Program-made: the position numbers and the translations under genes | Part shown: piece by piece, positions 1 through 64,000 of the stretch | Layout of the letters: each line of letters opens with the position of its first letter | How positions within the stretch are numbered: position 1 is the stretch's first letter | Notes under the pieces: model-generated | The model's input: the letters and a program-made list of their open reading frames with translations, nothing else | Database searches by the model: none | Told to the model about the DNA's origin: nothing | DNA from: Cytophagales bacterium | GTDB lineage: Bacteria > Bacteroidota > Bacteroidia > Cytophagales > JAAEPT01 | Length of the DNA stretch: 64,000 nucleotides | Assembly (NCBI GenBank): GCA_024232295.1 | Contig: JAAEPT010000154.1 | Location: forward strand, 9,612 to 73,611 | Reading direction: 5' to 3'

Positions 1-506
1 TTAATATTGGTTTTTACAGCTTTCTCCATCAAACCATATATTTTCTGCATAATTGCACTATTTCCCTTAATGGCTTGACTAAAATCATACTTTTGAGAGA
101 TTTCTTCTTTCAGGTGTTCTATTTCCTCTTTTAGCTCTACTTTTTCTCGTAGATTTTGCACAGAATGCCAAAGCAATGCATGAGTATCTTGGTTTTTAAC
201 AATATAATCATCTGCTCCAGCCTTGAAGAGTTCTATTGCTATGGCAATATCATCCTGTCCAGAAACAATAATGACAGGCAAGTCTGGATGTGTTTGCTTT
301 ATTTGACGAAGAATTTCACTAGCATTAATATCTGGTAATGAATAATCTAATGTAACAATATCTGGTTTCTTGTATAAGTTTGCTAAAAAATCCTTCCCTC
401 TTTCAAAATGACTAATTTCATAATCTGGATTAAGAGATAGTTTATAAGTCAAAGTCGTGGCATACAATAAATCATCTTCTACTACAAAAATTTTTAGATT
501 TCCCAT
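1..506 (-). CDS. sigma-54-dependent response regulator (NtrC family), N-terminal fragment; gene runs off the left edge
   Basis: Absent from the ORF track because it is open to the window edge. Reverse-complement from ATG at 506..504 reads MGNLKIFVVEDDLLYATTLTYKL...DIVTLDYSLPDINASEILRQIK...VIIVSGQDD (CheY-like receiver). It continues ...IKGNSAIMQKIYGLMEKAVKTNI, the usual entry into a sigma-54 AAA+ module. Confidence 0.7.
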   Translation of the reverse strand, partial: MGNLKIFVVEDDLLYATTLTYKLSLNPDYEISHFERGKDFLANLYKKPDIVTLDYSLPDINASEILRQIKQTHPDLPVIIVSGQDDIAIAIELFKAGADDYIVKNQDTHALLWHSVQNLREKVELKEEIEHLKEEISQKYDFSQAIKGNSAIMQKIYGLMEKAVKTNI

Positions 507-647
507 ATTGATCCTTTTAAAAATATACTCACTTTCTTCTAAGTTAAGAGTTTTGTCAAAAAAAGACTGTATTTTTTAAACTAAAAAAGTATATTTCGCT
601 TAATATTCATTATTATAGAGCTTTACAATTAGCCACAGATTCAAAAG

Positions 648-1169
648 ATGATGCACGAATTCGTAATTTCTGAGAAAGACTATATCAAATTTAACATCTA
701 CCATCAGTGGGGAGCACCAGAGCAACGATACAAACGTATTGGTTTCCCAATCCTTCTTACTCTTATTTTTTTATTGAGTTTCATAGATAAAGAGTTTGAA
801 AAAACAAACATCATGGATTATACAATGCCTATTGCTTGTGTAGTTATTGCATTTGTCTTTCTACCTTTTTTGGTAAAATCGGGAATTAGGTTAGGAGTAA
901 AGAAGCGTTTGATGCGTGAAGAGAACCAAGGGTTTATTGGAAAAAGAACAATTGAAATTGGAGAAAACAGTTTCAAAATAATAACAAAATACACTGATAC
1001 TACTTTTAAATGGAAAAGTATCAACCGAATTGCAGAGAATAAAGACCAATTTTTAATATACGTTAGCGAAACGTCTACATACATTATTCCTATTGCTTCT
1101 TTTGAAAATATGGAAGAATATGAAAAATTTAAAAAACTTGTATTTTCTCACTACGAAAAAAGTCATTAA
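648..1169 (+). CDS. small membrane protein (YcxB-like architecture, by eye)
   Basis: 173-aa ORF with two hydrophobic helices (GFPILLTLIFLLSFI, MPIACVVIAFVFLPFLV) followed by a soluble C-terminal half. No catalytic motif recognised. Confidence 0.45.
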   Translation: MMHEFVISEKDYIKFNIYHQWGAPEQRYKRIGFPILLTLIFLLSFIDKEFEKTNIMDYTMPIACVVIAFVFLPFLVKSGIRLGVKKRLMREENQGFIGKRTIEIGENSFKIITKYTDTTFKWKSINRIAENKDQFLIYVSETSTYIIPIASFENMEEYEKFKKLVFSHYEKSH

Positions 1170-1174
1170 CTTTG
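1167..1174 (+). promoter_or_regulatory. candidate Bacteroidota -7 promoter box (TAnnTTTG)
   Basis: TAACTTTG, 23 nt upstream of the ATG at 1197. Motif match only. Confidence 0.3.
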
Positions 1175-1196
1175 TGCTTTATATTAAAATATTTAA

Positions 1197-2363
1197 ATGG
1201 AAGTTACGTTTAAAATGATTGCCAAAACTTTTGCTGGTTTAGAAGAAACATTGGCAAAAGAACTCCAAGCACTTGGGGCAAAGAACATTGAAACTTTGAA
1301 AAGAGCTGTTTCCTTTGAAGGAGACAAAGAACTTATGTATGCTTGTAACTTAGAATTAAGAACAGCATTGCGTATTCTTGTTCCACTTGATACATTTCAG
1401 GCAAAAACAGAAGACGAATTTTATGACTTCCTTCGCAATCAAGTTGATTGGACAAAATACATGGACTTGATGGATACTTTTGCAATTGATGCGGTTGTAA
1501 ATAGTACTATCTTCACTCACTCACAATACATTAGGCACAAAACAAAAGATGCCATTGCTGATTTTTTCAAGGCAAAGTTTAGAAGAAGACCTAATGTAAA
1601 TGCTGAAAACCCTCACATTACATACAATATTCATATTTCAGAAACAGAATGTACATTATCGTTGGATAGTTCTGGTGAAGTTCTTAGTAGAAGAGGTTAT
1701 CGTACAGAGGCAAACACTGCTCCTTTAAACGAAGCACTAGCAGCTGGATTAATTTTATTGGCTGATTGGGATAAAGAAACTTCATTTTTAGATCCAATGT
1801 GTGGCTCTGGAACAATTCTTATTGAAGCTGCGATGATTGCTAATAATATTGCTCCTAATACACTTCGTAATAAGTTTGGTTTTACACAATGGAAAGATTT
1901 TGATAGAAAATTGTGGAGAGCTGTTCGTAGAAATGCAAAGAGAAAAGAAACTAAGAACCCAGTAGAAATTATGGGGGCTGATGTAAGCGAGCCATTCATT
2001 AAAATTGCTGAAAAGAATATTGAACGAGCAAATCTTAGTCATTGCATAGATGTTGACCAAATTTCTTTTCAACAAACAGAAGGTTTTGATGAGAAAGGAC
2101 TTATCATTATTAATCCTCCTTATGGTGAGCGTTTAATCGATGAGCAAGAAGAGGTGAATGATTTATATGAGGAAATTGGAGACACATTAAAAACCTACTA
2201 TAGTGGTTATGAAGCATGGATCCTATCTTCTAATGATGAAGCATTCAAACATATTGGTTTAAAGACGTCTCAAAAAGTTTCACTTTATAATGGTTCTTTG
2301 GATTGTAACTTCAATCAATATGAACTATACGAAGGAAGCAAAAAAGAAGAATATGAAGTTTAG
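1197..2363 (+). CDS. THUMP-domain class I SAM-dependent RNA methyltransferase (COG0116 / RlmL-type)
   Basis: 388 aa. N-terminal THUMP-like region, SAM motif I DPMCGSGTILIEAA, and motif IV IIINPPYGERL (NPPY). Confidence 0.8.
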   Translation: MEVTFKMIAKTFAGLEETLAKELQALGAKNIETLKRAVSFEGDKELMYACNLELRTALRILVPLDTFQAKTEDEFYDFLRNQVDWTKYMDLMDTFAIDAVVNSTIFTHSQYIRHKTKDAIADFFKAKFRRRPNVNAENPHITYNIHISETECTLSLDSSGEVLSRRGYRTEANTAPLNEALAAGLILLADWDKETSFLDPMCGSGTILIEAAMIANNIAPNTLRNKFGFTQWKDFDRKLWRAVRRNAKRKETKNPVEIMGADVSEPFIKIAEKNIERANLSHCIDVDQISFQQTEGFDEKGLIIINPPYGERLIDEQEEVNDLYEEIGDTLKTYYSGYEAWILSSNDEAFKHIGLKTSQKVSLYNGSLDCNFNQYELYEGSKKEEYEV

Positions 2364-2826
2364 AAGGCTAACAGATGAGGAATTAACAGCTCTTGAAAAA
2401 GAGTTTGTTGAGTTCTTAGTTTCAAATACAATTACTGCTGATGATTGGGAAAAACTCAAGAAAGATGACACAAATTCTGCTCATGAGTTAATTGACTTAT
2501 TCAGTGATATTGTCCTTGAAAAAGCCTTAGGAAATATTAAATATTTGGAGCATCGAGAAGAAAAGAGCTTGATGCTTTTTGAATGTGGAAAGGAACAAAT
2601 CACATTGATTGGAGTGAATGCCAATGAAAATGTATCAGTAGACTTACGCAATCAAGATTCTATTCAAAGCCTTTTGAATCAAGGAATTGATGATAATGCT
2701 CTTTCTATTTTCAAAACAACCAAAGCCTACCAACAAAGTAGAGAAGAAGAAATTTTTCAGATGACAGAAAATTCTTGTTTAGTCTCTGATGGAGCTTTGT
2801 TTTATAGCCTCAACAAAATCTGCTAA
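2353..2826 (+). CDS. hypothetical acidic protein
   Basis: ATG at 2353 (MKFRRLTDEELTALEKEF...) overlaps the upstream stop by 11 nt. The track start at 2290 lies inside the upstream CDS. Confidence 0.6.
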   Translation: MKFRRLTDEELTALEKEFVEFLVSNTITADDWEKLKKDDTNSAHELIDLFSDIVLEKALGNIKYLEHREEKSLMLFECGKEQITLIGVNANENVSVDLRNQDSIQSLLNQGIDDNALSIFKTTKAYQQSREEEIFQMTENSCLVSDGALFYSLNKIC

Positions 2827-3690
2827 ATGCTAGCTCTTATAGTATTTATCTTATTGACTGCTAGTTTTTCAGTCATTTTCAAATTATTTGACCAATACAA
2901 ACTCAATACATTCCAAGCCATTGTTGTGAATTATTGGGTTTGTGTTTTTACAGGGAGCACCTTTTTTCTATCAAGCAACTCTATCGAAGCCATTTCTTGG
3001 GAGTGGACATGGGGGAAATATGCTATTTTCTTAGGAATGGGATTTATTGGTACTTTTTACCTAATTGCTCTTGTTTCTCAAAAAATCAGCATTGCTATGG
3101 GAGCTTTGGCAAGTAAAACATCCTTGGTAATTCCTGTATTTTTCAGTCTCTTTTTCCTTTCAACTCCTTCATCTTATAAGTGGTATAATTATATTGGCTT
3201 GGGCTTAGCCATTTTCTCTATTGTGATGTCTTCTTTACCAAAGAAAGAGACAAAACAAAAATCACTATGGCTCATTCCTATTGTCTTCCTTCTTACAGGA
3301 AGCTTAGATAGCCTAATTAACTATTCTAATGGATTATTGACAACAGAAACACAGACTCGTGTTTTTCCACTTGTGACCTTCTTTTCTGCCTCTATCGTTG
3401 GTACTATCATTTTGGTTACACAACTTATTCGAAGTAAAGAAAAGGTTGAAATGAAAAATATTATAGGAGGTATTAGTTTAGGTGTCCCCAACTACTTTTC
3501 CATTTACTTTTTATTGAAAGCTTTACAGCACTTTGAAAATAATGGAGCTTGGCTATACCCTGTTGCCAATATTAGCATCATTATCATCACAGGGGCTTTG
3601 GGTTTCTTTCTATTTAAGGAACAACTTGACAACAATAAAAAACTAGGGATAGGATTGGCTATATTAGCAATTATTCTTTATGCTATTTAA
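2827..3690 (+). CDS. polytopic membrane protein, DMT/EamA-like transporter
   Basis: 287 aa with about 10 hydrophobic segments in two similar halves. Start abuts the upstream stop. Confidence 0.5.
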   Translation: MLALIVFILLTASFSVIFKLFDQYKLNTFQAIVVNYWVCVFTGSTFFLSSNSIEAISWEWTWGKYAIFLGMGFIGTFYLIALVSQKISIAMGALASKTSLVIPVFFSLFFLSTPSSYKWYNYIGLGLAIFSIVMSSLPKKETKQKSLWLIPIVFLLTGSLDSLINYSNGLLTTETQTRVFPLVTFFSASIVGTIILVTQLIRSKEKVEMKNIIGGISLGVPNYFSIYFLLKALQHFENNGAWLYPVANISIIIITGALGFFLFKEQLDNNKKLGIGLAILAIILYAI

Positions 3691-3755
3691 AGTTCTTATT
3701 TCAAAAACACCCTTTTTTTTGTAATTTAACGGGGCAAAAACAAATATAAATAGAC

Positions 3756-4571
3756 ATGAAAACATTAGGCACATTGTTTTTTACTTTCTGTGCACTAGCC
3801 ATCTCATTTGCTCAATCCAATACACAAGTTCGTTTAGATGATGTCTTTTTTGATAAAAATCAATCTGATATTAAAGGAGCAGCAAAATCGGCACTAGATT
3901 ATAACATTACATTACTCAAAAAGCATAAAGAAATTCATATTATGCTAAATGGTTATATCGATGAAATAGAATTTGAAACTAATCAAGGCATTCATGAGAA
4001 ACGTCTCCAATCAGTCATCAAGTATTTGAAAAAAAATGAAATAGACTTAAATAGAATATATGTTTCGGAAGAAAAGTATCACTATGAAACACATTTATAT
4101 TTTGCCAATACATTAGGAGGAGATTTAAAAGATCGAATGCATAGAAAAGTTTCTTTTAAATTGATAAAAAAAGACCCAGAACAAGACGAAAACATAGTAA
4201 CTGCTCATACTTTTATCAATACTCATCATCATGAGATACATGATATTATTGTGCAAGCAAAAGAACATCCAGAAATAAAGTGTACTTACAAAATTCAGTT
4301 AGCGGCTTTAAGTGATGCAACCAAACAGTCAGAGTTTCAACCATTAGAAGTTGAAACAATTCCATTTGGAAATGGCTTATTTCGTTATACAACAGGAAAT
4401 ACTACAAATATTGAAGACGCAATACATATATTGACTGCAGTACAACTACAAGGCTTCACCACAGCTTTTATCATTGTAAATAAAGATGAAGAGGCTTTGG
4501 AACCTACAACAAATCATACAACTGGGGCAGATTCTACAACAACACAAGTAGATGCGAATTCAGGGCAATAA
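3756..4571 (+). CDS. secreted protein with C-terminal SPOR-like domain
   Basis: Signal peptide MKTLGTLFFTFCALAISFAQS. C-terminal YKIQLAALSD...GLFRYTTGN...GFTTAFIIV resembles a SPOR fold. The N-terminal half is weakly OmpA-like. Confidence 0.45.
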   Translation: MKTLGTLFFTFCALAISFAQSNTQVRLDDVFFDKNQSDIKGAAKSALDYNITLLKKHKEIHIMLNGYIDEIEFETNQGIHEKRLQSVIKYLKKNEIDLNRIYVSEEKYHYETHLYFANTLGGDLKDRMHRKVSFKLIKKDPEQDENIVTAHTFINTHHHEIHDIIVQAKEHPEIKCTYKIQLAALSDATKQSEFQPLEVETIPFGNGLFRYTTGNTTNIEDAIHILTAVQLQGFTTAFIIVNKDEEALEPTTNHTTGADSTTTQVDANSGQ

Positions 4572-4579
4572 ATCATTAC

Positions 4580-4610
4580 AAAGCTACCTCAAAAGGTAGC
4601 TTTTATTTTT
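4580..4610 (+). terminator. rho-independent terminator
   Basis: AAAGCTACC / GGTAGCTTT stem followed by a T-run. Confidence 0.6.
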
Positions 4611-4635
4611 AACAACTTTTTACACTTGAAACAAG

Positions 4636-4764
4636 ATGAGTAACATAAACGAAAACATAGCTAATACATATAACCAGTATGCCAAGAATTATGAGAACAA
4701 ATTCATGAAGATGAATTTTTCACTTCTACTACTATTGAGAAAGATTTATTACGAATATATGTAA
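4636..4764 (+). pseudogene. possible relic of a class I methyltransferase N-terminus (42-codon ORF)
   Basis: MSNINENIANTYNQYAKNYENKFM... resembles the Y-D/N-x-x-A-x-x-Y-D/E-x-x-F opening of SAM methyltransferases, then degenerates (NFSLLLLLRKIYYEYM*). By-eye resemblance only. Confidence 0.2.
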
Positions 4765-4777
4765 CCAATCATAAACA

Positions 4778-5617
4778 TTGAGTTATCAACTTATGATAAA
4801 TAAAAAACAAACACTTATAAGCTTGTTCATATTAGTTAGTACATTGGGGTTTGCCCAACACACAATTACTTTAGAAGAAGTTAGCTTTAAAGATGGTAGA
4901 ATTTGGGAGTATACAGGAACAGCTACAAATATTATTATTCCTGATAGTTTAGATGGAGAATTAGTGACAGGTATTGGAAGTAATGCTTTTAGAAATAAAA
5001 ATCTTACAGATGTAATACTACCTAGTGGTATTACAATTATTGATGTACATGCTTTCAGAAAAAATAAACTAACTAAAATTATTATTCCACCTAAAGTAAA
5101 AACAATTAGTTTAGGTGCTTTTGCATATAACAACTTGACAGAAATTACAATACCAAGTAGTGTAGAAAACATCTATAGATATGCATTTATTAAAAATAAC
5201 ATTTCTAAAGTCATCATATTAGAGGGAGCATTAAAGACGATAAATAATGTTTTTCTTTACAACAAACTTACTGAAGTTACTATTCCCAATAGTGTAGAAA
5301 TCATATACAATAGTGCTTTTATTGGAAATCAACTTACAGAAATCACAATTCCAAGTACAATTGAAGTAAGAGAAAATGCTTTTGATTCAGATGTTACTAT
5401 TATTAGAAAAGAAGAGATTCAAATCTCTATTTACCCAAACCCATCTACACATTATATCACTGTCCAATCTTTGAGTGATGAAATAATTAATATTTATTCT
5501 GTTACTGGAACATTAATCATGAGTTCTGAAAGCAAAACCATTGATATTTCAGAATTACCTACAGGTGTTTATCTTCTAAAACAAGGAGAAAGTTCTACTA
5601 GATTTATCAAAGAATAG
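4778..5617 (+). CDS. BspA-type leucine-rich-repeat surface protein with T9SS type-A C-terminal sorting domain
   Basis: Repeats of the form LTxIxIPxSVxxIxxxAF (LRR_5-like). C-terminus IYPNPSTHYITVQS...GVYLLK is a Por_Secre_tail signature. Start is TTG 4778 or ATG 4793. Confidence 0.75.
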   Translation: MSYQLMINKKQTLISLFILVSTLGFAQHTITLEEVSFKDGRIWEYTGTATNIIIPDSLDGELVTGIGSNAFRNKNLTDVILPSGITIIDVHAFRKNKLTKIIIPPKVKTISLGAFAYNNLTEITIPSSVENIYRYAFIKNNISKVIILEGALKTINNVFLYNKLTEVTIPNSVEIIYNSAFIGNQLTEITIPSTIEVRENAFDSDVTIIRKEEIQISIYPNPSTHYITVQSLSDEIINIYSVTGTLIMSSESKTIDISELPTGVYLLKQGESSTRFIKE

Positions 5618-5630
5618 TTCAACATAACTA

Positions 5631-5661
5631 AAAAGCCTTTTGCTACAAACAAAAGGCTTTT
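5631..5661. terminator. bidirectional terminator hairpin
   Basis: AAAAGCCTTTT ... AAAAGGCTTTT between convergent genes. Confidence 0.65.
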
Positions 5662-5664
5662 TAG

Positions 5665-6252
5665 TTATTCCAAAATCCACTTCTCTAACTTTCCTTTCAC
5701 CTCTTCTGCCATTCCTATTTTCAAAGAAAGAGTCATCTCACAAGTATTATCAAAAGACTGGTGAAGAACTTCTGGATTATAATCCTTGATAACTTTCATC
5801 ACATCATTCATTGCAAAATAGTCAAAGCCAATTTTGACACTCTCTGTGACATCTTTGGTAATGATGGTAGCCTGTTCTATTGCATCTAAGGCAGAACTTC
5901 GATAAGCATTTATCAATCCTGCTACTCCTAATTTTGTGCCTCCAAAATAACGTACAACTACAATTAGAATATCGGTCAAATTATGAGAGCATATTTGACC
6001 CAAAATTGGGTTTCCTGCTGAGTTGGAAGGTTCTCCATCATCATTGGCACGAAAGCGTTTTTGATCTGCTCCCAACATAAAAGCGAAACAGTGATGTCTT
6101 GCATCATAGTACTCTTTTCGCAACCCTTTTACAATCTCTCTGATTTCTTCTTCTGTCTGTACTGGATAAGCATAAGCAAAAAACTTACTTCCTTTCTCTT
6201 TATAAACACCTTCTGAAATCTTCTCAATTGTTTGATATTGTTCTACACTCAT
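5665..6252 (-). CDS. yigZ: IMPACT/YigZ family protein
   Basis: 195 aa. KGSKFFAYAYPV...YYDARHHCFAFMLG...DDGEPSNSAGNPIL is the UPF0029/YigZ signature. Confidence 0.8.
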   Translation of the reverse strand: MSVEQYQTIEKISEGVYKEKGSKFFAYAYPVQTEEEIREIVKGLRKEYYDARHHCFAFMLGADQKRFRANDDGEPSNSAGNPILGQICSHNLTDILIVVVRYFGGTKLGVAGLINAYRSSALDAIEQATIITKDVTESVKIGFDYFAMNDVMKVIKDYNPEVLHQSFDNTCEMTLSLKIGMAEEVKGKLEKWILE

Positions 6253-6255
6253 TCT

Positions 6256-7920
6256 TTATCGCTCTGCTATGAATAAAAAGTCACTTCCTGGCTCATTCTC
6301 TCCAAACTCTCCATGATGAGGAGTGGGAGTTGCATGTTCTACATAGCCAATTAATTCAGAAAAAGTCAGAATATAATCTTTCCCTCCATTATTTCGTAGT
6401 GCTTCCAATACTCTACGAGCAAAAGGAGAATGATTTCCTGCTCTACCATCGGGCACATATTCTTTTCCTCCAGAAGTAATAAATTTTCGTGTTTTGAATT
6501 CCAATTTTCGGGCAATAAATTGTTCAGAAGAAGTATTTTGAGAAATATTATTCCCTCCTCCCCTATGCTTAGATAAGTTTTGATCAAATGTTCCTCCAAA
6601 ACAAACATCCATCATTAGACAAGTATGCTCACAAGGTATATTGTTAATGATTGTTCTAAGAATAGAATGAGGTATATAGCTTGTATTTCCATCATCATCA
6701 ACCAAAGAGTTTGAACAAACTACATATCCCTCTCCAAAATCTTCATCATATTGCCCATGCCCTGCAAAAAACACAAATAACTGATCATGTGGATTATATG
6801 ATTTCTTAGCATATTCTTTCAACTTTGCCATCATATCTCTTTTGGGTGCATTTTCCACAATTTCTACCTCAAAGCCATAGCGTTCTGTTAGTTCTTTGGC
6901 TATTGCTTTGGCATCAAATACAGGATTAGTAAGGTCTGTCCAATGAGCATATTCATTTGTCGCAAATAAAAGAGCATAGTCTTTTCTATCCAATGTTCCT
7001 GTTTTGGTATCTACCTTAATAATTCGCTTTGAAATGGTTAAATTCCCTTGTTCATCCTCTACAAATAATTGCAGTTCATTGATTCCTAATTCCAAAGTAA
7101 TATCTTCTGCCAAGACCTCTTGAAGCCCTCCTCCTTCTATTGCATTCCCATATACTTCGTCATTTACCATTAAACGCACACCAACTATTGGATAAAGTGA
7201 TTTAATATTGGCTTCTACATGTAGATGTTTGGTATAAATTGTACTTAACTCATGTTTAGGGTTAAACCAAACCACTACAGGTTTAGCATCTTTTTCAGCT
7301 TGGCTCATCTTTCGTTTGACCTTTACATTCTGAATTGATAATTTCATATTAGCATTCACAATGTACCCCATTTGTTTTCCTAAAAACGGTTGAAAATCTG
7401 CTGTATGAATATGCTCTCCATTGACATAGAATAAAATACGCTTTTCTTTCTTTTTGATTTTAAGAGTATTCAGTTGCCCCATCGGTTTGATAATCTCATT
7501 CCCTAGACGTACCCAAGGACGAATTTGAATAAACTCCCCATCTTCCACTTGATAAATATTACACTTACCATCAGAACTAATGGTGAAGGCAAAAAAGTTA
7601 TTTCCATCTTTGGCTCCCCACACAAAACCATAACCATAGCGTTGATCACCAGAAAGCTGTTTGAGTGTAGTAGTTATTTCGAAGTTTTTGTGACTATTAA
7701 AGTTGGCATTGGCATTCAAAAAAAGTGAAGCTCCTGTTGTAGAAACTTGCTGAACAATATACTTACCATTAATGACTTTCGCTTTTACGTTTGAGGTATT
7801 TGTAACCAACCATTTTTTTTGATTGTCTTTAAAATTTTCCTTAAACAATACTTTATCTTGAGCACAAGCATTGTATACAAATACAAAAAAAGAAATGAGT
7901 AGAAGGATTTTTTTCATCAT
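6256..7920 (-). CDS. secreted caspase-family (peptidase C14) protein with N-terminal jelly-roll-like domain
   Basis: Signal peptide MMKKILLLISFFVFVYNACAQ. The C-terminal half has the catalytic His context LFVFFAGHGQY and Cys context LMMDVCFGG. Confidence 0.8.
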   Translation of the reverse strand: MMKKILLLISFFVFVYNACAQDKVLFKENFKDNQKKWLVTNTSNVKAKVINGKYIVQQVSTTGASLFLNANANFNSHKNFEITTTLKQLSGDQRYGYGFVWGAKDGNNFFAFTISSDGKCNIYQVEDGEFIQIRPWVRLGNEIIKPMGQLNTLKIKKKEKRILFYVNGEHIHTADFQPFLGKQMGYIVNANMKLSIQNVKVKRKMSQAEKDAKPVVVWFNPKHELSTIYTKHLHVEANIKSLYPIVGVRLMVNDEVYGNAIEGGGLQEVLAEDITLELGINELQLFVEDEQGNLTISKRIIKVDTKTGTLDRKDYALLFATNEYAHWTDLTNPVFDAKAIAKELTERYGFEVEIVENAPKRDMMAKLKEYAKKSYNPHDQLFVFFAGHGQYDEDFGEGYVVCSNSLVDDDGNTSYIPHSILRTIINNIPCEHTCLMMDVCFGGTFDQNLSKHRGGGNNISQNTSSEQFIARKLEFKTRKFITSGGKEYVPDGRAGNHSPFARRVLEALRNNGGKDYILTFSELIGYVEHATPTPHHGEFGENEPGSDFLFIAER

Positions 7921-7953
7921 AAGGCATTCTTAAAATAACAGGTGTACATTAAA

Positions 7954-7983
7954 AAAGCTGTTCATAAATTTACAAACAGCTTT
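7954..7983 (-). terminator. terminator hairpin
   Basis: AAAGCTGTT / AACAGCTTT stem just downstream of the 7988 stop. Confidence 0.5.
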
Positions 7984-7987
7984 CTAG

Positions 7988-8299
7988 TTATTGTTTTGGT
8001 TCTTCTCCCAATTTCAGGCCAAATCTGCTAAGCATCTTCTTTTCAAATGCACAAAAAAACTTGAATTGTCCTAATAGAGTTCCATTAATCAACAATGTGA
8101 TTTGATAAAATACAAATACTAACAAGAAACTTAGTGGATAATAAACCCAAGGACCAATATTCTCAATTGATAATCCTAGCCATTCCATTAAATGTCTTCT
8201 CATAAAGGCAGCTGTTGAACCTGTAACGGCAAAAGTAATCAAAATCAATGCGAATTGTAGATTACTTGTTATTCCCCACTTTTCTTTCAAACGATTCAT
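7988..8299 (-). CDS. small membrane protein
   Basis: 103 aa with 2-3 hydrophobic helices, tightly packed behind the pseudouridine synthase gene. Confidence 0.5.
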   Translation of the reverse strand: MNRLKEKWGITSNLQFALILITFAVTGSTAAFMRRHLMEWLGLSIENIGPWVYYPLSFLLVFVFYQITLLINGTLLGQFKFFCAFEKKMLSRFGLKLGEEPKQ

Positions 8300-8301
8300 C
8301 T

Positions 8302-9057
8302 TTATAACATATTTTGATTATCTAATAAACCTCTCAACTCTCTATCACTTTTCTTATCTAATGTAAGATACTGTTCCCAGAAATCTTGATTTGGTAAACC
8401 AGCAATTAACGTAATTGATTCTTTGGTAACAGGATGGTTAAAGTGTAATCTTCTTGCATGTAAGTTAATATCACGCTTTCCTGGATTAAACTTCACAAAA
8501 CCATACTTTACATCTCCCCTAATTGGACAACCCATAGAAGCCAATTGAACACGAATTTGATGTGGTCTTCCTGTAATTGGAGAAACCTCCAACAACCAAT
8601 GATCATTTAGTTTTCCTAATGCCTTATAAGTTAATGTAGCCTTTAAAGAACCTTCCTTTTCCTTATCATAAGCCTTTGTAATATTCTTTGCAGAATCTTT
8701 TACTAACCAATGATTTAAACGTCCTTGTTCTGGTCTTGGCTTCCTTTTTACAATTGCCCAATAGGTCTTATAAATCTTCTTTTCACGCATCATTTTGTTC
8801 ATGCGTTCCAAAGCTTTGGATGTTTTGGCAAACATTACCAAACCACTTACAGGACGATCCAAACGGTGAATTGTACCTAAGTACACATTCCCTGGTTTGT
8901 TATATTTTTCGTTGATATATGCCTTTACATAATCAGAAAGTGTAGTATCTCCAGTCTTATCTCCTTGTACTAGTACACCACTTTCTTTATTGACTACAAT
9001 CAAGTGATTATCCTCATATACTACCTGAAAAGGCATTCCTTCTATCTTCTGTTCCAT
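8302..9057 (-). CDS. RluA-family pseudouridine synthase
   Basis: HRLDRPVSGLVMFAKT catalytic-Asp motif and PHQIRVQLA motif. Confidence 0.85.
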   Translation of the reverse strand: MEQKIEGMPFQVVYEDNHLIVVNKESGVLVQGDKTGDTTLSDYVKAYINEKYNKPGNVYLGTIHRLDRPVSGLVMFAKTSKALERMNKMMREKKIYKTYWAIVKRKPRPEQGRLNHWLVKDSAKNITKAYDKEKEGSLKATLTYKALGKLNDHWLLEVSPITGRPHQIRVQLASMGCPIRGDVKYGFVKFNPGKRDINLHARRLHFNHPVTKESITLIAGLPNQDFWEQYLTLDKKSDRELRGLLDNQNML

Positions 9058-9062
9058 CTCTC

Positions 9063-9884
9063 TTAATATGATTCTGATTCATTTGGAAAGTCAACTGCTT
9101 TCACATCTTGAATATAACCTGAAACTGCATCTATCATTGTTGTGTGCAAATCTGCATATCTTCTTAGGAAGCGAGGTTTAAACTCTTTATTGATTCCCAA
9201 CATATCATGTGAAACCAAAACTTGTCCATCTACTCCATTTCCTGCTCCAATTCCAATCACTGGAATTTTCAAAGATTCTGCTACTTTTGTTGCCAATTCG
9301 GCAGGTACCTTTTCCAATACAACAGCAAAACAACCTGCTTGTTCTAAAATTTTAGCATCTTCTATCAATTTTTGAGCTTCTTCTTCATCAGTTGCTCTCA
9401 CAGCATAAGTTCCAAATTGATAAATAGATTGTGGAGTAAGTCCCAAATGCCCCATTACTGGAATACCAGCAGATAAAATACGCTTTACCGATTCCTCAAT
9501 TTCACTTCCTCCTTCAATCTTAATAGAATGAGCACCAGACTCTTTCATGATACGAATGGCAGAACGCAAAGCTTCTGAAGAATTTCCTTGGTATGAACCA
9601 AAAGGTAAATCTACCACCACAAAAGCTCTGTCAATTGCTCTTACTACAGAACTTGCATGATAAATCATCTGGTCTAATGTAATGGGTAAAGTTGTTTCAT
9701 GTCCCGCCATTACATTGGATGCAGAGTCTCCCACCAATAAGACATCAACTCCAGCCATATCCAAGATACGAGCCATTGTATAGTCATAAGCTGTAAGCAT
9801 AGAGATTTTCTCTCCACGTTCTTTCATTGCTTGTAACTGATGAGTAGTTATTTTTTTTATATTGGATTTCTTTGCAAGTGACAT
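9063..9884 (-). CDS. panB: 3-methyl-2-oxobutanoate hydroxymethyltransferase
   Basis: [51 protein letters not shown] is a canonical PanB N-terminus. Confidence 0.95.
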
Positions 9885-9919
9885 CTTTGCATTTATTATT
9901 AAGGTAAGGCGTAAAAATA

Positions 9920-9949
9920 CTGATTTTATAGAACATCATCAAAAATCAG
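9920..9949 (-). terminator. terminator hairpin
   Basis: CTGATTTT / AAAATCAG stem, T-rich on the minus strand after the stem. Confidence 0.45.
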
Positions 9950-9996
9950 AATCGAAATACCTTAATTTTCGTCATTTTAACTAAAATAATGGATAA

Positions 9997-10227
9997 TTAT
10001 GCCTCAAATTCTGACTGAAATTCAGGAAGTAGCTTGTTTATCAAGTACTTTTGGAGGTATTTGCATGAGAAGTCAAAATAATTTTCTGCGATCAAAATCA
10101 CGTAATTCTCTTCTCCAAAAAAAGGAATTAATTCTTCTTCTGGACATTGATAAAGCCAGTTCTGAAGTTTCTCCTTACTTGTCTCCTCTCTAAGTAATTG
10201 AAATAGCTCTTCTTTTCGATTTGTCAT
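9997..10227 (-). CDS. hypothetical protein
   Basis: 76-aa ORF abutting the ZIP transporter gene. No motif recognised. Confidence 0.4.
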   Translation of the reverse strand: MTNRKEELFQLLREETSKEKLQNWLYQCPEEELIPFFGEENYVILIAENYFDFSCKYLQKYLINKLLPEFQSEFEA

Positions 10228-10988
10228 TAGCTTAAATATTGTGTCAGAATTGCCCCTACAACACCAATAACAATAGCTGATACTTTTTTCAAATTGAAAT
10301 GGTGATTTGGGTTTGATTCATAAAAAATAGTAGTGGAAATATGTAAGAAGTTACCTGCAACAATTGCAAATAAAATAATAAAACCTCCTGAAGAGATTAA
10401 TTGATTTTCTTGAACATAATTACCGATTAATAATCCGATTGGAGAAGCTAATACAAACAATGATAAGTACAATAATACTTTCTTTTTGCTTTTGAGTTGA
10501 CTCAATAAGATAGTTGTCAGGACAAAAGCAGCAGGTGCTTTATGAAATACAATTCCCCACAATAAAGAAGCATTATGTTCTACATGATGGTGATGATGTC
10601 CATGATGATGAATATGATCATGTTGTGTAAGCACAGAACCTTCTAATAATGCATGAATGCTCAATGCAATGATAATTCCTATTGCCGAAAAAGAAGAAGA
10701 TTTATCTATATGCAAATGTCCATGTTCTACTCCCTGTGAAAAGTATTCTAATACCTTTTGTAAAAAGAAACCAACCAAAAGAAATATTCCTATTTGTGCA
10801 GAAGTAATTTCCTTATTTGCCATAGAAAAGGCATCAGGTAATAAATGAATAACAGTAATGCTAAAAAGGTATGCACCACTAAAAGTCAAAATAATATTGC
10901 GGTAAGATTCACTGATTTTGGAAAGGAAAGAAAATGCTAATCCTCCTCCCAAAACTCCAGCAAATAATAATATAATGTATTCCTTCAA
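10227..10988 (-). CDS. ZIP-family metal transporter
   Basis: Polytopic, with a His-rich loop HDHIHHHGHHHHHVEH and conserved HxxxEG-type helices (HALLEGS). Confidence 0.8.
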   Translation of the reverse strand: MKEYIILLFAGVLGGGLAFSFLSKISESYRNIILTFSGAYLFSITVIHLLPDAFSMANKEITSAQIGIFLLVGFFLQKVLEYFSQGVEHGHLHIDKSSSFSAIGIIIALSIHALLEGSVLTQHDHIHHHGHHHHHVEHNASLLWGIVFHKAPAAFVLTTILLSQLKSKKKVLLYLSLFVLASPIGLLIGNYVQENQLISSGGFIILFAIVAGNFLHISTTIFYESNPNHHFNLKKVSAIVIGVVGAILTQYLS

Positions 10989-10992
10989 TCTT

Positions 10993-11727
10993 TTATTTCT
11001 TTAAAACATAAATCAGACGATCTGATGAATTGACGTCAAAAGAATTCAAGGCGTAATCTCCATAAGTAGCTTCTACCTTAAAACCTGCTTTTTGAAAATA
11101 TTGTAAAAACATTTCTTCTGTGATTGCTTTCACTCGCTCCTGAAATTCGTATCGTTCTTCTTCTACTTCAAAAGCAATGTCTTTTACAATAAAACTATTT
11201 TGTACACTTCTCTTCAATTCAAAAGTAACTCCATCAATCGTTTTTGTCTCTTCTAACACCAAGTTTTTGATGACTTTTTGAGCATTCATAAAATCTATTA
11301 CAAATGTACCTCCTTCTTCGACAATTTCATAAATTGACTGAATAGTTTTCTCATTCTCTCGTTCATCCTCAAAATAACCAAAACTAGTAAAGAGGTTTAG
11401 TACAAAATCAAAAGCCCCTTGTTGTAAAACCTCTCTCATATCATGCTCATAGAATGCCAATTGCTCATTTGCATATTGATTGGCATAAGCAATGCTTTCT
11501 GGAGACAAATCAACACCTACAACTTGCAAACCTTGTTTATTTAGATAAATAGCATGTCTTCCTTTCCCACAAGCCAAATCTAAAACTCGATGTTTATTCT
11601 CTATTCCTAATTTTTCAATAAGATTTGAGATAAAAAATTCTGCTTCTTGATAATCTCTATTTTTATAAAGAATATGATAGTATTTTGAATCGAACCAAGT
11701 GCTAAACCATTCTTTTTTATTTGCCAT
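10993..11727 (-). CDS. class I SAM-dependent methyltransferase
   Basis: VLDLACGKGRH (motif I) and VVGVDLS (motif II). Confidence 0.8.
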   Translation of the reverse strand: MANKKEWFSTWFDSKYYHILYKNRDYQEAEFFISNLIEKLGIENKHRVLDLACGKGRHAIYLNKQGLQVVGVDLSPESIAYANQYANEQLAFYEHDMREVLQQGAFDFVLNLFTSFGYFEDERENEKTIQSIYEIVEEGGTFVIDFMNAQKVIKNLVLEETKTIDGVTFELKRSVQNSFIVKDIAFEVEEERYEFQERVKAITEEMFLQYFQKAGFKVEATYGDYALNSFDVNSSDRLIYVLKK

Positions 11728-12802
11728 TTTCCACTAAATATTGTACAACTCCGTCTGTATATTCTGATTTTATTTCATTATTCTCATTGTAAATGAAATA
11801 AGCGTGAATATTGTTCTCTTTCTCCAAGATTTTTTTTGCTTTCTCTTTTCCTAATACCATAAAAGCAGTAGCATAAGCATCAGCAGTCATACAATCATCT
11901 GCAAAAACACTCACACTTAACAGTTCATGTTCTACTGGTTTCCCAGTCTGAGGACTGATGGTATGTGCATAGCGTTTTCCGTCCTTTTCATAAAAATTAC
12001 GATAGTTACCAGAACTTGCAATTGCCTTGTTATCAAGCTTAATTTTCACATAAATATTATTACCCAAAGTCCAAGATTGAGGGTCTTCAATTCCAATAAT
12101 CCAAGAAGCTCCAGAAGGTTTTGTTCCATTACAAACAGTTTCTCCACCAATTTCTACTTTGTAACTTGTAATCCCCTTAGACTCCAAAAACTGTGTAAGT
12201 ACATCTACACCATAACCTTTTGCTACTGCACTAAAGTCTAACATGATTCCTTTTTTAGTTTTAGAAAACAAAGAATCTTGTTGTATGACATAATCTAAGT
12301 TCACTAATGCTTTTAAGGAATCTATTTTTTCTTGACTTGGCAAATCATCGGTTCTTTCATGAAAACCAAAACCCCAAGCATTGACCAAAGGCATGATGGT
12401 CGGATCAAAAGCTCCATCTGTAGCTTTAAAGATTTCTCTACTTCTTGCTAATACTGCTTCAAAATATGGGCTTTTAACAAATGTTGTATCATTGGTATTA
12501 AACAAAGAAATTTCGGAAGAGTCGATATAGGTTGAAAGACTTTGATTAAAATCAATCAGTACAGAATCAATTGCTTTTTGATAATTAACAGAGTCTTGAC
12601 TATAGTAACGAATATCATAATACGTACCCATTGTTTCTCCATTGAACGCAATGAATCCATTTTGATTTTTCTGATTCTGTTCCTCTTTAATGAGTATTTG
12701 TTCTTTCTTGGCATTATTTCGCCATAAGTGACAACCATACATCAATAGTATCAAAACTAAAGGGTATATGCGTCCTTTATTAAATGTTTCCTTCCAATCC
12801 AT
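11717..12802 (-). CDS. apbE: FAD:protein FMN transferase
   Basis: GAFDPTIMPLVNAWGFG and SSGNYRNF...HTISPQTG motifs typical of ApbE. N-terminal membrane anchor. Confidence 0.85.
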   Translation of the reverse strand: MDWKETFNKGRIYPLVLILLMYGCHLWRNNAKKEQILIKEEQNQKNQNGFIAFNGETMGTYYDIRYYSQDSVNYQKAIDSVLIDFNQSLSTYIDSSEISLFNTNDTTFVKSPYFEAVLARSREIFKATDGAFDPTIMPLVNAWGFGFHERTDDLPSQEKIDSLKALVNLDYVIQQDSLFSKTKKGIMLDFSAVAKGYGVDVLTQFLESKGITSYKVEIGGETVCNGTKPSGASWIIGIEDPQSWTLGNNIYVKIKLDNKAIASSGNYRNFYEKDGKRYAHTISPQTGKPVEHELLSVSVFADDCMTADAYATAFMVLGKEKAKKILEKENNIHAYFIYNENNEIKSEYTDGVVQYLVENGK

Positions 12803-12902
12803 ACTACAAATTTACCAAAATATGATGGCTTTGTTTGTGCAACCTATTCAAAAAAATTAAATATCTTGCAATAGTACCAGTAGTACTAAATAGAATAGCA
12901 AA

Positions 12903-13934
12903 ATGCGTGAGGATTATTTGACAGGGAGTGATGAAAACTTTAGTTCAGAAGAAAAAGATTTTGACAAAGCACTAAGACCCTTAAGCTTTGAAGACTTTTC
13001 TGGACAAGATAAAATTGTAGAAAACTTACGAGTATTTGTAGGAGCTGCTCAACAAAGAAATGAACCTTTGGATCATGTATTACTGCATGGACCTCCAGGA
13101 TTAGGGAAAACAACACTTTCAAATATCATTGCTAATGAGCTAGAAAGTTCACTCAAAATCACTTCTGGTCCTGTATTGGACAAACCAAGTGATTTGGCTG
13201 GTTTATTAACTGGATTGGAGGAAAATGATGTACTTTTTATTGATGAAATTCATCGATTGAACCCTGTAGTGGAAGAATATTTATATTCTGCTATGGAAGA
13301 CTACAAAATTGACATTATGCTTGATTCTGGTCCAAGTGCTCGTAGTGTGCAGATTGGATTAAATCCTTTTACCTTAATTGGTGCTACTACTCGTTCAGGA
13401 TTATTAACCGCTCCTCTTCGTGCTCGTTTTGGAATCAATGCTCGTTTGCAATATTATGATTCTACCTTATTGGCTAAAATCATTCGTAGGGCTTCTGATA
13501 TTTTAGAAACACCAATTGAAGAAGATGCTTCTTTTGAGATTTCTCGAAGAAGTAGAGGGACTCCTCGTATTGCCAATAATTTACTAAGAAGAACACGAGA
13601 TTTTGCTCAAATAAAAGGTGATGGAACAATCACAATGGAAATTGCTCAAATTGCCTTAGATGCTTTGGAAGTAGATTCATTAGGCTTAGATGAAATGGAT
13701 AATCGTATTTTGAGAACCATTATCGAAAAGTTTAGTGGAAGACCTGTAGGAATTAAAACCATTGCTACTGCTTGTGGTGAAGATGCAGAAACCATTGAGG
13801 AAGTATATGAACCTTACCTTATCCAAGAAGGATTAATTCAGCGAACAGCAAGAGGACGAGAAGTGACTCCACTTGCTTATAAACATTTGGGAATTGCTCC
13901 TCCAAGCCAAGGAATACAAGGTGATTTATTTTAA
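12903..13934 (+). CDS. ruvB: Holliday junction branch-migration helicase RuvB
   Basis: LRPLSFEDFSGQDK...HVLLHGPPGLGKTTL...LFIDEIHRL are canonical RuvB Walker A/B. Confidence 0.95.
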   Translation: MREDYLTGSDENFSSEEKDFDKALRPLSFEDFSGQDKIVENLRVFVGAAQQRNEPLDHVLLHGPPGLGKTTLSNIIANELESSLKITSGPVLDKPSDLAGLLTGLEENDVLFIDEIHRLNPVVEEYLYSAMEDYKIDIMLDSGPSARSVQIGLNPFTLIGATTRSGLLTAPLRARFGINARLQYYDSTLLAKIIRRASDILETPIEEDASFEISRRSRGTPRIANNLLRRTRDFAQIKGDGTITMEIAQIALDALEVDSLGLDEMDNRILRTIIEKFSGRPVGIKTIATACGEDAETIEEVYEPYLIQEGLIQRTARGREVTPLAYKHLGIAPPSQGIQGDLF

Positions 13935-13940
13935 AAATAA

Positions 13941-14495
13941 ATGAAAATACTCATTATTGACATAGAGACTACAGACCTTTCTCCACAAAAAGGACACATT
14001 GCTGAAATAGGCATTGTGGAACTTGACTTGACAAATGGAGAAAAGAAAATACTATTTGATGAATTGTGCCATGAAAAAGGGATGACCTTGGAAAGTGTGC
14101 AGAATAGTTGGATAGTAAGTAGTGGATATATCACAGTAGATGAGATTCGATACAGTAAAAGCTTGCAAAAGCATCAGCAAAGAATCCAATCAATTGTTGA
14201 TGCTTATCCTTTGGGAGCTACAGCTTTCAATAAAAATTTTGACTTTGGTTTTTTAGAACATCGAGGTTTTCGTTTCCCAAGAAAACTTGATTGTCCAATG
14301 CAATTATCGGCAGGTGTATGCAAAATCAAATACAACCCTAAGTTTAAAACTTGGAAATGGCCCAAAGTAGAAGAGGCTTATGATCATTTCTTCCCAAATA
14401 ATAATTATACAGAGATTCATAGAGGCGCTGATGATGCTTATCATGAAGCTGATATTGTCTATGAATTGTACAAAATGGGAATTTTTAAGGTCTAG
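13941..14495 (+). CDS. DEDDh 3'-5' exonuclease (DnaQ-like)
   Basis: ExoI IIDIETTDL, ExoII FNKNFDFGFL, ExoIII HRGADDAYHEAD. Lies 6 nt after ruvB. Confidence 0.75.
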   Translation: MKILIIDIETTDLSPQKGHIAEIGIVELDLTNGEKKILFDELCHEKGMTLESVQNSWIVSSGYITVDEIRYSKSLQKHQQRIQSIVDAYPLGATAFNKNFDFGFLEHRGFRFPRKLDCPMQLSAGVCKIKYNPKFKTWKWPKVEEAYDHFFPNNNYTEIHRGADDAYHEADIVYELYKMGIFKV

Positions 14496-14719
14496 GCTTT
14501 TTCTTTAAAATGCTCTAAAATAAAATTAATATTATTCTCCTTGAATTGATTGATAACATGTACCAATGCTTTTTGATAATCCTCAATAAGCTCTTCACCA
14601 AAACTTACCTTACCCTCTCTTTGCAAAAACAATCTTTGTAATTCGATAAGATCCACTAGCACCTTTTGTTGAAATTGTTCGAGAGCCAGAAGTAACTCTA
14701 AGAGGATTAATATTTTCAA
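14492..14719 (-). CDS. helical 75-codon ORF, probably the out-of-frame C-terminal part of the upstream membrane-protein gene
   Basis: No ATG (TTG at 14719). Protein-like sequence LLELLLALEQFQQKVLVDLIELQRLFLQREGKVSFGEELIEDYQKAL... Overlaps 14610..14984 by 110 nt in another frame. Confidence 0.3.
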   Translation of the reverse strand: MKILILLELLLALEQFQQKVLVDLIELQRLFLQREGKVSFGEELIEDYQKALVHVINQFKENNINFILEHFKEKA

Positions 14720-14984
14720 ATTCTGCCTTGATTTTTCCTATCTCAAATCCTTCACTATTTAAGTGCACAACAATCTTCTTTCTTAATTGTAAGAAAATGA
14801 TCAATACTCCTAATAGAGAAGATAAAGCCAACAAAGGAAATACCCAACCTAGTGCTAAGCCTCCTAGAAAAATGATGATTCCAAAACCTATCCAGATTGG
14901 GTTTCTTGCCTTCACATGAATATAAAACTCATCCCCTTTTCGATAGGTCTTAAAATCATCCGGCATTTTAAATTTCTTTTTCAT
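14610..14984 (-). CDS. small two-TM membrane protein (3' end likely frame-shifted)
   Basis: MKKKFKMPDDF... with two TM helices. ATGA overlap with the upstream ORF. The last 30 codons (RVTSGSRTISTKGASGSYRITKIVFAKRG) look non-protein-like. Confidence 0.5.
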   Translation of the reverse strand: MKKKFKMPDDFKTYRKGDEFYIHVKARNPIWIGFGIIIFLGGLALGWVFPLLALSSLLGVLIIFLQLRKKIVVHLNSEGFEIGKIKAEFENINPLRVTSGSRTISTKGASGSYRITKIVFAKRG

Positions 14985-15415
14985 AAGCTCTCTTTAATAA
15001 CATTTAGGTAGTTTCTTTTGTATATCCCCATAAAAGATAAACTATCTATATCTTTGCCATTATTCTTCAACTTAATATATCCTTTATACCAAGTATCTCC
15101 TTTTTTATCTTTTTCTTGAACAAAAAATTGTACTTGTAAAGAGTCATTTGAATACAATAAACTCTTGTCTTTACAAGTATGTTTCACAAAATTCAAGTGA
15201 AGATATTTATTTGAATATTTGACCTCACAATAATCATCAAATATTATAGCTATATATCTTTTATCCCAATAATCACCCTCATTGAGAGACAAGAGTGCTG
15301 TACAAGTTTGAAGTTAATCCCAGCTAGCTCCAGTGTATTCCAAACTTTTCTTATTTACACCATAAATCACACTACTCATCACTAGTAGGAAAATAGCTAA
15401 TATTGTTTTTCTCAT
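14981..15415 (-). pseudogene. secreted protein gene interrupted by an in-frame TAA
   Basis: ATG at 15415 encodes a signal peptide MRKTILAIFLLVMSSVIYGVNKKSLEYTGASWD, followed by TAA at 15316..15314. The same frame continues into the 103-codon ORF 14981..15292. Confidence 0.5.
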
Positions 15416-15432
15416 AAACCATCTAATATAAA

Positions 15433-17610
15433 TTATTCTACTACAAACCTTATCGGTTTCATTTCTTCATCATAAATCAAGTAAGTACCTTTTGTTAAAT
15501 TCGAAATATCAATACTTTTCTCCTCTCCTTGTTTTACGAACTCTCCTAAAATATTGTAGATCTTCCAAATACCATTAGCTCCTTGTACATTTAAGATTCC
15601 CTTAGCTGGATTTGGATAAACTTTAAAGTCTGTTGTGATTGTTTGTTTGTTGACATTGGTCAAAATATTAGAACAATCCTGTTGCGAACCATTCAATGTT
15701 CCTGTACAATCATATTTTCTCTGAGCATACCATGATAGTAATCGAATATAAGCTACTTGGTATCCACAACTATTTTCTGTAATTACCCATGAGTTGATTG
15801 GCCAAGAATGATTTACATCCTTGTAAGACTTTTGATCGGGTTGGTTCAAAACATCAGACATATCTACAGCCGTACATTTTGCATTATTAGCAGGACTTCC
15901 ACATCCATCTGGGCAACAAGCATCTAATGCATATTGTGTAGTAGGACCACCTACTAAAAATCCTGGGGCAGGACCATAAGTTGACACCTCTACTTCATCA
16001 AAATCAGCACTTCCTTCATAAAACCAATTGTGATAAAATTGTGTCACAGAGTTATCCGCTCCCAAGCTATTTACATTTGATAAATACATTTTAGATAATG
16101 GATTCACTCCATGTAAATTATGAAGATAATGTTCTGCATACCTTTCTGCATCCTCATTCATACTCTCATCTATACCGTACAAAACAAGATTTGTCAGCAT
16201 TAATCCCTTTGCACATTTTGCTCGATTGATTCCCCATGTATAATCCTTAGCATAACCTAAATAAGGATCTTGAACTGCTTGGTAAGCAGGAAAATTGATT
16301 GGAGAGTTTTTCATTGAATTTCGATAGGCAGTTAAAATTTTTTGTTTTACCTGCTCATCTGCTGTTGGTAATGTTGTATAATGCAACGCAATATCTTGTT
16401 CTCTATCTTCAAAAGGATATGCATAATTCCATTCTAATAAATGCAATTGAGTATAATTACTTTCAAAATACGTTTTGTATGCCTCATCTTGAGTCAGTTC
16501 ATATAAATAAAGAGCTAATTGAAGTTTATAAGGCAACCTTCCATATTCATTTGCTACTTCTTGCTGTCCACTTGCAATTCCTTTGGAATTATAAGCCTCA
16601 TCATTGTTTTTCCAAATCACTTGAGGATTTGCATCAGCCCATGACCAAGCTTTTTCTGCTTGTAACCTTAATTCTTCAGCTTTTGCAGGATTTCCTAAGC
16701 TTTGGTACAATAAAGAAGCCTTTGCATATGCTCCACCTGCTGCCAAAGTAGATGTTGTGTTTACATCTCCATATAAACTTTGTGCAGTTGCTGTAGAAGG
16801 AGGAGAACCATTGGCAGAACTTACCACAGAAATCACAGAACCATTGCCTAATTGAAGTCTCTGTAAATGTTCTAATCCCCAATTCATTTCATCAATAACA
16901 TCTGGAATTCCATTACCAGATTCTGGTAGGTTATAATCATCACACCAAGCACCTGGAGCTTGTTCATAAGCCTTAATCAGTTCAATCACATAATTGGATG
17001 TCCAAGTAGTATATTTGTTCAAATCTCCAGCATCATACCAACCACCATGCAAATCTAATTCTGTTGTCGGATCATTAGGAGCATCATATTTTCTACAATT
17101 TTTATCTTGCAAAACTCCTACATGACTAGCATCATCTGACCAATTCCCTGCATATTGAGGTTCTTTGGCAAAACTCGAACGCTGATAAAAAAATGTTCTT
17201 ACAGCAGTTTTCAACAGTTCTTGATAAATATCCTGTCTTACTTCAAATTCATAAGAGCGAACATTATTAACTGTATCTAAAATATAATATTTACCTTCAT
17301 TCTGAAGTTCAGAAAAATCATAATGCCATGCTTTGTCTCCAGAAGAAGCATCTTCTTGTCCATTATTCCACACTGTGATTTCTTTGCGAAACAAACGTTC
17401 ATTGGTTTCTGCATTTACCACCATATAAATTGTACTAGGAGAAAAAGATTTGGCTTGATCTGCCCCAGTCTGTGGATTTCGAATGACCGCAATCTTTTCA
17501 CTTTGTGGTCGATAACCAATCTGATCAATGACAATAAACTCTGAAATACTTTGTGCCCATAATAATTGAGCACTCAATAAAATAAGTAAACTAATGATTT
17601 GCTTTTTCAT
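15433..17610 (-). CDS. glycoside hydrolase family 9 endoglucanase with N-terminal Ig-like domain and T9SS type-A CTD
   Basis: Start taken at MKKQIISLLILLSAQLLWAQS (ATG 17610). GH9 signature DLHGGWYDAGDLNKY. C-terminus VYPNPAKGILNVQ...GTYLIY. Confidence 0.9.
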   Translation of the reverse strand: MKKQIISLLILLSAQLLWAQSISEFIVIDQIGYRPQSEKIAVIRNPQTGADQAKSFSPSTIYMVVNAETNERLFRKEITVWNNGQEDASSGDKAWHYDFSELQNEGKYYILDTVNNVRSYEFEVRQDIYQELLKTAVRTFFYQRSSFAKEPQYAGNWSDDASHVGVLQDKNCRKYDAPNDPTTELDLHGGWYDAGDLNKYTTWTSNYVIELIKAYEQAPGAWCDDYNLPESGNGIPDVIDEMNWGLEHLQRLQLGNGSVISVVSSANGSPPSTATAQSLYGDVNTTSTLAAGGAYAKASLLYQSLGNPAKAEELRLQAEKAWSWADANPQVIWKNNDEAYNSKGIASGQQEVANEYGRLPYKLQLALYLYELTQDEAYKTYFESNYTQLHLLEWNYAYPFEDREQDIALHYTTLPTADEQVKQKILTAYRNSMKNSPINFPAYQAVQDPYLGYAKDYTWGINRAKCAKGLMLTNLVLYGIDESMNEDAERYAEHYLHNLHGVNPLSKMYLSNVNSLGADNSVTQFYHNWFYEGSADFDEVEVSTYGPAPGFLVGGPTTQYALDACCPDGCGSPANNAKCTAVDMSDVLNQPDQKSYKDVNHSWPINSWVITENSCGYQVAYIRLLSWYAQRKYDCTGTLNGSQQDCSNILTNVNKQTITTDFKVYPNPAKGILNVQGANGIWKIYNILGEFVKQGEEKSIDISNLTKGTYLIYDEEMKPIRFVVE

Positions 17611-17731
17611 GATGCTAAAAACTAATATTCCTTTAAAATAAGCATAAAAAATGACTTTTGCATGGAAATATAAATACCTAAATTTCAGCAAAAAACAACA
17701 ACAAATTATGTAAAAACACGATAGTAATAGT

Positions 17732-18515
17732 ATGACAAAGAAAACCATTTATATTTTTGGATTCATCTTATTGATTATATCAGCTTGTCAAAATGATGAT
17801 AATGAATTTGGAGGAGAAATTCTCAGATGGTACAATTCTTACAAAAACCTTTTTCTATTTCAAAGATGAAAGAGATACAAGTCTTGGAAAACAAATCATC
17901 GAAACAAGGTTGTTAATTAAAAAAAGTGGGATATGGAATGTAGCAACTTATCAATGGAATGAATCACAGACAGATGCAACCTTAGAATTAAATGGATTGA
18001 ATACCCAATTTTCATGGATTGATGCCAATGGCAAAACATTATCTACTCTCTATCATGTTCCTACACAAAATGAGTGTATGGCATGTCACCAGTCAAATTC
18101 CACCATGTCACCTCTAGGTCCTACTGCTACCAACCTTAACCGAGAGGTAGTTAGAAATGGAATAGAAGTGAATCAAATCACTCATATGCAATCAATGGGT
18201 ATTTTGGATAATTTTCCGGTAGATCAAGTACATCAAATGGTAAATTATAAAGATAAGAATGCTTCTTTGGCAGAAAGAGGACGAGCATATCTAGCCATGA
18301 ATTGTGCTCATTGCCATAATCCTAAAGGATGGGATACACCTGCTCAAGAAGGATTTGATTTTAGATATGACACTCCATTTGACCAAACAGGAATTCAAGA
18401 CGATCAAAATGAAATCAGAAATAATGTAGTTAATGGACAAATGCCATTCATTGGAACAACAATGTTAGATGAAGAAGGAGTCGCTTTATTAGTTGAATAC
18501 CTAGATGGTATCTAA
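17732..18515 (+). pseudogene. diheme c-type cytochrome-like lipoprotein (SO_2930/HNE_0200-like, by eye); signal peptide and body in different frames
   Basis: 17732..17869 encodes MTKKTIYIFGFILLIISACQNDD... (lipobox) and then stops. The body, 17793..18515 in another frame, has CMACH and CAHCH heme-binding motifs and no signal peptide of its own. Confidence 0.5.
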
Positions 18516-18540
18516 TCATCTTTGAATAAGAACTAAACTA

Positions 18541-18570
18541 AGCCATTGCAACTATTGTAATGGCTTTTAT
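18541..18570 (+). terminator. rho-independent terminator (AGCCATTG hairpin family)
   Basis: AGCCATTGCA / TGTAATGGCT stem (one G-U) followed by TTTTATTTTTT. Confidence 0.6.
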
Positions 18571-18661
18571 TTTTTCTCACCCTTCTAATAATTTCCAGTA
18601 AAACCATTCTTATAGCAGCAAGCCAATTCTTAATATTTTACAAAAAAATCACTTTTTTTTC

Positions 18662-18690
18662 ATATATTTAGAATCTCACTCTAAATATAT
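18662..18690 (+). promoter_or_regulatory. perfect 11-bp inverted repeat abutting a start codon
   Basis: ATATATTTAGA-atctcac-TCTAAATATAT, ending 10 nt before the ATG at 18700. Confidence 0.35.
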
Positions 18691-18699
18691 TCATGACTT

Positions 18700-21225
18700 A
18701 TGCAGATTTCAAATAAACTTTGTGCATTTGTACTAGTTGCACTATGCTCACTATCTACACAAGCACAAAACCCTACAGCAAATATTGCTACTTGGAAAAA
18801 TAATGCTAGTGGTGCCTACTCAATTGTACATGATGATTATGGTTTAGCAATTGCAGATGGAATTTGGCGATATGCTGATACCATTGCTTACAACAGAGGA
18901 ATAAAGTTTGTTTTTGGTGCTTATACTGAGCTTTGTGAAACAAGAGGTATTCAACCAAATGGATATGCGAACTTATATTCTTATGCCAAGAATGTGATGA
19001 TGGAGCAACATGGTCATGAAATTGCTAACCACTCTTATTCTCATGCTTGTGCAGCTGAGAGAGGCTGGGAACCTTGTAAATTTGGTGAAGGAGAAAGTGG
19101 ATGGGGTGAAGCTCCTTATAACTCTGATTTTGATTTGGAGTTAGATTATGCACATAATTCTATTATTAATGGAACAGGATTTACTCCTAGGTATTATGTA
19201 TATCCTTATGATGTATTCTCTAACAAAACAAATGAACGCTTAGAAGAATTGGGTTATTTGGGATCTCGTACTGGTTGGAGTTCTCCTGCTAGTGCAGACC
19301 AATGGCAAGGCTACCACCGAAATGGTTATGAAAATAGTGATTTACCTAATTTCTTCCCCAATAGCAATGGTTTCTTTAGAAATAGTGTAGAGGTATTTAA
19401 TGATGATGATGCAAATTTAAGCAATCAAGGTCAATTGACAGAATTAAACAATGAAATTGACAATATCATTGCAAATAACTTGTACGGAAATAGAGAGTTT
19501 CACAATGTAGGAACTTCTGGTTGGGGGCATGTAAGTGTAGAAGCTTACAGAGGACACATGGATTACCTAAAACAGAAAGTAGATGCAGGTCAGTTATGGG
19601 TAGGTACAGCTTCTGAAATCTTTACATACCAACTTCAAAAATTAAAATACAGACCAAGTATTAACTATAATGATGCAACAGATGAAATTCAGGTTTCTTG
19701 GACTTCTATCAATTCACAATATAATATCAATGTAGGTGATAGATTAGATGAATTAGTAATCAAAACACCAATTACTTTGGTGGTTAATTTAGATGGTTTA
19801 TCTGGAACATGGGATGCTATTCAAAGTTCACAAAAACTAGAGGTTACGCAGAAATCGGGAAAATTATACATAAATGTTTATCCACATGAAGGAAATATTT
19901 TCATTAGACAAAATTCTAATGGTAATACTACTCCTTATGTTGAGAATAAAATTGAAAATCAAAATTTACAAGAAAATTTCGCTCCTTATCAAATCAATTT
20001 GACTTCAGTATTCCAAGATATTGAAACTAGTGATGGAGATCTAATCTATACAGTATTTGGAAACTCAAATATCCAAGTGGATATCATAAATGGAGTTGCT
20101 ACAATCTCTTCTACACAAGACTGGACAGGAAGTGAAACGATTGCTTTTGAAGCAGAAGATGAAGAGGGTTTAAAAGTCTCAAATACTGTGGTATTTACAG
20201 TAAATGGAAGTGGAAACCAAACAGCTTATAATGGACCACATTTCATTCCGGGAAGAATCGAAGCAGAAGATTATGATAATGGTGAAGAAGGTGAAGCATA
20301 TGAAGAAATTTTTAGCCAATATGAAGAGGATCCAAGTAAAAACCCTTACCGTGTTAATCATCCTGTAGACGTAGGTGAAATTTCGCAAGGTAGATTTGGT
20401 GTTGGTCATACTCAAACTGGTGAATGGTTGGAATATACAGTGACTGTTGAAAAAACAGGAATTTATGACTTTATATTTAAAACAGCTCAGGTACAATTCC
20501 AAGGGGTTCCAAATGGAGAAATGCGAATCTTATTGAGTGGTCAAGAAGTACTTCCTGCAGTAACATCTGTTTTTACAGCTGGTTGGGGAGATTATACAGA
20601 TGTTCCCGTTTCTGGTGTTTTCTTAACAGAAGGAAAGCATATCTTCCGTTTAGAATTTACCATAGGAAATGTGAACATTGACTATATTGACATTACACTT
20701 GTGAATGAAGCTCCTTATGTTAACAACAAGCTATCAGATTATAGCTTAGATCAAAACTTTGACGCATTCACAGTAAACTTGAATAATGTATTTGAAGATG
20801 CTGAAACAAATGATGAAGATCTAGTATACTCAGTAACTGGCAACTCAAATATCCAATTCAATATTGATAATGGTATTGCTTCAATCTCGGTAGTGAAAGA
20901 TTGGACTGGAGTTGAGGTAGTAACACTTTCAGCAACTGATGAAGCAGGCTTAACAACTGAACATTTATTAACATTTGATGTAAACCTAGTATCTAATATT
21001 AATGAAAGTATAGTACCAGAAGTTTTCAATATTTATCCTAATCCAAGTACTGGTAGATTTGTAGTAGAAGGAAATGTAGATATCGTGGCTGTGTATAATA
21101 CACAAGGACAATTATTACTTGAGTCTGAAAATAACGAAATCGATCTAAGTACTTATCCTTCTGGATTGTACTTTGTACGCATCAATAATCAAGAGGAAGC
21201 AAAAAGAGTTCTTATCACTAAATAA
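18700..21225 (+). CDS. secreted polysaccharide deacetylase (CE4-like) with CBM6/35-like module, two 88-aa Ig-like repeats and T9SS type-A CTD
   Basis: Signal peptide. NodB-like IVHDDYG and HEIANHSYSH. CBM-like GRIEAEDYDNG...GEWLEYTV. C-terminus IYPNPSTGRFVVEG...GLYFVRI. Confidence 0.8.
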   Translation: MQISNKLCAFVLVALCSLSTQAQNPTANIATWKNNASGAYSIVHDDYGLAIADGIWRYADTIAYNRGIKFVFGAYTELCETRGIQPNGYANLYSYAKNVMMEQHGHEIANHSYSHACAAERGWEPCKFGEGESGWGEAPYNSDFDLELDYAHNSIINGTGFTPRYYVYPYDVFSNKTNERLEELGYLGSRTGWSSPASADQWQGYHRNGYENSDLPNFFPNSNGFFRNSVEVFNDDDANLSNQGQLTELNNEIDNIIANNLYGNREFHNVGTSGWGHVSVEAYRGHMDYLKQKVDAGQLWVGTASEIFTYQLQKLKYRPSINYNDATDEIQVSWTSINSQYNINVGDRLDELVIKTPITLVVNLDGLSGTWDAIQSSQKLEVTQKSGKLYINVYPHEGNIFIRQNSNGNTTPYVENKIENQNLQENFAPYQINLTSVFQDIETSDGDLIYTVFGNSNIQVDIINGVATISSTQDWTGSETIAFEAEDEEGLKVSNTVVFTVNGSGNQTAYNGPHFIPGRIEAEDYDNGEEGEAYEEIFSQYEEDPSKNPYRVNHPVDVGEISQGRFGVGHTQTGEWLEYTVTVEKTGIYDFIFKTAQVQFQGVPNGEMRILLSGQEVLPAVTSVFTAGWGDYTDVPVSGVFLTEGKHIFRLEFTIGNVNIDYIDITLVNEAPYVNNKLSDYSLDQNFDAFTVNLNNVFEDAETNDEDLVYSVTGNSNIQFNIDNGIASISVVKDWTGVEVVTLSATDEAGLTTEHLLTFDVNLVSNINESIVPEVFNIYPNPSTGRFVVEGNVDIVAVYNTQGQLLLESENNEIDLSTYPSGLYFVRINNQEEAKRVLITK
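19939..20202 (+). repeat. intragenic 88-codon repeat, copy 1
   Basis: VENKIENQNLQENFAPYQINLTSVFQDIETSDGDLIYTVFGNSNIQVDIINGVATISSTQDWTGSETIAFEAEDEEGL...FTV. Both copies are preceded by the same 11-mer, CTCCTTATGTT. Confidence 0.8.
20719..20982 (+). repeat. intragenic 88-codon repeat, copy 2
   Basis: VNNKLSDYSLDQNFDAFTVNLNNVFEDAETNDEDLVYSVTGNSNIQFNIDNGIASISVVKDWTGVEVVTLSATDEAGL...FDV. Same length as copy 1; the two flank the CBM-like module. Confidence 0.8.
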
Positions 21226-21242
21226 AACCAACTTTCTTCCAC

Positions 21243-21281
21243 AAAAAAGCCATTGTTACTAAAATGTAACAATGGCTTTTT
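21243..21281. terminator. bidirectional terminator (AGCCATTG hairpin family)
   Basis: AAAAAGCCATTGTTAC-taaaat-GTAACAATGGCTTTTT between convergent genes. Confidence 0.7.
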
Positions 21282-21300
21282 ATTTTCTATTATTTCAATT

Positions 21301-22794
21301 TTATTGTTGATTCAAATCTTCATCATCAAAGTCATAATCAATATCTAAACCACTCATAATGTCTGAGAACTTAATTGCCTTCTCCAAAGCTTGTTTAGAA
21401 AGTCGTGAATATTCAGCTAATCCATGAAGTAAGAATTCCATCATTAATGGAATATACTCCTCCTTCTCATCCTTTAAATATTGTTTAGCTGCTGCTTCAA
21501 GTCCAGGAACCGACTTTAGTCTCTTTTCATACTCTTCATTCGAGAGATCATTTGGTATTTCAAGAAGATTACCACTATTAAACCACTTCACAATAGGTTC
21601 ATAAGGATTATTTTCTAATTTTTTAGTATTTGTAGGATCTGGAAAATAATCTCCAAACAACGTTCTTAATGCCTTATTCATAATGAAATAGGCAACATTA
21701 GACATTCCTTCTAATTCTCCTTCGTACACCAATTCTAGTTTCCCTGTAACCGCAGGAACAGCTGCAAAAATATCAGAAATACGTGAAATTGTATGAGTTT
21801 CACCATTGAGCAATGTTCTTCTTTCTGCTGAACTATGCATTAATTCATAAGCTGCAATTGTCAAACGAGCAGATACCCCACTTTTTTGATCAACATAATC
21901 ACTTTCACGTGCTTCAAAAGCTGTTTGTTCAAGTAAATCATGAACCAAAGGATGAACATCTAATAACTCTCTCTGTTCTGTAGATAATTGGGCTTCCTGA
22001 ACCGTAATTTTCTTAGAAAGCTCAATCGTTTTTGGATAATGAGTTAAAATTTGGCTTTCAATACGATCTTTTAAAGGAGTGATAATACTTCCTCTATTTG
22101 TATAATCTTCTGGGTTTGCTGTAAAAACAAACTGAACATCTAAATCAAATCGTAACTTAAACCCTCTAATCTGAATATCCTTTTCTTGTAACATATTGAA
22201 TAAGGATACTTGAATTCTAGCTTGCAAATCAGGCAATTCATTGATCACAAATATTCCACGATTTGCTCTTGGAATCATTCCAAAATGAATCACACGCTCA
22301 TCCCCAAAACTCAACTTTAAGTTAGCTGCTTTGATTGGGTCAATATCCCCTACTAAATCTGCTACAGACACATCTGGAGTTGCCAATTTTTCACTATATC
22401 GCTCACTTTTATGTATCCAGTCAATAGGTGTTTCATCTCCTTTTTCTTCAATAAGAGATTTAGCATAATTAGATACAGGAGCTAAGGGATCATCTTGCAA
22501 TTCTGAATTTGCGACAATAGGCATCCAGTCATCCAATAAATTAGCCATTAGACGTGCCATTTTTGTTTTGGCTTGCCCTCTTAACCCTAAGAATAATACA
22601 TTGTGTTTTGATAATATTGCACTTTGTAATTGAGGTATTACTGAATCTTCATAACCTTCAATACCATCAAAAAAGGTTTTGTCTTTAGACTTAAGGATTT
22701 TAATCAAGTTTTCACGTAATTCTTCTTTTACTGTACGTGATGTATAACCAGATTTTTTTAGTTCTGCTAAAGTTGTTATTGCAGGTTTATTCAT
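21301..22794 (-). CDS. AAA+ ATPase, Mg-chelatase subunit I (BchI/ChlI)-like / sigma-54-interaction-domain-like
   Basis: 497 aa. P-loop-like LFLGLRGQAKTKMARL. ANRGIFVINELPDL aligns by eye with ChlI ANRGILYVDEVNLL (Walker B). Start overlaps the vWA gene stop. Confidence 0.75.
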   Translation of the reverse strand: MNKPAITTLAELKKSGYTSRTVKEELRENLIKILKSKDKTFFDGIEGYEDSVIPQLQSAILSKHNVLFLGLRGQAKTKMARLMANLLDDWMPIVANSELQDDPLAPVSNYAKSLIEEKGDETPIDWIHKSERYSEKLATPDVSVADLVGDIDPIKAANLKLSFGDERVIHFGMIPRANRGIFVINELPDLQARIQVSLFNMLQEKDIQIRGFKLRFDLDVQFVFTANPEDYTNRGSIITPLKDRIESQILTHYPKTIELSKKITVQEAQLSTEQRELLDVHPLVHDLLEQTAFEARESDYVDQKSGVSARLTIAAYELMHSSAERRTLLNGETHTISRISDIFAAVPAVTGKLELVYEGELEGMSNVAYFIMNKALRTLFGDYFPDPTNTKKLENNPYEPIVKWFNSGNLLEIPNDLSNEEYEKRLKSVPGLEAAAKQYLKDEKEEYIPLMMEFLLHGLAEYSRLSKQALEKAIKFSDIMSGLDIDYDFDDEDLNQQ

Positions 22795-23891
22795 TATCGA
22801 AGTGTTTTCTTTCTGTTTTTAATAAAGTCTTCAAATACATACTCCCCAAGATTATCAAGAGAACTATAATAAGCTCTACCATTATTGGTTTCTGTAAATT
22901 CTCTTACAAACTGTTGTAAATAAGGATCACTGGCAATCATAAAAGTAGTGATAGGAATTCCTAACTTTCTAAATTGTGCTGCCATCTGCATGGTTTTATT
23001 GATCACTTTACGATCCAAACCAAAGCTATTTTTATAATACTTTGAGCCAATCTTTAAGCATGTAGGTTTTCCATCAGTAATCATCACTACCTGCTTATTA
23101 GGCGTTTTTTTCTTTTTTAGAATATTAAGAGCTAACTCTAATCCAGCATAAGTATTTGTATGATAAGGACCAACCTTCAAATAAGGCAATTCCTTCTTGG
23201 TAATTGGCCAAGCATCATTTCCAAATACTACATAATCAACTGTGTCCCCTGGATATTTGGTAGAAATAAGTTCACTAAGTGCCATTGCTACTTTTTTGGC
23301 AGGAGTAATTCGATCTTCACCATAAAGAATCATAGAATGAGAAATATCAATCATTACAACAGTCGCTATTCCTGATTTATGAGATTTTTCCTCTATTTCT
23401 AAATCATCATGAGTAAGTTGAAAAGAATCAATACCATGATTAATTTGAGCATTTCGAATGGATCGATTAAAATCTATTTGGTCAGATAAGTCTCCATATT
23501 CAAAAGGGCGAAACTCTGAAGTTTTTTCATCACCAATACCTGTTTGGTTTGTTCGGTGATTTCCTTTGTTTCCTTTTTGGAGTTTACCAAATATTTCTTC
23601 CAAAGCACTTTTGCGTATTGTTTGTTCTGACTTAGCAGTTATCTCAAATTCACCTTTTCCAGTTTTATCTGATAAATAACCTTGTTCTTTCAAATCTTGA
23701 ATGAAGTCTCCAACTCCATAAGCAGCATTGCTAAGACCATAGCGGTTATCTACCTGTGTGAGTAGATCTAGTGCATCAGTCACATCTCCAGCAGTATAAT
23801 TAAGAATTTCGAAGAATACTTTCTTAAAATTCTCAAAACCCGCTTTTTCGTCAGATTCGGGTATATATGGGGTAAATAAAAAGCCTTTCAT
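22794..23891 (-). CDS. von Willebrand factor type A domain protein
   Basis: MIDAS motif VVMIDISHSM, downstream ...VVMITDGKPT. Translationally coupled to the AAA+ gene. Confidence 0.8.
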   Translation of the reverse strand: MKGFLFTPYIPESDEKAGFENFKKVFFEILNYTAGDVTDALDLLTQVDNRYGLSNAAYGVGDFIQDLKEQGYLSDKTGKGEFEITAKSEQTIRKSALEEIFGKLQKGNKGNHRTNQTGIGDEKTSEFRPFEYGDLSDQIDFNRSIRNAQINHGIDSFQLTHDDLEIEEKSHKSGIATVVMIDISHSMILYGEDRITPAKKVAMALSELISTKYPGDTVDYVVFGNDAWPITKKELPYLKVGPYHTNTYAGLELALNILKKKKTPNKQVVMITDGKPTCLKIGSKYYKNSFGLDRKVINKTMQMAAQFRKLGIPITTFMIASDPYLQQFVREFTETNNGRAYYSSLDNLGEYVFEDFIKNRKKTLR

Positions 23892-23946
23892 TGTGTTAAA
23901 AACAATATTTTAGAAAAAAAGTTTATTGACGGAAGTTATACTAAAC

Positions 23947-23977
23947 TTTTCAAGTTTGAATATATCAAACTTAAAAG
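23947..23977 (-). promoter_or_regulatory. inverted repeat upstream of the vWA/AAA+ operon
   Basis: CTTTTcAAGTTTGA-atata-TCAAACTTAAAAG (13-bp arms with one bulge), 56-86 nt upstream of the start at 23891. Confidence 0.3.
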
Positions 23978-24017
23978 AAAAAAAGCCATTGTTACTAAAT
24001 GTAGCAATGGCTTTTTT
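23978..24017 (-). terminator. terminator (AGCCATTG hairpin family)
   Basis: AAAAAAAGCCATTGTTAC-taaat-GTAGCAATGGCTTTTTT, downstream of the 24060 stop. Confidence 0.65.
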
Positions 24018-24059
24018 ATAGAAAATAGACCAATATTTATAAAAATATCATCTCTTTTA

Positions 24060-24647
24060 TTACTTCAATTGATCAACTACCTCTTGTAATCCTGTTGGAT
24101 CAATCATAAAAGTATAAGTAGTAGATTCTGACTCAACATTTACTTCTAATTTCAAAGGAGCTTTCTCACTTAACATTTCATTGATTAATAAGCCTTTTGT
24201 ATCATTCAACATACTCTCTGCGAAAGTCTGCTCTAGTTCTTTTACAGTTCCATCTTCTTTTTGAATTTTAACAATTGCTGAAGGATTATCTGGTAAAGGA
24301 ACTGAATGACCAGTAAGTCGAGAAAATGCTGATTGTAACATCAACCCTTCTTCTTCTTTCAAAATCTGCATAATAGAGAAGATATTTATTGTATCACTCT
24401 CTGTCATCATCTTACCTTGTATAGACCCAACAACTGCAGATACATCTTTCATCTCCCCATCAGACTCTTTTTTAAACGTCTCTACTTTCCAAATTTCTTT
24501 CTTTTCTTGCTCAACTTTTTCAGTATTTTCAAGAACCTGTGCTACAGTTCCTTCTGGTGTTTGATTATCAGGTGTTTTTTGAGTTGGTGAGCAATAAACC
24601 AATAATGTAGCGGATATAAGTATTAAAAAACCTCTTAAATAATTCAT
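24060..24647 (-). CDS. hypothetical lipoprotein
   Basis: N-terminus MNYLRGFLILISATLLVYCSP (lipobox-like). No other motif. Confidence 0.5.
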   Translation of the reverse strand: MNYLRGFLILISATLLVYCSPTQKTPDNQTPEGTVAQVLENTEKVEQEKKEIWKVETFKKESDGEMKDVSAVVGSIQGKMMTESDTINIFSIMQILKEEEGLMLQSAFSRLTGHSVPLPDNPSAIVKIQKEDGTVKELEQTFAESMLNDTKGLLINEMLSEKAPLKLEVNVESESTTYTFMIDPTGLQEVVDQLK

Positions 24648-24827
24648 AATTTTGCATTTAGTATTGTTCTTAGAACGTAGCTGTCATTATTTGGTTATCA
24701 TAAATAATAATTTTATAGATTATTCTTATCAGATAATTTTTTACGTTTATTATTTAAATAGAAAACTCTTCAAAAACACGATATACAGTGTCTCTAAAGA
24801 ATTTTCAACTATTCTAATAAGAGTTAA

Positions 24828-25910
24828 TTATACAAAAGGTAATTTCACAACCTCAGCCTTCAATACTCTTTTGCGAACTTGTACAAAAATCTCTATTCCT
24901 ACCTTTGTAAAATCGGTTTGAACATAAGCCAAACCAATCCCATAGCCCAAACTTGGAGACATTGTTCCAGAAGTTACCTGTCCAATTTCTTCACCCTCTT
25001 CATTCAATAAGTTATATCCTTGTCTTGGAATCCCTTTGTCAATCATTTTGAAGGCAACCAGTTTCTTACTTACACCCTCTTCTTTTTGAGCTTTTAAGTT
25101 TTCAGCATTTACAAAGTCTTTGCTAAACTTCGTAATCCATGATAAACCAGCTTCGATTGGTGAAGTAGTATCATTAATATCATTTCCATACAAGCAATAC
25201 CCTTTTTCTAATCGCAAAGTATCTCTTGCACCCAATCCAATTGGTTTAATTTCAAACTCCTCTCCTGCTTCAAAAATCAAATTCCACAGCTGTTCTGCTT
25301 CTTCATTTTTGACCAATATCTCAAAACCACCAGAACCTGTATAACCTGTTCCTGCCAACATCACATTTTTAACAGTTCCCAAATCTACATAATCGAATGT
25401 ATAATATTTGATGGCTGATAGATCTTGCGTACTTAGTTTTTGTAAAGTAGCCACTGCTTTTGGACCTTGTACAGCAAAAAGAGCATAATCATCTGAAAGA
25501 TTATTCATTTCTACTCCTTCTGTGTTATACTTTTGAATCCAATCCCAATCCTTTTGAATATTAGATGCATTTACAACCAAAAAGTAATGATTTTCTTTGA
25601 TTCGATACACCAATAAATCATCTATAATTCCACCCGTTTCATTTGGCAGACAAGAATATTGTACTTGCCCATCTACCAATTTAGAAACATCATTTGAAGT
25701 TACTTTTTGCAATAAATCAAGTACCTTTTCTCCTTTCAGCTCAAACTCTCCCATGTGAGAAACATCAAATACTCCTACTCCATTTCGTACAGTATTGTGC
25801 TCTTCAATATCCGAACTATAACGCACAGGCATATTGTACCCTGCAAAAGGAACCATCTTTGCTCCCAAAGCAATGTGTTTGTCATTAAGTGCTACTTGCT
25901 TTAAATCCAT
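24828..25910 (-). CDS. gcvT: glycine cleavage system aminomethyltransferase T
   Basis: MDLKQVALNDKHIALGAKMVPFAGYNMPVRY...FDVSHMGEF. Start at ATG 25910 avoids overlap with rnhB. Confidence 0.95.
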   Translation of the reverse strand: MDLKQVALNDKHIALGAKMVPFAGYNMPVRYSSDIEEHNTVRNGVGVFDVSHMGEFELKGEKVLDLLQKVTSNDVSKLVDGQVQYSCLPNETGGIIDDLLVYRIKENHYFLVVNASNIQKDWDWIQKYNTEGVEMNNLSDDYALFAVQGPKAVATLQKLSTQDLSAIKYYTFDYVDLGTVKNVMLAGTGYTGSGGFEILVKNEEAEQLWNLIFEAGEEFEIKPIGLGARDTLRLEKGYCLYGNDINDTTSPIEAGLSWITKFSKDFVNAENLKAQKEEGVSKKLVAFKMIDKGIPRQGYNLLNEEGEEIGQVTSGTMSPSLGYGIGLAYVQTDFTKVGIEIFVQVRKRVLKAEVVKLPFV

Positions 25911-25914
25911 ATCT

Positions 25915-26529
25915 TTATTTTTCAAATAAACTGAGTTGTGCATTGTCCTTATCTTTCAATAAGGTAAATGATTGACGGTGATAAGGAGAAACTCCATACT
26001 TTTCAATCCCTTCTCTGTGCTTTTTTGTTGGGTATCCTGCATTACTTTCCCAACCATATACATCATATTCTTTGGCAAGTTCTTCCATCAATTCATCTCT
26101 GTAAGTTTTTGCCAAAATAGAAGCTGCTGCAATTGACAAAAATTTTGCATCTCCTTTAACAACACAAGTATGAGGAATTTCCTTGTAAGCATGAAAGCGA
26201 TTTCCATCAACCAATAATAATTCTGGTTCTTGGTTCAATCCATCTAATGCTTTGTGCATTGCTAAGAAAGAAGCATTCAAAATATTAATTTCATCAATCT
26301 TAGTGTGTGAAACTTCTGCTACACAATAAGCTAAGGCATCTTTCTGAATATCTTCTCTTAACTGAGTTCTTGCTTTTTTGCTCAATTTCTTTGAATCATT
26401 TAATAATTCATGTGTGTAATCTTTGGGCAAAATAACTGCTGCTGCTACCACAGGACCAGCCAAACAACCTCTTCCTACTTCATCAAGTCCTGCCTCTACC
26501 TTATCTTTTGTAAATTGTGATGCTAACAC
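25915..26529 (-). CDS. rnhB: ribonuclease HII
   Basis: AGLDEVGRGCLAGPVVAAAVIL and DSKKLS motifs. GTG start. Confidence 0.9.
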   Translation of the reverse strand: MLASQFTKDKVEAGLDEVGRGCLAGPVVAAAVILPKDYTHELLNDSKKLSKKARTQLREDIQKDALAYCVAEVSHTKIDEINILNASFLAMHKALDGLNQEPELLLVDGNRFHAYKEIPHTCVVKGDAKFLSIAAASILAKTYRDELMEELAKEYDVYGWESNAGYPTKKHREGIEKYGVSPYHRQSFTLLKDKDNAQLSLFEK

Positions 26530-26601
26530 TTTTTATAACTGATTTTTGTCTTTGCAAAGGTATGAATTTTCACATAACTTGCCTTCCTAAATAATGAGCT
26601 G

Positions 26602-27150
26602 ATGAAAAACCCTTGGAAAAAATTAAGTACAAAATTCATTTATGAAAACCCTTGGATTGAAGTGAAAGAGGACAAAGTAATTAACCCTAGTGGAAATGAA
26701 GGGATTTATGGTACAGTCCATTTCAAAAATAAGGCTATTGCTGTTGTACCCATTGATGATGAGGGAAATACTTATTTGGTAGGGCAATATCGCTATCCTT
26801 TGGATATTTATTCTTGGGAAATTCCTATGGGTGGAGGCTTAAATGCTGATGATATTTTAGATTCAGCCAAAAGAGAGCTAAAAGAAGAAACAGGGCTTAT
26901 TGCCAAAAAATGGCAAAATATTGCCAAAATACATACTTCTAATTCTGTGACTGATGAAGAAGGGTTTATCTTCGTGGCTACTGATCTACAACAAGGAGAA
27001 TCTGAACCAGAAGATACAGAAGACTTAATCGTAAAAAAACTTCCTTTTGAAGAAGCTATAGCAATGACAATGCGTGGAGAAATTACAGATGCAATCAGTA
27101 TTTCAGCCATCTTAAAGGTTGAACTTATGAGACAAAGAGGAGAACTTTAA
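26602..27150 (+). CDS. NUDIX hydrolase (ADP-ribose pyrophosphatase-like)
   Basis: Nudix box GGGLNADDILDSAKRELKEETGL. Confidence 0.85.
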   Translation: MKNPWKKLSTKFIYENPWIEVKEDKVINPSGNEGIYGTVHFKNKAIAVVPIDDEGNTYLVGQYRYPLDIYSWEIPMGGGLNADDILDSAKRELKEETGLIAKKWQNIAKIHTSNSVTDEEGFIFVATDLQQGESEPEDTEDLIVKKLPFEEAIAMTMRGEITDAISISAILKVELMRQRGEL

Positions 27151-27152
27151 TC

Positions 27153-27722
27153 TTATTTTTTCTTTTGATTATAAGCCTTTACAATTTGTTGTAAGTGTTT
27201 GTACTTCCACTTCTTTGTTTTTAATTGTTGGTAAATAAATGGTTGGTTTTCGAAGAATTTCATCATCTTTTTTCGGAAACCGAATTTCTTAATCAAAGTA
27301 GGTTCCTTTTCTCCCTCTGCAAGTAAATAATAATCTGTCTGAATATAAGAATTAGATAATTTTTGTCCTGTTGGCTCACTTTGAATCCAATAATCAAATT
27401 GTAATAATGTTAGGTTTCCTTGCTCAATTACTTGCATAAACCCCATCATCCCTCCTATTAATTGAATTGGTCGTTCATATTTTAACTTCACAAAATACAA
27501 ACTATCTTTTTGATAAGCGACTACACTGTCTTTATCAATAATTCTTGTGACATCATTTTGTCGAAAGCTTAAGATTCTCATTGACTTTTTCTTAGAGAAA
27601 TCATCATTAACCTCTCCTTGTAGAGTATCACCACTAATCATAATTACCCAACCTTTTTGAAACTCTTGAGCAAAAACTAGAGAACTCAAACAATACAAAC
27701 ACAAGAATAAAAAACGCTTCAT
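27153..27722 (-). CDS. hypothetical secreted protein
   Basis: Signal peptide MKRFLFLCLYCLSSLVFAQ. No motif. Confidence 0.5.
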   Translation of the reverse strand: MKRFLFLCLYCLSSLVFAQEFQKGWVIMISGDTLQGEVNDDFSKKKSMRILSFRQNDVTRIIDKDSVVAYQKDSLYFVKLKYERPIQLIGGMMGFMQVIEQGNLTLLQFDYWIQSEPTGQKLSNSYIQTDYYLLAEGEKEPTLIKKFGFRKKMMKFFENQPFIYQQLKTKKWKYKHLQQIVKAYNQKKK

Positions 27723-27768
27723 TTCAGTACAATTTTGAACGAATATACACAGATTCGAGGGAAATTTG

Positions 27769-27776
27769 TAATTTTG
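27769..27776 (+). promoter_or_regulatory. candidate -7 promoter box (TAnnTTTG)
   Basis: TAATTTTG overlaps the track's GTG start, which argues for ATG 27794 or 27800 as the true queA start. Confidence 0.35.
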
Positions 27777-27799
27777 TGCTTCAACTTATCCTCATGTTT

Positions 27800-29014
27800 A
27801 TGCAATCGCCCAAAGATTTAAAAATAGAAGATTTCACATATACTCTTCCAGATGAGAAAATTGCTAAATTTCCATTGGAACAAAGAGATGAATCAAAATT
27901 ATTGGTTTACAATGATTCTATAATTCAAGAAAGCATTTTCAAGAATATTGAAGAATATTTACCAGACAATAGTACCTTGATATTCAACAATACTAAAGTA
28001 GTATATGCACGTCTTCTTTTTCAAAATCAGAATGGAGCAACTATTGAATTTTTCTGCTTGGAACCCGCTCATGAAGTAGATGTTCAACAAGCAATGTTAC
28101 AAACACATTCTGCTCAATGGAATTGTTTAATAGGCAAGGCAAAAAAATTTAAGGAAGAGTTCTTAACACAAAGCAAAACAATCAATGATGAGGAAATTAC
28201 ATTGACTGTAAAATTGATTGAGCGAAAAGATGGGTATTTTGAAGTTGATTATTCTTGGGGAAATGAATTAACATTTGCTGAAATCTTAAAGGAATTTGGG
28301 AATATTCCTTTACCTCCTTACTTCAAAAGAAAAGCAGAAGAAAGTGACAAAGACCGTTATCAGACTGTCTATGCTCAAAATGATGGTTCTGTGGCTGCTC
28401 CTACTGCTGGACTTCATTTTACAGAACAAGTTTTTGATACTTTGCACCAAAAAGGAATTACTACTGAGAGTGTAATTTTGCATGTGGGAGCAGGAACTTT
28501 CCAACCAGTGAAAAGTGAGACACTAGAAGGACATAATATGCATTATGAAGAGATTATTGTTGAAAAGAAATTGTTGGAGAAATTGAGTCATGAAGATAAA
28601 TTTATAACAGTAGTTGGAACAACTTCTTTGCGTACTATTGAAAGTCTGTATTGGATTGGGTTAAAACTTCATTTAGACTCAGAAACTACACCAACTGTAA
28701 CACAATGGGAGCCTTATGAATTGGTAGATCAAGCAATAATTAGCTACCAAGAGGCTATGAAAGCTATTATTCAATATTTAAATCAAAACGAACTTGATTT
28801 CTTACAGACCAAAACACAATTATTGATTGCCCCAAGTTATCAATTGAGAGGTGCTGATGCTATTATTACAAACTTTCATCAACCTAATAGTACATTGCTT
28901 TTACTAGTTTCCACATTTATTGGTGAAGACTGGAAAAAAGTATATGATTATGCTCTCAATAATGATTTCCGTTTCTTAAGCTATGGAGATAGCTCTTTAT
29001 TATTTAAAAAATGA
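27800..29014 (+). CDS. queA: S-adenosylmethionine:tRNA ribosyltransferase-isomerase
   Basis: DFTYTLPDEKIAKFPLEQRDESKLLV...DRYQTVYA...GSVAAPTAGLHFT. Start ATG 27800 (or 27794). Confidence 0.9.
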   Translation: MQSPKDLKIEDFTYTLPDEKIAKFPLEQRDESKLLVYNDSIIQESIFKNIEEYLPDNSTLIFNNTKVVYARLLFQNQNGATIEFFCLEPAHEVDVQQAMLQTHSAQWNCLIGKAKKFKEEFLTQSKTINDEEITLTVKLIERKDGYFEVDYSWGNELTFAEILKEFGNIPLPPYFKRKAEESDKDRYQTVYAQNDGSVAAPTAGLHFTEQVFDTLHQKGITTESVILHVGAGTFQPVKSETLEGHNMHYEEIIVEKKLLEKLSHEDKFITVVGTTSLRTIESLYWIGLKLHLDSETTPTVTQWEPYELVDQAIISYQEAMKAIIQYLNQNELDFLQTKTQLLIAPSYQLRGADAIITNFHQPNSTLLLLVSTFIGEDWKKVYDYALNNDFRFLSYGDSSLLFKK

Positions 29015-29021
29015 AACTCTG

Positions 29022-29052
29022 CTCAACAAAAACAGGTCTTGTTTTTGTTGAG
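29022..29052 (+). terminator. 13-bp perfect hairpin after queA (no clean U-tract)
   Basis: CTCAACAAAAACA-ggtct-TGTTTTTGTTGAG. Confidence 0.4.
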
Positions 29053-29087
29053 AGGACTCAAAATAATTAACAAAAACATAGAAGGTT

Positions 29088-30542
29088 ATGAAATTCAGAC
29101 ATTTCGCGATTATTGGCTTGTCTCTTTTTAGTTTTGTTTCATTTGCACAAACAACACTATTCACAAAAGAGCAATTAAATGCAAAAAAAGCATATTATTC
29201 AGTTTATTCAGCACAACAAGTTCGACATTCAGAACAAGTATATCGTTTATCAATCAGAAAAAAGGTATTTCCTTCCTCTTTAAAAAAATTTAAAAACTTA
29301 CAATCTATTTCATTTGTATACAAGAAAGCAAAAAGTATCCCTGAACATATTGGTGAATTAAAAAACTTGCAATACCTAGAATTAGGTGGTAATCAGCTCA
29401 CATCATTACCTAAAAGCATTAAAAACTTACAAAATCTTCGTGAATTAAAAATTAGCAACAACAAATTAACAAAGATTCCTGCTGAGGTTTTTGAATTGAA
29501 GAACTTAGAAGTATTAAGAATATCAGGAAATCAAATCACAGAAATTCCTGACAAAATTAAGAACCTTAAAAACCTAAGAGTATTAGAGATTGACAACAAC
29601 CCTATTAAAAGCCTTCCTAATAGTATTGGTAGTTTGACTAAATTAGAAAGGCTAAATATTTCTAATACTAAAATTTCTTCTTTTCCTACAGAAATGGGAA
29701 ACCTAAAAGCCTTAAGAAAACTCTCTTTTAACGAAATTCCTTTGAAATCTATCCCTACAAGTTTCAAAAACTTATCAGAAGATTTAATAATGTCTTACTA
29801 TAACATTGATTTAAACAAGTTTTCTACTGAAGGAAAAAATATTGTATTGAATCACACTCTGTTTTATGGAATAGAAGAAGCAATCAAAAACCCAAAACAA
29901 GTTCGTTTTTTAAGCTTACATGAACATGGAATGTCTAAATTTCCTGAAAAAATCATCAAGTTTACAAATCTTAAAGAATTAGACTTGAGTTATAATAATT
30001 TCTCTTCTTTTCCTAAAGAGATTGAACAACTGAGCAAACTCAAAAAATTATCTTTGTCAGGAAATAACCTAAGTAAATTACCTAAAAACCTAACAAAATT
30101 AACAAGTTTAGAAAGTCTTAATTTAGATGGAAATGAGTTTACAAAAGTTCCTTCACTTACTAAATTGAAGAACTTAAAAGAGCTTGATTTAACCCACAAT
30201 AAGCTTACTACATTACCTAAGCATATTGCTAAACTTCCAAAATTAGAAAGTTTAAATTTATCTCAGAATAATCTTCAAAAAACTCCAGAGGTTGTTTATG
30301 AATGTATCAACTTAAAGAAATTAGATATCTCCAGTACAGAAATACGCAGCTTAGGCAAATCATTTCGTAAACTACAAAAACTAGAATATTTAGACATTTC
30401 ATACAATGGTTTTACAACAATCCCTCAAAGCTTATTGGGAGATATGAAAGAACTAAAAGTTGTTGATGTAAGAGGTAAAAAATTACGTTATGCTAACCCT
30501 CCTGTAATTAAAGGTATTGTTATTATTGCTCAAGATTATTAA
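29088..30542 (+). CDS. secreted leucine-rich-repeat protein, two LRR modules (paralog A)
   Basis: Signal peptide MKFRHFAIIGLSLFSFVSFAQ. About 23-aa LxxLxxLxLxxNxLxxLPxxI repeats in two blocks, each opened by a Y..A...P.QV..L.L cap. Confidence 0.8.
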   Translation: MKFRHFAIIGLSLFSFVSFAQTTLFTKEQLNAKKAYYSVYSAQQVRHSEQVYRLSIRKKVFPSSLKKFKNLQSISFVYKKAKSIPEHIGELKNLQYLELGGNQLTSLPKSIKNLQNLRELKISNNKLTKIPAEVFELKNLEVLRISGNQITEIPDKIKNLKNLRVLEIDNNPIKSLPNSIGSLTKLERLNISNTKISSFPTEMGNLKALRKLSFNEIPLKSIPTSFKNLSEDLIMSYYNIDLNKFSTEGKNIVLNHTLFYGIEEAIKNPKQVRFLSLHEHGMSKFPEKIIKFTNLKELDLSYNNFSSFPKEIEQLSKLKKLSLSGNNLSKLPKNLTKLTSLESLNLDGNEFTKVPSLTKLKNLKELDLTHNKLTTLPKHIAKLPKLESLNLSQNNLQKTPEVVYECINLKKLDISSTEIRSLGKSFRKLQKLEYLDISYNGFTTIPQSLLGDMKELKVVDVRGKKLRYANPPVIKGIVIIAQDY

Positions 30543-30571
30543 TGATACAACTATAATAGAAATATTTTATC

Positions 30572-30598
30572 AGGTCGAGATTTTCTCGACCTTTTTTC
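30572..30598 (+). terminator. rho-independent terminator
   Basis: AGGTCGAG-atttt-CTCGACCT followed by TTTTTT. Confidence 0.7.
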
Positions 30599-30653
30599 AT
30601 TTATAACTGTTATGCTCTTCTAAGAAATAGTTTGGAAAAGTTAGAATACATCT

Positions 30654-30661
30654 TATTTTTG
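30654..30661 (+). promoter_or_regulatory. candidate -7 promoter box (TAnnTTTG) with upstream TTG
   Basis: TATTTTTG, 36 nt before ATG 30697. TTG at 30632..30634. Confidence 0.35.
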
Positions 30662-30696
30662 TCACACCCAAACAAAACAATACAAAATAATAAATT

Positions 30697-32148
30697 ATGA
30701 AAATCAGCCATTTAGCCCTTATTGGTTTATCGTTTTTCAGCTTCCTTTCCTTTGGACAAGGAAAACTGTTAACAGAGCAGGAATTAGCAAAAAAGAAGTC
30801 GTTCTATTCTCTTAAAAAGGCATTTGCACACCCTGACCAAGTATACAAATTGTGGGTACCGAAACGAGAAACACTTCCACAAGATTTAAGCATTTTTAAA
30901 AATCTTCAAGAACTATCTCTTGGACACAGAAAAATGACTAAACTACCAAAAGGAATTGATAAGTTAACAAACTTGCAAGTATTGAATTTGGAAGGAAACG
31001 AATTAAGTTCTTTACCAGCTAATATCAAAATCTTTAAATATTTAAAGTTTTTGAATATTGGGAATAATCAGTTCAAAAAACTTCCTTCTAATATTACTTC
31101 ATTACAGAACTTGGAAAAATTAGAAGTAAATAAAAACCAACTAACCGAACTACCCAATAATATTGGCAAACTAAGTAAATTAAAAGAACTGGTCGTTTTT
31201 AATAATCCAATAAAGGTAATTCCTTCAAGTATTGGAAACCTTAAGAACTTAGAGAGATTAGATATTTCTAATACAAAAATTACTACACTACCTAGTGAAT
31301 TTGGAAACTTAAAAAAACTGGTAAGTTTAGGGCTTGGAGAATTAACTTTAAAGTCTGTTCCTACTAGTTTTACAACACTTTCAGATGATTTATTAATTGA
31401 CAATTATGAGCTAAATATTAAGAAACTTTCAAAAGAAGTACAAGATTTTATCATAGGGCATATCGTTTTTTATTCGGTAAAAGAAGCAATGAAGTACCCT
31501 ACACAAGTACGCCTTCTTAACTTGAATGAACATGGTCTGACAAAGTTTCCAAAAAATATCACAAAATTGGTAAACCTTGTAGAGTTGGATTTGAATTATA
31601 ACCAATTCTCTTCTTTGCCAAAAGAAATCACCAAGCTTACAAAGCTCAAAAAACTTCACCTTGGAGGAAATAATCTTACTACATTACCTTCAAGTATGTC
31701 TAAGATGCAAAACCTAGAATTATTGGATCTACACTATAATAAGTTTACAACAGTACCAAAAGTCATCACCAAATTGGTCAATTTAAAGAAACTAGATTTA
31801 TCAAATACACCAGCTAGTAAATTTCCAAAAGAAATGATGAATTTGACCAAACTAGAAGAATTGAATTTATCTGGAGTTAAAATGACAAATATTCCAGAAA
31901 ATGTTTTGAATATTACGAGCCTAAAACAATTAACAGTATCAAGTACAGGATTATCTAGTTTATCTGACAACATACAAAACCTAAAAAACTTAGAATACCT
32001 TGATATTTCTAGTAATAAATTGAGCACCTTACCAGAATCAATTAATAAGTTAAAAAACTTAAAAACAATAGATGCACGATATAATAAATTAGTCTCGAGA
32101 CCTCGTCTATCAGTAGTAGGACTTAGATTACTTACAACTGGAAGATAA
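30697..32148 (+). CDS. secreted leucine-rich-repeat protein, two LRR modules (paralog B)
   Basis: Colinear with paralog A over its full length (MKISHLALIGLSFFSFLSFGQ..., same cap and block layout). Confidence 0.8.
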   Translation: MKISHLALIGLSFFSFLSFGQGKLLTEQELAKKKSFYSLKKAFAHPDQVYKLWVPKRETLPQDLSIFKNLQELSLGHRKMTKLPKGIDKLTNLQVLNLEGNELSSLPANIKIFKYLKFLNIGNNQFKKLPSNITSLQNLEKLEVNKNQLTELPNNIGKLSKLKELVVFNNPIKVIPSSIGNLKNLERLDISNTKITTLPSEFGNLKKLVSLGLGELTLKSVPTSFTTLSDDLLIDNYELNIKKLSKEVQDFIIGHIVFYSVKEAMKYPTQVRLLNLNEHGLTKFPKNITKLVNLVELDLNYNQFSSLPKEITKLTKLKKLHLGGNNLTTLPSSMSKMQNLELLDLHYNKFTTVPKVITKLVNLKKLDLSNTPASKFPKEMMNLTKLEELNLSGVKMTNIPENVLNITSLKQLTVSSTGLSSLSDNIQNLKNLEYLDISSNKLSTLPESINKLKNLKTIDARYNKLVSRPRLSVVGLRLLTTGR

Positions 32149-32166
32149 TTTTTGGGTTATGCCAAT

Positions 32167-32204
32167 AAAAAAGAGGATAATCAACAGTAGATTATCCTCT
32201 TTTT
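32167..32204. terminator. bidirectional terminator
   Basis: AAAAAAGAGGATAAT ... ATTATCCTCTTTTT between convergent genes. Confidence 0.7.
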
Positions 32205-32230
32205 GTTTTTCTATGTTTGGTTACAATGAA

Positions 32231-32575
32231 CTAACCATTATTGTTATTATTATTGTTTGAGCTTCCTCCTCCAGAACCTCTTCTTTTACCACTTCCACTC
32301 CCCATAGAAATAAAATGAGGAACTGAAATTTCTGAAATCCTATTTCCATCAAACTTATAAGCCAATTCTTGCTCTTTTTGTGCAAAGTTTGTTTTAGTAT
32401 CTAATAATGTATCCCCTTCAAATAAGTATAACTTATTTTCTTTAGCAATTACATAACGATTTTCACCTTCTGCAAAAAAAGTTTTTAGTGTTTCTTGTTC
32501 TACTTTTTCTGCATTTCCAACAAAACTAAAAAATAGCTCAAGGTTTTTAGATAAGCGAGTGTTTACTATTGTCAT
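32231..32575 (-). CDS. hypothetical protein with Gly/Ser/Asn low-complexity C-terminal tail
   Basis: 114 aa. Ordinary-looking ~90-aa N-terminal region, then ...SMGSGSGKRRGSGGGSSNNNNNNNG. Confidence 0.5.
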   Translation of the reverse strand: MTIVNTRLSKNLELFFSFVGNAEKVEQETLKTFFAEGENRYVIAKENKLYLFEGDTLLDTKTNFAQKEQELAYKFDGNRISEISVPHFISMGSGSGKRRGSGGGSSNNNNNNNG

Positions 32576-32642
32576 AATTCCCTTTATTTAATATAAAAAT
32601 ATTTAAGTGCCTAATGACAATATACTCAACTATTTATTAAGC

Positions 32643-33131
32643 TCAAAATTTACTGTATTTCTGTATCTCCTTCTTTGGTTGCCTTTTCTTTTTCTTCTTA
32701 TTTATAGTTAAACGATAACCACAAGTTGCCATAAAAGTAGAATAAAAAGAGATACCTCCTCCCAAACCTCCTTCAAGTGACCAAATCCATTGTCCATATT
32801 TTCGCTCTGATAAATTGATTTGAGTATAAAAATGAAGCGGAAAAGGACGAACTCCAAAAATAATTGAGATCCCTTTTTCTTTATCGATATAAGTACCCAT
32901 ACCAATTTTTGCTGTCGCCAAGCTTGGTAAAGCAAAACCTATTTCAGTATCTAAAATAATATCTTTGTTCAAATCAAATTGATGACCATACAAAAAAGAG
33001 GTTCCTGGAAAAATAGTTCCATAGAAGTACTCATCATCAAGAGAAGCCACTCCTACATTGAATTCAAAATATGATTTAGCTGATGCAAAAAACGATGAAA
33101 TAACCAATAACAATACTAATATATTTTTCAT
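32643..33131 (-). CDS. putative small outer-membrane beta-barrel protein with Lys-rich tail
   Basis: Start at MKNILVLLLVISSFFASAKS (ATG 33131). Alternating hydrophobic strands. Tail INKKKKKRQPKKEIQKYSKF ends in Phe. Confidence 0.5.
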   Translation of the reverse strand: MKNILVLLLVISSFFASAKSYFEFNVGVASLDDEYFYGTIFPGTSFLYGHQFDLNKDIILDTEIGFALPSLATAKIGMGTYIDKEKGISIIFGVRPFPLHFYTQINLSERKYGQWIWSLEGGLGGGISFYSTFMATCGYRLTINKKKKKRQPKKEIQKYSKF

Positions 33132-33302
33132 TTCTTCTATGTTTAAATGATAACTCAAAAGTATATAAGTACCCTAAAAACATAAAATGGAATAGCACAG
33201 TATAGTTTTTCAATTTTTGTAATTATTACATAATTACCTCAAAAGCATTATTCTTTTTGCAAAAAATACCAGAATAATAGGAGACGAATCTATCATTTTG
33301 CA

Positions 33303-33339
33303 ATATTCAATAATTTTTTCACTTGGAATTATTGAATAT
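33303..33339 (-). promoter_or_regulatory. perfect 13-bp inverted repeat just downstream of the radical-SAM gene
   Basis: ATATTCAATAATT-ttttcacttgg-AATTATTGAATAT, 19 nt after the stop at 33358. AT-rich stem with no U-tract, so it is a weak terminator or a protein-binding site. Confidence 0.35.
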
Positions 33340-33357
33340 CGCAAAACATATTATTGC

Positions 33358-35196
33358 TTATTTGATCCAATAAAATTCAATATTCTGAAAAGGGAGATTA
33401 ATTGCTTGAATATGATAAAAGGCATTTTCCTTCTGCTTTTGATAATGATAGTTTCTCAAGTCATTTGTGGTAATAAAGAAGTTGTTCAATACACCTTCCA
33501 AAAATGTAGACTCATACATTTTCAACAATGGTGTAACATCAACAATCATTTTGTCTTCTTTTTGTTCCAATAAATTATAAAAAACTTGATGAGTAAATGT
33601 ATGTTCTTGCTTAGTTCTTTGTTCATCACCATAAACAACCTTTGTATCTCGTAGCATCATCAGACATAAAGTGTTTCTGATAAGCTCTTTTGCATTGACA
33701 TCAAAAAAATCTTTGTGAATATGTAATCTAATTTGACTGTCACTATAAATAAATAGAACTTCACGTTTCACTTTCAAAACTTGTGATTCTAATGGATAAA
33801 ATTCACCATCTACTTCCAACTGGATAGCTGTATTTGAATACAATGTTGCCAAAATATTGTCTTGCTCAATAATTGAAACCAAAGCATTTTTCTCTTCTTT
33901 CAAATCATTTGGTAGTACTAGAGATCGATCATCTGGCTTGTAGTTAAACATTGCCTGAGGATGATTATCTGTTAACAACTCTCTTAACCCTTCTTTTTGT
34001 TCTTTTTCATTCTCTGCCATGATTGATAACTCAGGAAAATCCTTATACAATTCTTGTTGTACTTCACAAGTGTATGATTTTGCATTTTGCTGTTCGTACT
34101 TCACAAAAGGGCAACCAGTATTACAAGTATTGAGGTGAGAGCAACCTTTACAATCCTCATCCAACCCTAAATCATTGTGAATCTTTTGTATTTTATTGAC
34201 TGCATTATCTAATATCTCTTCTACACTATCCTTAAAAATATTTCCATAATGAAAAGCCTCAACACCTTGTCCACGTACACAAGAATAAATTTCTCCATCC
34301 CCTTGTAACAGAAAGAACTTTTCACCACAATTCACAGAGTTTGTACAAAAAGCAGGAGTGAATTCTTCAAACCATTTTGTATTCAATCCCTGTTCAAGCT
34401 CTGTCCCTCCAAAGGTTTCTTTCATTTTGTTATAGAATGCTACTTGCTTCTCTCCATCTAACGTCTCCAGCTCTGTCTCATATTCTCCTTGAAATTTCTC
34501 ATCATTTAATTCCGATTCAAAACCAAACATGAAGTTATAATTGTTCATGTCAAAGCCTATATCTTTGTGTATTCTCCAAATATCCTCAATAATTTCATCC
34601 ATTTTTTCATAGTGCTCTTGACAAATTACACTTGAAAATTTCTTACGATGTGGATAGTTTGCTAACAATCTTAAGTTCTCTAAAGTACGCTCTAGTGTTG
34701 ATTTTCCCATTTTATTGGTTCTATACTTCTCATGAAGTAAAAGTGGCAAATCAATACTAGCACTTATCGAAACTTGATACTTTTCAAACAGATCAGCAAA
34801 TTTGTGAAAATTGAATAAGTTCGTCTTAATGTGAGGAGTATCTTTCTTGAAACCAAACTTCTCAAGTTCTGATCGGTAGTTATTATAATAATCTAAAATA
34901 AATTGAAAAAGTTGGGCAAGTGTTTCTTCCTTAAGAACAGTTACCTCTCCTCCATGTAATGAAACATTAAAAGGAAGTACACCTGCTTTTGTAAACTTAT
35001 TAACAGCATACTCCAAAGTATCCAGAGCTTGTTTGTTTTCTTTAGGTAAATGTCCTGTATCAGTTTGTGATCCCAAATAACAATAACTACATCCTAGATT
35101 ACAGTACAAAGTAGGGACATAAAGTAAGTGAATTGTTTTGTGAAAAGGACTTTCTATCTTTTCTATTACTGGTATTGTAGAACCTTGCATTTCCAT
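33358..35196 (-). CDS. radical SAM / SPASM-domain enzyme with long uncharacterised C-terminal extension
   Basis: CNLGCSYC (CX3CX2C) near the N-terminus, and HGGEV. Auxiliary-cluster Cys pattern CTNSVNC...GEIYSC...CKGCSHLNTCNTGC. About 220 further residues with no recognisable motif. Confidence 0.85.
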   Translation of the reverse strand: MEMQGSTIPVIEKIESPFHKTIHLLYVPTLYCNLGCSYCYLGSQTDTGHLPKENKQALDTLEYAVNKFTKAGVLPFNVSLHGGEVTVLKEETLAQLFQFILDYYNNYRSELEKFGFKKDTPHIKTNLFNFHKFADLFEKYQVSISASIDLPLLLHEKYRTNKMGKSTLERTLENLRLLANYPHRKKFSSVICQEHYEKMDEIIEDIWRIHKDIGFDMNNYNFMFGFESELNDEKFQGEYETELETLDGEKQVAFYNKMKETFGGTELEQGLNTKWFEEFTPAFCTNSVNCGEKFFLLQGDGEIYSCVRGQGVEAFHYGNIFKDSVEEILDNAVNKIQKIHNDLGLDEDCKGCSHLNTCNTGCPFVKYEQQNAKSYTCEVQQELYKDFPELSIMAENEKEQKEGLRELLTDNHPQAMFNYKPDDRSLVLPNDLKEEKNALVSIIEQDNILATLYSNTAIQLEVDGEFYPLESQVLKVKREVLFIYSDSQIRLHIHKDFFDVNAKELIRNTLCLMMLRDTKVVYGDEQRTKQEHTFTHQVFYNLLEQKEDKMIVDVTPLLKMYESTFLEGVLNNFFITTNDLRNYHYQKQKENAFYHIQAINLPFQNIEFYWIK

Positions 35197-35241
35197 ACAA
35201 AAAAAGTGTTTTATTGAATTGACATTCTTTCAATATACAAA

Positions 35242-36807
35242 ATGGTAATAATATTCACAAAATCTTATGATGGTGATTTTGTATACATTAACAAAAGCAA
35301 CAAAATGCTCAAACAACTAAAAAACAACCACTTACAAAAAAACACTAGTATTTACATCACTTGTAATAACCAACTTCATATACTATATTTGCGACCCCAA
35401 ACACACATTACTACAAATTTGGCAAATAAATTCATAGAATTACTAAAGAGAAAAAGCAAAGGAATTGGTATTATATCTTATCCTTTGAGAGTTGTAGGTT
35501 ATATTTATGCAGTAATTGTAGTTTATGCTCATTACCATAGACTAAATTCTTTTGAAACAACAGGTATTTTTTTGATTGCATGGCTATTAGTTTATCCTCA
35601 TTTGCTATTATTAATCTATAAACTTAGTGGAGACAATCGAAAACTAGGAAATATTTCCCTCTCTATAGATATCTTCATTGCAACATGGGTCTTTGTAGAA
35701 GTTGACTTTATGTATATGCCTGTATTTACACTATTTACCTTGACTGTTGCCAATATGGTTTCTGTTCGAGGAGTTAAAGCAGCTCTTCATCTTCCTCTAG
35801 TTGTAATAGCAGGAATAGGTTTCTGGGGATTGTTCCATGAAATACATTTTGAAACAAAAGGTATTGTATTAATTGATGTAATTAGCTTAGTATCCATCTT
35901 CGTTTATTTCATTTTTTATGCAAATACAATTAATAGACACATTTTAAAGAACAAGAAAAAATCTATTGATACTATAGAAGAACAACAAGAAGAAATTAAA
36001 GCTCAAAATGAGCATCTATTAGAAAAATCAAATCAACTTGAATTGGCAATCAATAAATTGACAGACTCAATTAATTATGCAAAAAATATTCAAGAAGCAA
36101 TGTTACCATCTATTGAGGCATTTAATCACACATTTAGTGATGGTTTCATTTTTTTCCAACCAAGAGAAGAATTAAGTGGTGATTTTTATTGGTTTGAAAC
36201 CATTGGAGATGAAACAATAATTGCTGCTGTAGACTGTACAGGGCATGGAATACCAGGAGCTTTAATGTCAATGATTGGTAATGATTTATTGACAGAAATT
36301 GTCAAATTCAGAAAAATCACTCAACCAGATAAAATTCTATTTGAGCTAGATAAAAGTATTCAGAAGGTTTTGAGGCAAGAAGAAACTCAAAACAGAGATG
36401 GAATGGATATGGCTCTATGTACATTCAATTCCAAAACTAAAAAACTACTATTTAGTGGCTCTAACAATCCTATGATTTGTATTTCAGATGGTGAACCTAC
36501 CTTCACAAAAGGGACTAAAGCTCCAGTAGGAGGATTTTTGGACTTTGGGAAAAGGGAATATGAATTACATGAATTCGATCTAAAAAGTAAAACCACTGTA
36601 TACTTGTATAGTGATGGTTATCATGATCAATTTGGAGGAGAAAAAGGAAAAAAATTCTTATCAAAAAAGCTAAGAGAATTACTAATTGCTAACCATGATC
36701 AGCCTCATAGTGTACAACATGAAATCATTGATAATACTATGAAGGAATGGATGAAGGATGAAGAACAAATTGATGATATGTTGATTATAGGAATTGTACT
36801 CAACTAG
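35242..36807 (+). CDS. membrane-anchored PP2C (SpoIIE-type) protein phosphatase
   Basis: About 6 TM helices, a coiled coil (EEQQEEIKAQNEHLLEKSNQLELAINKL), then SGDFYWFE...AAVDCTGHGIPGALMSMIG...IDDMLIIG. True start may be ATG 35305 or in-frame TTG 35419, downstream of a TATATTTG box at 35384. Confidence 0.8.
   Translation: MVIIFTKSYDGDFVYINKSNKMLKQLKNNHLQKNTSIYITCNNQLHILYLRPQTHITTNLANKFIELLKRKSKGIGIISYPLRVVGYIYAVIVVYAHYHRLNSFETTGIFLIAWLLVYPHLLLLIYKLSGDNRKLGNISLSIDIFIATWVFVEVDFMYMPVFTLFTLTVANMVSVRGVKAALHLPLVVIAGIGFWGLFHEIHFETKGIVLIDVISLVSIFVYFIFYANTINRHILKNKKKSIDTIEEQQEEIKAQNEHLLEKSNQLELAINKLTDSINYAKNIQEAMLPSIEAFNHTFSDGFIFFQPREELSGDFYWFETIGDETIIAAVDCTGHGIPGALMSMIGNDLLTEIVKFRKITQPDKILFELDKSIQKVLRQEETQNRDGMDMALCTFNSKTKKLLFSGSNNPMICISDGEPTFTKGTKAPVGGFLDFGKREYELHEFDLKSKTTVYLYSDGYHDQFGGEKGKKFLSKKLRELLIANHDQPHSVQHEIIDNTMKEWMKDEEQIDDMLIIGIVLN
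35384..35391 (+). promoter_or_regulatory. candidate -7 promoter box (TAnnTTTG) with TTG at 35361
   Basis: TATATTTG lies inside the 5' part of the track ORF. If functional, the phosphatase starts at TTG 35419 (MANKFIELLKRKSK...). Confidence 0.3.
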
Positions 36808-36810
36808 CAC

Positions 36811-37317
36811 CTATTCAAATAGCTTTTTAGTCAGATATAATGTCATAATGTACAGGTCCCAATACTTTCCATCAAACCAAGTGTGATTTTTCAGACAACC
36901 TTCTTCTACAAAACCATTTCGTTGTGTAATTTTTAGAGAAGGTTCATTATAACCCTTGATCTCAGCATAGACTTTTCGAAAGCCAAATTGAGTATACAAA
37001 AACTTCAAAAAGTCGTAAGTAACCATTTTTCCCAAACCTTGAGCAGTAGCTTCCGGCTTTAGATAAACACACAAATAAGTATACTTATCTACAAAATCAG
37101 TATTGTAATTATAAATGAAACCTACAGGTTCATTATTATGCTCAATAATGCAAAAAGTATGTATGAATCTACGCAAACGCCTTTGAAAATCATCTACAAA
37201 AGATTCATAACTATACAAATCTCTATCCTCCCACCAAAGGTGTAAGTTTCTAAGATCTGTTTGACATTCATAAATAAATGGATAATCTTCTTTTGAGATT
37301 GGACGTAACTGAGGCAT
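36811..37317 (-). CDS. GNAT-family N-acetyltransferase
   Basis: 168 aa. Acetyl-CoA-binding-type segment ATAQGLGKMV and beta-bulge region, typical GNAT length. Confidence 0.75.
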   Translation of the reverse strand: MPQLRPISKEDYPFIYECQTDLRNLHLWWEDRDLYSYESFVDDFQRRLRRFIHTFCIIEHNNEPVGFIYNYNTDFVDKYTYLCVYLKPEATAQGLGKMVTYDFLKFLYTQFGFRKVYAEIKGYNEPSLKITQRNGFVEEGCLKNHTWFDGKYWDLYIMTLYLTKKLFE

Positions 37318-37369
37318 GCTAAAAGTGTTTTATTCGTTTTTCTAAACTAATAATTTTAATACAAAAGAA

Positions 37370-37399
37370 AAGCCCTTATTCATTATTAAATAAGGGCTT
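37370..37399 (-). terminator. rho-independent terminator
   Basis: AAGCCCTTATT / AATAAGGGCTT 11-bp stem, T-rich on the minus strand after it. Confidence 0.65.
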
Positions 37400-37425
37400 C
37401 AATCATTTTATGAAAAACATATTGA

Positions 37426-38247
37426 TTAGAACATATCTTGTAATTCTTGATAAGAAATAATTCCAGACTCATCTAGAAGTGTTGCTTTATTAGTACAACA
37501 AGTACCTTCACAGCTTAATTCTTTTGATAAATTGTCAATATTCTCTACACGATTTTCTGGAGAAGGGTGTGTACTCAAAAATTCAGGAACGCCACTACTT
37601 TGTCCTTCTTCTTCTAATTTTCTAAAAAATTCAGCAGCACCATTCCCTTTATAATCTGTAGGGCATAGATAATTAACTGAGAACTCATCAGCTTCTGATT
37701 CATCAGAACGACTGAACTTTAAACCAACTAATCCTCCAGTTACTTCTTTGATTTTAGATTGGTCTTTTCCTAATGCAATATCTAACAATAACTGAACTCC
37801 ATATTGCTTTACCATTTGGTTGATTGAATGACGTTGATCTGCATGAGCAATTTCATGCCCCAAAACCCCTGCCAAGTCAGACTCATTATCCAAATAATCA
37901 ATCAAACCAGTATATACATAAATATACCCACCAGGAGCCGCAAAAGCATTTAATACATCTTGATCGATAATATAAATCTCCCAAGCAAACTCATCCTTAT
38001 AACGAACATCATCACTTGCCAAAATTTTATCTCTCATCAACTCCAAATATTTATACGCTTCTGGAGCTTGACTACGGGGTACTACAGGATATTCAGAAGG
38101 ATTTTTCGCAATTTCATCTCTTAATTGCATTCCTAATTCCTTATCCTTACTCACTGGATATAATAAATCAATAGCAGATTTGTCACCACAAGTTGTTAGT
38201 CCAAATAATACTGCTAATAGAATAATACCATTAATAACTCTTTTCAT
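37426..38247 (-). CDS. M48-family zinc metalloprotease (lipoprotein)
   Basis: HEIAHADQRH (HExxH), downstream ESEAD. N-terminus ...LFGLTTCGD lipobox. Confidence 0.85.
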   Translation of the reverse strand: MKRVINGIILLAVLFGLTTCGDKSAIDLLYPVSKDKELGMQLRDEIAKNPSEYPVVPRSQAPEAYKYLELMRDKILASDDVRYKDEFAWEIYIIDQDVLNAFAAPGGYIYVYTGLIDYLDNESDLAGVLGHEIAHADQRHSINQMVKQYGVQLLLDIALGKDQSKIKEVTGGLVGLKFSRSDESEADEFSVNYLCPTDYKGNGAAEFFRKLEEEGQSSGVPEFLSTHPSPENRVENIDNLSKELSCEGTCCTNKATLLDESGIISYQELQDMF

Positions 38248-38251
38248 AGCT

Positions 38252-39196
38252 TTACTTTTTTTTCAATTGTTCATCAAAGTATGCAATCGTTTTTATCAAA
38301 CCTTGTTCCAACTGTATAGTTGGCTCCCAATTTAATTCTTTTTTTGCCAAATCAATAATTGGTTGTCTTTGCATTGGATCATCCTTTGGTAGTTCTAAGT
38401 TGATTAACTTCGATTTAGAACCTGTAATTTCAATCACCTTTTCAGCCAATTGACGAATGGTAAATTCATTAGGATTTCCAATATTCATTGGCCCCGTTAA
38501 ACCTTCGCGAGAATTCATCAAACGAACCATTCCTTCTAATAGATCATCTACAAAACAAAAGCTTCTTGTTTGATTTCCCTCACCATAAATGGTAATATCC
38601 TCTCCTTTCAAGGCTTGGACAATGAAGTTTGAAACTACACGACCATCATTCATGTCCATACGAGGACCATAAGTATTAAAGATACGCATAATCTTAATAT
38701 CAACGTCATTTTGCTTATGGTAGTCCATAAACAACGTTTCTGCACAACGTTTTCCTTCATCATAACAAGAACGAACACCAATTGTATTTACATTCCCCCA
38801 ATACGATTCTGGTTGTGGATGAATGGTTGGATCACCATACACTTCACTTGTACTTGCCTGTAAAATTCTTGCATTTACACGTTTTGCAAGACCCAACATA
38901 TTAATAGCTCCCATAACAGATGTTTTCACTGTCTTGATTGGGTTGTATTGATAATGAACTGGTGATGCTGGACAAGCCAAATTATAAATTTGATCAACCT
39001 CTGCATAATAAGGCGTAGTAACATCATGACGAACTACCTCAAAATAAGGGTTATCCATTAAGTGAACAATGTTATCCTTACTTCCTGTAAAATAGTTATC
39101 TAAACAGATAACATCATTTCCTTCATTTAAAAGGCGTTCACATAAATGAGACCCTAAAAAACCAGCTCCCCCTGTTACTAAAATTCGTTTGCCCAT
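38252..39196 (-). CDS. UDP-glucuronate decarboxylase (UDP-xylose synthase)
   Basis: [19 protein letters not shown]...[12 protein letters not shown]...YDEGKR is a classic UXS/SDR signature. Confidence 0.9.
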
Positions 39197-39296
39197 ATCC
39201 TTACTTTTATGATAAATTTCTTTCCACTAAATTAATTGTTTTTGTTGAAAAAAAAGACTTATTTGTGGTATTCTATAATTTTTCATTATCAAAAAT

Positions 39297-39740
39297 ATGA
39301 AGCAAACATTTGGTTATCATGATGCCCTTATTGCCCTTTCAACGATTGTTTCTTGGGCAGATGGCGAAAGACAAGATCCAGAAGTAGATGCAACAATCGA
39401 AATGGTTGCATATGAAAGAATTTCTGAGAAAACAATTGAGAAATATCAACAAAAAACTGAGCGTATCACCAAAGAAGAAGATATTTTCCGTTTGGCGATT
39501 GGAGCTTTACTAAATGAATCTCAACAAAGAAGAGCCAATGCATGTGCATGGATGTATAAAGTTGCTTTGATGGCTTCTGATAAATCTACAGATGTAAAAG
39601 GTGAACATTGGGTTGACTCTGCAAAGCATTTAGACCAAGAAGAATTAGACTGGATTAATCAAGCTTGTAAAGGTTTGGAAGTATCTGAAGAAGATATGGC
39701 TGAAGCATACAAAAAGCTTCCTACTATCCATACTTTATAA
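39297..39740 (+). CDS. hypothetical protein
   Basis: 147-aa acidic helical ORF. No motif recognised. Confidence 0.45.
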   Translation: MKQTFGYHDALIALSTIVSWADGERQDPEVDATIEMVAYERISEKTIEKYQQKTERITKEEDIFRLAIGALLNESQQRRANACAWMYKVALMASDKSTDVKGEHWVDSAKHLDQEELDWINQACKGLEVSEEDMAEAYKKLPTIHTL

Positions 39741-39761
39741 TAAAAATCAATAGTAATAAAT

Positions 39762-39792
39762 AGGCTATCTTACTCATAAGATAGCCTTTTTT
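39762..39792 (+). terminator. rho-independent terminator
   Basis: AGGCTATCTTA-ctca-TAAGATAGCCT followed by TTTTT. Confidence 0.7.
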
Positions 39793-39798
39793 GATATT

Positions 39799-40185
39799 AT
39801 GAAATATCGTTTCTCTTTATTTTTCATTAGTCTTCTCTTCATTCCATTCTTATTAATTACAGATTTTTATCCTTTTATGCGATTGGGAATGTTTGCAGAA
39901 CCGATTCGCTCTACACAACAAACAGAAGTTTTTCAAATTTCTGCACAACATCATCAAGATAGTACCTATACCTTGATTGATATGGAGAAAATGGGAATCC
40001 CTAAATCTTCAATTGAATACCTAGCAAGAAATTATTTCTATCGTGGACAAACTGATGAATTCTTAGATAAAATTCATCACAACTACCCTGTTGAACACAA
40101 AGCTTTGCGTTTCTCACGCATGACTATTTCTACCATTGATAATCAAAAAAATACTTCCATATTATTGACGAAAAAATATGAGTAG
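39799..40185 (+). CDS. small membrane-anchored protein (possible SdpA-like partner)
   Basis: 128 aa with an N-terminal TM (FSLFFISLLFIPFLLI). 8-nt overlap with the next gene. Confidence 0.4.
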   Translation: MKYRFSLFFISLLFIPFLLITDFYPFMRLGMFAEPIRSTQQTEVFQISAQHHQDSTYTLIDMEKMGIPKSSIEYLARNYFYRGQTDEFLDKIHHNYPVEHKALRFSRMTISTIDNQKNTSILLTKKYE

Positions 40186-41251
40186 AAGGCAACAATACAT
40201 ATTAACTATTATTGGAAGTTTATTATTGATTGGAACTCATATTTTCTACTTTGCTTATCTCAGAGAACAGGTAGGCTTTTTATATGAAGGCAAAGCAGAT
40301 ACTTGGTTTCAGGAAATTATTGAACAAGTCTACCCTCGTTTTGAAGTTGAAAAACACCGATTTAATTTATCCTTCTTTTTAGAAAAGTCACAACAAGTCA
40401 TTCTTAGAGTTTCCATGTTTGTACTTTTTTTAATGATGTTGTTATGGGTAAAAACAGAGAGTATCAAAAAATACTTTAATCAGAAAAAAGATATTCAAAA
40501 TGAACAATACTTTCGTGTTTTGTTCTATGCCTGTGTATTAATTGTTTCGTATGATTGGTTTCCAAGTTTACTTTCTTTGGAAAATATGCGTCCATTTTAC
40601 CACCCTATCTCCTTTCTCAAAGTATTTGGAGAAATGCCTCCCATATTCTTCAATTTAGGTATTTATTTGTTGATGGTCATTTGTTCCATATTGTGTATAT
40701 TCAATATTCAAGCAAAATGGATTTCATGGATTGTGATTACTTGTTTTATCTACTTACACGGATTATTTTGTTCATTCGAAAAAATGAATCATGTATTCAC
40801 GACATTTATCTATGTAGGACTTTTATTTCCTTTTTCATTCCACAGTCAAACTTCATGGAATATTCAACTACTTAGAATAGCGGTTTGCCTTACTTATTTT
40901 TTTGCAGGAACTGAGAAGCTTTTGATTTCACAATTTGCTTGGGTATCTCCAGACACTTTCAGATCATACTTACTAATGCATGAAGCTCCTTTGGGTTTAT
41001 GGGTAGCAAAACAAGATTTTTTGTGTTATATCTTCCCTTCTTTTGCACTAGGATTTCAACTTACATTTTGTCTTGTTCTATTATTTCCAAAGCTTACAAA
41101 ATGGTACTTATTAGGAGGTTGGGGATTTCATTGGGGTACAACTTTTTTATTTGGAATTAGTTGGTTGACCAATCCTTGGCTGATGCCTTATCTCTTCTTT
41201 ATAGATTGGAAACAGATAATATTGTGGATAAAACAAAAAAAAGAAAAATAA
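40178..41251 (+). CDS. polytopic membrane protein, HTTM/SdpB-like (by eye)
   Basis: 357 aa. YFRVLFYACVLIVSYDW... and ...YFFAGTEKLLISQFAWVSPDTF resemble HTTM-domain helices. Confidence 0.45.
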   Translation: MSRRQQYILTIIGSLLLIGTHIFYFAYLREQVGFLYEGKADTWFQEIIEQVYPRFEVEKHRFNLSFFLEKSQQVILRVSMFVLFLMMLLWVKTESIKKYFNQKKDIQNEQYFRVLFYACVLIVSYDWFPSLLSLENMRPFYHPISFLKVFGEMPPIFFNLGIYLLMVICSILCIFNIQAKWISWIVITCFIYLHGLFCSFEKMNHVFTTFIYVGLLFPFSFHSQTSWNIQLLRIAVCLTYFFAGTEKLLISQFAWVSPDTFRSYLLMHEAPLGLWVAKQDFLCYIFPSFALGFQLTFCLVLLFPKLTKWYLLGGWGFHWGTTFLFGISWLTNPWLMPYLFFIDWKQIILWIKQKKEK

Positions 41252-42349
41252 GGGTGAAAAAACAGAACGATAACGTACCAAAGAACCATAATTAGGAGAA
41301 GAAAAGGCTAGTAAAATTGCCAATAAACTGATAAAACCCAGTATTGCCCAAATTTCTACAGTCCACAACAGCTTAAAGTACTTTTTCAGATTATAAATCA
41401 GCATAAATAAGAAAAAAGAGTTTAACAAAGTATCTAATAATTGAATCTTCCAAGTAAATAGAATTGGAGAAAATAAACCTCCAAAAAACGCCTTGGGAGT
41501 ATTTTGTAAAAAAGACAGAAAACTTGAGGTAAGACTATTAAAGGCTAAATATCCACTTTCACTAGAACTTTGAATTGTTAAATCATGATTTAATACAATG
41601 GCTTTTAGAATATTTTGAAGGTATAAATTTGGATGAATGAAAGAAGTGGAAATGAGCCCTAATAACAAAAACATACCATAACTAGCCTTCTTTTTATCTT
41701 TCAAAAATGGAATTTTGTACACTAATAAAAGAGGAAAAAAGAAAGCAAACAGGGTGGCAGCAAAATAATACTTAATCTTCCAAATAATCACACATAATGC
41801 AAAAAACAAAAGCATTGTAATCATCTGTTTTACAACACCTAACTTTGTCTTAATTAAGAGAATAATGCATGAAATTGCGAGTATAACTAAAGGAACAACA
41901 AAAGCTTCTTTCATCAAACCACTTGTCCAAAAAACAAATGATGGATTGATAAATAATGCAAAAAACAACAAACCTCTGTATTGAGGATAAATTTTGGATA
42001 ATTGTAAAAATGAAATGGCATAACAAGCAAAACCAAAACTAGAAACAATGCTTGCTAATACCCAATAATTACCTCTTGCTAACCAATTGAATATTGAAAG
42101 TACTTTTACAAAAAATAAAGCCCTAGGCTGATAGGTATTGAAATAGAGAGAAGTAGATAAATGTTCATTTTTCCAATAGGCAAAGTATTCTGAAAAAGAA
42201 AAGGTTTGTATAATCTTTACATCTCGCCAATAAACTAGTGTATCACCTCCATCATAATAGAAATGATACAAACACCCCACCAAGATACCAGCCAATACCT
42301 TGAGAAGAAAAGCTCCAAATAACCAATAATATTTTGGTTGAATAGACAC
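41147..42349 (-). CDS. polytopic membrane protein (GT-C-like glycosyltransferase fold possible)
   Basis: 400 aa with more than 10 hydrophobic segments. The 3' end overlaps the convergent gene by 105 nt. Confidence 0.5.
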   Translation of the reverse strand: MSIQPKYYWLFGAFLLKVLAGILVGCLYHFYYDGGDTLVYWRDVKIIQTFSFSEYFAYWKNEHLSTSLYFNTYQPRALFFVKVLSIFNWLARGNYWVLASIVSSFGFACYAISFLQLSKIYPQYRGLLFFALFINPSFVFWTSGLMKEAFVVPLVILAISCIILLIKTKLGVVKQMITMLLFFALCVIIWKIKYYFAATLFAFFFPLLLVYKIPFLKDKKKASYGMFLLLGLISTSFIHPNLYLQNILKAIVLNHDLTIQSSSESGYLAFNSLTSSFLSFLQNTPKAFFGGLFSPILFTWKIQLLDTLLNSFFLFMLIYNLKKYFKLLWTVEIWAILGFISLLAILLAFSSPNYGSLVRYRSVFSPLFFFFLFYPQYYLFPIYKEEIRHQPRIGQPTNSK

Positions 42350-42780
42350 TACCTTTTCTTCAATTGTTTATTCAAATAAGTTACTAGTTTTTGAGCTTTG
42401 TTCTTATCAATATCATAAACCAAAGAATAAGGGTCTTTTTTATCTTTGATTTCCAAACTCACTTCTCTTTTATCTCCTTTGAGACTATTAGAACTCACAT
42501 TTTTGATCGTATCTAAAGCGATTTCTTTGTGAAAGGGAAACATAAAGAGCTTCTTACTGATTCTTATTTTCCCTTCTTGAACCATTACCTTTTCTTTGTA
42601 GGTAAAATTCTGAACCATCATCAGAAAGAAAATGGTAGCCATAGGTATTAAAACCAAAAAGCGATCAATTTCAAACCCTTGGTAGATGGTAGTCATTATT
42701 AATTGTAATAAGACTACCCCACCAAATAAACCATTAAGTGTAGCCATGATTGGCTTTTTTCTATCAATTATTAGCTCCAT
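42349..42780 (-). CDS. small membrane protein
   Basis: 143 aa, two N-terminal TM helices then a soluble domain. Overlaps the bioA stop by 17 nt. Confidence 0.45.
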   Translation of the reverse strand: MELIIDRKKPIMATLNGLFGGVVLLQLIMTTIYQGFEIDRFLVLIPMATIFFLMMVQNFTYKEKVMVQEGKIRISKKLFMFPFHKEIALDTIKNVSSNSLKGDKREVSLEIKDKKDPYSLVYDIDKNKAQKLVTYLNKQLKKR

Positions 42781-44053
42781 CCGCTAGTTTTGTTAGTACT
42801 TTTTCAATGGTTGAATAAACCCTCTCCAACTCTTCATTTGTGATAATATATGGAGGCAAAATATAAATTACATTCCCCAATGGACGTAATAAAACATCCT
42901 CTTCCAAAAAGGAATTATACAACCAATCTCTCAAGTTATTGAAATAAGATGTATTCTCCCCTGTTTTCACTTCCAAAGAAATGATTGTTCCTAGACTTTT
43001 TACTTTATCAATGAATGGATGTTGCTCCAAGCGACTCACTACCTCTTTGTGAGAATTCGTAACTCGTTGAATATTTTGTTGACACTCATCCGACTGAAAG
43101 ATTTCAAAACTTGCATTGGCAACAGCACAAGAAAGTGGATTTCCTGTATAAGAATGACCATGATAAAATGCCTTACCCTTGTCTGCATTGTCAAAAATCT
43201 TCACAATTTTCTCTGATACAGCCGTAAGTCCAAGAGGCATTGTTCCTGTCACTGCTTTTGAAATACACATTAAATCTGGCTTAATATCCATATAATCAGA
43301 AGCAAATGTTTTTCCTGTGCGACCAAATCCGGTCATTACTTCATCTGCAATACAAATAATATCGTACTTTTTAGCAATCTCTAATAATGCTTGTAAGGTT
43401 GCATGACTATAAATACGCATTCCTGCTGAACCTTGAATCAAAGGCTCATAAATGAAAAGAGCAACATCCCCTTGTTTCGCTAAATTTTCAAAAGCGTCAA
43501 TGGTTTGTTGCTCTACTCCGTCCGAAGGAAAAGGTAACGATTCAACTTCCAACATATAATCATGAAAGGCTGGATAAAAATCACTTTTACCTCCCATTGC
43601 CATGGCTCCAAAAGTATCACCATGATAAGCACCTTCAAGTGCTACAATTCTTTTCTTATCTTTAACTTCTTGATTGTACCAATATTGAATTGCTAACTTA
43701 ATTGCTACTTCTACAGAAGTACTTCCATTATCAGAAAAGAAAATCTTCTGCATAGAATCAGGAAGAATTGATAGCAAGTTTTCAGCTAACTGAATGGCTG
43801 GTTTGTGTGTAAAACCTGCAAAAATTACGTGTTCAGCTGTAGATGCTTGCTTAAATAATGCCTCAGCAATCTTAGGGTGAGAATGTCCGTGAATATTTAC
43901 CCACCACGAAGAAATGGCATCCAAAATTTTACGATCGTCTTCTAGTGTTAAATAACAGCCTTTGGCTTCCTTCACCAGAAAAGTTTCAAAGTTTCGTTTT
44001 AGTGGAGCAAAAGGCTCCCAAACATAGGCTTGATGCTTTTCTATCCAATTCAT
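42764..44053 (-). CDS. bioA: adenosylmethionine-8-amino-7-oxononanoate aminotransferase
   Basis: YVWEPFA...SSWWVNIHGH...ADEVMTGFGRTGKTFA is a BioA signature. Confidence 0.9.
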   Translation of the reverse strand: MNWIEKHQAYVWEPFAPLKRNFETFLVKEAKGCYLTLEDDRKILDAISSWWVNIHGHSHPKIAEALFKQASTAEHVIFAGFTHKPAIQLAENLLSILPDSMQKIFFSDNGSTSVEVAIKLAIQYWYNQEVKDKKRIVALEGAYHGDTFGAMAMGGKSDFYPAFHDYMLEVESLPFPSDGVEQQTIDAFENLAKQGDVALFIYEPLIQGSAGMRIYSHATLQALLEIAKKYDIICIADEVMTGFGRTGKTFASDYMDIKPDLMCISKAVTGTMPLGLTAVSEKIVKIFDNADKGKAFYHGHSYTGNPLSCAVANASFEIFQSDECQQNIQRVTNSHKEVVSRLEQHPFIDKVKSLGTIISLEVKTGENTSYFNNLRDWLYNSFLEEDVLLRPLGNVIYILPPYIITNEELERVYSTIEKVLTKLADGANN

Positions 44054-44067
44054 ATCTATTGTTTTAT

Positions 44068-45273
44068 TTACTTGGGAAACCTTAATTCGAAGCCCAAACC
44101 TTCATTTTCTTCTGTATCTATTATTCGAATAGTTCCGTCAAGTCCTTCTATTAGGGCTTTAACAGAAGCTAAACCAATTCCTGTACTTATTTGTTTACTG
44201 TTTGTTTGATTTGTACTTATTTCAAAAACACGTTGTCTATCCCCTTTTTCAATACCAGGACCATTATCTTTTATGTAAAGAACCAATTCTTGATCATTAG
44301 TATCGTCAATTGTAATGTGTACTTCAGTAGTCTGTTTATCACAGTACTTAATACTATTATCAAATAAATTCAAGAGGATTCGTTCTAGAGCGACCTCATT
44401 AGTAAAGAATTTAACCTGCTGATCTAATGAAGAAATAACACATGTTGTATTCTTATTCTGCTTGACCAAAGCAAAAGTGGATTTGATTAAATCAACTAAA
44501 TCAACCTCTGTCTTTTCTTTGCTTAAAAGATGAGTATTTCTACTATATTCCAATGTTGAATCAATCATTCCATTCAATTTCCTAACAGAGTTCCCTACAC
44601 AATCCAATAAATCAATTGCTTCTGTGTCCAAACAACTTGAATATTCTGTTCGAAAATTTTCAGTCATGCTTAGCATATTAATGAGAGGAGATTTAATATC
44701 ATGAGCCGTTGTATGAGCAAAAGCTTCCAAAGCCTTATTTTTCATTTCTACTTCATACATTTTCTTCTCCAACTCACATCTATTTTTACGAAGCTCAAAA
44801 AGCTTCAACACCTGATTAGAAAGTATTTTAAGGGTATCAGATTGTAGTTTAGTTAGCTTATTAGGTTTATTGTCAATGACACATAAAGTACCTAAAGCAT
44901 AACCTTCATTATCAACCAAGGGAATTCCCGCATAAAAAATAACATTTGGATTTTCGATCACCAATGGATTATCCACAAAACGCTCATCCAATGTAGTATC
45001 TTCTACTTCAAAAATCTGATTCGGATTATTAATTGCATGAGCACACAAGGCAATCTCTCTGGCAGTTTGTGATACCTCTAAACCAACACGAGATTTGAAC
45101 CACTGTCTTTCATCATCCAACAAACTAATAACTGAAATGGGAGTGTCACAGATTTGAGAAGCTAAATAAGTAATTTCATCATATTCTTTTTCTGGAAGGG
45201 TGTCCAAAATGGAATATTTCCGTAAAGCCTCAACACGTTCTTTTTCGTTACTTGGAATCTCTGGTTCTTTCAT
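44068..45273 (-). CDS. cytoplasmic GAF-domain sensor histidine kinase
   Basis: GAF-like N-terminal half, H-box FAHTTAHDIKSPL, N/G boxes LFDNSIKY, DNGPGI, GIGLASV. No TM segment. Confidence 0.85.
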   Translation of the reverse strand: MKEPEIPSNEKERVEALRKYSILDTLPEKEYDEITYLASQICDTPISVISLLDDERQWFKSRVGLEVSQTAREIALCAHAINNPNQIFEVEDTTLDERFVDNPLVIENPNVIFYAGIPLVDNEGYALGTLCVIDNKPNKLTKLQSDTLKILSNQVLKLFELRKNRCELEKKMYEVEMKNKALEAFAHTTAHDIKSPLINMLSMTENFRTEYSSCLDTEAIDLLDCVGNSVRKLNGMIDSTLEYSRNTHLLSKEKTEVDLVDLIKSTFALVKQNKNTTCVISSLDQQVKFFTNEVALERILLNLFDNSIKYCDKQTTEVHITIDDTNDQELVLYIKDNGPGIEKGDRQRVFEISTNQTNSKQISTGIGLASVKALIEGLDGTIRIIDTEENEGLGFELRFPK

Positions 45274-45401
45274 AATTAATTGAGAGAGTTAGTTTAGTGT
45301 TGGTGTGCACAATTTAACCCAAAAAACAGCGATTCACAACTAAATTATATTGGATAAACCTCGTTTTTTCAATAAAAGAAAGAAAATATGTATATTCCTT
45401 T

Positions 45402-45911
45402 ATGAAAAAGATTAGCATTATTATTCTTGGGATTATTTGTCCTTTCTTCCTTTTATCATCTTGTGATCAAGATTGTGAAACAGTAGAATTAGCAGACTTA
45501 TCATTTGAGTCTCCTGTTAGTATTTCGTTGGTAGGTGGAGCACTTAGTGGTATTTATGAAGTTACTTCTACAGTAGTTAATCAAGATACAGATGACTGTT
45601 TTGATGGATCAAATATTCAGATTGCCAATAGTACATTATTAGAAGAAACAATTATGTATTCTCCCAATCCCGATTTATCAGGAGCAATAACTTATTCTGG
45701 CCCTGCTTACTATTCAATACCCAGTCTTAGTGGAGGTCAAAGTTATACAGTTAGTAATCAGTATGGGCTAGGAAAAAGTGGTTATTATATCATTGAGCAC
45801 AAGATTGATCACGGTAATTATGTATTTGAAAGAGATGAACAAAATAATGCGAGCAAAATCAATCACCCGCATAATTTAGGTGCTTCTCGTGTGGTTATCC
45901 AAGTGCCTTAA
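45402..45911 (+). CDS. hypothetical lipoprotein
   Basis: MKKISIIILGIICPFFLLSSCDQD lipobox. Confidence 0.5.
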   Translation: MKKISIIILGIICPFFLLSSCDQDCETVELADLSFESPVSISLVGGALSGIYEVTSTVVNQDTDDCFDGSNIQIANSTLLEETIMYSPNPDLSGAITYSGPAYYSIPSLSGGQSYTVSNQYGLGKSGYYIIEHKIDHGNYVFERDEQNNASKINHPHNLGASRVVIQVP

Positions 45912-46521
45912 GAGAGGCTTTTAGTTTTTCTGCATATTCCAAAACAACTTCTTGATTTACTTCTGGTAATTGAGGAATGTGCAACAAACAAGGGCAATCT
46001 ACATAATCCATGATAAATTTTTCTGAAGAAGGGTTTGAGTCTCCATTGAAGATAATTCCTTTTAGGTTCAAGCCTCTTCTTTTTATTTCATTGATGGACA
46101 GAATGGTATGATTAATACTTCCCAAATAAAGATTTGAAACCAATATAACTTCACAAGGAAATTGGTCAACCAAATCAATTACAAAATCTTTGTCATTCAA
46201 AGGAACCATCATTCCTCCTGCTCCTTCTATTACAAAATGTTCGTTTTGAGTTTCTGGTAACACAATTTTATCCAAAGAAATTTCTACTCCATCAATTTCG
46301 GCTGCTCCATGTGGAGACATGGGGGTTTTGAGAGCATATGCTTCTGGATGAGACACTGTTTTTTCATTTGAAATTAGAGCTTTCACAGCATCAGTATCTC
46401 TCTCCTCCAATCCTGACTGTACAGGTTTCCAATAGTCTGCCTTGAAGGCTTCTGTAAAGATTGCACTTACTAGTGTTTTTCCACTATCTGTACTAATAGC
46501 TGTTATAAAGTATCTTGACAT
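45895..46521 (-). CDS. bioD: dethiobiotin synthase
   Basis: FITAISTDSGKTLVS P-loop, YWKPVQSG, EGAGG. Confidence 0.9.
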   Translation of the reverse strand: MSRYFITAISTDSGKTLVSAIFTEAFKADYWKPVQSGLEERDTDAVKALISNEKTVSHPEAYALKTPMSPHGAAEIDGVEISLDKIVLPETQNEHFVIEGAGGMMVPLNDKDFVIDLVDQFPCEVILVSNLYLGSINHTILSINEIKRRGLNLKGIIFNGDSNPSSEKFIMDYVDCPCLLHIPQLPEVNQEVVLEYAEKLKASLKALG

Positions 46522-47633
46522 ATTATTTCTGTTAAGGCAGTTGCCAAATTTATAATTTCTTGATCAGTGTTATGGACGTGTAGGCAAATACGCAAACGTT
46601 CTGTTCCCTCAGGAACTGTAGGACTCATGATTGGACGAATGTCAAATCCTCTATTTTGAAGTTTTTGAGCAACTTCCCTTACATAATCATTCCCTTTGCA
46701 TAGTACCACTTGAATAGGGCTATGACTCTCAACAAATGTATTTTTGAAATTGTTTTTGAAGAGTTGAATTTTATGTTCTAGCTCCTTCTGTAAATGAGTT
46801 TGTGCTTTCAACACTTCATAAGCAGAACGAATCGCTAATAAACTATGAACAGGAGCACTTGTGGTATAAATAAACTGTCTCGAAAAATTCACCAAATAAT
46901 CTTTTAAGACTTGGCTTCCCACAATACAAGCCCCATGAGCACCAATTCCCTTTCCAAATGTATGGATTCTTGCAAAAACATGATTTTCTAGTCCTAAAGC
47001 ACAAACCAAACCTGCACCATTTTCTCCAAACACACCAGTACTATGTGCTTCATCTACCACCAAATAAGCTTGATATTTTTGACACAAGTCAACTAATTCT
47101 TCTAAAGGAGAAGCATCACCATCCATGGAATAAATAGATTCTACTGCCACAAAAATATTCCCTTCTGCTTTTTGAAGTCTTTTTTCTAAATGGGTAAGGT
47201 TATTATGACGAAAAGAATAACGATTGGCTACACTCAAACGGATTCCATCCTTGACACAAGCATGAATCAAACTATCATACAAAATAGTATCTCCCTTTTG
47301 AGGAATAGTCACAAAGAAAGCCATATTTGCTACATAACCAGCATTGAATAACAAAGCACTTTCAGCATGATGTATAATAGCCAATTGAGTTTCTAAGTCC
47401 TCAAAGTATTGATTATTTCCTGCAAGTAAACGAGAACCTCCTGTGCCTATTTGTTGATGAGTTTCTTTGTAATAGTTAGCAGTCTTTTGTTGAACAAATG
47501 GATTACGAGCCAAACCCAAATAATCATTGGACACAAAGTCAACCATATCTTCACTAGAAGATGGTAGTTTTCTCAAAAGATTCATCTCTTGACGCTTTGT
47601 CAAGTCTGCTTTCAATTTTTCTTCAATTTTCAC
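46503..47633 (-). CDS. bioF: 8-amino-7-oxononanoate synthase
   Basis: NDYLGLA...DEAHSTGVFG...TFGKGIGAHG (PLP-Lys context). GTG start. Confidence 0.9.
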   Translation of the reverse strand: MKIEEKLKADLTKRQEMNLLRKLPSSSEDMVDFVSNDYLGLARNPFVQQKTANYYKETHQQIGTGGSRLLAGNNQYFEDLETQLAIIHHAESALLFNAGYVANMAFFVTIPQKGDTILYDSLIHACVKDGIRLSVANRYSFRHNNLTHLEKRLQKAEGNIFVAVESIYSMDGDASPLEELVDLCQKYQAYLVVDEAHSTGVFGENGAGLVCALGLENHVFARIHTFGKGIGAHGACIVGSQVLKDYLVNFSRQFIYTTSAPVHSLLAIRSAYEVLKAQTHLQKELEHKIQLFKNNFKNTFVESHSPIQVVLCKGNDYVREVAQKLQNRGFDIRPIMSPTVPEGTERLRICLHVHNTDQEIINLATALTEIICQDTL

Positions 47634-47705
47634 AAAAACAAAGTTAAAAAAATATGATTTAAAAAACTGACTTTGTATTTTTCAGCATTTTAGAACAAGA
47701 AAGAA

Positions 47706-49058
47706 ATGCAAAAGATAAAAAATATTTTATTTGAAGAAGTTGACAATAGTAGCCTAGCACTTTATAGAATGATGTTCGGTTTTCTGTTGAGTGCAGAAGG
47801 CTTTGGAGCTATTATGACTGGCTGGGTTAGACGTGTTTTTGTTGAACCTCAATACAACTTCACTGCCATTGGTTTGGAATGGATGCAAACTCCTTCTGGT
47901 TATTTTATGTATGGTGTATATGCTCTACTAGGCATTCTGGGTATTTGTATCATGCTTGGTTATCATTATAGACTAAGTTCGATATTGTATTTTATCATTT
48001 GGACTTGTGTATACCTAATGCAAAAAAGTAGTTACAATAACCATTATTACTTGATGGTATTATTGACAGGGATACTCATTATTCTTCCTGCCCACCGATA
48101 TGCAAGTTTAGATGCCAAAAGAGACCCAAATATTGCTTCTGATACCTGTCCTCGCTGGATTACGTTATTTTTCATACTTCAACTTTGGATTGTTTATACC
48201 TATGCATCTCTTCATAAAGTATATCCAGATTGGTTAGCAGGTAGAACCATTGGTCTTTGGTTTGATTATAAAGCGGAAGTAATGCCTGAGTTAGCTTTTA
48301 TGAAAGGCTTACTTACAAATTCCGACTTTCAATTAGTCATTTCTTATTTAGGAATTGCCTATGATGGTTTAATTATCCCATTACTTCTGTGGAAGCGTAC
48401 TCGTTGGATTGGTATTTTGGCATCTTTTGGATTTCACCTTTTTAATTCGTTGGTATTTCAAATTGGTGTATTCCCTTATATGTCACTTATCTTCTTAGTT
48501 TTCTTCTTTCCAGTAGAAGTCGTTCAGAAACGATTCTTTAAAAAGAAAGTGATTGAAAAATCAATACCAACTTCTGCACAAAAACAAAACCTAATTATAG
48601 GCTTTTTGGCAATCTATTTTATCCTACAGATTGGTTTGCCTTTGCGTCACCACCTGTTTGAAGGAAATGTATTTTGGACAGAAGAGGGTCATAAACTATC
48701 ATGGAGAATGATGCTGAGAAGTAAGCATGGTCATGCTAATTTTTATGTTATCAATCCAGAAACAAAAAAGAAAAAACACATTAAGCTCAAGAAACACTTT
48801 AGTGAGAAGCAAATTAGAGGAATTATCAAAAACCCTGATATGGCTTGGCAAGCAGCTCAATTTCTAGCAAAATATTATACAGAAAAACATGGTTTTAAAG
48901 AACCAGAAATCCGTGCTCGCATCAGAGTTTCGCTAAATGGAGGACCTTATAGAGTACTAATTGATGATGATATAGACCTTGCTCATACTTCTTGGAAACT
49001 ATTCTCTCATAATGAATGGATTCATTATTATGGGTTTGGAGAGGATTTAAAATACTAA
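47706..49058 (+). CDS. HTTM-domain protein (vitamin K-dependent gamma-carboxylase-like)
   Basis: N-terminus VDNSSLALYRMMFGFLLSAEGFG, polytopic core, then EEGHKLSWRMMLRSKHG, which is typical of VKGC-like proteins. Confidence 0.75.
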   Translation: MQKIKNILFEEVDNSSLALYRMMFGFLLSAEGFGAIMTGWVRRVFVEPQYNFTAIGLEWMQTPSGYFMYGVYALLGILGICIMLGYHYRLSSILYFIIWTCVYLMQKSSYNNHYYLMVLLTGILIILPAHRYASLDAKRDPNIASDTCPRWITLFFILQLWIVYTYASLHKVYPDWLAGRTIGLWFDYKAEVMPELAFMKGLLTNSDFQLVISYLGIAYDGLIIPLLLWKRTRWIGILASFGFHLFNSLVFQIGVFPYMSLIFLVFFFPVEVVQKRFFKKKVIEKSIPTSAQKQNLIIGFLAIYFILQIGLPLRHHLFEGNVFWTEEGHKLSWRMMLRSKHGHANFYVINPETKKKKHIKLKKHFSEKQIRGIIKNPDMAWQAAQFLAKYYTEKHGFKEPEIRARIRVSLNGGPYRVLIDDDIDLAHTSWKLFSHNEWIHYYGFGEDLKY

Positions 49059-49117
49059 AAATCAAATAAAAAACATTTTCTTAACATTGAGAGAACGATA
49101 AGTCAATAAGTGTTTAA

Positions 49118-49125
49118 TATGTTTG
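49118..49125 (+). promoter_or_regulatory. candidate -7 promoter box (TAnnTTTG)
   Basis: TATGTTTG, 24 nt upstream of ATG 49149. Confidence 0.3.
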
Positions 49126-49148
49126 TATCATCATAAAACAAGTACATA

Positions 49149-49460
49149 ATGTTCAAAAAATTATTCTTTATCAGCCTTATCACAATGTTTAATATTGCCT
49201 TTGCAGGTAGCAACTCTATTACAGGAAAGGTAATTGATAAGAATGGTATCGAAGCTCTTACAGGTGCAGAGGTAACTATCAAAGAATTAGGAAAAACATT
49301 TTATACAGACTTTGATGGTCGTTTCCACATTCCGAATTTAGACCAAAGCAAAACATACACTCTGGTTATACACTTTGTTTCTTATGATGAAAAAGTAATT
49401 CATAATTTAAGCCCACAAGATATCCAAAGAGGTCTTGTGATTACATTAGCAAAGCAATAA
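49149..49460 (+). CDS. small secreted carboxypeptidase-regulatory-like (CarboxypepD_reg) domain protein
   Basis: Signal peptide, then GKVIDKNGIEALTGAEVTIKELGKTFYTDFDGRFHIPNL. Confidence 0.6.
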   Translation: MFKKLFFISLITMFNIAFAGSNSITGKVIDKNGIEALTGAEVTIKELGKTFYTDFDGRFHIPNLDQSKTYTLVIHFVSYDEKVIHNLSPQDIQRGLVITLAKQ

Positions 49461-49488
49461 CACAACATAATCACTCATATTAACACAG

Positions 49489-49517
49489 AAAGGTTGCCAA
49501 TTGGCAACCTTTTTTTA
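49489..49517 (+). terminator. rho-independent terminator
   Basis: AAAGGTTGCC-aatt-GGCAACCTTT followed by a T-run. Confidence 0.75.
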
Positions 49518-49547
49518 TTACCTTATTTTTACCAAAATTATTCTTTT

Positions 49548-49612
49548 GTTAATATTTGTTAACAATTAATTAACATTATAAAAACTTTTCCTTTATATTT
49601 ACGTTAATTAAT
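49548..49612 (+). promoter_or_regulatory. cluster of GTTAA(T/C) / TTAATTAAC motifs upstream of the MORN-repeat gene
   Basis: GTTAAT 49548, GTTAAC 49558, TTAATTAAC 49566, GTTAATTAAT 49603. Confidence 0.25.
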
Positions 49613-49644
49613 ACAAGCAGTAGATGTTGGATCATTAAAAGTAG

Positions 49645-50109
49645 ATGGATATGAGAAAGTACTTTGCATTAACAATCGCCCTATTAGGTTTCGTATTTCT
49701 TTCAAATGCGAATGAAATTATAAAACAAAACAATCTTTATTATTTAGATGGAGAAGTATTTTCTGGAAAGTTAATGAATCATCATGATAATGGTAACATT
49801 ATGTATGAAGCTCATTTCTTGAATGGTAAACATCACGGTCTTATCAAACATTACTATGAAAATGGTCAACTAAAAGAAGTTGGAAATTTTGTAAATGGAA
49901 AGAAACATGGAACATGGACATACTGGGATGAAGCAGGGCACAAAATCAGTGTTGCTTCTTATAAAGATGGACAAAAACATGGAATATGGACTGTTCTTCA
50001 TAAAAATAAAGAAGTACGATATTTAATGACTTATGAAAATGGTCAAAGAACAGGTACTTGGAAAATTTTTGATGAAAATGGAAATTTAGTTTCCAAAAAA
50101 GAATACTAA
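49645..50109 (+). CDS. secreted MORN-variant repeat protein (YwqK-like)
   Basis: Signal peptide. Repeats YENGQLKEVGNFVNGKKHGTWTYWDEAGHK / YKDGQKHGIWT / YENGQRTGTWKIFDENGNL. Confidence 0.75.
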   Translation: MDMRKYFALTIALLGFVFLSNANEIIKQNNLYYLDGEVFSGKLMNHHDNGNIMYEAHFLNGKHHGLIKHYYENGQLKEVGNFVNGKKHGTWTYWDEAGHKISVASYKDGQKHGIWTVLHKNKEVRYLMTYENGQRTGTWKIFDENGNLVSKKEY

Positions 50110-50134
50110 AATACCACACTTTTGATATAAAGGC

Positions 50135-50226
50135 GGGGATACTAATTATTACGACAACAAAATCTTAATAGTAGATTTATTTTTCAGAACACCAATCGTA
50201 ATATTTTTTAGGTATCTCCTTTTTTT
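50135..50226 (+). ncRNA. candidate structured RNA element or extended terminator
   Basis: Nested pairings GGGGATAC/GTATCTCC (one G-U), ATTACGA/TCGTAAT and AATCT/AGATT, followed by T7. Confidence 0.25.
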
Positions 50227-50320
50227 ATGCCCTTTTCCAAAGACAGGAAAACAGGCAAGTTTTTTGTTTATTCTGCACTATCCTGTAATTTTAAGCTAAG
50301 AATTTTTAACTAGACGAGAT

Positions 50321-51478
50321 ATGGCAAAAATCTTAATAATAGATGATGAAGCGAGCATCCGCTACACATTACGTGAAATTTTAGAGTTTGAAAAGTATGA
50401 TATTGATGAAGCTCCTGATGGTGTAGAGGGATTCAAAAAAATCGAAGAAAATAATTATGATGTTGTTCTCTGTGATATCAAAATGCCTAAAATGGACGGT
50501 ATTGAGGTTTTAGAAAAAGCAATGAGTCTAGAGAAGGATACTCAATTCATCATGATTTCTGCTCACGGAACCATTGAAACAGCTGTGGATGCTACCAAAA
50601 AAGGAGCATTTGACTTTATTCCAAAACCACCAGATTTGAACAGGCTATTGGTAACATTGCGTAATGCTTTGGATAAATCGAATTTAGTGGTGGAGACAAA
50701 AAAGCTGAAAAAGAAAATCTCTAAAAAACATGAGATGGTAGGCGAATCTGTTACAATGCTTGAAGTCAAAACGATGATTGATAAAGTCGCTCCTACTGAT
50801 GCTCGTGTTATGATCAATGGACCAAATGGTGCTGGTAAAGAATTAGTAGCCAAACAATTACACGAAAAAAGTAATCGTGCAAAAGCATCTTTAATAGAAG
50901 TGAACTGTGCAGCAATACCAAGTGAGTTGATCGAAAGTGAACTATTTGGTCATGAAAAAGGAGCTTTCACAGGGGCTTCCGCCAAGCGTATTGGTAAATT
51001 TGAACAAGCAAATGGTGGTACTTTATTTTTGGACGAAATTGGGGATATGAGCCTTTCTGCACAAGCAAAAGTATTGCGTGCATTACAAGAAAAGGAAATC
51101 ACTCGTGTAGGAGGAAATAAAAGTACAAAAGTTGATGTACGTGTCATTGCAGCAACTAATAAAGATCTTTATAAGGAAATTGAGGAAGGAAACTTTAGAG
51201 AAGATTTATATCATCGCCTAAGTGTGATTGTTATTAAAGTTCCTGCTCTCAAAGAAAGAAAAGATGATATTCCAGCATTGGTAGAAAAGTTCTTATATGA
51301 CATTGCCAAAGATTATGGTAACAAACCAAAGATGATTGATGTGAAAGCGATCAAAAAACTACAAAGTTTGGATTGGTCTGGAAATATTAGAGAGCTTCGT
51401 AATGTGATCGAACGATTGGTGATTATGAGTGACAAAAGCATTACAGAAGACGATGTAAACAAATACGTTATTCTTTAA
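50321..51478 (+). CDS. sigma-54-dependent response regulator lacking a C-terminal HTH
   Basis: Receiver (ILIIDDE...DVVLCDIKMP), AAA+ (NGPNGAGKE, GAFTGA, LFLDEI, NIRELRN). The protein ends about 25 aa after sensor II. Confidence 0.9.
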   Translation: MAKILIIDDEASIRYTLREILEFEKYDIDEAPDGVEGFKKIEENNYDVVLCDIKMPKMDGIEVLEKAMSLEKDTQFIMISAHGTIETAVDATKKGAFDFIPKPPDLNRLLVTLRNALDKSNLVVETKKLKKKISKKHEMVGESVTMLEVKTMIDKVAPTDARVMINGPNGAGKELVAKQLHEKSNRAKASLIEVNCAAIPSELIESELFGHEKGAFTGASAKRIGKFEQANGGTLFLDEIGDMSLSAQAKVLRALQEKEITRVGGNKSTKVDVRVIAATNKDLYKEIEEGNFREDLYHRLSVIVIKVPALKERKDDIPALVEKFLYDIAKDYGNKPKMIDVKAIKKLQSLDWSGNIRELRNVIERLVIMSDKSITEDDVNKYVIL

Positions 51479-51502
51479 TCATTATAAGTAGCATTTAATC
51501 TT

Positions 51503-51979
51503 ATGCGTTATATCATCGCAATTTTTGCATCACTTTCTCTCATTGCTTGTTCGCAATACAAAGATTGTGGCACAGAACAAAATCCTAACTTATCCATTGG
51601 TTTCTTTGATCAAGAAGAAGGAGAATATATATTAAATGATGTCACAATTAGAGCTTTGGACACCAATTATACAGATTCTATCTTGGTTGATGATCAAGAT
51701 ATTTCTTTCTTTGAAGTATCGCCCAATCCTCACTTAGATAGTAGCTCATTTGTTATTACAGTTGATACATTAGTTGACACACTTACTATTATTCATAGTA
51801 ATACAAAAGGATCTCCTTCTATTGAATGTGAATTTACCATGAGTTTTGACATTAAAGAGATAAAACATAGTAATAATATTATCCAATCTAGTGAGATTAA
51901 TAACCCAATTGTAGAAGAATTAAACAATACTAATGATGATTCAGAAGAAGCTATTTATAATCTTCATCTCTTTTTTTAG
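51503..51979 (+). CDS. hypothetical lipoprotein
   Basis: MRYIIAIFASLSLIACSQY lipobox. Confidence 0.5.
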   Translation: MRYIIAIFASLSLIACSQYKDCGTEQNPNLSIGFFDQEEGEYILNDVTIRALDTNYTDSILVDDQDISFFEVSPNPHLDSSSFVITVDTLVDTLTIIHSNTKGSPSIECEFTMSFDIKEIKHSNNIIQSSEINNPIVEELNNTNDDSEEAIYNLHLFF

Positions 51980-52646
51980 TGTCTTTTCTAGTTGGGGACA
52001 AGAAAAAGAGGATAGTGTACACATTGTTGAAAATGGTATTCGTTTGAATATTGAACTTATTCGCCCAATACTAACATTTGCACAAGAAAACTACACTGCC
52101 TATGACTTTTCTGTAGATGTCGGAATTAAACCTAAATTGTTGCTAGAAGTAGAAGGAGGGTATCATAGTAGACTTGAGCAAGAAACAAGTTTTGATTACT
52201 CTGTGAGTGGCACATATTTCCGAGTAGGTGTATTGCATAATTTTCTAGACATTGAAACAGCAAAAAGAAACTTATTTTTCGGAGGAATAAGTTATGGTTT
52301 GGCAATTGCTGAGCATCAAGTTGATAATGCAATCATATATGACCAATATTGGGGGAATGTTAATAACTTTGATGCAATAGAAAGTTTTTCTGCTCATTGG
52401 GGAGAATTAAGTGTAGGAATGAAGACACCTGTTGTAGGTAATTTATTTCTAGGGTTTACTTTAAAAGGAAAGCTATTATTGTACAACACAAATACATTAT
52501 CAGAACGCCCTTATATACCTGGTTTTGGTTTACCAAATAATTCATCGCTCAAAACAGGTATTAGCTTTCACTACTATTTAAGTTATCGTTTTCCTTTCAA
52601 AAAAGGACTTGTCCATCATCATGATGAGCATGATCACAAACATTAA
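51933..52646 (+). CDS. putative outer-membrane protein with His-rich C-terminus
   Basis: Signal peptide MMIQKKLFIIFISFFSVFSSWGQ, beta-strand-like pattern, tail VHHHDEHDHKH. Confidence 0.5.
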   Translation: MMIQKKLFIIFISFFSVFSSWGQEKEDSVHIVENGIRLNIELIRPILTFAQENYTAYDFSVDVGIKPKLLLEVEGGYHSRLEQETSFDYSVSGTYFRVGVLHNFLDIETAKRNLFFGGISYGLAIAEHQVDNAIIYDQYWGNVNNFDAIESFSAHWGELSVGMKTPVVGNLFLGFTLKGKLLLYNTNTLSERPYIPGFGLPNNSSLKTGISFHYYLSYRFPFKKGLVHHHDEHDHKH

Positions 52647-52657
52647 AACAATGAAAA

Positions 52658-52690
52658 AGCCCACTGTTTCTTAACAATGGGCTTTCTTAT
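52658..52690. terminator. bidirectional terminator (related to the AGCCATTG hairpin family)
   Basis: AGCCCACTGTT / AACAATGGGCT (one mismatch) followed by a T-rich tract. Confidence 0.55.
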
Positions 52691-52713
52691 TTTTATCCTA
52701 TTTTTCACAGAAC

Positions 52714-53316
52714 TTATTCAGTTGTTTTTCTAATCACCTTTCCAGGTACACCTACTACAAAAGAATAATCAGGTAGGTTTTGAGTAATCACAGCTCCAGC
52801 ACCAATTACACACCATTTACCAATTGTGATGCGTGGAATGACAGTAGCTCCTGCTCCGATATGTGTTCCCTTTCCTACTTTCACATTATCACATAATGTC
52901 ACTTTTGGAGAAATATGAGCAAAATCTTCAATGATACAACTGTGATCAATAGAAGAACTTGTATTTATAATACAATGTTTACCAACTTTAGCCCCAGATT
53001 GTAAAACTGTATTGTGCATAATTACTGAGCCTTCTCCTACATGTGCGTAATCAGAAACAATAGCACTAGAATGAATTGCTTTTCCAAATTGATGCTTAAT
53101 ATCTTTGACCACATTCTTACGCAATTGATTATCTCCAATTGAAATAACGATTTCTTGTTCGGCTAAATAATTAGGGTCATAAGGACCTAAAACATCAAAA
53201 CCATTCAAGGAAAGAAGTTCTGACTTATCATCAAAAATTCCACCCACTTCTTGGTTGTGAGATAAAATACAATCCATTACCACTTTGGCATGTCCGCCCG
53301 CTCCGTACAACAACAT
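52714..53316 (-). CDS. hexapeptide-repeat sugar N/O-acetyltransferase (NeuD/PglD-like)
   Basis: Start MLLYGAGGHAKVVMD (ATG 53316). C-terminal left-handed beta-helix repeats (IGAGATVIPRITIGKWCVIGAGAVI). Confidence 0.8.
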   Translation of the reverse strand: MLLYGAGGHAKVVMDCILSHNQEVGGIFDDKSELLSLNGFDVLGPYDPNYLAEQEIVISIGDNQLRKNVVKDIKHQFGKAIHSSAIVSDYAHVGEGSVIMHNTVLQSGAKVGKHCIINTSSSIDHSCIIEDFAHISPKVTLCDNVKVGKGTHIGAGATVIPRITIGKWCVIGAGAVITQNLPDYSFVVGVPGKVIRKTTE

Positions 53317-53320
53317 ATTT

Positions 53321-53929
53321 TTATTTTTTATATCCTTTAAATTTTTCCATCGATAATCCTTCTTTCGCATTTACTGTATTGCTTGAAAAGATCAAAGTAT
53401 AGAATGTCAAAATTACGATTTTTACGAAAAAAAAAAACGAAATGTTTTCAACATACCACACATCATATTCAAAACGTTCTTCCCAATCAACAGAATTACG
53501 TCCTTTTATCTGTGCCCAACCCGTAATACCTGGCTTTTGATGATGTCTTCTTAAGTGACGTTCACTATACAAATGAAAGTATTCAACCAATAAAGGTCGT
53601 GGACCAATAAAACTCATTTCTCCCCTAATAATGTTCCATAACTGTGGCAATTCATCCAAAGATGTTGTTCTTAGAAAATGTCCCCAAGGAGTAATTCTTT
53701 TGGCTTCTGGTAATAGCCTTCCCTGTTCATCTTGTTGCATATTCATGGTACAAAATTTCCAAATAATAAACTCCTTTCCTTGATAGCCAATGCGTCTTTG
53801 CTTAAAAAAAATAGAAGGATATGAACTAAAATAAGATAAAAGAGAAATCAATATAAAAACAGGGAATAAAAAAAGGAGCCCTATAGAGGCAAATATCAAA
53901 TCAATTACTCGTTTTAGCTTTTTATACAT
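53321..53929 (-). CDS. undecaprenyl-phosphate sugar phosphotransferase (bacterial sugar transferase, PglC/WbaP C-terminal type)
   Basis: Start MYKKLKRVIDLIFASIGLLFLFPVF (ATG 53929). DELPQLWNIIRGEMSFIGPRP signature. The longer track ORF would overlap ispE. Confidence 0.85.
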   Translation of the reverse strand: MYKKLKRVIDLIFASIGLLFLFPVFILISLLSYFSSYPSIFFKQRRIGYQGKEFIIWKFCTMNMQQDEQGRLLPEAKRITPWGHFLRTTSLDELPQLWNIIRGEMSFIGPRPLLVEYFHLYSERHLRRHHQKPGITGWAQIKGRNSVDWEERFEYDVWYVENISFFFFVKIVILTFYTLIFSSNTVNAKEGLSMEKFKGYKK

Positions 53930-53936
53930 ATATTTG
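53929..53936 (+). promoter_or_regulatory. candidate -7 promoter box (TAnnTTTG) for ispE
   Basis: TATATTTG, 28 nt upstream of ATG 53964. Confidence 0.3.
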
Positions 53937-53963
53937 AAAATCGTTGACTCAAAGTAAAAAATC

Positions 53964-54770
53964 ATGATTAGCTTTCCAAATGCAAAAATCAACATTGGTT
54001 TATTTATCACTGAAAAAAGAGCAGATGGTTTCCATAACTTGGAATCATGTTTTTTTCCTGTTCCTTGGAAAGATATTTTAGAAATCATTCCTAACGACAC
54101 ACTCAAATTCACGAGTTCAGGAATTGATATACCAGGGAATTCTGATAATAATCTTTGTTTAAAAGCCTTTCATTTGCTAGCAAAAGATTTCAAAATTGAG
54201 AATGTACACATTCATTTGCATAAAAATATACCAATTGGAGCCGGTTTAGGTGGTGGCTCTGCTGACGCTTCCTTTACTTTAAAAATGCTCAATGAATTAT
54301 TTGCATTAAATTTAAGTAATGAGCAATTAGAAAACTACGCAAAACAACTAGGAAGTGATTGTGCATTCTTCATAAAAAATGAAGCTACTTTTGCTTATGA
54401 AAAAGGGGATGTTTTCAAACCATTAAATTTATCTTTGGAAGGAAAGTACATTGTTCTAGTAAACCCTAATATTCATATTTCTACTCAAGAGGCTTATAGT
54501 GGGGTAAAACCTAATTCTGCTTCTATTGATCTGCTTTCATACCTAGGAAAAAATGATATTTCTACTTGGAAGGATACAGTACATAATAATTTTGAAGATT
54601 CAATTTTCCCAAATCATTCTATAATCAAAAACATCAAAGAAGAGCTTTATAAACAAGGGGCATTGTATGCAAGTATGTCTGGTTCTGGTTCTACTTTATT
54701 TGGAATCTTCGAAAAAGAAATAGACTTAAACCCTTTCCAAGATTATATGACACTACAAGAAAAGTTGTAA
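53964..54770 (+). CDS. ispE: 4-(cytidine 5'-diphospho)-2-C-methyl-D-erythritol kinase
   Basis: PNAKINIGLFITEKRADGFHNLES...IPIGAGLGGGSADAS (GHMP motif). Confidence 0.9.
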   Translation: MISFPNAKINIGLFITEKRADGFHNLESCFFPVPWKDILEIIPNDTLKFTSSGIDIPGNSDNNLCLKAFHLLAKDFKIENVHIHLHKNIPIGAGLGGGSADASFTLKMLNELFALNLSNEQLENYAKQLGSDCAFFIKNEATFAYEKGDVFKPLNLSLEGKYIVLVNPNIHISTQEAYSGVKPNSASIDLLSYLGKNDISTWKDTVHNNFEDSIFPNHSIIKNIKEELYKQGALYASMSGSGSTLFGIFEKEIDLNPFQDYMTLQEKL

Positions 54771-54775
54771 AACAA

Positions 54776-54806
54776 AAAGAGACTGCTCAAATGAACAGTC
54801 TCTTTT
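54776..54806. terminator. bidirectional terminator
   Basis: AAAGAGACTG ... CAGTCTCTTT between convergent genes. Confidence 0.65.
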
Positions 54807-54832
54807 CTATAGTCAATTTTTTCTTTTATTTC

Positions 54833-56986
54833 TTAGAATTCATATCCTACTGTCAGGAAGAATCTTCTACCAAAACCGATTACTCCTCGGTTTGCCCAAG
54901 CATTATTTTGATAAGCTGCAAAGCGAATTTCTTGATTTAATACATTGTCGATTGTTCCTGAAAGATATATCCCCTTCCAAATATTATCATAACGGAAATT
55001 TAAATCTGCCACTACATAAGCAGGAGCATCTTCACTCATATGACTTTGTAATAAGTTGTTCCACTCACCTTTCATAGCACCTACATAACGAGCTTTCAAA
55101 CCTACTGTCATTTTTTCATTGATGCTATAATAACTTTTCAAGTAACCTAGGAATTTTGGTGCATAAGCTAATTCTACATCTTCTCTGCCTTCTGTCAAAT
55201 CATTTGATTCTTGGAAAGAAGCACTTACTTCAATATTTAATTTCTGAATTGGCACATATTTTACAGTCACCTCAGACCCTAATGTTCTTAATTTACCAGA
55301 AGCATCAACTCCTACACTTACAGCACCAGTAGTTGGATCAACTGAAATACTACGTGTAATCAAGTTACTTAAGTCATTATAATATACACTGAAATTAACC
55401 CCTAGATTTGAAGAAATTGTTGATAAATAGTTTAACTCCAAAGTACTCATATCTGCCAAAGCTAGGTCATTAGCTACTGGAGGATTTAAGTTAACACTCT
55501 CTACAAATGAAGAACGTTTCTTAGATTGACCATACATAAATTTCAAGATATGCTTTTCATTAATAGAATAAATAGCAGCCAATCTAGGAATATATTGTAT
55601 ACCTCCTTGATTGATTTCATAATCAAAAGGTACCTCTACATAAGCAAGGCCTGTAGGAAGAGCAAGTGGTTGTTGTATAATTGCCTCTGCTCCATAGTTA
55701 TTTGTTTGTTCTACACGTAAACCTGCTACAATTTTTAAGTTTTTGATAGGTTGAGCATTGAACTGTAAAAAACCTGCACGAGAAGTAATATCATCTGTAG
55801 TATAATTTTTAAAGTTATACAATTGTCTACTTGGAAAATCTACCAAACGCTCAATCTCATAAGCTGTACGAGTATAAAACCCTAAAACAGCACTATAGTT
55901 TTCTGAGAAATCAAAATAAGAGTTGACTTCATATTCATATGCTTGTGTTCTTATTTTAAAAACTTGATAAGGTTCACTTGGTAACTCAAGATTTAAGCTT
56001 GCGAAATTAAGTTTACCTTCTAAAGACATCCATTTTGCAACTTCTCTTTTGTACCCAATATTAAAGTTTGATGATTCAGTACGATAAGATATTGCTCCAC
56101 CAGATGTAATCCCAATAACTGCTTCTTCTTGAGCTGTATAATATGCACCAAATGATAATCCTTTATAACTTGATGAAAGATCTAAACTAATTGAATTTCC
56201 AGCCAGTTCTGTTTTATCATCTGCAGTACGTGTTGTATCACCAGTTGATAGATAAGTAGAATCCATATCTAGCCACTTTACCTCACGCCCTAATGTTTCA
56301 GAATAATTTACATTTGCTGAATAAGAAAACTCTCCTTCTCTTTCACTAAAACGTCCATAAGTACCATAAGTACCTAAGTTTGCTACTGTTCCAGAAACTT
56401 TACTAGAAGCATCTTCATTTGGTTCATTTGTAATGATATTGATAACTCCCATAAAAGCAGAACTACCATAAACTACAGCCATGGGTCCTCTGATAACTTC
56501 TATTCTATCAATTGATTCTACAGGAACAATGATACGATCAGTTGAATAAGAGTTACTGAAATCTTCCATTTGGTTTACACCATTCACAAGAATCATCATA
56601 TCATTAAAGGCACCAGAAGAAGCAAAGCCTCTTACACCATAGTTCGTTCCTCCATACAAGAATGCATCACCAATTGAATACAAACCTGTAATGTTTTCTA
56701 AGATATTGTCTAATGAAGTATAACCAAGCTTTTCGATTTCACTTCTTGTAATTACTACTACACTGGCAGGAATTTCACTTACTTTTTCAGCTTTCTTACC
56801 AGCAGATTCGATTTCCATATTCATCAAATCTTCTAGAGACATTGTGAAGAAATCTTCTTCTTCAACATCCTCTGTCCGAGTAGTTGTTTCAGTAGTATTT
56901 GTGGTTGTTTGATCCTTTGCTTGTGCAAATAAAGAAGAGAAGGCCAAACAAAAACAAACACCAAATCGTGTAAATTGTTTATTCAT
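54833..56986 (-). CDS. TonB-dependent outer-membrane receptor
   Basis: Signal peptide, plug (VVVITRSEIEKLGYTSLDNILENITGLY), long beta-barrel, C-terminal ...FFLTVGYEF. Confidence 0.9.
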   Translation of the reverse strand: MNKQFTRFGVCFCLAFSSLFAQAKDQTTTNTTETTTRTEDVEEEDFFTMSLEDLMNMEIESAGKKAEKVSEIPASVVVITRSEIEKLGYTSLDNILENITGLYSIGDAFLYGGTNYGVRGFASSGAFNDMMILVNGVNQMEDFSNSYSTDRIIVPVESIDRIEVIRGPMAVVYGSSAFMGVINIITNEPNEDASSKVSGTVANLGTYGTYGRFSEREGEFSYSANVNYSETLGREVKWLDMDSTYLSTGDTTRTADDKTELAGNSISLDLSSSYKGLSFGAYYTAQEEAVIGITSGGAISYRTESSNFNIGYKREVAKWMSLEGKLNFASLNLELPSEPYQVFKIRTQAYEYEVNSYFDFSENYSAVLGFYTRTAYEIERLVDFPSRQLYNFKNYTTDDITSRAGFLQFNAQPIKNLKIVAGLRVEQTNNYGAEAIIQQPLALPTGLAYVEVPFDYEINQGGIQYIPRLAAIYSINEKHILKFMYGQSKKRSSFVESVNLNPPVANDLALADMSTLELNYLSTISSNLGVNFSVYYNDLSNLITRSISVDPTTGAVSVGVDASGKLRTLGSEVTVKYVPIQKLNIEVSASFQESNDLTEGREDVELAYAPKFLGYLKSYYSINEKMTVGLKARYVGAMKGEWNNLLQSHMSEDAPAYVVADLNFRYDNIWKGIYLSGTIDNVLNQEIRFAAYQNNAWANRGVIGFGRRFFLTVGYEF

Positions 56987-57123
56987 AGCGTGTTTATTTT
57001 ATTAGTATATAGTAAAAATAGTTATTGGATCCTTAGTAAAGGAAACGTAAACATGATTTAAAAGTTAATCTTTTCAAAGAACTATCCCTAAAAAACACAT
57101 AGACTACAATTAACATATACAAG

Positions 57124-57138
57124 AGATTATTATAATCT
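57124..57138. promoter_or_regulatory. perfect 7-1-7 palindrome in the divergent TBDR / vWA intergenic region
   Basis: AGATTAT-T-ATAATCT, an AT-rich operator-like site loosely reminiscent of Fur-type boxes. Confidence 0.3.
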
Positions 57139-57279
57139 GACATTCAAAAAAAAGAGAAAATAAAACAAAAAAAATCAATATAAATACCTAAAAATCAAAT
57201 CTTAACAATTTTTATCAAAAAAAATTGTGGAATTTTATGAAGGATGACATCTACCTAACGAATTTTAAATTTTAATACT

Positions 57280-59001
57280 ATGAGAATCATCAATGTCATT
57301 CAAAAATTTGTGCTTTTATTATTTATTGTTTCAATAGCATCTTGTTCTCGCCTTGTCAGTGAAAAACAAACATCAGGAGAATATAATGAAGTAGCTGTAG
57401 AAGAAATTGAAGTTCCTACAGAAGAATATGAACTTGAAGAAGATATGGCAATAGAGCCTTCTTATGATGTAGGAATGGGAGCCCCCGCCCCATCAAAAGC
57501 AACAAGACAAGTGCACATGTTAAAGAAAGAAAGACAGGTGATGATAAATGATGTAGAGACTACTTATGAAGCTCCTGTAACACCTCATAACACAGAGTCT
57601 TATAATGCAATCCAAGAAAATGAATTTCTAGTAAGTGCTAATAATCCTCTTTCTACTTTTTCAATCGATGTAGATAATGCCAGTTATACAAATGCAAGAC
57701 GTTATATAAATGGTGGATCATTACCTCCAAAGGATGCAGTTCGTATTGAGGAATTTGTCAACTACTTCGATTATGAGTATAAACAACCTAAACACGAACA
57801 TCCATTTTCTATCAATCAAGAGTTAGCCACTTGCCCTTGGAACAAGGAACATCAATTATTACATATTGGACTACAGGGTAAAAATTATCAATTTGATGAC
57901 ATTGCTCCAATGAATTTAGTTTTTTTATTAGATGTATCAGGTTCTATGAGTGATTATAATAAGTTGCCATTATTAAAAAGAGCATTCAAACTATTGGTAA
58001 AACAAATGAGAAGCAAGGATCATGTATCAATTGTAGTATATGCTGGAGCTGCTGGTGTAGTACTTGAACCAACAAGTGGAGATAATAAAAAAGCAATTAC
58101 TGATGCATTGGATAAATTACAAGCAGGGGGCTCTACTGCTGGTGGAGAAGGATTGGCTTTGGCTTATAAAATGGCTGAGAAACACTTAGATTCTGAAGGC
58201 TTGAATCGTATTATTCTAGCAACAGATGGTGATTTCAATGTAGGACCGTCTTCTGATGCTGAAATGCAACGCATGATAGAGGAAAAAAGAGATAAAAACA
58301 TCTTTATGACGGTACTAGGTTTTGGAATGGGTAATTACAAAGATTCAAAGATGGAATCAATTGCTGATAATGGTAATGGTAACTATTTCTATATTGATAC
58401 TTTTGAAGAAGCTCAAAAAGTATTACACACACAATTGGACGGAACGCTTTATACAATCGCAAAGGATGTTAAGATTCAAATTGAATTCAACCCTAATCAA
58501 GTAAAAGGATATCGTTTAATTGGTTATGAAAATAGAATGTTGAAAAAAGAAGACTTTAATAATGATAAAAAAGATGCTGGTGAACTAGGTGCTGGACATA
58601 CAGTGACTGCTATCTATGAAATCATCCCCGCTGGAAGCAAAGAAGAAGTAAATACATCTGTTGATCCATTGAAATACCAAAAGCCTACAACTGCTAATAC
58701 AAACCAACATAGTGGAGAGTTAGCAACTGTAAAGTTACGTTACAAACAACCAAAAGGAACAAAGAGTATTTTATTACAAGAAGTAGTTTCTACCAAATTA
58801 AATAAGAAACCTTCTAATAATTTTAATTTCTCTGCTGCTGTTGCTGGCTATGGGATGTTATTGAGAGATTCAAAATTCAAAGGAGATGTAACTTATGATA
58901 GCTTGATTGCTCTTGCTAAAGCTAGTAAGGGGGTTGATGATAATGGATATAGAAGTGATTTTATTCAACTAATGAAGTCAAGTCAGTTGATCCAAAACTA
59001 A
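57280..59001 (+). CDS. vWA-domain lipoprotein (YfbK-like)
   Basis: Lipobox IVSIASCS. N-terminal FSIDVDNASYTNARRYINGGSLPP module, MIDAS VFLLDVSGSMSD, and a C-terminal region typical of YfbK-type proteins. Confidence 0.85.
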   Translation: MRIINVIQKFVLLLFIVSIASCSRLVSEKQTSGEYNEVAVEEIEVPTEEYELEEDMAIEPSYDVGMGAPAPSKATRQVHMLKKERQVMINDVETTYEAPVTPHNTESYNAIQENEFLVSANNPLSTFSIDVDNASYTNARRYINGGSLPPKDAVRIEEFVNYFDYEYKQPKHEHPFSINQELATCPWNKEHQLLHIGLQGKNYQFDDIAPMNLVFLLDVSGSMSDYNKLPLLKRAFKLLVKQMRSKDHVSIVVYAGAAGVVLEPTSGDNKKAITDALDKLQAGGSTAGGEGLALAYKMAEKHLDSEGLNRIILATDGDFNVGPSSDAEMQRMIEEKRDKNIFMTVLGFGMGNYKDSKMESIADNGNGNYFYIDTFEEAQKVLHTQLDGTLYTIAKDVKIQIEFNPNQVKGYRLIGYENRMLKKEDFNNDKKDAGELGAGHTVTAIYEIIPAGSKEEVNTSVDPLKYQKPTTANTNQHSGELATVKLRYKQPKGTKSILLQEVVSTKLNKKPSNNFNFSAAVAGYGMLLRDSKFKGDVTYDSLIALAKASKGVDDNGYRSDFIQLMKSSQLIQN

Positions 59002-59185
59002 ATCATAAGATCATTTTTTTAGGAAAAATAAAAGGTTATTCATTTTTTGGATAGCCTTTTTTTAATCTCAAAAGTTGTAATTCGTCATTTAATTTCATTA
59101 AATTGAATATCACCATGCCGAAATGGTATTTTATTCTAATCGACAACAGTTTAGGCTCACACCCTACTTTTAAAATATTTAGCTT

Positions 59186-59803
59186 ATGAAATTAGATGTT
59201 AGTTTGTTAAAGTCTGTATTGACAATATATGACGAAATGGAAAACAATGGGCTTTCTCTTTGTTATCTAGGTGAATTTAACCAAGATATTACAAAAATGT
59301 TTACCTCTATGGCTGAAGATGAAATGGATCGAAAGTCTGAGGGACGAGCGGTAAAGAAGAAAGTTTATCATGTCATGGTAGAGACTTTGCAAAACATGAA
59401 TAAGCACTCTGATGAATTAGCGGATGACTTACAAATTGGTAAGGGTTTGTTTATGATTGGACAAAAAGAAGAGACTTATTTTGTAATCACTTCTAATAGA
59501 ATTACAAAAGATAAGCGTCCTTCTCTTGAAAGTGCAATTGATCAAGTAAACAATGCTACTCCAGAAGAATTAAAGGAAATGTATAAAAAGCAAATCAGAG
59601 AAGGTTCTATCTCTGACAGAGGAGGTGCAGGACTTGGTTTGATTGATATTGCTCGTAAGACAGATGAAAAATTAGATTATGAGTTCTTATATCTAAATGA
59701 GGATTATTACTATTTCATTCTAAAAGTAGAAATCAATTCGAAAAAGATTTCTGAACGCATGGAAAAGAAAGCAGAAGAAAAAGCAGCTAACTCAGCAGAA
59801 TAA
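59186..59803 (+). CDS. SiaB-like (histidine-kinase-fold) protein kinase, orphan
   Basis: 205 aa. VMVETLQNMNKH (N-box-like) and DRGGAGLGLIDIARKT (G2-box-like). Confidence 0.6.
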   Translation: MKLDVSLLKSVLTIYDEMENNGLSLCYLGEFNQDITKMFTSMAEDEMDRKSEGRAVKKKVYHVMVETLQNMNKHSDELADDLQIGKGLFMIGQKEETYFVITSNRITKDKRPSLESAIDQVNNATPEELKEMYKKQIREGSISDRGGAGLGLIDIARKTDEKLDYEFLYLNEDYYYFILKVEINSKKISERMEKKAEEKAANSAE

Positions 59804-59822
59804 ACTAAAAGTATTTTAAAAC

Positions 59823-59856
59823 AACCCTCATTTAAGCAATTAGATGAGGGTTTATT
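59823..59856 (+). terminator. rho-independent terminator
   Basis: AACCCTCAT ... ATGAGGGTT followed by a T-rich tract. Confidence 0.65.
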
Positions 59857-59877
59857 ATTTAGAACAAAAAAGTAGAA

Positions 59878-60426
59878 ATGATGAAACTGATACAACATTC
59901 TGATAAAATATGGAGTATTGAAAACTTTTTGACAAAGGAAGAATGCAATCTACTTATTTTATTTAGTGAGCAAAAAGGGTACGAGGAAGCAACTGTGAGC
60001 TTAACTTCTGGTGCCAAAATGATGAAGAATATTCGAAATAATTATCGATTCATTTACACAGACCATGATCTGGCAAAAGAATATTGGAGTAGATTACAAA
60101 AGTTTTGTCCAGAATACATAGAAGATAATGAGGCTGTTGGTCTAAATGAACAGTTTCGATTCTATAAATATGAACCCTCTCAACGATTCAAAAGGCATAT
60201 TGATGGAAGATTCACTCGCAATGAATCAGAAGAAAGTAGAGTTACTTTTCTAATTTATCTCAATGATGATTTTGAAGGAGGACAAACAAAGTTTGATGAT
60301 CTTGTAATTCAACCAAAAGTAGGAACAGCATTGTGTTTTATTCATGAGTTAAAACATGAAGGAGTCTCTGTAACAGATGGCGAAAAGTATGTTTTGAGAT
60401 CTGATGTTATGTACCAAAAAAAATAA
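59878..60426 (+). CDS. 2OG-Fe(II) oxygenase (prolyl 4-hydroxylase-like)
   Basis: HxD in FKRHIDGRF, distal His in LKHEGVSV, and Arg in YVLRSDV. Confidence 0.8.
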   Translation: MMKLIQHSDKIWSIENFLTKEECNLLILFSEQKGYEEATVSLTSGAKMMKNIRNNYRFIYTDHDLAKEYWSRLQKFCPEYIEDNEAVGLNEQFRFYKYEPSQRFKRHIDGRFTRNESEESRVTFLIYLNDDFEGGQTKFDDLVIQPKVGTALCFIHELKHEGVSVTDGEKYVLRSDVMYQKK

Positions 60427-60429
60427 AAT

Positions 60430-61323
60430 ATGTATATAAGAATAATACTATCATTATCAATCTTACTATCATCACTAACACTCAAAGCTCAAGAAAATAA
60501 TATCTTTGACAGATTATCTGTATTAGATAATAACTTCAAAATGTGGTATAACATTGATGGATATAGTGTAACAAGTGAAACATTATACTTCCCTTTCGAC
60601 AAGGAAGGTTTAGACTTTGCTTATTACAAATTTTCTCTTGAAGATGATAGCTTAACTGTTAACAAAAATATCAAATTCAAAAACTTATTCATTAGCAAAA
60701 AGCAACACCTTGTTGAAATGTCTTATCAAACAAATACTTATTATCTAGTTGAAAATTTAGATAAGACAATAACAGTAATATGGTTCATCAAAGTTGGAAT
60801 TTCAGATAGAAATACAGAAGAAAAACTTGTAAATGCTATCATTAGTAATAGTATTCCAGAAAAATGTATTGTCTCACAAAATACTGACTCTATAATGTTT
60901 GCTGAACGAAAAGTATCTCTAGATAATACATGTTATTGGACATTTCTAAACACAATACAATGTCCTTATCTAGGAGAAATGAATTGGTCTCTTCATCGAA
61001 CATTGGAAAGTGCTGAACAATCTGTAAACACACAATATTTTCTAACAAAACAAAAAGAAGGAAAAATAGTCATAGAAGAAAGTATTGATATCATATTTGA
61101 AGGTGTTCCAACAAAAGCAAAAAGAGTTATTTTTGAATTTACAGGTGCTACAAAAGATTTAGCATCTATGTCTGGAGGAACATCACTCATCATTTACTAT
61201 ATAGTTGCAACAGTAAGAAATAGGCATATTAGCTGTGTATTCAGTCATTGGAATAATGATCAAATAAATCCTGCTACTCAACTACCTCCACTACTAGAAA
61301 AATTCATAAAACTAAAAGAATAA
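60430..61323 (+). CDS. hypothetical secreted protein
   Basis: Signal peptide MYIRIILSLSILLSSLTLKAQ. Lies 3 nt after the oxygenase gene. Confidence 0.5.
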   Translation: MYIRIILSLSILLSSLTLKAQENNIFDRLSVLDNNFKMWYNIDGYSVTSETLYFPFDKEGLDFAYYKFSLEDDSLTVNKNIKFKNLFISKKQHLVEMSYQTNTYYLVENLDKTITVIWFIKVGISDRNTEEKLVNAIISNSIPEKCIVSQNTDSIMFAERKVSLDNTCYWTFLNTIQCPYLGEMNWSLHRTLESAEQSVNTQYFLTKQKEGKIVIEESIDIIFEGVPTKAKRVIFEFTGATKDLASMSGGTSLIIYYIVATVRNRHISCVFSHWNNDQINPATQLPPLLEKFIKLKE

Positions 61324-61326
61324 AAA

Positions 61327-61354
61327 AGTCTCACCTTTATATTAAGGTGAGACT
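61327..61354. terminator. bidirectional terminator
   Basis: AGTCTCACCTT ... AAGGTGAGACT between convergent genes. Confidence 0.7.
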
Positions 61355-61360
61355 CTTATT

Positions 61361-63373
61361 TTACCTAAAAATGGTTACTTCTCCTTTTAATACTTCTTTT
61401 CCATCACCATACAAATCAATTGCATAAGAATAACGATCAGCAGGAAGCATTTTATTCTCATATATTCCCTCCCAAGGAATTTTATAACCAATAGATTCAA
61501 AAATCAACTTTTCTTCTCTTGTCCAGATCTTCACAACACAATCAGGATAACGATCAATATTTCTCAATTGCCACTCATCATTGATTCCATCACCATTTGG
61601 TGTATAAGCAGAAGGAACGTACAACTCATCATCTCCCTCAAACTTATTGTCAATATGCCCAGGTTCATGTAACCACATAATACATTCCTCTACTGAAGAA
61701 AATACATGCTTATCATCAATCATATTTGGAATCACTTCAATTCCTCTCAACAAGTCTAAAACTTCATCATTGGCTTCACTAATACAAACATTAATTCCTT
61801 TATCATGTAATCGTGTAATGGCTTCTTCAAAAGTATAAAGTCCAGATTGATCCATATAGGTTACACCACTCAAATTAAACAAAACAGCTTTTACATCTTT
61901 TACCTCTTTCTGAATATCTTCAATACTATCTTGGAAACGAGAAGCGAAACCAAAGAATACTGGTCCTCTCAAATTCTTTACATAAACTTGAGAACGAAAT
62001 CTCTCACTATCTCCAAAATCATCAATTAATAAATCTACTAATCTATCAACTCTTGAGTCTTTAGAGTTACCCTCTACAACATCGGCCATTTTCTTCATAA
62101 AGAATAAAGCAGAGAAAACAAGTCCTAAACCTACTGCATCCAATAAGTCTACAAAAATGGTGAAGAACAATACAAATAACATAACTGCATTGTCTCTCTT
62201 TGGAATAATCCTAAAATTCTTGACTGCTGAAAAGTCCAAAATAGAAATACCTACTGTTATCAATACCCCTGCTAATACTGCATAAGGAATTTGACCAGCT
62301 ACTGGACCACCAATTAATAACACTAATAATAGAAATAATGCATGAATCATTCCTGATATCTTTGTAAAACCACCAGAATTGATGTTTAATACCGTTGCAG
62401 GTGTTGTTCCTGCTCCTGGGATACCTCCTACCAATGCAGAAAACATATTACCAATTCCTTGTCCCAATAATTCTCTATCACTGTTATGCTTGGTCTTAGT
62501 TAATTTGTCTGCTACCACAGAAGTCAATAAACTATCAATAATTCCTAAAGCGGCTAATGAAAAGGCTGTAGTTATAACCATTCCGAGGTCTACTAATTCA
62601 AAAGAAGAAAAAATCTCCAATTTAATGCTTGGTAATTTACTTGGGATATTCTCTGCTCCAATTACCTTTACATCACCATTCCATCCTACAAAATAAGAAA
62701 AAGCTGTTACAGCCACCAAAGCAACTAAAGCACTTGGAACCTTCTTTGTTATTTTAGGAAAAAAACGAATAATAGCAATTGTAGCACTTGCCAATACAAT
62801 GCTTTTCCATGAGGCATTTTGGACGAAATAAGGAATTCCTAACAAAGATTCTAATACAGCATGCGGTCCTTCAATATCGAGTATTTCTTTTCCTCTCACA
62901 ATAAAATCAATTTCAGCAGGAACAAACTCCGTCACTCCAAAAAATTGCTTCAATTGAAGGATAATAATAATTCCTCCAATACCACTCATGAAACCAGAAA
63001 CTACAGGGTGAGGAATATAACTTACATACTTTCCAACCTTCGCAAAGCCCAAAATAAATTGTATTAGACCTGCTGTAAAGAAAATAAGAAGAATAGTAGG
63101 TAATGCTTTTTCTAAACTTCCTATCCTTTCGATTTGCCCTCCTACAATCAGTCCTGTTACAACTGCCATTGGACCTGTAGGGTTACTAATCAAGGTTTGT
63201 GTTCCACCAACAAGGGCTGCTAAAAAACCTAATACAATTGCTCCATATAAACCATGAATAGGACTAAGCCCTGCTGCTGCACCAAAGGCCAATGCTACAG
63301 GTAAAGCAACTACTCCTGCAGAGATACCTCCAAAAAAATCTCCTTTGAGATTACTAAAATCAAACTTGAACAT
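61361..63373 (-). CDS. SulP-family anion transporter with STAS domain and an appended T9SS type-B (gliding-motility) C-terminal domain
   Basis: N-terminus DFFGGISAGVVALPVALAFG..., polytopic core, and STAS (VKAVLFNLSGVTYMDQSGLYTFEEAI). An extra 87 aa follows: LYVPSAYTPNGDGINDEWQL... Confidence 0.9.
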   Translation of the reverse strand: MFKFDFSNLKGDFFGGISAGVVALPVALAFGAAAGLSPIHGLYGAIVLGFLAALVGGTQTLISNPTGPMAVVTGLIVGGQIERIGSLEKALPTILLIFFTAGLIQFILGFAKVGKYVSYIPHPVVSGFMSGIGGIIIILQLKQFFGVTEFVPAEIDFIVRGKEILDIEGPHAVLESLLGIPYFVQNASWKSIVLASATIAIIRFFPKITKKVPSALVALVAVTAFSYFVGWNGDVKVIGAENIPSKLPSIKLEIFSSFELVDLGMVITTAFSLAALGIIDSLLTSVVADKLTKTKHNSDRELLGQGIGNMFSALVGGIPGAGTTPATVLNINSGGFTKISGMIHALFLLLVLLIGGPVAGQIPYAVLAGVLITVGISILDFSAVKNFRIIPKRDNAVMLFVLFFTIFVDLLDAVGLGLVFSALFFMKKMADVVEGNSKDSRVDRLVDLLIDDFGDSERFRSQVYVKNLRGPVFFGFASRFQDSIEDIQKEVKDVKAVLFNLSGVTYMDQSGLYTFEEAITRLHDKGINVCISEANDEVLDLLRGIEVIPNMIDDKHVFSSVEECIMWLHEPGHIDNKFEGDDELYVPSAYTPNGDGINDEWQLRNIDRYPDCVVKIWTREEKLIFESIGYKIPWEGIYENKMLPADRYSYAIDLYGDGKEVLKGEVTIFR
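61364..61624 (-). other. T9SS type-B sorting-domain-like module (CHU_C / gliding motility-associated C-terminal domain) at the transporter C-terminus
   Basis: The signature P-S/N-A-F/Y-T-P-N-G-D-G-I-N-D is present as VPSAYTPNGDGINDEW, and later IPWEGIY...LPADRYSYAI. Confidence 0.7.
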
Positions 63374-63430
63374 AAAAAAGAAAACTAAAATTATCTTACT
63401 ACAAGATAAGATAACTTATAGCAATAAAAA

Positions 63431-63456
63431 AAGGTATGCTTTAAGAAACATACCTT
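63431..63456 (-). terminator. terminator hairpin
   Basis: AAGGTATG ... CATACCTT, T-rich on both sides. Confidence 0.55.
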
Positions 63457-63478
63457 TTTGTTAATTCTGTGACATTAG

Positions 63479-64000
63479 TTACTTTATTTCCTTCACTATC
63501 AGCTTTTCACCAATCGATAAATTATAGCTTGTTTTGTTATTCCATTTCAAAATCTGAACAGGAGTAATTTTGTATCTCTTTGATATTTTGAAAATTGTAT
63601 CTCCTTTTTGAACAATATGATATACATACTTTTTCTCCTTTGGAGTAGTGTTACTTGATGAAGTTGCTTGAGTTACAACTTCTTCTTTTTGTTTGATCAA
63701 TAATTTTTGTCCAAGACTTAAACTTGCAGAGTTCAAATTATTCCAATTCAAAATATCAGAAACAGAAACCTTATACTTTTTAGAAATAGCATATAAAGTT
63801 TCTCCTGCTACCACTGTATGAATAACCTCCTTTTCTACCACTTTTGTTTTTTGTGTAGTGGTAGTTGGGTTATTATTAGTTGTAACTGTAGTTGACTGAC
63901 TAGCAGTAGATTGTGTGTTATTTGATCCAGTAGTTGTAGTACTTGTATTATTAGGTTGCTTCACTACTTTCGTCTTTTGTGTAGTAGTACTTGTAGACTG
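63479..64000 (-). CDS. LysM-repeat peptidoglycan-binding protein (5' end beyond right edge)
   Basis: Two LysM motifs (HTVVAGETLYAISKKYKVSVSDILNWNNL; YHIVQKGDTIFKISKRYKITPVQILKWNNK) and Thr-rich linkers. The frame stays open to position 64000, and the track start is only a GTG. Confidence 0.8.
   Translation of the reverse strand, partial: QSTSTTTQKTKVVKQPNNTSTTTTGSNNTQSTASQSTTVTTNNNPTTTTQKTKVVEKEVIHTVVAGETLYAISKKYKVSVSDILNWNNLNSASLSLGQKLLIKQKEEVVTQATSSSNTTPKEKKYVYHIVQKGDTIFKISKRYKITPVQILKWNNKTSYNLSIGEKLIVKEIK

What the first reader, a model, noticed from the sequence alone, without database searches (positions are those of the whole stretch)
61364..61624. Inner-membrane SulP-STAS transporter fused in frame to a T9SS type-B sorting domain
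Seen in sequence:
- The STAS domain ends at ...FSSVEECIMWL.
- After the linker HEPGHIDNKFEGDDE, the same ORF continues for 87 aa as LYVPSAYTPNGDGINDEWQLRNIDRYPDCVVKIW...PWEGIYENKMLPADRYSYAIDLYGDGKEVLKGEVTIFR.

Established knowledge: the xPNAFTPNGDGINDxF motif defines the gliding-motility-associated / T9SS type-B C-terminal domain. That domain targets secreted cargo through the type IX system after Sec export. STAS domains of SulP transporters are cytoplasmic.

Inference: the topology is paradoxical. This could be a fusion scar, where a deletion joined the transporter to the 3' end of a lost T9SS cargo gene. It could instead be a repurposed beta-sandwich domain with a cytoplasmic role, or an assembly artefact. 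I know of no described SulP with this architecture.
Basis: partly seen in the sequence, partly recalled or inferred. Interest (0 to 1): 0.6.

Follow-up and report, generated by a model that had tools for sequence, protein, structure and literature searches.

The report
Anion transporter carrying a secretion-tag domain
A real and widely conserved family of inner-membrane anion transporters in Cytophagales-type bacteria ends in a domain otherwise known only as an outer-membrane secretion tag, apparently on the cytoplasmic side where that tag cannot work, so the domain has probably been re-used for another job.

Summary

It is not a fusion scar or a misassembly:
- At least 93 protein clusters (43-100% identity), including some from 4.5-6.5 Mb contigs, share the architecture. 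Some genomes carry two or three paralogues.
- The CTD is as conserved as the transporter core (57% vs 54% mean identity; dN/dS 0.11-0.21).
- The STAS-CTD linker is fixed at 17-18 residues.
- Nearly all members end in the canonical ..φFR.

Homology to BicA, 14 modelled helices, the positive-inside rule and the absence of any extra hydrophobic segment all place STAS and the CTD in the cytoplasm. There is no signal peptide, and a PorP/SprF gene is adjacent in only 1 of 13 contexts.

Best reading: a type B CTD β-sandwich was captured once and re-used as a cytoplasmic, STAS-coupled regulatory or assembly module. It is more acidic than cargo CTDs. The exact role is inferred, not shown.

NCBI already auto-names this protein a "T9SS type B sorting domain-containing protein", but I found no paper describing the architecture. 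I rate it a new variant of a known kind, of moderate interest.

The parts
61361..63373 (-). Complete CDS (670 aa plus stop) of the SulP-STAS-type B CTD protein
   Evidence: It is identical to NCBI protein P0001. The N-terminus aligns with residue 5 of BicA, and the N-terminal NLKGD motif is shared by all family members.
62075..63349 (-). SulP/SLC26 membrane domain, residues ~9-433 (14 helices)
   Evidence: Pfam PF00916 covers residues 9-399 at 6.7e-73. phmmer against BicA 6KI1 aligns query 3-415 to chain 5-392 at 1.9e-80. The AF2 model shows 14 helices. Positive-inside count is 15 vs 5 K/R.
61685..61990 (-). STAS domain, residues 462-563
   Evidence: Pfam PF01740 at 7e-16. It matches the STAS crystal structure 3MGL. 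The AF2 model shows an alpha/beta fold with pLDDT ~83-89.
61619..61684 (-). Family-specific linker, residues 564-585 (..CIMWL-HEPGHIDNKFEGDDE-LY..)
   Evidence: This is the most conserved segment of the protein (61% mean pairwise identity). P571, G572, H573, L584 and Y585 are nearly invariant. The length is fixed at 17-18 residues in 87 of 87 members where both anchor motifs were found. The unfused sister proteins diverge immediately after WL.
61364..61618 (-). T9SS type B CTD-family (CHU_C) beta-sandwich, residues 586-670, ending the protein
   Evidence: PF13585 and TIGR04131 both score above their cut-offs. AF2 pLDDT is 90-96 in the tail-only model. It keeps the positions conserved in 27 cargo CTDs. 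dN/dS is 0.11-0.21.
61324..61357 (.). Bidirectional terminator-like hairpin a few bases after the stop codon, shared with the convergent ORF 60430..61323
   Evidence: 14-bp stem on the minus strand and 11-bp stem on the plus strand, each followed by a T-run. This supports the CTD being the true 3' end of the gene.
63428..63459 (-). Terminator-like hairpin after the upstream LysM gene, separating it from the transporter gene
   Evidence: 14-bp stem followed by a T-run. This suggests the transporter gene is its own transcription unit.

Best explanation
This is an intact member of a conserved family of BicA-like SulP/SLC26 inner-membrane anion transporters from Cytophagales-type Bacteroidota. In this family a T9SS type B CTD (CHU_C) beta-sandwich was captured, probably once, onto the C-terminus of the cytoplasmic STAS domain.

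The domain sits in the cytoplasm, so it cannot act as a Sec/T9SS sorting signal. It has been re-used as a STAS-coupled accessory module held at a fixed distance by a conserved 17-18-residue linker.

The most likely role is regulatory or architectural. It may clamp or stabilise the STAS dimer, or dock on the basic cytoplasmic face or vestibule of the membrane domain to gate transport. That would be analogous to post-STAS C-terminal elements in other SLC26 proteins.

Shown here: the architecture, its conservation, purifying selection, the inferred cytoplasmic topology, and the lack of canonical T9SS-cargo features.

Inferred only: the regulatory or assembly mechanism, and the transported anion.
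For: Architecture and thresholds.

Conservation:
- P0001-P0093 all carry PF00916, PF01740 and PF13585 at 43-100% identity, some from 4.5-6.5 Mb contigs.
- Some genomes have two or three fused paralogues, partly in tandem.
- In the unrooted NJ tree of the SulP+STAS region, one split separates the 91 fused from the 27 unfused proteins, which fits a single fusion event.

Selection:
- Mean pairwise identity is 0.57 for the CTD, 0.54 for the membrane domain and 0.53 for STAS.
- dN/dS is 0.11-0.21 for the CTD and 0.08-0.14 for the membrane domain.
- 87 of 91 members end in R; the other four end in D or H.

Fixed geometry: the linker is 17-18 aa in 87 of 87 members where it could be measured, and it is the most conserved region.

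Topology:
- End-to-end alignment to the BicA structure 6KI1.
- 14 helices in the AF2 model, pLDDT 84.9, pTM 0.73.
- K/R count of 15 on the N/C-terminal side vs 5 on the other side.
- No hydrophobic segment in the last 225 aa of any of the 91 members (maximum KD19 of 1.26).

Divergence from cargo CTDs: net charge is -4.0 vs +0.3, with NRyG->TREG, WDG->WEG and GTYYY->sDkYhY.

No PorP/SprF neighbour in 12 of 13 contexts.

Transporter role: the divergent sub-clade sits next to an ExtI-like outer-membrane porin and an OmpR-type two-component system.

Precedent for post-STAS regulatory elements: the SLC26A9 C-terminal helix plugs the ion pathway (PMC11214054). SulP-carbonic anhydrase fusions also exist (PMC6458275).
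Against: No direct evidence bears on what the domain does. I could not obtain model coordinates or PAE, so STAS-CTD or membrane-domain-CTD contacts are untested.

The tail keeps essentially every position that is conserved in genuine cargo CTDs, including the extreme C-terminal ..φφR. That is more than a generic scaffold would seem to need, unless those positions mainly determine the fold.

One locus (L087) has a PorP_SprF gene directly upstream on the same strand.

No conserved cytoplasmic partner gene was found nearby.

Topology is inferred from homology and sequence rules, not measured.
Confidence: 0.6

Rival explanations
1. The CTD is a cytoplasmic docking platform for a separate partner protein, such as a metabolic enzyme or signalling protein, rather than an intramolecular regulator. 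STAS domains and SulP-carbonic anhydrase fusions couple transport to downstream chemistry in a similar way.
For: STAS domains are known interaction platforms, and SulP-carbonic anhydrase fusions or adjacency exist (PMC6458275). The Ig-like beta-sandwich fold is a common binding module. The family-specific acidic surface changes could define a new binding face.
Against: No conserved candidate partner gene appears across 13 contexts. The rigid, fixed-length, highly conserved linker points to a defined intramolecular geometry more than to a flexible tether.
Confidence: 0.22
2. The tail still works as a genuine type B CTD. It would engage a PorP/SprF-like or other T9SS/outer-membrane component, for example by tethering the transporter to an outer-membrane porin or to the T9SS, or by being released and exported.
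For: All conserved CTD positions and the C-terminal ..φφR are retained. HMM scores are well above the curated cut-offs. A PorP_SprF gene lies immediately upstream in L087. An outer-membrane porin gene follows the transporter in L088, L089 and L091.
Against: There is no signal peptide, and the N-terminus is TM1 of the SulP fold. There are 14 TMs, the positive-inside rule places the C-terminus inside, and no member has a hydrophobic segment after TM14. STAS domains of SLC26/SulP proteins are cytoplasmic in all solved structures. PorP/SprF adjacency occurs in 1 of 13 contexts, and that locus also has an LRR-CHU_C cargo gene that could be its true partner. The tail is acidified relative to cargo CTDs.
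Confidence: 0.06
3. A fusion scar: a deletion joined the transporter to the 3' end of a lost cargo gene, and the tail is a neutral relic.
For: The domain clearly derives from the cargo CTD family. It is 38% identical to cargo CTDs on average and up to 49%, and the best cargo hits in the representative search are at about 45-53%.
Against: The tail is conserved in at least 93 clusters down to 43% overall identity. CTD identity equals that of the transporter core. dN/dS is 0.11-0.21. Linker length is invariant and the stop position is the same throughout. Paralogues have expanded while retaining the tail.
Confidence: 0.02
4. An assembly or frameshift artefact in this MAG.
For: None found.
Against: The same continuous frame is present in independent assemblies from NCBI, ENA, JGI and Logan, including contigs of 4.5, 5.6 and 6.5 Mb. 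A terminator hairpin directly follows the stop codon.
Confidence: 0.005

Closest known systems
BicA, the cyanobacterial Na+-dependent bicarbonate transporter (SulP/SLC26; PDB 6KI1)
   Same: It is the best solved-structure match (1.9e-80, aligned over the whole membrane domain) and the best NCBIfam model (NF050096, 376.7 bits). It has the same 14-TM core followed by a cytoplasmic STAS domain.
   Different: The score is far below the BicA equivalog cut-off of 880, so substrate identity is not established. BicA has no domain after STAS. This protein also has a ~20-residue periplasmic insertion in the loop between TM5 and TM6, seen as gaps in the BicA alignment.
T9SS type B CTD cargo proteins (SprB and others; TIGR04131 / PF13585), which pair with PorP/SprF-like shuttle proteins
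   Same: The tail belongs to the same sequence family and has the same length. It sits at the extreme C-terminus, shares the conserved blocks (P..FTPNGDG.ND.W / NR.G / GY..W.G / LP.G.Y.Y.I / G.VT..R) and is predicted as a beta-sandwich.
   Different: Cargo proteins are large Sec-exported adhesins or enzymes with signal peptides, often encoded next to a cognate porP/sprF-like gene (PMC12618676, PMC9143113). Here the host is a multi-pass inner-membrane transporter with no signal peptide. The tail is predicted to be cytoplasmic, it is acidic (net -4 vs +0.3), and it generally lacks a PorP/SprF neighbour.
SulP transporters with extra cytoplasmic C-terminal modules (e.g. SulP-carbonic anhydrase fusions; Felce & Saier 2004, cited in PMC6458275)
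   Same: A bacterial SulP core is extended by gene fusion with an additional cytoplasmic domain that modifies or couples transport.
   Different: In those fusions the added domain is an enzyme with an obvious link to the substrate, and it replaces STAS. Here a secretion-signal-family beta-sandwich is added after an intact STAS domain.
The SLC26A9 post-STAS C-terminal helix, which plugs the intracellular ion pathway (PMC11214054)
   Same: It is a regulatory element placed C-terminal to STAS in an SLC26-family transporter, and it serves as the mechanistic analogy for the proposed role.
   Different: It is a short helix or PDZ motif in a mammalian channel-like transporter, not a folded 85-aa beta-sandwich. 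No homology is implied.

Membership tests
SulP / SLC26 anion transporter family | Sulfate_transp (PF00916) membrane domain scoring above the curated threshold | tested here: met
   246.1 bits against a gathering score of 23.2, residues 9-399.
SulP / SLC26 anion transporter family | 14-TM (7+7) core alignable end to end with a solved SulP structure | tested here: met
   BicA 6KI1 aligns query 3-415 to chain 5-392 at 1.9e-80. The AF2 model has 14 helices.
SulP / SLC26 anion transporter family | C-terminal cytoplasmic STAS domain | tested here: met
   PF01740 scores 58.4 bits against 22.6. Cytoplasmic location is inferred from homology and the positive-inside rule, not measured.
BicA bicarbonate transporter (NCBIfam NF050096 equivalog) | Score at or above the equivalog cut-off of 880 bits | tested here: not met
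   376.7 bits. The protein is BicA-like, but the substrate cannot be assigned.
T9SS type B C-terminal sorting domain (TIGR04131 / PF13585), as a sequence family | HMM score above the curated cut-offs | tested here: met
   TIGR04131 scores 54.8 against 35, and PF13585 scores 52.8 against 27.
T9SS type B C-terminal sorting domain (TIGR04131 / PF13585), as a sequence family | Located at the extreme C-terminus, with the conserved blocks shared by cargo CTDs | tested here: met
   87 of 91 family members end in R, mostly ..IFR. A column-by-column comparison with 27 cargo CTDs shows the conserved positions are retained. The motifs A-E of PMC12618676 are not spelled out in the text I read, so the mapping to those named motifs is my inference.
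T9SS type B cargo (functional class: a protein secreted by the T9SS) | N-terminal Sec signal peptide, so that the CTD is periplasmic | tested here: not met
   The N-terminus is TM1 of the SulP fold. The C-terminus is predicted to be cytoplasmic. No extra hydrophobic segment occurs in any of the 91 members.
T9SS type B cargo (functional class: a protein secreted by the T9SS) | Genetic linkage to a cognate PorP/SprF-like shuttle gene (frequent but not universal) | tested here: not met
   Absent in the window and in 11 other contexts. Present only in L087.
T9SS type B cargo (functional class: a protein secreted by the T9SS) | T9SS-dependent export or surface localisation | not testable with these tools
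   This needs fractionation or proteomics in wild-type and T9SS-mutant cells.

The most novel reading that the evidence does not exclude
The type B CTD fold has a second, unrecognised function on the cytoplasmic side of Bacteroidota cells. Alternatively, this tail still engages a T9SS/gliding or PorP/SprF-type partner, physically coupling an anion transporter to the secretion/motility apparatus or to an outer-membrane porin. In either case, the meaning of the 'sorting' motifs would not be limited to outer-membrane translocation.
Probability: 0.07. Interest if true: 0.85.

Novelty: new variant of a known kind. Interest (0 to 1): 0.5.

Why it matters
1. Annotation. T9SS cargo is routinely inventoried by TIGR04131/PF13585 hits, and this family is a systematic false positive. 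NCBI names this very transporter a "T9SS type B sorting domain-containing protein".

2. A natural experiment on the type B CTD. A copy that has evolved for a long time outside the secretion pathway still keeps almost all the conserved blocks. Either those blocks mainly specify the fold rather than recognition by the shuttle or translocon, or the domain has an unknown second partner. Comparing cargo and SulP-borne CTDs (acidic shift, TREG/WEG/D.Y.Y substitutions) points to the residues that matter for secretion as opposed to folding.

3. SLC26/SulP biology. It adds a previously undescribed, rigidly linked post-STAS domain that could serve as a handle on STAS-mediated regulation.

Tried and rejected
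- The genome-contig scan with the STAS-linker-CTD alignment was meant to give taxonomic breadth. Only L004 (a Cytophagales MAG) was a true fusion.
- The apparent STAS overlap in L014 (Mucilaginibacter) was spurious. That protein is a 1031-aa adhesin.
- The listing of cluster members returned almost no organism names.
- Foldseek against the PDB with the tail model gave only generic Ig/Fn3-like sandwiches and weak type A CTD hits. It gave no functional clue and found no solved type B relative.
- Gene-neighbourhood analysis found no universally conserved partner. The SLT/LysM-methyltransferase-GHMP kinase synteny around the main clade looks like inherited housekeeping synteny.
- The single PorP_SprF adjacency did not recur in the same sub-clade.
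- Four literature searches found nothing on this architecture.
- I considered a Ca2+-binding role for the NGDGIND loop, from its resemblance to dockerin/FG-GAP-type loops. This rests only on memory and has no test here, so I make no such claim.
Full report
**1. What is in the sequence**

The minus strand carries one uninterrupted ORF at 61361..63373 (670 aa). The finding's coordinates, 61364..61624, are exactly residues 584-670.

Domain hits are as follows.
- Pfam: Sulfate_transp (residues 9-399, 6.7e-73), STAS (462-563, 7e-16) and CHU_C/PF13585 (586-667, 4.4e-14; 52.8 bits against a gathering score of 27).
- NCBIfam: TIGR04131 "T9SS type B sorting domain" (586-669, 8e-15; 54.8 bits against a cut-off of 35). 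The best transporter model is BicA, at 376.7 bits, far below its 880-bit equivalog cut-off.

Terminator-like hairpins lie just after the stop codon (61324-61357, bidirectional) and after the upstream LysM gene (63428-63459). The gene therefore looks like a complete, separate unit. It is the only ORF in the 64-kb window with a type B CTD.

**2. The fusion is a conserved family, not a scar or artefact**

A full-length search returned the identical protein from an NCBI Cytophagales MAG. It also returned 92 further 90%-identity clusters (P0002-P0093, 43-79% identity, ~100% coverage apart from a few fragments) that all carry PF00916, PF01740 and PF13585. The next hits (P0094-P0120) lack the tail. 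Members come from NCBI, ENA, JGI and Logan assemblies, including contigs of 4.5, 5.6 and 6.5 Mb.

Several genomes have more than one fused paralogue:
- two in tandem in L001;
- three in tandem in L088;
- two in L091.

In an NJ tree of the SulP+STAS region, the 27 unfused proteins form one clan. A single split therefore separates fused from unfused, which fits one fusion event. Only the top 120 hits were sampled, so this is provisional.

Conservation and selection:
- Mean pairwise identity among 91 fused members is 0.54 (membrane domain), 0.53 (STAS), 0.61 (STAS-CTD linker) and 0.57 (CTD).
- Nei-Gojobori dN/dS among the window gene and its two closest homologues is 0.11-0.21 for the CTD and 0.08-0.14 for the membrane domain. 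dS is about 0.7-1.5 in these two regions and near saturation, so the values are approximate.
- The linker between the last STAS helix (..W-L) and the CTD's first conserved proline is 17-18 residues in 87 of 87 members where both anchor motifs were found.
- 87 of 91 members end in R, mostly ..IFR.

A neutral relic or a misassembly cannot produce this pattern.

**3. Topology**

The protein aligns from residue 3 to residue 415 with the whole membrane domain of the BicA structure 6KI1 (1.9e-80). The AF2 model (pLDDT 84.9, pTM 0.73) has 14 membrane helices, then STAS, then a folded beta domain. Loops on the N/C-terminal side hold 15 K/R, against 5 on the other side (0.17 vs 0.05 per residue). Nothing after residue 434 is hydrophobic enough to span the membrane (maximum KD19 of 0.62). 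The same holds for the last 225 residues of all 91 fused members (maximum 1.26).

There is no signal peptide: the N-terminus is TM1. STAS domains of SLC26/SulP proteins are cytoplasmic (established knowledge; e.g. PMC11214054). STAS, linker and CTD are therefore predicted to be cytoplasmic. This is an inference from homology and sequence rules, not a measurement.

**4. How the tail compares with genuine cargo CTDs**

The genome scan fetched about 27 ordinary type B CTD proteins. They are open frames of roughly 500-2000 aa, mostly with hydrophobic N-termini, such as the NHL/Ig-rich adhesin of L014.

Aligned column by column, the SulP tail keeps the positions that are conserved in cargo: P..FTPNGDG.ND.W.I, NR.G, GY..W.G, LP.G.Y.Y.I and G.VT..R. 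Its mean identity to cargo CTDs is 38%, against 43% among the cargo CTDs themselves.

It does form a distinct sub-family:
- net charge is -4.0 vs +0.3;
- acidic residues make up 16.6% vs 9.0%;
- there are characteristic substitutions: NRyG->TREG, WDG->WEG, GTYYY->sDkYhY and tW->EW.

A phmmer search of the tail against 1.84 billion representative proteins found 20,293 hits. The fused family collapses to a handful of representatives at the top, followed by cargo at about 45-53% identity. Among the best 150, the only multi-pass membrane proteins are SulP transporters. The other candidates I checked were beta-propeller/Ig-type cargo, plus one with no Pfam domain other than CHU_C.

The tail-only AF2 model is confident (pLDDT 90-96). 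Foldseek against the PDB finds only generic Ig/Fn3-like sandwiches and weak similarity to T9SS type A CTDs (8glk_D, PorU, gingipains). No solved type B relative turned up.

Paillat et al. 2025 (PMC12618676) report five conserved type B CTD motifs, each necessary for secretion. They also note that type B substrates are often encoded next to a cognate PorP/SprF-like shuttle gene.

**5. Genomic context**

In the window the neighbours are:
- a LysM protein upstream;
- a convergent 297-aa protein with a signal-peptide-like N-terminus and no Pfam hit;
- a 2OG-Fe(II) oxygenase, a DUF6272 protein, a YfbK-like VWA protein and a TonB-dependent receptor.

None of these is related to the T9SS.

Close relatives share a synteny of methyltransferase, SLT/LysM, the transporter, and then GHMP kinase or DUF6272. 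This looks like inherited housekeeping synteny.

The divergent sub-clade P0084-P0089 is different. There the transporter is followed by a ~438-aa ExtI-like outer-membrane porin (NF040900, 1e-7 to 2e-19) and an OmpR-type response regulator plus histidine kinase (L088, L089, L091). L087 has the two-component system, and L003 has a kinase nearby. That arrangement looks like an anion-uptake cassette and supports a working transporter.

A PorP_SprF gene is adjacent in only one of 13 contexts (L087). That locus also contains an LRR-CHU_C cargo gene, which may be the real partner of that PorP/SprF.

**6. Interpretation**

The evidence supports a real and selectively maintained domain architecture. 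A type B CTD-family beta-sandwich was captured by a BicA-like SulP transporter in a Cytophagales lineage. It has since been kept, rigidly linked to STAS, on what is predicted to be the cytoplasmic side.

It meets the sequence definition of the type B CTD family. It fails the functional requirements of T9SS cargo: it has no Sec signal, no predicted periplasmic exposure and usually no shuttle gene.

I therefore favour a co-opted cytoplasmic accessory module. The invariant linker length, the very high linker conservation and the acidic shift suggest a fixed intramolecular arrangement. One possibility is a clamp on the STAS dimer. Another is docking on the basic cytoplasmic face or vestibule of the membrane domain, by analogy with the SLC26A9 C-terminal helix (PMC11214054). 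This mechanistic step is inference.

A partner-docking role is the main alternative. A residual T9SS-linked role is unlikely but not excluded, and it is the most novel reading. The transported anion is unknown.

**7. Novelty and value**

Four full-text searches found no paper that links SulP/STAS with CHU_C or type B CTDs, and a 2024 review of T9SS functions that I checked does not mention such transporters. Databases already hold many members, and pipelines label them inconsistently: "T9SS type B sorting domain-containing protein" for this one, "SulP family inorganic anion transporter" for others.

I rate it a new variant of a known kind, of moderate interest. It flags a systematic false positive in T9SS cargo prediction. 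It also offers a natural contrast set for separating fold-determining residues from recognition residues in type B CTDs.

Noticed in passing
L087:6069-6833 (+), next to L087:7001-8923: A PorP_SprF-family gene (PF11751, 1e-17) lies 168 bp upstream of a fused SulP-STAS-CHU_C gene on the same strand. An LRR-CHU_C cargo gene (2591-4177, -) and a GldM gene (from 15776) are in the same locus. It is the only one of 13 contexts with such a neighbour.
   Followed up: partly
L088:6854-8170, L089:9076-10392, L091:8931-10250: In the divergent fused sub-clade (P0084-P0089) the transporter is followed by a ~438-aa protein with no Pfam hit that matches the ExtI selenite/tellurite-operon porin model (NF040900). 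An OmpR-type response regulator and a histidine kinase follow. The arrangement looks like a regulated anion-uptake cassette.
   Followed up: partly
L088:616-6842; L001:5758-9998; L091:422-2425 and 7001-8920: Fused SulP-STAS-CHU_C genes occur as two or three paralogues per genome, partly in tandem. The architecture has therefore diversified after the fusion.
   Followed up: partly
window 62810-62938 (-), residues ~146-188: The periplasmic loop between TM5 and TM6 carries a ~20-residue insertion relative to BicA, seen as gaps in the BicA alignment. The AF2 model predicts the loop as short helices.
   Followed up: no
P0130 (2912 aa): A giant protein matches residues 68-93 of the tail query (the LP.D.Y.Y.IDL hairpin region) in 22 separate stretches. 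This suggests a repeat family related to part of the CTD fold.
   Followed up: no
window 60430-61323 (+): A convergent 297-aa ORF with a signal-peptide-like N-terminus (MYIRIILSLSILLSSLTLKAQ) has no Pfam hit. It shares the bidirectional terminator hairpin with the transporter gene.
   Followed up: no
window 59186-59803 (+) and L093:5118-5741 (-): A DUF6272 gene is near the transporter in both the window and a 78%-identical homologue's contig. In the window, a 2OG-Fe(II) oxygenase ORF and the 297-aa ORF lie between the two genes.
   Followed up: no
L002:5505-16546: One fused homologue (P0078, on a 6.5-Mb contig) sits between a TonB-dependent receptor (Plug) gene and a 2201-aa gene with a contractile-injection-system tape-measure domain (PF19268). 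This is probably coincidental.
   Followed up: no
one search hit table (P0001, P0016, P0083, P0040): Product names for the same architecture are inconsistent across sources: 'T9SS type B sorting domain-containing protein', 'SulP family inorganic anion transporter' and 'SulP family sulfate permease'.
   Followed up: yes
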